Source: a virus (lineage: Duplodnaviria > Heunggongvirae > Uroviricota > Caudoviricetes). From it: a stretch of 22,203 nt of DNA. Numbering within the stretch: the first letter of the stretch is position 1; each line of letters opens with the position of its first letter. Below are positions 1 to 22,203 of the stretch, one piece after another. Location of the stretch: the IMG/VR virus record IMGVR_UViG_3300020050_013219; one strand, written 5' to 3'. The translations under genes were made by a program, and so were the position numbers. The notes under the pieces are model-generated. The model saw only the letters and a program-made list of their open reading frames with translations. It had not been told where the DNA came from and did not search any database.

Positions 1-19
1 ACTACTTAACTAAAACAAC

Positions 20-448
20 ATGACAAACATAATTGAAATTATAACAAAAGACCTCATTGAGAAAAATGGTGGATGTGATGTAGAAGATATTTATAATGTT
101 CTTCTACAATTTAACACAATCAAGTTCACACGTACATTTATATGTGAAGAACTTAAAAAACTTACTGATATTGTAAGTGTAGAAGGTATTTATACTTTTC
201 CTGAAAGAGAAATATTCTTACCAAAAACTGCTTTAGCTGAAAAGTTAAGTAGAAATATTGGTAAAACAGTTGAAGTAGAATTTGGAGTAAAAAGAGGTGG
301 AACTGATACTTTGCAGTGTAAAATTCAAAGGATTGATACTATTGGTATGTGTCATGTTAAAAAGATTGATAATCAATTTAGACAATATTCAAATAGTAGA
401 TTGAAAATGGTAAAAATTGGAAATACAACATATAGATTGAAAAAATGA
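20..448 (+). CDS. Hypothetical phage protein, possibly N-terminal winged helix plus C-terminal SH3/Sm-like beta barrel
   Basis: 142-aa ORF with A-rich upstream context and ATGA overlap with the next gene. The fold guess rests only on the residue pattern (VEVEFGVKRGG...FRQY...KIGNTTY). Confidence 0.75.
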   Translation: MTNIIEIITKDLIEKNGGCDVEDIYNVLLQFNTIKFTRTFICEELKKLTDIVSVEGIYTFPEREIFLPKTALAEKLSRNIGKTVEVEFGVKRGGTDTLQCKIQRIDTIGMCHVKKIDNQFRQYSNSRLKMVKIGNTTYRLKK

Positions 449-729
449 TTACAAGCCATTTCATAAAATCTTATGAAAGTGGAATAATTACCTTGATAAT
501 TAATACTGAAGAACGTTGGTTAAATTATTGTAGATTTACTGATGAATTATTTGAAGTAGAAGATTATCAAGGTAATAAATTTCCATTAAAAGTAGAATTA
601 CCTTTGCAACCAAAAATGAGATATTCAATATCATCTATGCAAGAAAAAGACCAAATTATTTATTATTATATTCCACTTTATCTTATTATGGAAAAAGATA
701 AATGGGATAAAATTAAAGAAAAATTATGA
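445..729 (+). CDS. Hypothetical phage protein
   Basis: 94-aa ORF with ATGA overlaps at both ends; no recognisable motif. Confidence 0.75.
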   Translation: MITSHFIKSYESGIITLIINTEERWLNYCRFTDELFEVEDYQGNKFPLKVELPLQPKMRYSISSMQEKDQIIYYYIPLYLIMEKDKWDKIKEKL

Positions 730-947
730 CACCAGAACAAATATTAAATAACTACACAACTGTTATTGAAACGGAATTTGGATATACTGAAAATAAAATT
801 ATTCAAATGATGAAAGAATATGCTCATCTCATGTGTGAAAAACAAAAAATAATTTGTGCAGACATAATAAGATATAGTGATGATTATGACGGAGTACCAA
901 TTGATTATGAATCAATTATTCAATGTAAAAATGCAACTGAAATATGA
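726..947 (+). CDS. Hypothetical phage protein
   Basis: 73-aa ORF with ATGA overlaps at both ends. MTPEQIL...MKEYA...EKQK..CA is a pattern I associate with small Bacteroidota phage proteins. Confidence 0.75.
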   Translation: MTPEQILNNYTTVIETEFGYTENKIIQMMKEYAHLMCEKQKIICADIIRYSDDYDGVPIDYESIIQCKNATEI

Positions 948-1249
948 CAGGAGTAAAACATTCACAAGGAAAATTACCTTATTTTACAGTTCTTATTGAA
1001 CAATTTCCGTTAGCAATAAAAGAAGTTGTTAAAAGAGCTGAATATGGTCATCAAAAGTATATTGAAACAGATGCTGATTATAAAAATTGGCAAAGAATTG
1101 AAAATGCTGAAATGCAGTATAAAAATGCTGCAATGAGACATTTATTTCAAGATGGAGAAGAAAATGAAGATGAAATTCAGCATTTGGCAGCAGCTTGTTG
1201 GTCTTTACTTGCTGTTTTACAAATTAAATTAAATGGAACAAACTCTTAA
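944..1249 (+). CDS. dATP/dGTP diphosphohydrolase domain protein (DUF5664-like)
   Basis: Motifs match the family: G.KH..GK.P, EYGHQKY, NWQR, YKNAAMRHL, HLAAACWSLL. Confidence 0.8.
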   Translation: MTGVKHSQGKLPYFTVLIEQFPLAIKEVVKRAEYGHQKYIETDADYKNWQRIENAEMQYKNAAMRHLFQDGEENEDEIQHLAAACWSLLAVLQIKLNGTNS

Positions 1250-1739
1250 ATACGGCGATAAACATCCTTCAAAAGATAGTTATTTCATAGGATATAGGAC
1301 AACTAATGGTAAAAAAACTATAAAATGGTGTTCTAAAAAAGTTTTTGAAAAAAAGAATCTTAATAATACTCATCTTTGCAGTATTCATAGAAATAATAAT
1401 CCTTTTAAATATGCCATAATAAATATAGCAAGGAGAAGTAAAGATAAAGATATGAGCTTTAATGTTACTGAAGACTATTTAAAAGAACTTTGGGAAAAAC
1501 AGAAAGGACTTTGTCACTGGTTTAATGTACCTATGGACACTCAATCTAAAGAAAATTCTAAAAATCCTTTGAAATTTTCAGTGGATAGATTAGACAATAG
1601 TAAAGGATATATAATAGGAAATGTAGTATTAGCTTGTTATGCTGCTAATATGGGTAGAAATACTTGTACTATTGAATTGTGGGAACAATTTTTAAACCAA
1701 CTAAAACTAAGTGTCGCAGGAAAAACCAGTCAAAAGTGA
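1233..1739 (+). CDS. HNH-like (His-Me finger) endonuclease, probable free-standing homing endonuclease
   Basis: LWEKQKGLCHW...SVDRLDNSKGYIIGNVVLACYAANMGRN motif; overlaps the upstream gene by 17 nt. Confidence 0.8.
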   Translation: MEQTLKYGDKHPSKDSYFIGYRTTNGKKTIKWCSKKVFEKKNLNNTHLCSIHRNNNPFKYAIINIARRSKDKDMSFNVTEDYLKELWEKQKGLCHWFNVPMDTQSKENSKNPLKFSVDRLDNSKGYIIGNVVLACYAANMGRNTCTIELWEQFLNQLKLSVAGKTSQK

Positions 1740-1772
1740 TGAAATTCCACCACAAACTAATGAGACATCAAA

Positions 1773-2108
1773 ATGACCATTGAAGAAATACAACAAAATA
1801 AAAAAGTAACAAAAGCTGATATTAAATTTCTTGAAGAATATATTTACGATATTGGTAAAGAAATTACATTTGAGAATGTATTTTCAGAAGAAAATGTTAC
1901 TTGTACAGGATATTTAGCAGGTTTAATCAAATTTGTATTTGACTTATCAGCTTGTCAAGTAAAATATGGAGATGGGCAAATGTTAAAAGATGCTTTATCA
2001 ACAATACATGAAAAGCTCACTCCAAGAAATTGGGTGAGTAAATTTGATAGAGCAAGATATTTGATATTAAAATTAGATGCAGATATTTATAGAAAACTAA
2101 TTGATTGA
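1773..2108 (+). CDS. Hypothetical phage protein
   Basis: 111-aa ORF with typical codon usage; no recognisable family. Confidence 0.75.
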   Translation: MTIEEIQQNKKVTKADIKFLEEYIYDIGKEITFENVFSEENVTCTGYLAGLIKFVFDLSACQVKYGDGQMLKDALSTIHEKLTPRNWVSKFDRARYLILKLDADIYRKLID

Positions 2109-2173
2109 TGAAAATAGAATAGGATTACTACAAACTTTGGAATGTAGTCTATAAGTATCAATCTCAAATTTCT

Positions 2174-2608
2174 ATGAACTCAAATCTATATAAACAATTT
2201 TATATAGATGTATCAGATGCTTGGCATGGATTTTCTGTTGAACTTATAGATTTTGATAAAGAAGTAATTGAACAGTTAGTTGAATATAAAACAGGACATT
2301 TATCTACTTTAAAGAAAGATTTAGAAACTGTTAAAAATGATTTGACAGACTATAATAAAAATCTTTTAGAACAAATAGATGCCATAGAAAAACGTCATTC
2401 TGAAAACATAGAGTCTTTAAAAACTTCTCATCAAAAAGAAATTGAAATTATTAAAAAAGAAAGCGAAGATAAAATTAATGCTTTGCTTTCTCTTTTAGTA
2501 AAATGTACAATGAAAGTAGAAAATTGGAATAAAGATGAACTTTTCAACATTCTTGTTAAGCAAGAAGAATTATTGTTGGAAAAAAGAATTAACGAACTAA
2601 TTAAATAA
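2174..2608 (+). CDS. Coiled-coil hypothetical protein; the true start may be ATG 2108 with an in-frame TAG at 2120-2122
   Basis: Heptad-rich, charged middle region. The frame stays open upstream to TAG 2120-2122 and to an ATG at 2108 that overlaps the previous stop (TGATG). Confidence 0.8.
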   Translation: MNSNLYKQFYIDVSDAWHGFSVELIDFDKEVIEQLVEYKTGHLSTLKKDLETVKNDLTDYNKNLLEQIDAIEKRHSENIESLKTSHQKEIEIIKKESEDKINALLSLLVKCTMKVENWNKDELFNILVKQEELLLEKRINELIK

Positions 2609-4342
2609 ATGCCTTTTAGAACTGAATTTAGCAAAAACATTTTTAATTACAAGTACAAGCATGAAAAAGCTGAAACTTGGGAACAACTTAGCAAAACTTT
2701 AATTGAAGATGTATGTGGAGGACTTTTACCTCAAGAAGAAATTGATGAATTGATTAAATATCATTCTGAAATGAAATTTATTGCAGGTGGAAGATACTTA
2801 TATTATGCAGGAAGATTAAATAAGTTTTTCAATAATTGTTTTTTACTAAAAGCTTGTGTTGATAATAGAGAAGATTGGGCAGATTTATCTTGGAAATCTG
2901 AATCTTGTCTTATGACAGGAGGAGGGATTGGAGTGGACTATTCTGTTTATAGACCAAAAGGTACTATAATCAAAAGAACTGGTGGACATGCTTCAGGAAC
3001 AGTCTCAAAAATGGAAATGATTAATGAAATTGGTAGAAGAGTAATGCAGGGTGGTTCAAGAAGGTCAGCTATTTACGCCTCATTAAATTGGAAACATGGA
3101 GATGTTGAAGAATTTTTACATGCTAAAGATTGGTATAATATGCCAGTATCAGGAGCTTTTGATGAAAATGGTAATCAAATCACTATCGGTAAGTTAAAAG
3201 AACTTGATTTTAATTATCACGCTCCTCTTGATATGACAAATGTTTCTTTAAATTATGATAATGAGTTTCTTGAAGAAATTTATGGAAAAACTTTTGATGA
3301 ATTAAAAGAAATTTATAAAACAGAAGGAGTTATGGGAATTTTTAATCTTCCGATAATTTCTTTACCTATTATCTTTATTGAAAATTGCAGACAAGCATTG
3401 AAAACAGGAGAACCTGGACATAGTTTTAACTTCTTTGAAAAAGTAATGGAAACATTAAGAAATGCGTGCTGCGAAGTTACAAGCTCTGATGACAGTGATG
3501 TTTGTAATTTAGGTTCTGTAAATATGTCAAGAATTGACAATATTGAAGAATTTGAAAGAGTTAATTATTTAGCATCTAAATTCTTAGTTTGTGGAACTTT
3601 AAAAGCTACTTTACCGTACCAAAAGATTTATGAAGTAAGAGAGAAAAACAGAAGATTAGGTTTAGGTTTAATGGGTGTACATGAATGGTTGCTGCAAAGA
3701 AATTACAAATATGAAGTTACTACTGAATTACATGATTGGTTAAAAGTTTATAAAGAACAAAGTGAGATTGGTGCTAATCAATTATGTAAACAGTTAAACA
3801 TTTCAAAACCAGTAGCTTATAGAGCTATTGCACCAACAGGGACAATAGGAATTATGGCAGGAACAACTACGGGAATTGAACCATTATTTGCAGTAGCTTA
3901 CAAAAGAAGATATTTAAAAGGTAATAAAGAATGGCACTATCAATATGTAATTGATGGAACTGCTAAACTTCTTATCAGTAAATATGGAATACATCCTGAT
4001 AATATTGAAACAGCACTTTCTTTATCAAATGATTATGAAAGAAGAATTAAATTTCAAGCTGATATTCAAGATTATGTGGATATGAGTATTTCTTCAACAA
4101 TTAATTTACCTTCTTGGAATACACCGTTAAATAATGAAAGTAGAGTTAAAGACTTTGCTATGACTTTGGCTAAATATGCTGTAAGATTAAGAGGTTTTAC
4201 TTGCTATCCTGATGGTAGTAGAGGTGGACAACCCTTAACAATAGTAGATTATAATGAGGCAAAGGAAATGGAAGGTCAAGAATTTAAAGAAGAATTTTTT
4301 GATGTCTGTGACCTCGCACATTCAGGCACTTGTGGTGTATAA
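2609..4342 (+). CDS. nrdJ: Class II (adenosylcobalamin-dependent) ribonucleotide reductase, short phage type without ATP-cone
   Basis: FIAGGR, NNCF, GGGIGVDYS, GEPG, RNACCE (thiyl-radical Cys), VCNLGSVN, RRLGLGLMG, IAPTGTIG, ISSTINLP, RGFTCYPDGSR (no class I YY pair), and a C-terminal Cys pair CDLAHSGTCGV. No nrdB gene lies in the window. Confidence 0.9.
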   Translation: MPFRTEFSKNIFNYKYKHEKAETWEQLSKTLIEDVCGGLLPQEEIDELIKYHSEMKFIAGGRYLYYAGRLNKFFNNCFLLKACVDNREDWADLSWKSESCLMTGGGIGVDYSVYRPKGTIIKRTGGHASGTVSKMEMINEIGRRVMQGGSRRSAIYASLNWKHGDVEEFLHAKDWYNMPVSGAFDENGNQITIGKLKELDFNYHAPLDMTNVSLNYDNEFLEEIYGKTFDELKEIYKTEGVMGIFNLPIISLPIIFIENCRQALKTGEPGHSFNFFEKVMETLRNACCEVTSSDDSDVCNLGSVNMSRIDNIEEFERVNYLASKFLVCGTLKATLPYQKIYEVREKNRRLGLGLMGVHEWLLQRNYKYEVTTELHDWLKVYKEQSEIGANQLCKQLNISKPVAYRAIAPTGTIGIMAGTTTGIEPLFAVAYKRRYLKGNKEWHYQYVIDGTAKLLISKYGIHPDNIETALSLSNDYERRIKFQADIQDYVDMSISSTINLPSWNTPLNNESRVKDFAMTLAKYAVRLRGFTCYPDGSRGGQPLTIVDYNEAKEMEGQEFKEEFFDVCDLAHSGTCGV

Positions 4343-4353
4343 CTAATTTTTTA

Positions 4354-4938
4354 ATGAGTAATGTAGGAAGACCTAAAAATTCAAAATATAAAATAGAAGA
4401 TTATATAGGACAAACTATTAATAGATGGACTATTATAGGATTCTCTCACTTAAATAATAAAGGTGAGCAGTATTGGGATGTAAAATGCTCTTGTGGAAAT
4501 ACCGCAAAAACCAGAGTTTATCCATTAGTAAAAGGTAAATCTTGCGGTTGTAAATCTTGCAGACCACAATCTACAATTATGGTACTTGAAGGTTGGAATC
4601 CAAGTATGGTATTTTCTTCCCAATATTATTACTCTATTATGAGTGGAGCTTCTATTAGAAATTTAGAATTTTTAGTCTCTCCTACTTATATCAATGAGTT
4701 ATTTATAAAACAAAAAGGTAAGTGTGCTTTATCAGATATAGATTTAACTTTTAGTAAAAGATTTAAAAACCACGATGGAAATGCTTCTTTAGATAGAATT
4801 GATTCTAAATTAGGTTATATTGAAGGAAATATTCAGTGGGTACATAAGACTATAAACAGTATGAAGTTGAATCTTGATGAAAATGTATTTTTAGATTTTT
4901 GTAGAAAGATAACCATTAAGAATTTTAATCTATTATGA
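4354..4938 (+). CDS. HNH-like endonuclease with N-terminal Cys-rich DNA-binding module, probable free-standing homing endonuclease
   Basis: IGQTINRWTII...WDVKCSCG...GKSCGC N-terminus; KQKGKCALS...SLDRIDSKLGYIEGNIQWVHKTINSMK C-terminus. ATG 4354 is preferred over the TTG at 4330 in the ORF track. Confidence 0.82.
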   Translation: MSNVGRPKNSKYKIEDYIGQTINRWTIIGFSHLNNKGEQYWDVKCSCGNTAKTRVYPLVKGKSCGCKSCRPQSTIMVLEGWNPSMVFSSQYYYSIMSGASIRNLEFLVSPTYINELFIKQKGKCALSDIDLTFSKRFKNHDGNASLDRIDSKLGYIEGNIQWVHKTINSMKLNLDENVFLDFCRKITIKNFNLL

Positions 4939-5048
4939 AAACATGCGATGACTGTGGTAAAAACCACAACAACGGTAAATGTCCTAAATGTGGTAGTAGA
5001 AATGCTACCACATGGGAGGATGAAAGTGTTAAAAAAAGAAAAAGATAA
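4935..5048 (+). CDS. 37-aa zinc-ribbon miniprotein (absent from the ORF track)
   Basis: Hand translation gives MKTCDDCGKNHNNGKCPKCGSRNATTWEDESVKKRKR*. It has a CxxC-x8-CPxCG motif and its ATG overlaps the HNH stop (ATGA), as in neighbouring genes. Confidence 0.75.
   Translation: MKTCDDCGKNHNNGKCPKCGSRNATTWEDESVKKRKR
4953..5013 (+). other. Two adjacent hairpins inside the zinc-ribbon ORF
   Basis: TGTGGT-AAAA-ACCACA (4953-4968), and ATGTGGTAGTA-GAAA-TGCTACCACAT (4988-5013), an 11-bp stem with one G-U pair and a GNRA loop. Confidence 0.55.
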
Positions 5049-5081
5049 ATATAACAATAAACCATTTCCACATATAACAAA

Positions 5082-5318
5082 ATGATTTATTTATTTACAA
5101 GTGATGGACACAGAGATAGTGTTAATCTTAATAATTATGCAACAACAGAACAGGAACTAATTCAACTTGTTCAAAAACATTATGAAGAAATTTATTGGGA
5201 TGCTAAAATATTAGAACATAAAGTAGATTTCTTTGAAAATCAAATAGTTACAAGCTATTTAGAATATGGTGTGTTAGAAACACATATTACTCATTTCTTT
5301 ACAGTTGATAAAATATGA
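5082..5318 (+). CDS. Hypothetical phage protein
   Basis: 78-aa ORF, A-rich start, ATGA overlap downstream. Confidence 0.75.
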   Translation: MIYLFTSDGHRDSVNLNNYATTEQELIQLVQKHYEEIYWDAKILEHKVDFFENQIVTSYLEYGVLETHITHFFTVDKI

Positions 5319-5617
5319 TAGAATCAAACAAATTAATGGCTAAATTTCTTGGTTGGAAAGTAGATTATGGAGATAAATGGATAACAAACCATAATCAAGT
5401 AGAATTTGAATATGATTTTCAATTTGATACAGATTGGAATTGGCTTATGTCAGTTGTTGAAAAGATTGAAGATTTAGGTTTTACTGTTCATATTGGAGGA
5501 CACATGTGTAAAATAGAAAATATTGAGCAAATGATAAAAGCAATTACTTTGCAACCAACAAAAATACAAGCAGTTTATTCAGCTTGTTTACAATTTATAC
5601 AAAATGAAAACAAATGA
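5315..5617 (+). CDS. Conserved Bacteroidota-phage protein, phage ABA-sandwich-like
   Basis: NKLMAKFLGW...FDTDWNWLMSVVEKIE...KIQAVYSACLQFI pattern. The family assignment is from memory of similar proteins. Confidence 0.6.
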   Translation: MIESNKLMAKFLGWKVDYGDKWITNHNQVEFEYDFQFDTDWNWLMSVVEKIEDLGFTVHIGGHMCKIENIEQMIKAITLQPTKIQAVYSACLQFIQNENK

Positions 5618-5804
5618 TTCAAAATTATTACTGAAAGAATTACATGCTATGTATTCAACAATACCTGACAGATATGATTATGAAAAAAACACTTCTGAAA
5701 TAGAAATATTAGAAAGTCAATTAAAAACAGCTTATGAGAATATTGACAAACTGAAAGACATTCTAATACAACTCATTAATTATTTAGATGAAAACAACAA
5801 TTAG
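5604..5804 (+). CDS. Small coiled-coil hypothetical protein
   Basis: 66-aa ORF overlapping both neighbours; the only called gene ending in TAG. Confidence 0.7.
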   Translation: MKTNDSKLLLKELHAMYSTIPDRYDYEKNTSEIEILESQLKTAYENIDKLKDILIQLINYLDENNN

Positions 5805-6036
5805 ATTTATTATTGAATTAGAAATGGAAGTAGAAATTGAAACTACTTTAAAATCAGGATATTACGAATTTGATGATTATGAGGAAGAAGAACATATCAA
5901 AGATGAACTTGATAGGATTCAAGAAGAAATTATTGACAATATAGATATTCCTGAAAATGAACAGTGTCAATATGTTAAACAGTCATTAAACTTTACAACT
6001 TTACAAATATGGCAAGCACAGCAACAATCAGAATAA
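5788..6036 (+). CDS. Highly acidic hypothetical protein
   Basis: 82 aa with about 22 D/E versus 6 K/R (hand count). Confidence 0.7.
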   Translation: MKTTIRFIIELEMEVEIETTLKSGYYEFDDYEEEEHIKDELDRIQEEIIDNIDIPENEQCQYVKQSLNFTTLQIWQAQQQSE

Positions 6037-6365
6037 TTCAAAATAATCAACTTTATGTAACTTTTCATGTTCAATGTGATGGTTTATATTGGGTTTTAGG
6101 CAAAGAAATAGCTGAAAAGTTAATCGAAATACAAAATAATCAAGATATTGAAAGAGTAAGAGAAGTAGTTAAAATATTAACTTTACATTTTCTACAAAAA
6201 GACACAATTGATATTGTACTAAATGGAGTTTATAATTCAGGAGACGATGTTTATGATATTGTACTAAATGATTGTGAAGTTTATAATTACACACTTAGTA
6301 TAAAATACAATAATAAATTTATGAAACTAAAAGAATTTCACAAATATGTTACAAGCAATACTTGA
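6009..6365 (+). CDS. Hypothetical phage protein resembling the MGTR...HxDGYP phage family
   Basis: MASTATIRI...FHVQCDGLYWVLGKEI N-terminus; degenerate match only. Confidence 0.65.
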   Translation: MASTATIRIIQNNQLYVTFHVQCDGLYWVLGKEIAEKLIEIQNNQDIERVREVVKILTLHFLQKDTIDIVLNGVYNSGDDVYDIVLNDCEVYNYTLSIKYNNKFMKLKEFHKYVTSNT

Positions 6366-6573
6366 TAAGTACATCAATTCAGAGGTGTCCAATAGCCTCA
6401 AAATTCACACCAATTCTGAAATGAGTAAAGCTATCATTGAGACATTTAAGTTGATTATAGAGGACATAGATATGCTTATAACCAATTCTGATGATGACAT
6501 TTGCAGAAATAAATATCCTGCTTTATTTGTAAGAGATTTAATTGAACAATATTACAACGAACAATGCAAATAA
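6346..6573 (+). CDS. Hypothetical phage protein
   Basis: 75-aa ORF overlapping the upstream gene. Confidence 0.65.
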   Translation: MLQAILDKYINSEVSNSLKIHTNSEMSKAIIETFKLIIEDIDMLITNSDDDICRNKYPALFVRDLIEQYYNEQCK

Positions 6574-6601
6574 AAACAAAATCAGAATTATTAAATTCAT
6601 T

Positions 6602-7372
6602 ATGAGTAAAATTCAAGAAATAGAAAAAGCTTTAGAACAAGCTAAAAAAGAAGAGCAATTAAAATATAGACTATCTGAACTTGAGCAATTAAATAAAGAT
6701 TTTCTTGGTAAATGTTTTGGAACTCATACTTTTGATAGAAATCACGCAGCAGCTCACATGAGTGCTGTTTATTATGAGAGATTTTACATAGAAGATAATG
6801 AAGTTTATGTAACAGAACATAAAATTAGTTTAACTCACATGGATGCTCATTATAAAAAATCTATGAAACAGATTAATTATGATAGAAATATTCATAATAG
6901 AGTTTTAAGTGGTAATCGGTATAATGCTCAATATAATCTTCAGCCAGGTTATTCAAACTTCACAAAAGAAATTTCATTTATCAAATTTAAAGAACTTTGG
7001 GAATGTGGAGAAGAAGCTAATATTATCATTAAAAATGCTTTTAGAGGTAAATTTCCTGAATTAGAAATGGAACGGATTAGTCAAGGAGACCATGATGCTG
7101 AAAGAGAAATTGATAACTGTATATCTGAAATGGGAATTGAAATCCTTGATTTCAAAAATTACCCAATAGTTCATAGAGTTATTGAATTTAGAAGGTTACC
7201 ATTGTTTGATAGAAGAAGGTATTTGCCAAAACTTTATGCTTCACCTATATTGAAGTGGTTAATAAAAGAACTTAAAAAAGATGCTGCTTCTCCTTTTACT
7301 TCTTACAGAAAAAGAGATTCTATTTTAGAAGATATTCAAATTCTACAAAACTTTATAAATAATAGTTTATGA
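6602..7372 (+). CDS. Hypothetical phage protein (257 aa from ATG 6602)
   Basis: Long ORF with phage-typical codon usage. ATG 6602 is preferred over the TTG at 6542, which overlaps the upstream gene. Confidence 0.8.
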   Translation: MSKIQEIEKALEQAKKEEQLKYRLSELEQLNKDFLGKCFGTHTFDRNHAAAHMSAVYYERFYIEDNEVYVTEHKISLTHMDAHYKKSMKQINYDRNIHNRVLSGNRYNAQYNLQPGYSNFTKEISFIKFKELWECGEEANIIIKNAFRGKFPELEMERISQGDHDAEREIDNCISEMGIEILDFKNYPIVHRVIEFRRLPLFDRRRYLPKLYASPILKWLIKELKKDAASPFTSYRKRDSILEDIQILQNFINNSL

Positions 7373-7632
7373 ACTTAACACAACAAATCCAAACATTCAA
7401 TACCTTTACATCAAAAGGTAAAAGAGCTGAAACAAAAGGAAGAGTAGTTTTTACTCTTCCTAAATTAAAGAAAGAAGAACATGATGAATTTTATAAAGCA
7501 ATTTATCAGCCAATTTCTTCTGCTGAATTTAATCCAGAAACAAAAACTTATACTTATGTTATAAACAGAAAATCTGGAATTGTTGAAATTAATCTAATTG
7601 AGAAAAGAAAATATGAACGAAAAATTAAATAA
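7369..7632 (+). CDS. Basic hypothetical protein
   Basis: 87-aa ORF with ATGA overlap upstream. Confidence 0.7.
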   Translation: MNLTQQIQTFNTFTSKGKRAETKGRVVFTLPKLKKEEHDEFYKAIYQPISSAEFNPETKTYTYVINRKSGIVEINLIEKRKYERKIK

Positions 7633-8047
7633 TCAATTTGTACTTTATGAACTTTCTTTGCAACTCAAAGAATTAGGTTTTGATGAACCTTGTTTGGGTT
7701 TATGGAGATTAATAGATTCTGAACCTATATTTAATATTACTTCTGATTATAGATACTCTACTTCTCAATCAAAAACAAGTCAGATACATGGTAAATCTGC
7801 AATTTTAGCTCCACTTTGGCAACAAGCTTTTGATTGGTTTGAAGAAAAACATGATTTATTTTGCTCTGTTGTACCTTTTGTTGCAGATTATTTAACAGGA
7901 GAAATAGAATTTAAACTTACAATTAGAGATTTATCATGCTCTGGACGTATAGTATATGAAGAATCATTTAGTGAAAATGAGGATAAAAATTTAATAATTA
8001 TACGAAATTTAATACAAATATGCAAGAAAGAAGATTTAAGCTTATAA
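7613..8047 (+). CDS. Conserved Bacteroidota-phage hypothetical protein
   Basis: FVLYELSLQLKELGFDEPC...APLWQQAFDWFEEKH pattern. ATG 7613 is preferred over TTG 7598. Confidence 0.8.
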   Translation: MNEKLNNQFVLYELSLQLKELGFDEPCLGLWRLIDSEPIFNITSDYRYSTSQSKTSQIHGKSAILAPLWQQAFDWFEEKHDLFCSVVPFVADYLTGEIEFKLTIRDLSCSGRIVYEESFSENEDKNLIIIRNLIQICKKEDLSL

Positions 8048-8427
8048 AATTATTTCCTCTTAGCCCTTCATTGGGCTTTGAGGTTTTATTTGAAACTGAA
8101 AAAGATTTTAACGATGGTATAAATGATGTAGGTGCAATATCTACATTAATGATTTCAGATTGTACCAAATTTCCTCAATTTTGGGAAGAAATCTTTGAAA
8201 CAGTAGAAACTCATAGATTTTACATTGATGAGCCTTGTAAAATTTGGAGAAGATATTGGTATGATATTCCAGGAACTTATGAAGATGCTGTGGCTTATAT
8301 GAAAAAAGAAGTTATTAATATGGATTTAGATGACCCTTATTTTGATGAATCTGAACCTATTGATGATACGGAAGAATATACAGGTGAACCAAGAGAATTA
8401 TTTAACGGTAAAGGAGAACAATTATGA
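8020..8427 (+). CDS. Hypothetical phage protein with acidic C-terminal half
   Basis: 135-aa ORF overlapping both neighbours. Confidence 0.75.
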   Translation: MQERRFKLIKLFPLSPSLGFEVLFETEKDFNDGINDVGAISTLMISDCTKFPQFWEEIFETVETHRFYIDEPCKIWRRYWYDIPGTYEDAVAYMKKEVINMDLDDPYFDESEPIDDTEEYTGEPRELFNGKGEQL

Positions 8428-8675
8428 AACAAGAAATATTTGAAAGAGCAAAACTTGAAATTTCTTGTGATGTAGCAGATGATATACTTTCTTTGTTTTT
8501 TACAGAAGAAGAACTTTATGTAGAAAGTGAAGGAGGTTTTTCATTTACAGAAGAAGCACAAGATAAATTTAATTTGATTCAAGAATGGATTGAAAAATCT
8601 ATGATTGACTTTGCGACAGAACTTATTTATAATGAAATAAGTTTAAAAGATTTAAAACAACTAACAAAAATATGA
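8424..8675 (+). CDS. Acidic hypothetical protein
   Basis: 83 aa with about 20 D/E; FTEEAQDKFN motif; ATGA overlaps at both ends. Confidence 0.75.
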   Translation: MKQEIFERAKLEISCDVADDILSLFFTEEELYVESEGGFSFTEEAQDKFNLIQEWIEKSMIDFATELIYNEISLKDLKQLTKI

Positions 8676-8947
8676 CACAAGAACAATTTAATGAATTATT
8701 GCCAATTAGAGATATTAATGGTCAATTAGGTTATCAATTGGTAATCAATAGATTAGATTTTGGCTTTATGGTTGAATACGGTTGTAAGAAACTGGCTATT
8801 GAAACCAAAGAAAAATTACAAATTTTAATGGAATTATATCTAAATTCTCCAAAAGAATTGTGGAATCTTTGGTATGAAGAAACTGAAAAACAAAGAGAAG
8901 TTATGGTTCAACAGGGTACACCTTTGGTTACTGAAACAGCTAATTAA
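8672..8947 (+). CDS. Hypothetical phage protein
   Basis: 91-aa ORF with ATGA overlap upstream. Confidence 0.72.
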   Translation: MTQEQFNELLPIRDINGQLGYQLVINRLDFGFMVEYGCKKLAIETKEKLQILMELYLNSPKELWNLWYEETEKQREVMVQQGTPLVTETAN

Positions 8948-8966
8948 TTCTCATAATTAAAAAATC

Positions 8967-8994
8967 GTTATAGAAGTAGAATTACAACTATAAC
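8967..8994. promoter_or_regulatory. Imperfect inverted repeat just upstream of the RepL-like gene
   Basis: GTTATAG-AA-GTA-GAAT-TAC-AA-CTATAAC: 7-bp plus 3-bp stems with a 2x2 internal loop, ending 10 nt before ATG 9005. Confidence 0.45.
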
Positions 8995-9004
8995 TAAATA
9001 ATAA

Positions 9005-9505
9005 ATGAAAACATGGGATTATGAGAAAAACATAAAGTTGAAAAATCACGAAGCTCCTGCAAAAATTAATATTGAGACAGGAGAAGTAACTATTTTAGGA
9101 GAAAGCAATACTATTGAAATATCTTACAATAATTATATTATGATAGATACAGCAACTTTAAAGACATTAGTAGATGAAAATCTATTAACAAGAGTTGAAA
9201 AAGGTTACATTGTAGAATTTGCAACTATGTTGAGAACTCAATATAATGCTATTTTTAATAACAATGTACCTCATACTATTGATAGTCTTTCAGAATATTT
9301 TGAAATGAATTATAATAGAATGAGTTCAACTTTAAAAACACTTACTAAAAAGGGGATTTTGGCTAAATTAGACACTGGGGATAGAAAAATGTATATTTTA
9401 AATCCTTATTTGGCAAGGAAAAGAAAATATATTGATTCTGAAACAGCTTTGATTTTTAAAAAATTTACTCACAAAAAAGTGAGTAAAACAGGTAAAATTG
9501 AGTGA
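9005..9505 (+). CDS. RepL-like winged-helix DNA-binding (replication/maintenance) protein
   Basis: INIETGEV N-terminus; HTH segment TIDSLSEYFEMNYNRMSSTLKTLTKKGIL followed by wing MYILNPYLARK, typical of RepL-like proteins. Confidence 0.7.
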   Translation: MKTWDYEKNIKLKNHEAPAKINIETGEVTILGESNTIEISYNNYIMIDTATLKTLVDENLLTRVEKGYIVEFATMLRTQYNAIFNNNVPHTIDSLSEYFEMNYNRMSSTLKTLTKKGILAKLDTGDRKMYILNPYLARKRKYIDSETALIFKKFTHKKVSKTGKIE

Positions 9506-9530
9506 TTTTACTCACAAAAATGTGAGTTGA
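9464..9530. repeat. Two direct copies of a palindromic operator-like site (TTTACTCAC-N6-GTGAGT)
   Basis: TTTACTCACAAAAAAGTGAGTAAA (9464-9487, perfect 9-bp arms) and TTTACTCACAAAAATGTGAGTTGA (9507-9530). The 21-nt core has 1 mismatch and the copies are 43 bp apart. Confidence 0.85.
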
Positions 9531-9617
9531 CCAAAGTGCTTAAAACAACTGATAATCAGAGAGTTAAAGGTCGGTTTGGTGAAATCTCCCTTATTAGTTA
9601 GTATTCACTATACTAAA

Positions 9618-9800
9618 ATGAAAATATTTACAGACAATCAAGAAATTTTTCAAGAAATATTAGATTTTTATTATTTTATGGAAGAATATGAGTATGTTTT
9701 TCATGGACATAGACAATATGAATTATATGAGGAATTTAAACGAATAAAAGAATCTATTGATAAGATTCAAAGTATTATGGATGAAAATTATAGTATATAA
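9618..9800 (+). CDS. Small acidic/aromatic hypothetical protein (60 aa)
   Basis: ATG 9618 in A-rich context is preferred over TTG 9576; last gene before the terminator. Confidence 0.6.
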   Translation: MKIFTDNQEIFQEILDFYYFMEEYEYVFHGHRQYELYEEFKRIKESIDKIQSIMDENYSI

Positions 9801-9805
9801 CAACA

Positions 9806-9843
9806 AAAACCAGTATAGATTTCCTATACTGGTTTTCTTTTTT
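9806..9843. terminator. Bidirectional intrinsic terminator at the convergent strand switch
   Basis: Perfect 13-bp inverted repeat AAAACCAGTATAG-ATTTC-CTATACTGGTTTT, with T-runs downstream on both strands, lying between the two converging gene blocks. Confidence 0.88.
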
Positions 9844-9845
9844 AG

Positions 9846-9886
9846 TCCCTGCCTATTTTTTTAATTTCCCTGCTTACTTTTTAATT
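9846..9886. repeat. Imperfect tandem duplication (21 nt + 20 nt)
   Basis: TCCCTGCCTATTTTTTTAATT followed directly by TCCCTGCTTACTTTTTAATT. Confidence 0.65.
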
Positions 9887-9888
9887 TC

Positions 9889-12800
9889 TTACCTTGATAA
9901 TGGGTCAGTAAATATCTTCCCATCAGTTCCTGTCGTTACACCAATCAATTTTAATCCTGCAACTCCAACTTTAAGTTTCCCTTTATTATCGCCTTTAACA
10001 TAAGTAGCACTTGGATTACTTGTTAAAATTTCAAATAAAGCATCTATTTGGTCAAGTGTTCTCATTACAGCAAATGGATTTTTTGCAATTCTCATTACAT
10101 CTTGCATACCACTTGTTAATGGAACACTAAGTCCCATATCATCAGGTTTTTCGTTTAAAAAGAACTCTGTTGTAAATGGAGTATCAATATTTAATGGTTG
10201 AAAATAATTAAAATCTCGACTTATTTTTAAAGTTATTGCCGCAGCAGTTGAGAACATGTAGTCATCATCATCTGAACCTTTTCCAATAGCTAAGAATATT
10301 ACAGCAAATATACTTGTAAAAGTAATAAATGCCTGCTCTATTACAGCTTGTCTAATAGCAATAATTTGTTCATCTGTAAAATACTGTCTTACTCTATCTA
10401 TATTTTCAGGAGTTATCCATAAAATATCTAATGGTGTTACTTTCTTATCACCAATACTTTGCCACATCCATTTTGCATCAGAAAGTATATAGTTGAAAAG
10501 AACTCTATATCTACCTTCATCTCTTTCATTTCTGTTAATCGAATAACCATCTTCTTTATATCTTGATAAGAATCCTGGAACTACCCATTTTTTATAGTTC
10601 TCTAACATTCTACCAAATACATTTTGTCTCATAATAGGACTGTTAATGCCACCTAATGACTTATAGTTTCCTTGCAATTTTCTATTCACTTCCTCTAACT
10701 TGCGTTTTTTATTTATAAGAACATCTTCCCGTACATTTCTCCAACCAACAATATCTCCACTACTCTCTATTGTTTGCCAATTAGCATTTAAGTCATTTGA
10801 AGCTGTTAAGGCTTTCCATAAAGTTGTAGAACTTCCATCAAGAAGTTTGACAGGAATGTTCTCTAATGTGGCAATCATAGCTGTAATTTGTGGCTGAACC
10901 TCTGCAAATTGAGAAGGTGCAAACCATGTAGTTGTACTAAAAGCTTTCCCTAAAAAACTTCTGTTTAACTGATTTCCGAATTTGTCAAAATATTCTCCTT
11001 GTAAAGGTTCTAACTCATCCATTAATTCAGCATAAACACTTGATGAATATTCAGTTTGTTTAACATGGTCAAGAAGCATATCCCACATAACTTTTCCACC
11101 TGAATATAATGCTTTCATATATTGTACCCAAGAATAAAGCTGTTCAGTCTTTGCACCTTCAAAATATCCTGTGGTATTCATTAAATTAGCAGTATTAGCC
11201 ATTCCTAAGTTAGTAAAGAAGTTTACTATTTTTACACCTCCTATTGTTCCAAATGCAGAGAATCCCATAAATTTGTTAAGAATTTTATCAATCCTTACAT
11301 TATGTTTACCAACTTTCCAACTAATAGGAGTATTTGTCTTACCAAAAAATACTCCATCAATCCACTTTTCTAAAAACCACTGCCGCCAGTCAGTTCCTGA
11401 TGGAATTGCTTCTGTAATTCCCATTGCAGCAAGGCTTTTATTAATCATAATTTCTCCAGTTCTATCTTGTTGCTTAGACTTTCCAAGTGTATATTGCATT
11501 TCCTTTGCAAGATGCAAGGTGTCTGCTTTTGCTCTGAAAGCTGCTGCTTGTTTTGCGAACATTAAAACTGTACCAAAATAATTATCAGATATTTCATTTG
11601 CGTTCATACTGTTACCTACATAGTAAATAGGTATTTTTTTACTATCATTTTCTGAAATTTCATCTGAAAAATGGTCAGTAAATTCTTGTTTTAATATTTT
11701 ACCAATAGCCATTTTGTCTTTTAGGTTTTTTTGCATGTATTCTTTTGGAACACTTGGTACTCTTGTCCCAGGTCTGCTATATTCAGGTAAATCCATTTGA
11801 GATTCATAATAAATTTTTGTTACAATATCAAATGCTTTTCTTTCAGAAGCTGATAATGCTGCAAGTTTATTAGAAGGATAACTACCTTTTTTAGGTATGA
11901 GAAGTTTACTACTGTATTTTGGAACAAGAATATCTCCTTTGAAACTATTTGCGATAAGATGATTAATATAAGATTCTTCACTATTTCTCCTAAAAGACTT
12001 ATTGTCGTATTTCATAGTTTTTATATCTAAATTACTTTCAACATAATGATAGAAAGATTGTAAACCTTGTTCACCATTAGCTTTTTTATAATCATCCAAC
12101 ATTCTCATAAAATGGTCTCCAATTGTATTGTTATAATAAGCAATATCTCCATTATCATCAATATAAGAATCTGTTTTATCTTTACTAAAAGCTAACTTTT
12201 CAGTGAAGTCTTTTTGTATTTTAGCTATTTTCACTCTTAATCCTTGTATTTCTGCTCTAATAGCATCGTTAGCATCATTTTGTGCTTTATGTTCAACTTC
12301 ATCAGCAACTGGTTTAGTAGAAATATTTTTATATAATTCGGTTATTTCCTTCCCGATTGCACCTATTTCATTAGCTGTTTTATGATAATCTTCATAATAT
12401 GCTTTCATATCTCTTTCAGAAATAAAATGTTTTTCGGTTCTTTCAATACCTTCTCTATCAGTATATTCGATAATTTCTGTAAAGTTTTTCATTACCTTTT
12501 CGTCATCATAAACTGCTCCTAAATCTTCTGAAAAATCAGTCCAAGCATCGGTCATTTCTTTACCCATAGGAGCAAATCTATTTTGCATTTTTTGAAAATT
12601 TTCTTCTACTCTATTAGCTAACAAAGTCATGGAAGCATCTCCCAAATCATGGATTGAACCTGTTACAGCTTTTAAAAACCCATTATCATTCCCATCCATC
12701 ATTTCATTTTGAATTTGTTGAACACTCGAAATAGTTTTCATTTCTTTCAAACCTTTTCTCAATTCTTCATTTTCTTCTTCAAGTGTTTCCTTTTTTTCAG

Positions 12801-15800
12801 GATTTTTTACTATTTTTTCTACATTTAGAGCTATTTTAGCAAGTATTTTATTATTTTTCTTCTCAATAACTTCGTTATTTGAAGCTATCTTAGCAGCAAT
12901 TTCCTTTTTATTATTAATTTGCAAGGTATGTGCAAAGTGAGTGCTATATTTCAAAGTAAGATTTATCTCTTCCATTGCATCAATCACTTCCTGAATATCT
13001 TGTGCAGCAGAATTATAATCAGACGATTGACCTATACTTTTTAAGTAAGCGTTTATATCCTCTGTTTGATTTCTACTTTGTTTCATAATTAATTTTAAAT
13101 TAGCAATTTCAGATTGATTAGTATGAATATCTAAATAAGTTCTAATATAAGCAGCCATTTCTGTATATTTTTTATGCTGTTCATCAGTCCATTCAGAAGT
13201 ATCTCCTTTGTAATCAGCAGCTATTTTCTTTGCAAGCCCTAAGAGATTGCTGTTAAGTACATTTGTATAAGCAGAGTTATCCGTAGAAATTTCTCCTTTT
13301 GAAATAAGATTATATTTTAAATTACTCACATACATAACAATAGAAGCTGCTTGTTTTATTGTCTTTAATAACTCGGTTTCAGTAGCATGTTCTTTGTTTA
13401 TATTTCTAATTTTAGAAGCATGAGTAACATTATCATTGTAAAGCGTTTTACCACTATTATTTCTACTAACATTAGAAAGTTCTTTTCCCATTTCCTCATA
13501 AGAAGTAACTATTTTACTAACCCAATCAAAAGTTGCAACTTCTACTTCTGTTGGATTTAATGGAATATAATTATCAGCTTCTTCCATTGCTAAATCCTCT
13601 ATTGGTTTATTTTCACTTAACTCACTTTCATGCTCATTAAAAGGTACATCGTCAATAGGTTTATTATTAGAAATTTCTTCATTTGGAGCAGTCCTAAACA
13701 CATTAAAATCAGCATCATAAGGAATTGTTTGCCCATCTTCTGTTGTTAAATCATTTTCATTTAAAGCAGTTACTCTTAATCTTACCTTGTCATTTACTAT
13801 TAAATCTCCAACTTGAACATTATCTTTGCTAAGTTTTCCTTGCATTTCTTGACCACCTTCAACTGATTTTTGATAATAAGTATTAAAATTATTACTGTTT
13901 ATTACTTCACTTCTAATTAATGAACGTGGATATTTTTTAGCAACTTCTTTTAAAGCAGATATTTTTGTGTTGATAAGAGCTTGTTCATTGTATTCTTTTC
14001 CTTTGTATCTACTCCTATATTCATCCCCATTATCTTCTACCCAATTTTCAGCTTGCTCACGAGTTTCAAAATTTTGTATATAATCTGAAATATTTCCTCC
14101 GACATCTGTATTATTTATAAATAGTCCGAAAGGTCTTTCATCATTATCACCTGTATCTCCTACATCTTCTAATATTTGATAAGATAATTCTTCAATATCA
14201 AATGAAGTTTTAAACTTTGCTACTTTATCTTTAATCTTTCCAATACTTTCTTTCAAATCTTTTTCAGTTATATTAGGTTGAATACCATTATTTCTTTGAG
14301 ATTTAACTAAAGTAAATCTTTTCCCTGCTTCAACACTTTTATCTTGATAAGCATCTATAAAATCTAAAGCTTTCTTTTCATCTAAATAGGTATTGATTAT
14401 TTTAGTTGAACCATCATCATTAATATCCCAATTATCATGTACTTCAAAAACTTTTACAGTACTTCCTTTTACAGCAATTTCAGGTTTCTTAATCTTACCA
14501 TAAGTATCATCTAAAACAGAATTAACAACTCCTACCAATCTTTTAATTTCATAAGGTACATCTTCATCTACCTCAAGCCTAAAATTGTTGCTTAAAACAA
14601 TACCAAGTTCATTATGATGGTCTGCAAGGTTATCTACAATTGAAGCTAAATTTGGCTGCACAGAATTGATATTAGCCAAAGAAGGATATTTTGTGTAACT
14701 TACCCCAAGTAATTCAGATTTTTTATCTTTATTTACTTTTTCTGCCGCATCCCAAACAGAACCACTATAAGCATCTCTATTAGTTGCCCATAAAATATCT
14801 TCAGGTTTTGGATAAATTACAAATTTAATTTTTCCACCGCCACCTTCAAGATGAGAAATATTTTTATCAATAGGTTTTGTAAAGGCTGAAATAGCAAAAT
14901 GTCCACCTGCTTTTTTATTATCTTCAATATGATGCAGTAAGTTTTGAAACATAAGCTTTACATCAAATTGAGAATAAGCTCCCACAACTGAATAAAAACC
15001 TTGACCTCTACTATAAATTTCTTCAGGATTGTATTTTATACTGTTTACTTTTTTCCATTCTTCGATAATTTCCTTTGATTGTTCAAATTCTTTGTTTTTT
15101 TCTATAAAAGCTTGAAGATTTTGAGGAGTTGTTTTCATATTTGTTCCTTCATTTATAGGAGCATATTTTATAGAATCTTTCCATATTTCTAAAGCTTCTT
15201 GTTTTGATATTTCATTAATATCTTCTTCCCCCATATATTGACTAAACCATTTATTATCTTTTTTAAATACTCTTACACTATCTCCATCTTCACCTTGATT
15301 GAAAACAAAATAATCAGGCATTTCATTAATATCTAAATTTTTGTTTGTTAAATCAACATCTTTAACACTATTAGCTAATTTACTAATATGATTACTTGCT
15401 TCTTGATAAGTTTTAAATGTTTGATTATCTGGGGTTGTATAAATCACTTCATTTTCTGGAAGTATAATCTTAGAATTGCTATAAGCTAAAATATTAGCAA
15501 TATCATTTAAAGTCATATTATCAGGTAATTTATCTACTTCAATTTCTTTTTGTCTAAGAAGATTTCTCATAAAAGTAGCCATTTCTTTAAGTAATCTTTT
15601 CAATAAAGAAATAAGTTTACCATCTTTTACAGCATCAAGTTTTTCAGCAGTCATTAAAGAAACAAGTTCTACAATAGCTTCTTCTTGTTGTTCTTCTAAA
15701 TCATATTTTGCTACTACTAAAGAATCCGTATATATATTATTATTTAATTTTTTTAAAAAAGCTCTTGCTTCCATACCAATTCCTGCTTCCTCTACTCTAT

Positions 15801-17892
15801 TTCTATTTTTATCATATAAAACATCTACCCATTTATCATTTACATAGCCTTTATCAATTCTATAAAAATTACTTTCTCTTATAGGATAATCTTTCTTAAT
15901 TCTATCAAGTACTTCTTTACCTTTTCCACTTTCGAGTTCTTTGAGAAGATTATTATATAATACAGAACGTTGTTCAATTAAAACACTTTCTTTCCCTTTA
16001 TCTGTATTATAAGTTTCTTCTTTAAGACTTACTTTGTTTTTAATAGCATTTATAATAGGATGCCCTAAAATTTCATGGATAGAAGTGTCCAATGTAGCAT
16101 AAGCCAAATTAATAGTAGCAATATTTCCTTCCAATTTTCCTTTAAAATTTTGACTTCTATCAGATATAAATTCAACTTCTATCCCAATTCTATTAGCTAA
16201 TCTTGCAGCTAAATCTCTTATTGTTTTTTCAGAAGCAATAAAATCTTGATTAGATTGACCTGAATTATTTTGATAATAAGTTTTTGGTTTATTATCTACA
16301 ATCTTTAATTTACCAACTTGGCTATCAGTACTTCCAATTTCGGATTTTACAATATTTGTAAGATTATTTAAAGCTCTTTCAGCCAAAGTTCCTTCAACTT
16401 TAATTCCAAGTTTACTTAGCATATCTTTAAACATTTGAATAAGTTTACCAATGAAAGAATCATCTTTAATAGCAGCTAATTCTTCAACAAAAGATTGTTT
16501 GGAAAGTGCCGCATAAAATTCATCAATAGAACTAAATTCATACCTTGTATTAGAAGGGTCTAAAATAGCCTTAGAATCAATCCAAACTTTTTCCATGTCT
16601 TTATATACCTTTGGAGAGTTCTTCTTCCAATAGGCTAATTTAAGGGCTGTGAGAGCATGTATGACTTCATGTGTAAAAACTGTTTCAGGATTGGTTGAAT
16701 TGACATTCAACCTTATAATTCCATTATCAAAATGACCTGCTTCTACAATGTTATCTACAATTTCTACTTTCATATTATCAATAGATTGATTACTAAGTCC
16801 GTAAAGCATTTTGAGTAATTTGTTTGCATGATTATTAGGGTTTTTATAATTTTTAACAAATTCAGAAAAATGTTCTGTATCTTTTTTAGAACCCAATATA
16901 TAAACTTGTTTTGAATCAGTAACTATATAACTTTTACCTTCACCTTCAAATTTATTTTCATAAACAATTCCTTCTGTTGAAGTTTTTATAGTTTTTCTTA
17001 AAATTTCATCCCATACTTCATTATGTTGAACATCTTCTGACCCATAAAGTTTACTAATATTTAATAAAACAGGTATAATTTTTAAAGTCTTATTTTTATC
17101 TTTATTTATCTCTTCATTCAAACTATCTATATATTTTTGTTTTCTTTCTTCTAATGTATTTATTACACTTTTAGGTAATTCTTCAAAAGATATTGACTTA
17201 TTGCTTGTATTAAATTCTCCATCAGAAGTAATTGAAGTTATACTTTCTATTAATTTTTTATTTTCATTATAATAATAATTTTTATTTCCGAATCTAACAG
17301 AATCTCCTTTAGAAGCTAAATCTTCATATTTAATATTATCAGGATTAATAGGTTGCACATTTTGAACAAGACTGTTATCAAATATACTTGCTTGTTCTAA
17401 AGTTCCAAAATGTAAACCTGCACTGTATAAATTACCTAAAGCATTTTGCTCCATCGGTACTTGAAAAGTATCAAAAGATTCAGTAGTCCCATGGTATAAA
17501 ATATCTTTTACTTTACTATTGGGAAATATAGTGCTTAAATATTCTGAATACTGTTTTCTTGTTCCTATTTTTTCTAATTCAGAATTTTGTTCAAATACAA
17601 AATCAACTTCTTCTGAAACAAGTTTTTCTCCAATATTCTCAAATATTTCTTTAAAAGAATAAATTCCCTGCTTATATTTTTTATTTCCAATGGTTATTTC
17701 TGTTTGATTTAAAGTTTTTTCATTAGATTTTAAAATTCCCTCCACTAAATCATTAGCGGAAGGAAAATCATAAGTATTATTTTTATCTTGCCAAACAGCA
17801 ATTTTAGCAGCTACAATGATAGGTTTTAATCCTAATTCATCACTCAATTCTTTAACTTGAATACTGTTATAATCTATACATCTTTTGTTCAT
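9889..17892 (-). CDS. Giant polyvalent, probably virion-packaged/ejected protein (2667 aa) of crAss-like type
   Basis: Uninterrupted 8-kb ORF. It carries an ART-like domain, HEVIH and HEILGH zincin motifs, a long helical C-terminal half and one hydrophobic TM segment. The N-terminal C...ELSDELGL.P..VAAKIAVWQ.KN motif is one I associate with crAss-like giant proteins. Confidence 0.85.
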   Translation of the reverse strand: MNKRCIDYNSIQVKELSDELGLKPIIVAAKIAVWQDKNNTYDFPSANDLVEGILKSNEKTLNQTEITIGNKKYKQGIYSFKEIFENIGEKLVSEEVDFVFEQNSELEKIGTRKQYSEYLSTIFPNSKVKDILYHGTTESFDTFQVPMEQNALGNLYSAGLHFGTLEQASIFDNSLVQNVQPINPDNIKYEDLASKGDSVRFGNKNYYYNENKKLIESITSITSDGEFNTSNKSISFEELPKSVINTLEERKQKYIDSLNEEINKDKNKTLKIIPVLLNISKLYGSEDVQHNEVWDEILRKTIKTSTEGIVYENKFEGEGKSYIVTDSKQVYILGSKKDTEHFSEFVKNYKNPNNHANKLLKMLYGLSNQSIDNMKVEIVDNIVEAGHFDNGIIRLNVNSTNPETVFTHEVIHALTALKLAYWKKNSPKVYKDMEKVWIDSKAILDPSNTRYEFSSIDEFYAALSKQSFVEELAAIKDDSFIGKLIQMFKDMLSKLGIKVEGTLAERALNNLTNIVKSEIGSTDSQVGKLKIVDNKPKTYYQNNSGQSNQDFIASEKTIRDLAARLANRIGIEVEFISDRSQNFKGKLEGNIATINLAYATLDTSIHEILGHPIINAIKNKVSLKEETYNTDKGKESVLIEQRSVLYNNLLKELESGKGKEVLDRIKKDYPIRESNFYRIDKGYVNDKWVDVLYDKNRNRVEEAGIGMEARAFLKKLNNNIYTDSLVVAKYDLEEQQEEAIVELVSLMTAEKLDAVKDGKLISLLKRLLKEMATFMRNLLRQKEIEVDKLPDNMTLNDIANILAYSNSKIILPENEVIYTTPDNQTFKTYQEASNHISKLANSVKDVDLTNKNLDINEMPDYFVFNQGEDGDSVRVFKKDNKWFSQYMGEEDINEISKQEALEIWKDSIKYAPINEGTNMKTTPQNLQAFIEKNKEFEQSKEIIEEWKKVNSIKYNPEEIYSRGQGFYSVVGAYSQFDVKLMFQNLLHHIEDNKKAGGHFAISAFTKPIDKNISHLEGGGGKIKFVIYPKPEDILWATNRDAYSGSVWDAAEKVNKDKKSELLGVSYTKYPSLANINSVQPNLASIVDNLADHHNELGIVLSNNFRLEVDEDVPYEIKRLVGVVNSVLDDTYGKIKKPEIAVKGSTVKVFEVHDNWDINDDGSTKIINTYLDEKKALDFIDAYQDKSVEAGKRFTLVKSQRNNGIQPNITEKDLKESIGKIKDKVAKFKTSFDIEELSYQILEDVGDTGDNDERPFGLFINNTDVGGNISDYIQNFETREQAENWVEDNGDEYRSRYKGKEYNEQALINTKISALKEVAKKYPRSLIRSEVINSNNFNTYYQKSVEGGQEMQGKLSKDNVQVGDLIVNDKVRLRVTALNENDLTTEDGQTIPYDADFNVFRTAPNEEISNNKPIDDVPFNEHESELSENKPIEDLAMEEADNYIPLNPTEVEVATFDWVSKIVTSYEEMGKELSNVSRNNSGKTLYNDNVTHASKIRNINKEHATETELLKTIKQAASIVMYVSNLKYNLISKGEISTDNSAYTNVLNSNLLGLAKKIAADYKGDTSEWTDEQHKKYTEMAAYIRTYLDIHTNQSEIANLKLIMKQSRNQTEDINAYLKSIGQSSDYNSAAQDIQEVIDAMEEINLTLKYSTHFAHTLQINNKKEIAAKIASNNEVIEKKNNKILAKIALNVEKIVKNPEKKETLEEENEELRKGLKEMKTISSVQQIQNEMMDGNDNGFLKAVTGSIHDLGDASMTLLANRVEENFQKMQNRFAPMGKEMTDAWTDFSEDLGAVYDDEKVMKNFTEIIEYTDREGIERTEKHFISERDMKAYYEDYHKTANEIGAIGKEITELYKNISTKPVADEVEHKAQNDANDAIRAEIQGLRVKIAKIQKDFTEKLAFSKDKTDSYIDDNGDIAYYNNTIGDHFMRMLDDYKKANGEQGLQSFYHYVESNLDIKTMKYDNKSFRRNSEESYINHLIANSFKGDILVPKYSSKLLIPKKGSYPSNKLAALSASERKAFDIVTKIYYESQMDLPEYSRPGTRVPSVPKEYMQKNLKDKMAIGKILKQEFTDHFSDEISENDSKKIPIYYVGNSMNANEISDNYFGTVLMFAKQAAAFRAKADTLHLAKEMQYTLGKSKQQDRTGEIMINKSLAAMGITEAIPSGTDWRQWFLEKWIDGVFFGKTNTPISWKVGKHNVRIDKILNKFMGFSAFGTIGGVKIVNFFTNLGMANTANLMNTTGYFEGAKTEQLYSWVQYMKALYSGGKVMWDMLLDHVKQTEYSSSVYAELMDELEPLQGEYFDKFGNQLNRSFLGKAFSTTTWFAPSQFAEVQPQITAMIATLENIPVKLLDGSSTTLWKALTASNDLNANWQTIESSGDIVGWRNVREDVLINKKRKLEEVNRKLQGNYKSLGGINSPIMRQNVFGRMLENYKKWVVPGFLSRYKEDGYSINRNERDEGRYRVLFNYILSDAKWMWQSIGDKKVTPLDILWITPENIDRVRQYFTDEQIIAIRQAVIEQAFITFTSIFAVIFLAIGKGSDDDDYMFSTAAAITLKISRDFNYFQPLNIDTPFTTEFFLNEKPDDMGLSVPLTSGMQDVMRIAKNPFAVMRTLDQIDALFEILTSNPSATYVKGDNKGKLKVGVAGLKLIGVTTGTDGKIFTDPLSR
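10282..10333 (-). other. Predicted transmembrane helix near the C-terminus of the 2667-aa protein
   Basis: AFITFTSIFAVIFLAIG followed by an acidic DDDD stretch. Confidence 0.65.
13868..16281 (-). repeat. 14-nt exact direct repeat (ACTTATTATCAAAA on the coding strand) bounding a 2400-bp in-frame segment
   Basis: ttttgataataagt at 13868-13881 and 16268-16281; both copies encode T-Y-Y-Q-(N/K), at residues 538 and 1338. Confidence 0.6.
15470..16250 (-). other. Zincin-like metallopeptidase domain (HExxxH variant) within the 2667-aa protein
   Basis: KGKLEGNIATINLAYATLDTSIHEILGH (HEILGH at 16060-16077) plus downstream QEEAIVEL. Confidence 0.6.
16420..16790 (-). other. Zincin-like metallopeptidase domain (HExxH) within the 2667-aa protein
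   Basis: AGHFDNGIIRLN...FTHEVIHALT (HEVIH at 16657-16671) plus SSIDEFYA as candidate third ligand. Confidence 0.7.
16855..17600 (-). other. ADP-ribosyltransferase-like (ART-PolyVal-type) domain within the 2667-aa protein
   Basis: LYHGT...F..F (17485-17496), GLHFGTLEQA (17401-17412), IIPVLLNI, EGIVYENKFEGEGKSYIV..SKQVYIL. Confidence 0.65.
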
Positions 17893-17902
17893 TACAAATT
17901 AG

Positions 17903-18256
17903 TTATTTCAAGTTTTTCAACTTATATATTGTGCTGTAAATCAATTCAATAGCAGATTGCACGATTTGTTGTAAAAATCCATCTTTTAAACTTTTTTCAT
18001 ATTCTTCAAAAGCAAGAACTTTTCTTTTCAGGTAAACAATCATGTCTTGACCTTCTGGTTCTTTTTTAATAGGAATATCCTTGATTATTCCATATTTACC
18101 AATATAAGACTCACAAAATTTATCACGCCAATCAACAATCTCTTCATATAAAGTATTTAAAGCCATGTGTTGTGAATAACTTGTTGTCTGTAAATGAGCT
18201 ATGTGAGCAGTTGTTTCAATTTCAAATAAAGCTCCTATAAATTCTTGTACTGTCAT
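17903..18256 (-). CDS. Ferritin/Dps-like four-helix protein (DUF5856-like)
   Basis: AHIAHLQTTSYSQHMALNTLYEE...DKFCESYIGKYG...STIYKLKNL, matching the phage ferritin-like family. Confidence 0.75.
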   Translation of the reverse strand: MTVQEFIGALFEIETTAHIAHLQTTSYSQHMALNTLYEEIVDWRDKFCESYIGKYGIIKDIPIKKEPEGQDMIVYLKRKVLAFEEYEKSLKDGFLQQIVQSAIELIYSTIYKLKNLK

Positions 18257-18278
18257 GATTTAATTTAGTTTTGAGAGA

Positions 18279-21200
18279 TTACAAATTGCAATCTCTCATT
18301 TTTTGTTGTTCTTCATCGCTTAAAGAGTTCCATTCATCAATAGACATTCCTAATTTATCTAAATCTGATTTACTTATTTCAGAAGTTTTATCATTTATAA
18401 AATTTTCTATATTAGATTTACCTTTTCTTAAAGATTCTAAAGTATCTTCATCGTGATATTTATAAGAAAGTTCTTCTTCAATTTCTTTTAAATTATAAAC
18501 TTCTATGTAATCTGATAAACCTTTTGTAAAAATATTGGAAAATTCAGTTTTATATAAATCTTCTAATCCTATTTCTCCAAAAGAATCTAATAATAAATAA
18601 TCTTTACTTCTAATTTTATCTAAATCATCAATAGTTAAATATCTCTCATTTTCATCCTCATCCATTATTTTATATTTTTTAGAAGAAATAGCTCTTTTCA
18701 ACAATTTTTTATTTAAAATCTCTTGTTTACTGGATAAATCAATATAATTAAAGTCTTCATCAGTTACATTATCAATATCATCAAACAATTCAGCAACAGA
18801 TTTTTGATTAGATTTAATTTCTTGAGCTATTTGTTCTGCTGATTTTTCTTTTTCTTTAAACAGATTTCTAATAATATTAGATTTATTTTCAACATGTTTA
18901 ATATCAATATCATTTATAATATCTTTGATTTCAGAACTATAATTCTTTAATAAATAATCAGTCAAAGTTTTATAATACACATGTGATTGTATAGTAAATT
19001 CACTAAATCCTAATACGAAATTAATAACTTCTTCTTGATAAGGATAATCTTCAGGAGAATCCCATTCTCCTTGTCCTCCATAATCATCTTTCAAATAAGT
19101 TATAGCATTTATTAGAGTCATATTTTCAATTATTAAATCATCTTCTTCCGCAACATCATTTACTTTATTTAATAAACTATCCACCTTACCATAAATCAAT
19201 TTTTTTGTATTAATAGGCATCTCATTAAATAAATGATGTATATATTCATGTTCTAATATTTTAGAATTTAATAACTCTTTAGGAAGATGTAATGTTTTAT
19301 CTGAATTTTTAAAATATGCTATGGCTTTTTTACGTACTGTTCTAATTTCTTCAGGTGTTTCTATTATAACTCCTAATTCTTTAGCAAGTTCTATTGCTGA
19401 TTTTTCAACAGGTTTTTGTTCAACACTTGGTTGAGAAGAAATATTGTCTTGTGTCTTTTGATAAACATCTCTAATAGCTTGTATTGATTGTTCAGTCATT
19501 TTACCATTTTCTTGTCTGCTACCAATTCCTGCAAAATCTTTATGTAATATTGGAATTTCAGATTTTACGAAAGTTGAACCATTCCATTTGTACCATTGAT
19601 TTGTTTTAGTATCAAACACATTTACTTCTTTACCATTAGCAATAGCCATTTCAACTGCATAACCTGTGCCACCATCAACAGTAGCTCTTTTTGCTTTTAC
19701 AACATATCCTTGTGAATTTTTTTCATTTGGATAAACTATCGGAGCAATAGCAACTACTTGTGTACTATTTTTAATTTGAAACCAATTCCTACCTAATAAA
19801 TTAGCATATTTATCTACAAAAGGTCTTCCAAGTTGTTGAGCAGCTAATTTAGCATGTTCAATTCCTTCTTCAAGTTGTTCTTTTGTAAGTTCAACATTAC
19901 CTTTAGGGGTTTTTTGATTAGCCCAATAATGATTGTGATTCAAAACTCCAAATTCTCTACCTATTGTATCAAACATACTATCTGCACCAATAGCTCCACC
20001 TGAATGATTTGTTATTTCAGACACTGATTTTGGTAAGACCATTTTGTTAGCTTCAACAGATTGGTTTGGTTCAACAGGCATATCTTTTGTTAAAGGCATT
20101 ACTCTTCTTCTTGTAATAGAAATTCTATAACTTCCTTGTGGATAAGTAATATTTTCTAATTCAAAATGAATTTTCGGTAAAAATCCTTTTGTATTATCAG
20201 CATAGGTACTATGACTAATTTTTCTATTAATTCCTTGATAACCAAACAAATACCCTTGACCACTCGCTACTTTTATAGATTTTTTATTAGCATCATTTCC
20301 AATAATTATATTACCTTCTCCGCCAATATTTCCTACAATTACGGGATATTTTTCAGCAGATTTACTTTCTTCTAAATCTGAATGATTACCTATAAATGAT
20401 TCGTTATTATATACATTTATAATAAATCCATCATAATTAGAAGCATCAATAGGACTAAATTTATTGAATAATTCTCTTATTCTTGGAGTAGTTTGTCCTA
20501 AAGGTTCTCCATTAATAGAAACATTATAATAACCATAAGAAGTTTGTCTTCCTGCAAGGTTTTCTCCTATTTCAACAGGTTTTCTTCCTTCATTATTACT
20601 TTTATAATCCCATCTTAGACCGTCTAATCCTATCATAATAGGAGCATTTTTTCCTTTATTTGTTTTCTTTCCTTGTTTTTCTAAAAAAGGTTTTAAGAAA
20701 TCAAATATTTCTAATTGTTCTTCTTTTGATAAGATATTATTAGATATATATACACCTTCTGTTATTTTTGTTCCTAATGGGGAAGTTTGTTGATTTTTCA
20801 AACTTTCCCAATTATTAATCAAATAATCCAAAGCATTTGCATGAGAAGGTTGATTTAATTCTTTGTAATAAACAATAGCTTTTCCTTTTAATATTCCTTT
20901 GTCAAGTTGTTCTCTAATCCAATTTTTTCTTTCTAATAAATCAAATAGATAATTGTTTGCAAACTTTTCTTGTTCATTTGTATTATTACTTCCACTAATT
21001 TTTTTAATTTTCTGATAAAAATCATTAAACTCTTGGCTATCAAATGTTTTTAAAGGATGAGTATAATCATATTTATCAGTTAAAATCCAATCAATATATT
21101 TTTCAACAGATTCTTGAGTAGAGTTTGTTTTAACTAATTTATCTTTTTCTACTAAATCATCATAACTACTAAAAGGATTGCCAAAATGTTTATTAGAATT

Positions 21201-22203
21201 ATCAACTCTTAAACTAAAAATACCTCCAACAGACTTAGCATAATCAATTCCTGCTTGTTGGTAAACTGATTTTATTAATACATTTCCACTTTCTGTTTTC
21301 TTTGGTAAACTCGCATATATCTTTTCAGCTAATGTTTGATTTTTAATTTTACCCAAAGCTTCTTTAATTAAATCAGCCTCAAGTTCTGCTTCTTTCTTTC
21401 CAGTATAATACATACCATTTCCAATCTTTTCTCCAGGTTTAATATCATCATTTCTATAACCAACAACATCTTTTCCACCTTTTGTAACAATACTTTCATA
21501 AATTGGAGTAAATTCTTCATCATTTAACATTGATTTAATAGAATTTTCATTAAGTACAAGTCTAACTTTTCCATAACTTATCCCAAAAGCAGGAATTACT
21601 TTTTTCTTTTCATCAAAATTGAAACCTGCATTTTTCAAAGCTTCTCTTGCATTTCCAATTGTATCTCCTTGTTCATTAGCTTCCATGAAATATTCTTTCT
21701 TATATAAACTTGGCAGGAAAGATTTATTTGATTCATCTGCCACAAAATTTCTAATAAAATCAATCATTAATTGGTCAGCAGATTTACCTGTAATTTCCTC
21801 AAAATTCTTTTCATTCATTAATCTGTCAATAAGTCCATTTGTTTGTGCAAACAAAGGTGTGGAAATCAATGAATTAACACTTCCAGATTTGAATTGAAGT
21901 CCTTCTTTAACTACTGATTGAATGTACATAAGTTTTGCTAATGTTCCCATAAGTTTGTTTGGGTCAATTCCAACAAGTGCTTCATCAACAGTTTTACCAC
22001 TTTCCATTGCCTTTTTAATTTCTTCCAAAGCATGTGGTCTTCTGTTAAATCTCTCATAATCATTTTGCATTTTTTCATCTGCAAATCTCACAGCTTTTAA
22101 CCAAGTATTCATTGAAACTGAATCAATTGTTTTTCCTTCAAATTCTCCCTGCTTCATTATTTTTTTTACAGCAGTTAATCCTTTCATTAACGAATTATCA
22201 ACT
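18279..22203 (-). CDS. 5'-truncated giant multidomain polyprotein (more than 1302 aa); possibly the C-terminal part of a crAss-like virion RNA polymerase
   Basis: The frame stays open upstream of ATG 22187 to the window edge (V-D-N-S-L-M), so the start lies outside the window. It contains DUF4326-like, AlkB-like, SLOG and HEYIH domains. The RNAP identity is a guess from context and the MYIQSVVKEGLQFKSGSVNSLI segment; no RNAP catalytic motif is in the window. Confidence 0.8.
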   Translation of the reverse strand, partial: VDNSLMKGLTAVKKIMKQGEFEGKTIDSVSMNTWLKAVRFADEKMQNDYERFNRRPHALEEIKKAMESGKTVDEALVGIDPNKLMGTLAKLMYIQSVVKEGLQFKSGSVNSLISTPLFAQTNGLIDRLMNEKNFEEITGKSADQLMIDFIRNFVADESNKSFLPSLYKKEYFMEANEQGDTIGNAREALKNAGFNFDEKKKVIPAFGISYGKVRLVLNENSIKSMLNDEEFTPIYESIVTKGGKDVVGYRNDDIKPGEKIGNGMYYTGKKEAELEADLIKEALGKIKNQTLAEKIYASLPKKTESGNVLIKSVYQQAGIDYAKSVGGIFSLRVDNSNKHFGNPFSSYDDLVEKDKLVKTNSTQESVEKYIDWILTDKYDYTHPLKTFDSQEFNDFYQKIKKISGSNNTNEQEKFANNYLFDLLERKNWIREQLDKGILKGKAIVYYKELNQPSHANALDYLINNWESLKNQQTSPLGTKITEGVYISNNILSKEEQLEIFDFLKPFLEKQGKKTNKGKNAPIMIGLDGLRWDYKSNNEGRKPVEIGENLAGRQTSYGYYNVSINGEPLGQTTPRIRELFNKFSPIDASNYDGFIINVYNNESFIGNHSDLEESKSAEKYPVIVGNIGGEGNIIIGNDANKKSIKVASGQGYLFGYQGINRKISHSTYADNTKGFLPKIHFELENITYPQGSYRISITRRRVMPLTKDMPVEPNQSVEANKMVLPKSVSEITNHSGGAIGADSMFDTIGREFGVLNHNHYWANQKTPKGNVELTKEQLEEGIEHAKLAAQQLGRPFVDKYANLLGRNWFQIKNSTQVVAIAPIVYPNEKNSQGYVVKAKRATVDGGTGYAVEMAIANGKEVNVFDTKTNQWYKWNGSTFVKSEIPILHKDFAGIGSRQENGKMTEQSIQAIRDVYQKTQDNISSQPSVEQKPVEKSAIELAKELGVIIETPEEIRTVRKKAIAYFKNSDKTLHLPKELLNSKILEHEYIHHLFNEMPINTKKLIYGKVDSLLNKVNDVAEEDDLIIENMTLINAITYLKDDYGGQGEWDSPEDYPYQEEVINFVLGFSEFTIQSHVYYKTLTDYLLKNYSSEIKDIINDIDIKHVENKSNIIRNLFKEKEKSAEQIAQEIKSNQKSVAELFDDIDNVTDEDFNYIDLSSKQEILNKKLLKRAISSKKYKIMDEDENERYLTIDDLDKIRSKDYLLLDSFGEIGLEDLYKTEFSNIFTKGLSDYIEVYNLKEIEEELSYKYHDEDTLESLRKGKSNIENFINDKTSEISKSDLDKLGMSIDEWNSLSDEEQQKMRDCNL
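18930..19340 (-). other. Zincin-like metallopeptidase motif domain in the partial polyprotein
   Basis: AIAYFKNSDKTLHL...ILEHEYIHH (HEYIH at 19236-19250) and downstream YQEEVI. Confidence 0.55.
19455..20020 (-). other. SLOG-superfamily (DprA/YpsA/molybdenum-carrier-like) nucleotide-binding domain
   Basis: NHSGGAIGAD, LLGRNWFQI...VVAIA, GGTGYAVEMA...KEVNVFD...WYKW, FAGIGSR. Confidence 0.75.
20100..20770 (-). other. AlkB-like 2-oxoglutarate/Fe(II) dioxygenase domain
   Basis: EGVYISNNILSKEEQ, FIINVY...IGNHSD (H at 20382-20384, D at 20376-20378), distal His in ISHST (20211-20213), and RISITRR matching the AlkB RxNxTxR-type motif. Confidence 0.8.
20810..21260 (-). other. DUF4326-like domain
   Basis: HFGNPF...ESVEKYIDW...LKGKAIVYYKELNQPSHANALDYLIN, a variant of the WGNPF...L.GK.L.C.C...CHGDVL pattern. 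Confidence 0.6.

Follow-up and report, generated by a model that had tools for sequence, protein, structure and literature searches.

A module of giant phage proteins with a zincin-like domain and a predicted ADP-ribosyltransferase fold, delimited by paired aromatic-glutamine motifs that are candidate processing sites

The DNA analysed here (the window) is a stretch of 22,203 nt from a virus of the Caudoviricetes (IMG/VR record IMGVR_UViG_3300020050_013219). It carries a giant open reading frame, P0001, in which the same 14 nucleotides, encoding the peptide T-Y-Y-Q, occur twice in frame and enclose 800 amino acids. A sequence-only reading of this arrangement proposed a mobile protein-domain cassette inserted or excised through the repeats, a pair of cleavage sites by which a protease frees the enclosed segment from the polyprotein, or both. 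We ask whether it is the DNA repeat or the encoded peptide that is meaningful, and what kind of segment lies between the two copies.

The repeat and the module that it bounds

Exactly two copies of the repeat, ACTTATTATCAAAA, are present, at 13868-13881 and 16268-16281; they lie in frame on the minus strand, within the ORF at 9889..17892(-), 2400 nt apart. Each copy translates to T-Y-Y-Q, its last two bases being the start of an N or K codon (both begin with AA), at residues 538-541 and 1338-1341; the frame, the spacing and the residue positions 538 and 1338 described by the sequence-only reading are thereby confirmed. As DNA, the repeat is within chance expectation. The ORF contains four exact direct repeats of at least 14 nt (16, 15, 14 and 14 nt), all in frame, and across 500 codon shuffles of it the average is 2.06, with one or more in 87% of shuffles, in agreement with the earlier caveat that the 14-mer match is statistically weak alone. 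Codon usage in P0001 is strongly biased (TAT 89%, CAA 91%, ACT 47%), and given this usage the probability that two TYYQ peptides are encoded identically is 0.23. The identity of the two copies is a by-product of T-Y-Y-Q standing at both motifs in this lineage and of the codon bias, because of which the two peptides come out identical in DNA.

The features of P0001 are as follows.

9889..17892, minus strand: ORF P0001, a giant polyvalent-type phage protein with the module, 2667 aa
17704..17892, minus strand: N-terminal leader, aa 1-63, from the junction comparison with the sister locus L027
16282..17703, minus strand: N-flank block, aa 64-537, absent from the close relative P0003
16270..16281, minus strand: N-boundary motif T-Y-Y-Q, aa 538-541, the lineage form of [VTI]-x-[YF]-Q
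15532..16260, minus strand: zincin-like metallopeptidase domain, aa 545-787, by invariant HEXXXH and predicted fold order
15115..15531, minus strand: middle region, aa 788-926
14467..15114, minus strand: ADP-ribosyltransferase-fold core (predicted), aa 927-1142, where conservation within the module is highest
13882..14466, minus strand: C-terminal part of the module, aa 1143-1337, in which conserved helices follow a variable alpha/beta insert
13870..13881, minus strand: C-boundary motif T-Y-Y-Q, aa 1338-1341, the lineage form of D-E-L-P-F-Q-K
9892..13869, minus strand: C-terminal region outside the module, aa 1342-2667, with no Pfam family

The placement of the two peptides, unlike their identity as DNA, is not chance. 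Over residues ~535-1341 alone, P0001 is about 50% identical to more than 200 giant phage proteins, in which the matching part varies in position and has unrelated flanks. In about 115 proteins of 1.5-4.6 kaa the match covers ~535-1335 only and lies anywhere between subject positions 30 and 3400. In comparisons with over 100 other giant proteins, homology begins at residues 529-553 of P0001 and stops at 1330-1343, so that the copies do lie at domain boundaries, as had been noticed from the sequence. The first copy is 13 aa upstream of the first helix of the zincin and the second is 10 aa downstream of the KYPRSLIRSEV helix, the conserved helices of this C-terminal part ending in KEVAKKYPRSLIRSEV (aa 1315-1330).

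Homologs of P0001 are proteins of 1.5-7.4 kaa on IMG/VR viral contigs. The module is encoded on 26 viral contigs, and two genomes of relatives (96-107 kb) carry one copy each; RNR and HNH genes are part of the phage context. Its length, counted from Q to Q, ranges from 724 to 855 aa across 10 other loci, and compact forms of ~870-970 aa consist of leader, module and short tail. The leader of P0001 is also found directly upstream of the module in 33 of 92 homologs. On these comparative grounds, the segment at ~538-1341 is a genuine, self-contained unit. The domains found in the flanks of module homologs include ART-PolyVal, AAA_33, RNase H, helicase and NADAR; the neighbouring giant protein in the window, P0002, has AlkB-like 2OG-Fe(II) oxygenase and DprA-like matches. 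The module is thus the constant core and the flanks are the part that is swapped, which inverts the earlier picture of an 800-aa payload exchanged between constant carriers. Outside the module, the C-terminal region (aa 1342-2667) is long and helical with hydrophobic segments near its end, and is common to P0003-P0006. Searches of each fifth of P0001 against Pfam gave nothing credible, and searches of GenBank phages gave a single weak C-terminal match with tblastn and zero nucleotide matches with megablast.

Both boundary motifs are conserved beyond this lineage. At the N site, [VTI]-x-[YF]-Q-[NLK], 92 of 99 homologs carry an [FY]Q at a fixed distance (10-13 aa) upstream of the first conserved helix, the SEKTIRDL anchor, and at the C site, D-E-L-P-F-Q-K-[IV]-[PS], an [FYW]Q follows the C-side anchor by 10-25 aa in 94 of 97, against a background chance for any [FYW]Q in such windows of 13% (N) and 20% (C); these counts overstate the independent support because the homologs are related to each other. 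The linker residues around the motifs do not align. A profile of the C-type motif has exactly one match per protein in 89 of 99 proteins, with 0.05 matches in total in shuffled sequences, so the motif belongs to the module and is not a general effect of composition; searched for as a possible junction site of wider use, it was found at no other domain junction of these proteins. The TYYQ form is found at the C site in the P0001 clade (P0001, P0003, P0004 and P0005) and also at the N site in P0001 and P0003. The C site is retained even where the tail is just 18-68 aa. In the structure model, pLDDT falls below 50 in just two terminal stretches, residues 1-20 and 808-823 of the model, and the motifs lie there, in predicted disordered linkers with no predicted structural contact. 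Short conserved motifs in disordered linkers, at the limits of a domain and amid variable surroundings, are what is seen at polyprotein junctions. Two YQ-K peptides of P0002 (DFYQ|K at 397 and DVYQ|K at 915) were rejected as additional candidates; the second is not conserved, the L027 ortholog reading NVYE-K.

Zincin-like domain and predicted ADP-ribosyltransferase-fold core

The HEXXXH motif of the module is H606-E607-I-L-G-H611 (16060-16077), and in 45 sequences its two His and its Glu (H606, E607, H611) never vary. The model predicts a helix and a three-stranded sheet followed by the HEXXXH helix; further downstream, a conserved Glu-rich helix (EEQQEEAIVE, aa 733-742) carries an invariant Q-E-E and probably supplies the Glu metal ligand. 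This combination of an invariant H-E-x-x-x-H helix after a small sheet with a downstream Glu helix is that of the HEXXXH type of MPTase described for phage proteins (PMC5512222). The domain has zero sequence matches in Pfam or PDB, a profile of the module matches no PDB sequence, and fold matches are weak: VIA rows over model residues 75-260 reach Z ~5 (N-terminal regions of Certhrax and edema factor), and Foldseek with the whole 823-aa model found nothing in the PDB at E<=0.001. A predicted complex of the zincin domain, the C-site linker and Zn scored 0.02, a value that speaks neither for binding nor against it. The N-flank block holds another, first zincin-like motif (HEVIH, aa 408-412), and with HEYIH in P0002 the window has at least three zincin-like motifs across two giant proteins.

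The middle region, conserved in one stretch (…YTTPDN.KFKTYQEASNH…) and variable in an insert at ~aa 849-921, leads to the core (aa 927-1142), which is 70-78% identical among homologs and is modelled with a pLDDT of 80 and a pTM of 0.81. Among the VIA matches of the core at Z>=2, 12 of 13 are ART-fold proteins (CteC, four DarT, SopF, Tpt1, Scabin, CopC, OspC3, pierisin and LT). The best of them is CteC, with Z 6.1 and rmsd 4.6 over 159 aligned residues, and the top six Foldseek rows are likewise all CteC, with a best E-value of 0.02. CteC, a Chromobacterium mono-ADP-ribosyltransferase (PDB 8UX2/8HTC), and DarT (Z 4.3-4.5) are the closest structural likenesses of this 216-aa core, at 10-13% identity, with Z below 8 and no sequence-level relation. 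Invariant R962, S1002/T1005 and E1095 adjoin predicted strands in R-S-E order, which makes R962, S1002 and E1095 candidate R-S-E catalytic residues. The core is matched neither by ART-PolyVal nor by any other Pfam family. It defines a tight new family of predicted ART-fold domains, which a set of 1.84 billion proteins contains in 187 representative clusters, without exception giant phage proteins or fragments thereof.

Candidate processing at the paired motifs

Giant phage proteins stringing together unrelated enzymatic domains, HEXXXH zincins included, are known as polyvalent proteins of phages and conjugative elements, in which zincin-like MPTases are hub domains and ART is a frequent MPTase partner (Iyer, Burroughs, Anand, de Souza and Aravind, 2017; PMC5512222). 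P0001 likewise combines disparate domains in one phage polypeptide, with two zincin-like motifs and the ART-fold core, and the module is best explained as one copy of a conserved effector module of such proteins, whose predicted route is packaging in the virion and injection along with the DNA. Autoproteolytic processing by the zincin domains of polyvalent proteins was predicted without named sites (PMC5512222); that article names no cleavage site, linker motif or cysteine pattern, and it is not known to describe zincin and ART joined in a fixed super-module of ~800 aa whose ends carry conserved motifs. No described cleavage motif was found in the literature on crAss-like or polyvalent giant proteins.

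Since the motif brackets a conserved module in more than 200 proteins, its two copies are specific candidate cleavage sites, and the suggestion from the sequence that TYYQ is where the segment is freed gains comparative support. We propose, with a probability of roughly 0.55, that the motifs mark two cut sites freeing the module on both sides and that the likeliest protease is its own zincin. The module, in which a zincin-like metallopeptidase of the HEXXXH type, a linker region, a predicted ADP-ribosyltransferase-fold core and a helical C-terminal cap follow one another, is delimited in the disordered linkers of both sides by one pattern: an aliphatic or beta-branched residue, any residue, an aromatic residue and Gln. 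The giant protein would travel in the virion and enter the host together with the DNA, and the zincin would cut at both motifs, separating the module from the N-terminal leader or upstream domains and from the downstream domains or tail. The cleavage, its scissile bond and the identity of the protease are all predictions, as are the injection and the enzymatic activity.

Phage T4 packs an ADP-ribosyltransferase, Alt, in its head among the internal proteins and injects it with the DNA, after a short N-terminal targeting leader has been cut off at a defined motif. That cut is made by the prohead serine protease gp21 at L/I-x-E, whereas here a candidate zincin lies inside the cargo, the motif is aromatic-Gln and a second site stands at the C end. 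In MARTX and large clostridial toxins, a built-in protease frees effector domains at short inter-domain motifs. These are secreted proteins with an InsP6-activated cysteine protease that cuts after Leu, whereas here a phage virion protein would be cut by a zincin at a motif containing Gln, and the sequences are unrelated.

Several observations count against self-cleavage. The first is the above-mentioned dearth of sequence and fold matches for the zincin. In the second, at the related locus L030, a homing-endonuclease gene splits the zincin between the HEXXXH helix and the Glu helix, and the downstream piece keeps the C site, which means that the site needs no intact protease in the same chain. 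The third concerns the N4 virion RNA polymerase, which bears an MPTase and is reported to be packaged unprocessed (PMC5512222). In the fourth, a site before a tail of 18-30 aa would fit a docking motif or a pseudo-substrate as well.

This last point leads to an alternative that we consider unlikely, in which the motifs are not cleaved and act as short linear motifs, for instance for capsid or portal docking during packaging or as a pseudo-substrate keeping the zincin latent. The retention of the C site before very short tails agrees with it, as does the position of the motifs next to conserved leader and tail elements bearing lone cysteines. The reported packaging of unprocessed N4 virion RNA polymerase points the same way. 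Against it, the same P4/P2/P1 pattern occurs twice, at the limits of homology and in disordered linkers, on either side of a protease-bearing domain, which is the usual layout of polyprotein junctions, and the motif residues have no predicted structural contact (pLDDT below 50).

The motifs may instead be real processing sites cut by another protease, either a second MPTase acting in trans (P0001 HEVIH at 408-412 or P0002 HEYIH) or a host protease, a reading that we hold to be rather unlikely. The abundance of zincin-like motifs in the two giant proteins of the window speaks for it, and so does P0005, a decapitated-zincin variant that retains the C site. Gln-specific viral cysteine proteases cut at similar sites, such as ENLYFQ/S (TEV) and ETVRFQ/S (TVMV). 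The sites of TEV NIa (E-N-L-Y-F-Q/S), TVMV (E-T-V-R-F-Q/S) and 3C proteases have an aliphatic P4, an aromatic P2 and Gln at P1, as do D-E-L-P-F-Q-K and [VTI]-x-[YF]-Q, and this pattern is untypical of zincins. The enzymes that cut those sites are chymotrypsin-like cysteine proteases, a kind of domain not seen here, and the likeness is one of motif only. Against another protease, the C-type motif co-occurs strictly with this module and adjoins it alone, not the other junctions of the same giant proteins; the prohead-protease families S78 and ClpP, the two tried, were not found in the two related genomes of 96-107 kb, which is weak evidence.

Mobile DNA, terminal cysteines and the role of the module

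We return to the mobile cassette. That the 2.4-kb segment moves as DNA by means of its 14-nt direct repeats, through target-site duplication or short-homology recombination, is now very improbable, and largely refuted. The repeat does exist and is in frame, and the search of viral contigs did find the module in different host proteins, as the sequence-only reading had anticipated; the flanking DNA repeats it also expected were not found. Boundaries at 10 other loci share just 5-10 nt, no more than the F/Y-Q-K codons give, and only L027 shares 13 nt between its boundaries; in independent copies, the direct repeats of a mobile cassette are thus missing. A syntenic ortholog without the module, P0006 (locus L028, with 19.5 kb of a 50.7-kb contig covered), has ~300 aa of unrelated sequence at the module position and only two [FYW]Q in 1752 aa, neither at the junction. 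There is no single-copy empty site, because P0006 carries this unrelated sequence and no TYYQ-type motif, and the single TYYQ predicted for an ortholog lacking the segment did not materialise: where the module is absent, so is the motif. No recombinase (transposase or integrase families) was found in the segment at E<=10. None of the four relatives' contigs compared joins ~13881 to ~16268, although contigs cannot show absence of such a junction, and no sequencing run contains more than 18% of the segment's words, all matches being contigs of relatives. The window and L027 are 95% identical in nucleotide sequence from aa 1299 onward, with no break at the C site. One indel does end at the N site: aa ~55-535 of P0001 are missing in P0003, with a degenerate copy, K-T-L-N-Q (aa 59-63, the end of the leader), at the other end, where P0003 has its K-T-Y-Y-Q site.

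Joints seen in the contigs of relatives replace variable inserts inside the module, and the breakpoints of close relatives also lie inside it, two of them made by GIY-YIG homing-endonuclease genes. Free-standing homing endonuclease genes are known to divide phage genes, giving 'fractured' or split genes. Likewise, in the relatives L029 and L030 a GIY-YIG gene lies between the two halves of the orthologous gene, with no intein-sized splicing domains. The real mobile DNA of this gene family is this GIY-YIG endonuclease cassette, inserting inside the module. As improbable as mobility is a coincidence of two functionless TYYQ peptides merely lying in linkers, for although the 60 repeated four-residue peptides of the ORF are at chance level (56.6 expected), the motif is kept at both module ends in ~95% of more than 130 related homologs that are only ~50% identical.

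The giant proteins are almost free of cysteine apart from single cysteines at their ends. The sole cysteine of P0001 is C5 (17878-17880), in the N-terminal leader, and the split genes of L029/L030 have a ~17-aa tail ending in Cys and a ~27-aa leader starting M-A-C. It is conceivable, though doubtful, that the aromatic-Gln sites, Cys-leader and Cys-tail form a cargo-handling system with head-to-tail linkage through terminal cysteines, packaging and ejection as a chain, and release by the zincin at [FY]Q in the host. If so, the proteins would be linked to their neighbours or to a virion part by disulfide or metal, and a homing-endonuclease cassette that supplied a Cys-tail and a Cys-leader of its own could break up a cargo gene at any position without ruining it.

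The comparison corrects the picture of modularity in these proteins, in which the segment is constant and the flanks are exchanged. Proteins with the core are predicted to be likely host-modifying effectors of abundant aquatic phages. Zincin autoprocessing of polyvalent phage proteins has been predicted since 2017 without named sites, and a widespread module of ~800 aa now offers two precisely placed, conserved motifs as candidates.

A constant module within variable giant proteins

Searching 5.8 billion proteins with P0001, the 2667-aa giant protein of the window, retrieved 158 giant proteins that, apart from four close relatives, share about 50% identity with it over only about 30% of its length. 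BLAST mapping placed the shared stretch at P0001 residues ~535-1335, with alignment starts clustered at 529-553 and ends at 1330-1343, in agreement with the domain boundaries that the sequence-only reading had placed at two short repeats. The position of this module within the subject proteins ranges from about 30 to about 3400, and the Pfam domains in the flanks differ (ART-PolyVal, AAA_33, AlkB-like, RNase H, helicases, NADAR). This constant stretch with differing flanks indicates that the P0001 segment is a real unit and the constant core, and that it is the surroundings, not the segment as first proposed, that are exchanged. The module is encoded on 26 IMG/VR contigs; two relatives, of 96 kb and 107 kb, carry exactly one copy each, and a second search found 870-970 aa forms on long contigs consisting of leader, module and short tail. 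The object is a well-delimited new variant among polyvalent phage proteins, a class already known.

The N-terminal ~245 aa of the module have a predicted zincin layout in which H606-E607-x-x-x-H611 is invariant among homologs; the HEXXXH form is known for MPTases of polyvalent proteins (PMC5512222). The core (residues 927-1142) is 70-78% identical among proteins otherwise ~50% identical and, folded alone, reached pLDDT 80 and pTM 0.81. Compared with 48,161 chains, it gave Z of at least 2 for only 13, of which 12 have the ART fold; the ART-fold matches are CteC (Z 6.1, rmsd 4.6, 159 aligned), DarT, SopF, Tpt1, Scabin, CopC, OspC3, pierisin and LT. CteC also filled the top six Foldseek rows (best E 0.02). 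Individual scores are modest, and it is the enrichment that makes the predicted ART fold persuasive. The invariant R962, S1002/T1005 and E1095, in R-S-E order, are candidate residues by sequence. A core profile run against 1.84 billion representatives matched 187 clusters (177 at E<=1e-10); nearly all are giant proteins, the longest of 7385 aa, or fragments, with no known ART family among them. For no part of P0001 did Pfam or PDB sequences give a credible match.

The 14-nt repeat and the boundary motifs

The two module ends carry an identical 14-mer, as the sequence-only reading had reported.

Repeat and open reading frame in the window
13868-13881 and 16268-16281, minus strand: 14-mer ACTTATTATCAAAA, exact match, two copies in the window
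9889..17892, minus strand: ORF encoding P0001 (2667 aa), with both 14-mer copies in frame inside

Translated, the copies read T-Y-Y-Q (residues 538-541 and 1338-1341); the next residue is N in the first and K in the second, both codons starting with AA. An expectation of zero matches covers the single word ACTTATTATCAAAA alone; the appropriate null counts every repeat of at least 14 nt in the ORF. There are four of these (16, 15, 14 and 14 nt), every one in frame, and 500 codon shuffles of the ORF gave a mean of 2.06, with at least one in 87%. Tetrapeptides occurring repeatedly in P0001 number 60 against 56.6 expected, and its codon usage (TAT 89%, CAA 91%, ACT 47%) would encode two TYYQ peptides identically in 23% of cases. 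The 14-nt match is real, but against these nulls it is ordinary and not significant as a DNA repeat.

In homolog alignments, both boundaries are unalignable linkers that each hold one conserved short motif.

Boundary motifs (counts come from related, non-independent sequences)
N site: [VTI]-x-[YF]-Q-[NLK], at a constant 10-13 aa upstream of the first conserved helix (…SEKTIRDLAAR…), 92/99 homologs
C site: D-E-L-P-F-Q-K-[IV]-[PS], 10-25 aa after …KYPRSLIRSEV, 94/97 homologs

The chance of any [FYW]Q within the site's window is 13% for the N site and 20% for the C site; the real point, judged from the alignments, is the conservation of the motifs contrasted with the variable residues next to them. 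A position-specific C-site profile matched exactly once per protein in 89/99, always at the C boundary, with 0.05 matches in total on shuffled sequences. In an AlphaFold model spanning residues 528-1350, with a mean pLDDT of 67, both motifs lie in terminal stretches with pLDDT <50. The C site reads N-F-N-T-Y-Y-Q-K in the P0001 clade (P0001, P0003, P0004, P0005), and the N site reads K-T-Y-Y-Q in P0001 and P0003, matching the general N consensus. The two TYYQ copies are thus this lineage's forms of two conserved motifs, which together with codon bias accounts for their identical DNA.

Mobile DNA and terminal cysteines

Insertion or excision of the segment through the 14-nt repeats, also proposed from the sequence, is not supported. 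At ten other loci, where the Q-to-Q distance is 724 to 855 aa, the boundaries have only 5-10 nt in common, the F/Y-Q-K codons; only sister locus L027 (encoding P0003) has a longer match, of 13 nt. L027 is 90-95% identical to the window at the nucleotide level in shared parts and only 84% over the zincin part, and it lacks variable inserts at P0001 ~849-921 and ~1138-1298. From aa 1299 on it is 95% identical, running through the C site with no breakpoint at the repeat. These short matches elsewhere and the unbroken C site speak against a mobile DNA cassette. No recombinase was found in the module, and no 2400-bp joint in public runs, whose content is relatives' contigs that cannot prove absence.

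A module-less syntenic ortholog, P0006 (1752 aa), was compared over 19.5 kb of its 50.7-kb contig (L028), where the order is giant gene, small genes (a DUF5856 gene among them), P0006 gene, divergent gene block. P0006 and P0001 have in common the leader, a near-identical first zincin (P0001 aa ~355-520) and 1200 aa at the C-terminus; P0006 has ~300 aa of unrelated sequence where the module would be. It contains [FYW]Q only twice and none at the junction, not the single TYYQ expected of an empty site. The replacement (L028:10750-11660, P0006 aa ~250-553) has …VSIIDLKTTKS…, resembling a PD-(D/E)xK nuclease motif; if it is one, P0006 carries a different payload at the module's place.

P0003 lacks P0001 aa ~55-535, the N-flank block (aa 59-537, window 16282-17718), which contains a first zincin-like motif, HEVIH (aa 408-412). 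This indel runs from just past the leader to the module N site and is the sole one ending at a motif; its far end reads K-T-L-N-Q in P0001 versus K-T-Y-Y-Q in P0003. In KTLNQ the junction motif may have a third, degenerate copy; the indel, a single case, would be consistent with an exchange at such motifs.

The real mobile DNA of this gene family is GIY-YIG insertions. In two close relatives, L029 (2-7414) and L030 (3944-14329), the ortholog is split within the module by a free-standing homing-endonuclease gene, after P0001 aa 1128 and aa ~641, respectively, the latter split separating the HEXXXH helix of the zincin from its Glu helix further downstream. Both upstream pieces gained a short tail ending …K-E-C-stop, whose stop overlaps the endonuclease start (GAATGTTAA), and both downstream pieces begin M-A-C-K-Y-K-Y…. 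The two endonucleases share 45% identity over their ~100 N-terminal residues, and the DNA coding for the leaders 76%. Elsewhere in the window, an HNH endonuclease gene follows and overlaps the ribonucleotide reductase gene (577 aa; region 2609-4938), with a second similar HNH gene at 1233-1739; the L027 reductase homolog (20434-23968) instead has an intein with a LAGLIDADG domain, so that one gene hosts different selfish elements in closely related phages.

Cysteine makes up 0.093% of 240 module-bearing proteins (mean 1.6 per protein), and its placement is terminal: 214 of the 235 starting with Met have Cys at residues 2-7 and 111/240 have one within the last six, against 1.3 expected in each case. 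P0001 has one, C5 (window 17878-17880); the visible 1307 aa of the neighbouring giant P0002 also have one, C1305, third from the end (window 18288-18290). The upstream giants of L027 and L028 end …K-K-C-N and …K-R-C-K-I, respectively. Where the module is the last domain (e.g. P0122-P0135), the C site is followed by a tail of 18-68 aa, with the recurring pattern [WF]..L[ST].EE[KRQ]..[IL]K.C plus 0-3 residues, which the P0002 end (window 18282-18340, …WNSLSDEEQQKMRDCNL) fits. An 84-aa ORF (L028:9371-9625) joins a Cys-leader (MKHCMNKSHP…) to a Cys-tail (…DKETQDKIKDCNL) with no cargo, and L030:3465-3569 codes for a Cys-tail alone (34 aa). This pattern suggests that the terminal cysteines are functional, e.g. 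in linking, packaging or a metal switch. As far as could be found, neither the terminal-cysteine rule nor endonuclease cassettes bringing their own Cys ends have a published description. A conserved gene of 117 aa (phrog_858; DUF5856 in relatives) separates the two giant genes of the window (17903-18256, minus strand) and likewise those of L028 and L030; it is absent from L027, where the giant genes abut.

Predicted proteolytic release of the module

The module has the layout of a polyprotein junction. A protease domain inside the unit and similar motifs in disordered linkers at both ends favour proteolytic release, and the junction motifs are kept wherever the module occurs and missing where it is missing. 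We put cleavage at the two aromatic-Gln motifs at somewhat better than even (about 0.55); it would release the zincin-ART unit. The protease would most likely be the module's own zincin, which we hold with less confidence than cleavage itself. Against cleavage, the C site is retained before tails of only 18-30 aa and downstream of the split zincin in L030, and N4 vRNAP is reportedly packaged unprocessed (PMC5512222). The original proposal that TYYQ is a cleavage site is supported by the comparison, and scission is a directly testable prediction. Iyer et al. (PMC5512222) predicted processing of polyvalent proteins without specifying cleavage sites; the aromatic-Gln motifs would be concrete candidate sites for it.

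Follow-up and report, generated by a model that had tools for sequence, protein, structure and literature searches.

Very large polypeptides that join several enzymes in one chain have been described as the polyvalent proteins of phages and conjugative elements (Iyer, Burroughs, Anand, de Souza and Aravind, 2017, PMC5512222). Viral fusions of DUF4326, SLOG, Macro and NADAR domains have also been described (Iyer et al., 2021, PMC7824862; Iyer et al., 2022, PMC9503650) and are predicted to process ADP-ribose derivatives, with a rhodanese-phosphatase fold proposed for DUF4326 (PMC7824862, PMC9503650). NADAR strips ADP-ribose off guanine in DNA, an activity that phages deploy against DarTG1 (PMC11543638, PMC11825919). 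The RNA polymerase proteins of crAss phages are virion cargo (PMC10172136; bioRxiv 10.1101/2020.03.07.982082), those of crAss001 having been found in virions (PMC10172136). In the replicase polyproteins of plant viruses AlkB domains repair methylated RNA (PMC2553587), with demethylation of 1mA and 3mC shown for the AlkB domains of Flexiviridae (PMC2553587, PMC544882).

The stretch of DNA analysed here (the window) comprises the 22,203 nucleotides of the Caudoviricetes record IMGVR_UViG_3300020050_013219 and encodes the end of a giant protein with an array of DUF4326-like, AlkB and SLOG domains. The array belongs to the polyvalent-protein theme, which is already known, in a variant form that is new. 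The likeness lies in the very large multi-enzyme polypeptide, the virion-gene context, the predicted injection and early action and the shuffling of domains among relatives; in the window phage several unrelated effector domains stand in one chain, are shuffled and lie beside a 2667-aa giant gene. The text of the polyvalent-protein paper, however, does not contain AlkB, SLOG or NADAR (PMC5512222), and the carrier here is a predicted crAss-type two-barrel virion RNA polymerase. The pairing of DUF4326 with SLOG is already in the literature (PMC9503650, PMC7824862), a point missed by the earlier note on this DNA, which a model had made from the sequence. The published exemplars of such fusions typically stand alone (PMC7824862, PMC9503650), whereas here the pair lies inside a polymerase of ~5400 aa with AlkB between its members, and published DUF4326 carries CxC..CH whereas the DUF4326-like domain here has lost every cysteine. 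The likeness to Cellulophaga phage phi14:2 gp66 (bioRxiv 10.1101/2020.03.07.982082) and the crAss001 cargo proteins gp47, gp49 and gp50 (PMC10172136) would be that of a DFDxD polymerase carried in the virion and presumably ejected, but the protein here is a single chain of ~5400 aa with a C-terminal enzyme array. The replicases of Flexiviridae likewise hold AlkB inside a viral polymerase polyprotein, sporadically among relatives (PMC2553587, PMC544882); they are RNA-dependent replicases of eukaryotic RNA viruses, whereas this is, by homology, the virion DNA-dependent RNA polymerase of a DNA phage, with different neighbour domains.

The giant frame, its polymerase and its C-terminus

The features of the locus, all on the minus strand, are as follows.
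18279..22202 (-): C-terminal 1307 aa, with the stop codon, of a giant virion RNA polymerase protein of crAss type, assigned from the open frame and homology to a 5321-aa ORF
21306..22202 (-): conserved region N-terminal of the cassettes, residues 1-299, 89% identical to the close relative
20790..21305 (-): cysteine-less DUF4326-like domain, residues 300-471, with HFGNPF at 21171-21188, YYKEL at 20856-20870 and SHANALDYLI at 20817-20846
20067..20789 (-): AlkB-type Fe(II)/2-oxoglutarate dioxygenase, residues 472-712, with H607-x-D609 in 20376-20387, H664 in 20205-20219 and R693..R699 in 20103-20129
19455..20066 (-): SLOG domain, YpsA/cpYpsA-like, residues 713-916, with HSGGAIGAD at 19980-20006, RNWFQIK at 19770-19790, GGTGYAVE at 19650-19673 and AGIGSR at 19515-19532
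18873..19454 (-): HEYIH-motif module, possible zincin, with HEYIH at residues 985-989 (19236-19250)
18282..18872 (-): C-terminal tail, residues 1111-1307, ending ...RDCNL, 29% identical to the tail of the relative
17903..18256 (-): 117-aa gene flanked by the two giant genes, phrog_858 (E 2.8e-24)
9889..17892 (-): next giant protein, 2667 aa, with residue 5 as its sole cysteine

The 1307-aa frame (18279-22202) has no internal stop and is open at its 5′ end, running past the window, which stops short of the polymerase part of the gene. A close relative (IMGVR_UViG_3300033068_001745) has a 5321-aa ORF, the C-terminal part of which is 77-89% identical to the window frame and which carries GEDFDIDK at residue 3576, the DFDID motif that the earlier note had proposed to seek upstream. 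Genes named 'putative RNA polymerase' in 99 crAss phage records match the region around this motif, supporting the tether of the domains to a virion RNA polymerase. Among the 71 giant proteins that carry the DUF4326-like domain, DFDxD occurs in 53 and lies upstream of that domain in 43 of those 53. Judged from this homology, the window frame is the C-terminal quarter of a crAss-type virion RNA polymerase of ~5400 aa, its polymerase part having been read in one relative. The polymerase matched no solved structure in a phmmer search, so a relationship to phi14:2 gp66 itself is putative. Residues 1-299 gave no Pfam family at its cut-off, the region being present in 31 of ~170 related proteins in a local jackhmmer search. 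In the close relative an ORF of the same size follows directly after the giant ORF, so the position of the 117-aa gene is conserved. An ART domain, which the earlier note had assigned to a neighbour, gave no match in Pfam and PHROGs searches, and the write/erase payload proposed there is hypothetical.

The three consecutive domains reported by the earlier note at 19455-21260 are confirmed on this giant frame as residues 315-916, and both linkers that it named were found (NQQTSPLG, residues 470-477; SSQPSVEQKP, residues 922-931). Short Q/S/T/P-rich linkers connect the DUF4326-like, AlkB and SLOG modules. The zincin said to follow SLOG fared less well; its HEYIH motif is present, but the module gave no family match in Pfam, NCBIfam or PHROGs and lies outside 19455-21260. 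An ESM Atlas lead for it is LPD23, named in 18% of one cluster.

Cys1305 (18288-18290), third from the end, is the only cysteine among the 1307 residues and faces Cys5, the sole cysteine of the next giant protein, such that the two giant proteins hold two cysteines in 3974 residues, at their facing ends, compared with 1.8% cysteine in the other ORFs of the window. These cysteines bear on whether the tail is delivered at all. Proteolytic removal of the tail during maturation, or a late intracellular role such as packaging or scaffolding, would leave the enzymes idle at the start of infection; the HExxH motif after the domains and the exposed inter-module linkers are in keeping with this, and the tail could be cleaved before packaging. 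Yet cysteine is avoided throughout the tail up to the one cysteine three residues from its end, and a cysteine within the last five residues is retained in 96 of 144 related representatives, which together argue for the importance of the genuine C-terminus in the mature protein and make an undelivered tail very improbable.

Delivery with the virion, proposed in the earlier note, is plausible given that crAss RNA polymerase is virion cargo and that the tail is almost cysteine-free, and the tail of the giant protein is probably injected together with the DNA. On balance we favour an ejected, polymerase-tethered kit in which AlkB removes base adducts and the SLOG and DUF4326-like domains handle ADP-ribose-type nucleotides. 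Like other RNA polymerase cargo of crAss phages, the whole protein would be packed in the virion and ejected before or together with the DNA, so that the enzymes would arrive before any phage gene expression. Acting on the entering template or on the first transcripts, the tethered AlkB would oxidatively strip methyl or alkyl adducts (1-methyladenine / 3-methylcytosine type), and SLOG and its DUF4326-like partner would bind or degrade ADP-ribose-type nucleotides or adducts; jointly they would preserve a readable template and weaken host defences based on nucleotides. We are aware of no defence that places AlkB-reversible methylation on phage nucleic acid. Were the array ejected along with the polymerase, its enzymes would be at work in the first seconds of infection, ahead of all phage gene expression, and base-adduct reversal would be a first line of counter-defence in a phage group of very high abundance.

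The AlkB cassette

AlkB is an in-frame cassette of 241 codons. The Pfam model 2OG-FeII_Oxy_2 (PF13532) covers it over profile positions 1-194 of 194, scoring 31.3 bits with the domain alone, a marginal pass of the curated cut-off of 31.2 bits, and 27.9 bits in the full protein, which is below it; relatives in the same AlkB clade score 33.9-74.5 bits. The clade profile matches the rice 2OG-Fe oxygenase 5xeg (E 2.2e-5). Residues N596, Y598, H607, D609, E612, H664, R693, T697 and R699 align with N120, Y122, H131, D133, E136, H187, R204, T208 and R210 of E. coli AlkB, the iron triad (H607, D609, H664) being invariant in all seven aligned sequences. Also invariant in the alignment, E. coli AlkB included, are N596, Y598, R693 and R699, whose counterparts N120, Y122, R204 and R210 we take to be the 2-oxoglutarate-binding residues. 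By its sequence the domain looks catalytically intact. All Fe(II) and 2OG ligands of E. coli AlkB (b2212, a DNA oxidative demethylase) are thus conserved, but the two share only 23% identity, and in the N-terminal 'lid' over the substrate their sequences are unrelated; substrate preference is therefore not transferable from the E. coli enzyme.

The close relative lacks AlkB, the absence falling exactly between ...NQ and SVEANK, such that DUF4326-like and SLOG domains are directly adjacent there, and the position of the HExxH module of the window phage is taken by an SF1 helicase (AAA_30 + UvrD_C_2). Across representatives of related phages the same modules are permuted, in other orders and combinations and with NADAR and SF1 helicase in addition. 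Since the close relative does without AlkB, the array is an exchangeable kit of predicted repair or counter-defence enzymes. The earlier note did not make the point that AlkB is a cassette missing from a close relative; the near-identical pair of phages, with and without it, offers a natural experiment on the benefit of the cassette.

AlkB might instead serve housekeeping repair of the phage genome, clearing extracellular alkylation lesions at entry and unblocking the virion polymerase, with the flanking domains serving polymerase function or regulation and not host conflict. AlkB prefers single-stranded substrates, which counts for such a role. The chemistry of AlkB is established, and the AlkB of plant-virus replicases repairs viral RNA (PMC2553587, PMC544882). 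The close relative nevertheless manages without the domain and among related polymerases it is sporadic (7 of ~166 representatives), a pattern more in keeping with an accessory trait under conflict than with an indispensable repair step, and we regard housekeeping repair as quite improbable.

The DUF4326-like and SLOG domains

The DUF4326-like domain is real, being conserved in 637 representatives with a structure model at pLDDT 90, but its kinship to DUF4326 is only remote. The DUF4326 model of Pfam (PF14216) gave no match to the window domain, nor to the whole contig of the relative, at E up to 10, with weak matches in three of 19 homologues (best E 0.006). Foldseek against BFVD returned weak top matches, most of them named DUF4326 (best probability 0.97, E 0.14), the nearest ESM Atlas clusters carry PF14216, and hhalign against three canonical phage DUF4326 proteins was colinear over 67-81 columns with P 0.002 and a probability of 13.5%. 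The GNPF motif is retained as HFGNPF. The canonical C-terminal GK..CxC....CH motif is absent, its three cysteines being replaced (GKAIVYYKELNQPSH) such that CxC..CH of the family becomes YYK..SH, and CxC..CH was found in none of 166 relatives of the domain. None of the solved folds compared with the domain matches it. With the family cysteines missing and no solved fold matching, the domain may bind rather than catalyse. The cysteine-less clade also informs the role of the canonical DUF4326 cysteines, which are better explained as a structural or metal site than as catalytically essential. The description of three intact-looking enzymes goes too far for the DUF4326-like domain, where all family cysteines are missing and the Pfam model failed, and the interpretation given in the earlier note is partly supported overall, holding for the polymerase tether and the AlkB site but not for 'three intact' enzymes or the zincin.

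For SLOG the AlphaFold model (pLDDT 94) is a clear match to the Rossmannoid SLOG fold, aligning in VIA-align with 3imk_A over 138 residues (Z 12.0, rmsd 3.4), with ranks 2-10 all taken by SLOG members: 1rcu, 2nx2 (YpsA), 3maj, 3uqz, 4ljk (DprA), 2iz5, 8zva (ShosA), 1weh, 5wq3 (LOG). PHROG 768 ('DprA-like') matches the domain (E 2.6e-6), and Pfam SLOG families gave weak single matches among homologues (DNA_processg_A 0.062, YAcAr 0.038). The glycine-rich loop HSGGAxGxD and the second loop GGTGYAV are almost invariant across 27 sequences. The Glu at the LOG-type catalytic position is not conserved among relatives of the domain, which makes sensing as probable as hydrolysis.

These two domains could form a kit for quenching signals and not for nucleic-acid repair, degrading or sequestering immune signals or toxins that are soluble and derived from ADP-ribose (cyclic ADPR variants, ADPr-phosphates), with AlkB as an unrelated passenger. 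Such a role has been predicted for viral combinations of SLOG, DUF4326, Macro and NADAR (PMC9503650), and the SLOG here is closest to the YpsA-like clade. All 16 of the 16 IMG/VR relatives of the window AlkB, however, sit within giant frames adjoining SLOG, NADAR, DUF4326-like or SF1 helicase modules, and since at least 22 giant proteins place AlkB beside such modules, AlkB is no chance neighbour. The other recurrent partners, NADAR (a DNA ADP-ribose glycohydrolase, PMC11543638) and the SF1 helicase, moreover act on nucleic acids, and the entire array is tethered to the polymerase, which leaves signal quenching unlikely.

The favoured kit, acting on base adducts and ADP-ribose-type nucleotides alike, might be taken further, to a virion polymerase with its own template-cleaning crew, although we hold this extended version to be doubtful. 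AlkB would strip methyl adducts and NADAR, in relatives, ADP-ribose adducts, placed on the DNA or the first transcripts by host defences or the environment, with SLOG and the DUF4326-like domain clearing the released ADP-ribose products as the ejected polymerase engages the entering genome. In-frame cassette exchange would adapt the crew to each host's defences, and the cysteine-less domains would be an adaptation to tail passage in a disulfide-chained cargo thread. The same SLOG module, at 41.5% identity, lies inside the virion polymerase of the cultured Klebsiella phage Pylas, an unrelated enzyme of N4 type that is free of cysteine; the module there provides a tractable experimental system.

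Frame and carrier polymerase

The domains under study are encoded by one frame:

18279-22202, minus strand: stop-free open frame of 1307 residues, its 5′ end running past the window edge

The region that the earlier note had read as a DUF4326-AlkB-SLOG module on a giant polyprotein corresponds to residues 315-916 of this frame, and both of the linkers quoted there were found, at residues 470-477 and 922-931. The VYQ aromatic-Gln motifs bracketing this region (residues 313-315 and 913-915) were considered as cleavage sites and are not favoured, because they belong to well-folded, conserved stretches of the DUF4326-like and SLOG domains and because the second Gln is unconserved.

Megablast of the whole window against GenBank phages gave no match. 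The closest relative of the frame is IMGVR_UViG_3300033068_001745 (L004), a single ORF of 5321 residues that shares 77-89% identity with the window frame over its C-terminal part. The relative carries GEDFDIDK at residue 3576, the sole such motif in the protein, with the DFDID region resembling “putative RNA polymerase” genes in 99 phage records, all from crAss-like or Bacteroides phages. A preprint gives DFDxD as the mark of the large virion-packaged polymerase in all crAss-like phages (bioRxiv 10.1101/2020.03.07.982082). The motif is present in 53 of the 71 DUF4326-like-bearing proteins of at least 2000 residues, lying upstream of the DUF4326-like domain in 43 of these 53. The window stops short of this part of the gene, such that the upstream DFDID for which the earlier note had proposed to look was found by proxy, given the motif in the relative, its crAss polymerase matches and the DFDxD of the other carriers. 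By sequence comparison through this close relative, the window frame is linked to a crAss-type polymerase.

AlkB, SLOG and DUF4326-like domains

Residues 483-699 cover the entire Pfam 2OG-FeII_Oxy_2 profile, scoring 31.3 bits with the domain alone and 27.9 bits in the full protein (cut-off 31.2), with AlkB relatives within giant proteins scoring 31.5-74.5 bits. Only four relatives of similar length were found in a collection of 5.8 billion proteins, all with PF13532, while the clade profile matched the rice 2OG-Fe oxygenase 5xeg (E 2.2e-5) and tblastn of the domain against 50,697 phage records gave no match at E 0.01. Alignment with E. coli AlkB (from NC_000913.3) paired N596, Y598, H607, D609 and E612 with N120, Y122, H131, D133 and E136, and H664, R693, T697 and R699 with H187, R204, T208 and R210. 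All nine positions are invariant throughout the alignment, so that judged by alignment the active site is complete, in keeping with the intact-looking domain described earlier. Unlike this core, the N-terminal lid region differs from that of E. coli AlkB, and the substrate preference of the latter is therefore not transferable. The C-terminal extension of one AlkB relative (P0026) looked NADAR-like by eye but was unconfirmed by Pfam.

The SLOG assignment was upheld by the fold of a predicted structure. Residues 729-876 match PHROG 768 (“DprA-like”; E 2.6e-6), with weak and scattered Pfam matches, and the 488 stand-alone relatives, each of about 205 residues, share the motifs HSGGAxGxD, RNWxQVK, GGTGYAV and AGIGxR. 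An AlphaFold model built on the alignment of these relatives (pLDDT 94) had as its best match 3imk_A among 48,161 chains searched with VIA-align (Z 12.0, rmsd 3.4, 138 aligned), far ahead of the others; ranks 2-10 were all SLOG members, namely TM1055, YpsA, three DprA structures, the Chlamydomonas Mo-cofactor carrier, ShosA, TT1887 and a type-II LOG. Foldseek of the model against PDB gave nothing significant, and single-sequence PDB searches gave either nothing useful or spurious matches, among them an acetyltransferase for SLOG that was rejected. At the LOG-type position (GGTGYAVE) the window SLOG has a glutamate that varies among relatives, so a binding or sensor role would be just as likely as hydrolysis.

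The claim of a DUF4326 domain stood in part: residues ~300-471 form a genuine conserved domain (AlphaFold pLDDT 90), with 637 representatives recovered by its profile at E ≤0.001, mostly within proteins of 2000-6800 residues, but it is not a DUF4326 member by the Pfam definition, which gave no match to the window domain even at E 10. Nor did Pfam DUF4326 match the entire contig of the relative at E 10, and it weakly matched 3 of 19 homologues (best E 0.006). Foldseek against BFVD returned weak top matches mostly named DUF4326 (best prob 0.97, E 0.14), PF14216 is carried by the nearest ESM Atlas clusters, and an hhalign comparison with three canonical DUF4326 proteins of phages gave P 0.002, colinear over both motifs at low probability. 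The canonical pattern is ...WGNPF...GK.LgCFCKPKxCHGD.L and that of the window clade ...HFGNPF...GKxIvYYKELxxPSHAxALD; CxC..CH was found in none of 166 relatives and the aromatic-aromatic...[ST]HA version in 160 of them. Foldseek of the model against PDB gave nothing significant and VIA-align against solved structures gave none with Z ≥5, so neither the rhodanese-phosphatase nor any other solved fold can be assigned. The link of the window domain to DUF4326 is thus remote, and the cysteine-less nature of its clade is added by this window.

Scarce cysteines and possible delivery

The sole cysteine in the 1307 residues is C1305, third from the end (window 18288-18290), and that of the next giant protein (2667 residues, 9889-17892) is residue 5 (window 17878-17880), such that the single cysteines of the two giant proteins sit at mutually facing ends. 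Cysteine makes up 1.8% of the 18 remaining ORFs of the window (51 of 2844 residues). Among 144 DUF4326-like-bearing representatives (P0027-P0170), with an overall cysteine content of 0.15%, 96 have Cys within the last five residues, the penultimate position being the commonest, and the giant protein of crAss phage cr113_1 ends in ...FICNL, resembling the ...RDCNL of the window. Such scarce, end-placed cysteines offer a reason for the cysteine-less DUF4326-like clade. Between both giant cargo genes lies a gene of 117 residues (17903-18256; phrog_858, “starvation-inducible transcriptional regulator”), with an ORF of the same size at the equivalent place in IMGVR_UViG_3300033068_001745.

The same SLOG module (residues 983-1159, 41.5% identity) is present in the cysteine-free N4-type virion polymerase (3819 residues) of Klebsiella phage Pylas:

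L023, NC_049444.1, 9097-20556: Pylas N4-type virion RNA polymerase
L027, 934-1170: separate canonical DUF4326 gene of Pylas, cysteines kept (CFCKPKACH)

The contrast between the cysteine-free polymerase and the cysteine-bearing separate DUF4326 is telling, and cultured Pylas could serve as an experimental system for the SLOG module.

Mass spectrometry of crAss001 virions detected polymerase-associated proteins, which are believed to be ejected (PMC10172136). By analogy the enzyme array may travel into the host with the polymerase; the alternative is that the tail is cleaved away and never delivered.

Cassette exchange and possible function

The relative has its DUF4326-like domain directly against SLOG (...NNWESVINQ|SVEANKMV...), and after SLOG it has an SF1 helicase (AAA_30, UvrD_C_2) where the window has an HEYIH-motif module, with homology resuming over the final ~190 residues. 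The two differences are:

20067-20789: AlkB cassette of the window, 241 additional codons exactly at the DUF4326-like/SLOG joint of the relative
L004, residues ~4716-5151 of the 5321-residue ORF: SF1 (RecD/Pif1-like) helicase, the second cassette difference between the phages

The 29 bases past the right AlkB border are identical in both phages. A repeated DNA joint was looked for at the AlkB borders and not found, with only AAY CAA common to both, and direct repeats in the giant gene look like AT-rich chance matches. The HExxH-plus-tail region had no match in GenBank phage records. SLOG adjoins the DUF4326-like domain in ~21 representatives, in both orders, and AlkB adjoins it in 7, with all three consecutive in the window alone. 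Since DUF4326-like and SLOG domains are commonly direct neighbours, a gain of AlkB in the lineage of the window would be the simpler reading compared with its loss in the relative. Either way, the alignment of the two phages shows cassette exchange in the tail of a giant polymerase protein.

AlkB relatives of the window domain (45-63% identity) lie inside giant open frames at all 16 encoding IMG/VR loci, next to SLOG at five, a DUF4326-like domain at one, an SF1 helicase at two (L007 and L015) and NADAR at two:

L016, 6730-8961: AlkB then NADAR (38.8 bits, above the Pfam cut-off)
L013, 6778-8085: AlkB then NADAR (27 bits, below the Pfam cut-off), a cysteine-less DUF4326-like domain in between

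NADAR takes ADP-ribose off guanine in DNA and is a phage weapon against DarTG1 (PMC11543638, PMC11825919), while a prediction for SLOG and DUF4326 has been published (PMC9503650, PMC7824862). Given known AlkB chemistry, that prediction and the partner domains in relatives (NADAR, SF1 helicase), AlkB may strip methyl or alkyl adducts off template or transcripts, with the SLOG/DUF4326-like pair dealing with ADP-ribose-type nucleotides or adducts. This bears on the candidate injected repair and counter-defence kit of the earlier note, for which the analysis shows the architecture of the frame, the conserved AlkB catalytic residues, the SLOG fold, the cassette exchange and, through the close relative, the polymerase linkage. 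One rival is a purely signal-quenching role; another is housekeeping repair, like that by plant-virus AlkB domains (PMC2553587).

The same strategy is known from polyvalent proteins (PMC5512222), here on a crAss-type virion polymerase, and the DUF4326/SLOG association of DNA viruses, already described, is reused in its tail. The text of that 2017 paper makes no mention of AlkB, SLOG or NADAR, and a search of one literature library combining AlkB with crAss-like phages returned nothing relevant, only an unrelated review. The window adds a clean pair of near-identical phages with and without AlkB, and the location of a whole AlkB clade inside giant phage proteins.

HNH/endonuclease VII-like genes (phrog_3322; 1233-1739 and 4330-4938) lie either side of the ribonucleotide reductase gene (2609-4342) in the window. 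The SLOG-bearing giant gene of crAssphage cr113_1 (L001, NC_055896.1, 1-12795) has 73 in-frame stops under table 11, pointing to a reassigned stop codon in cr113_1.
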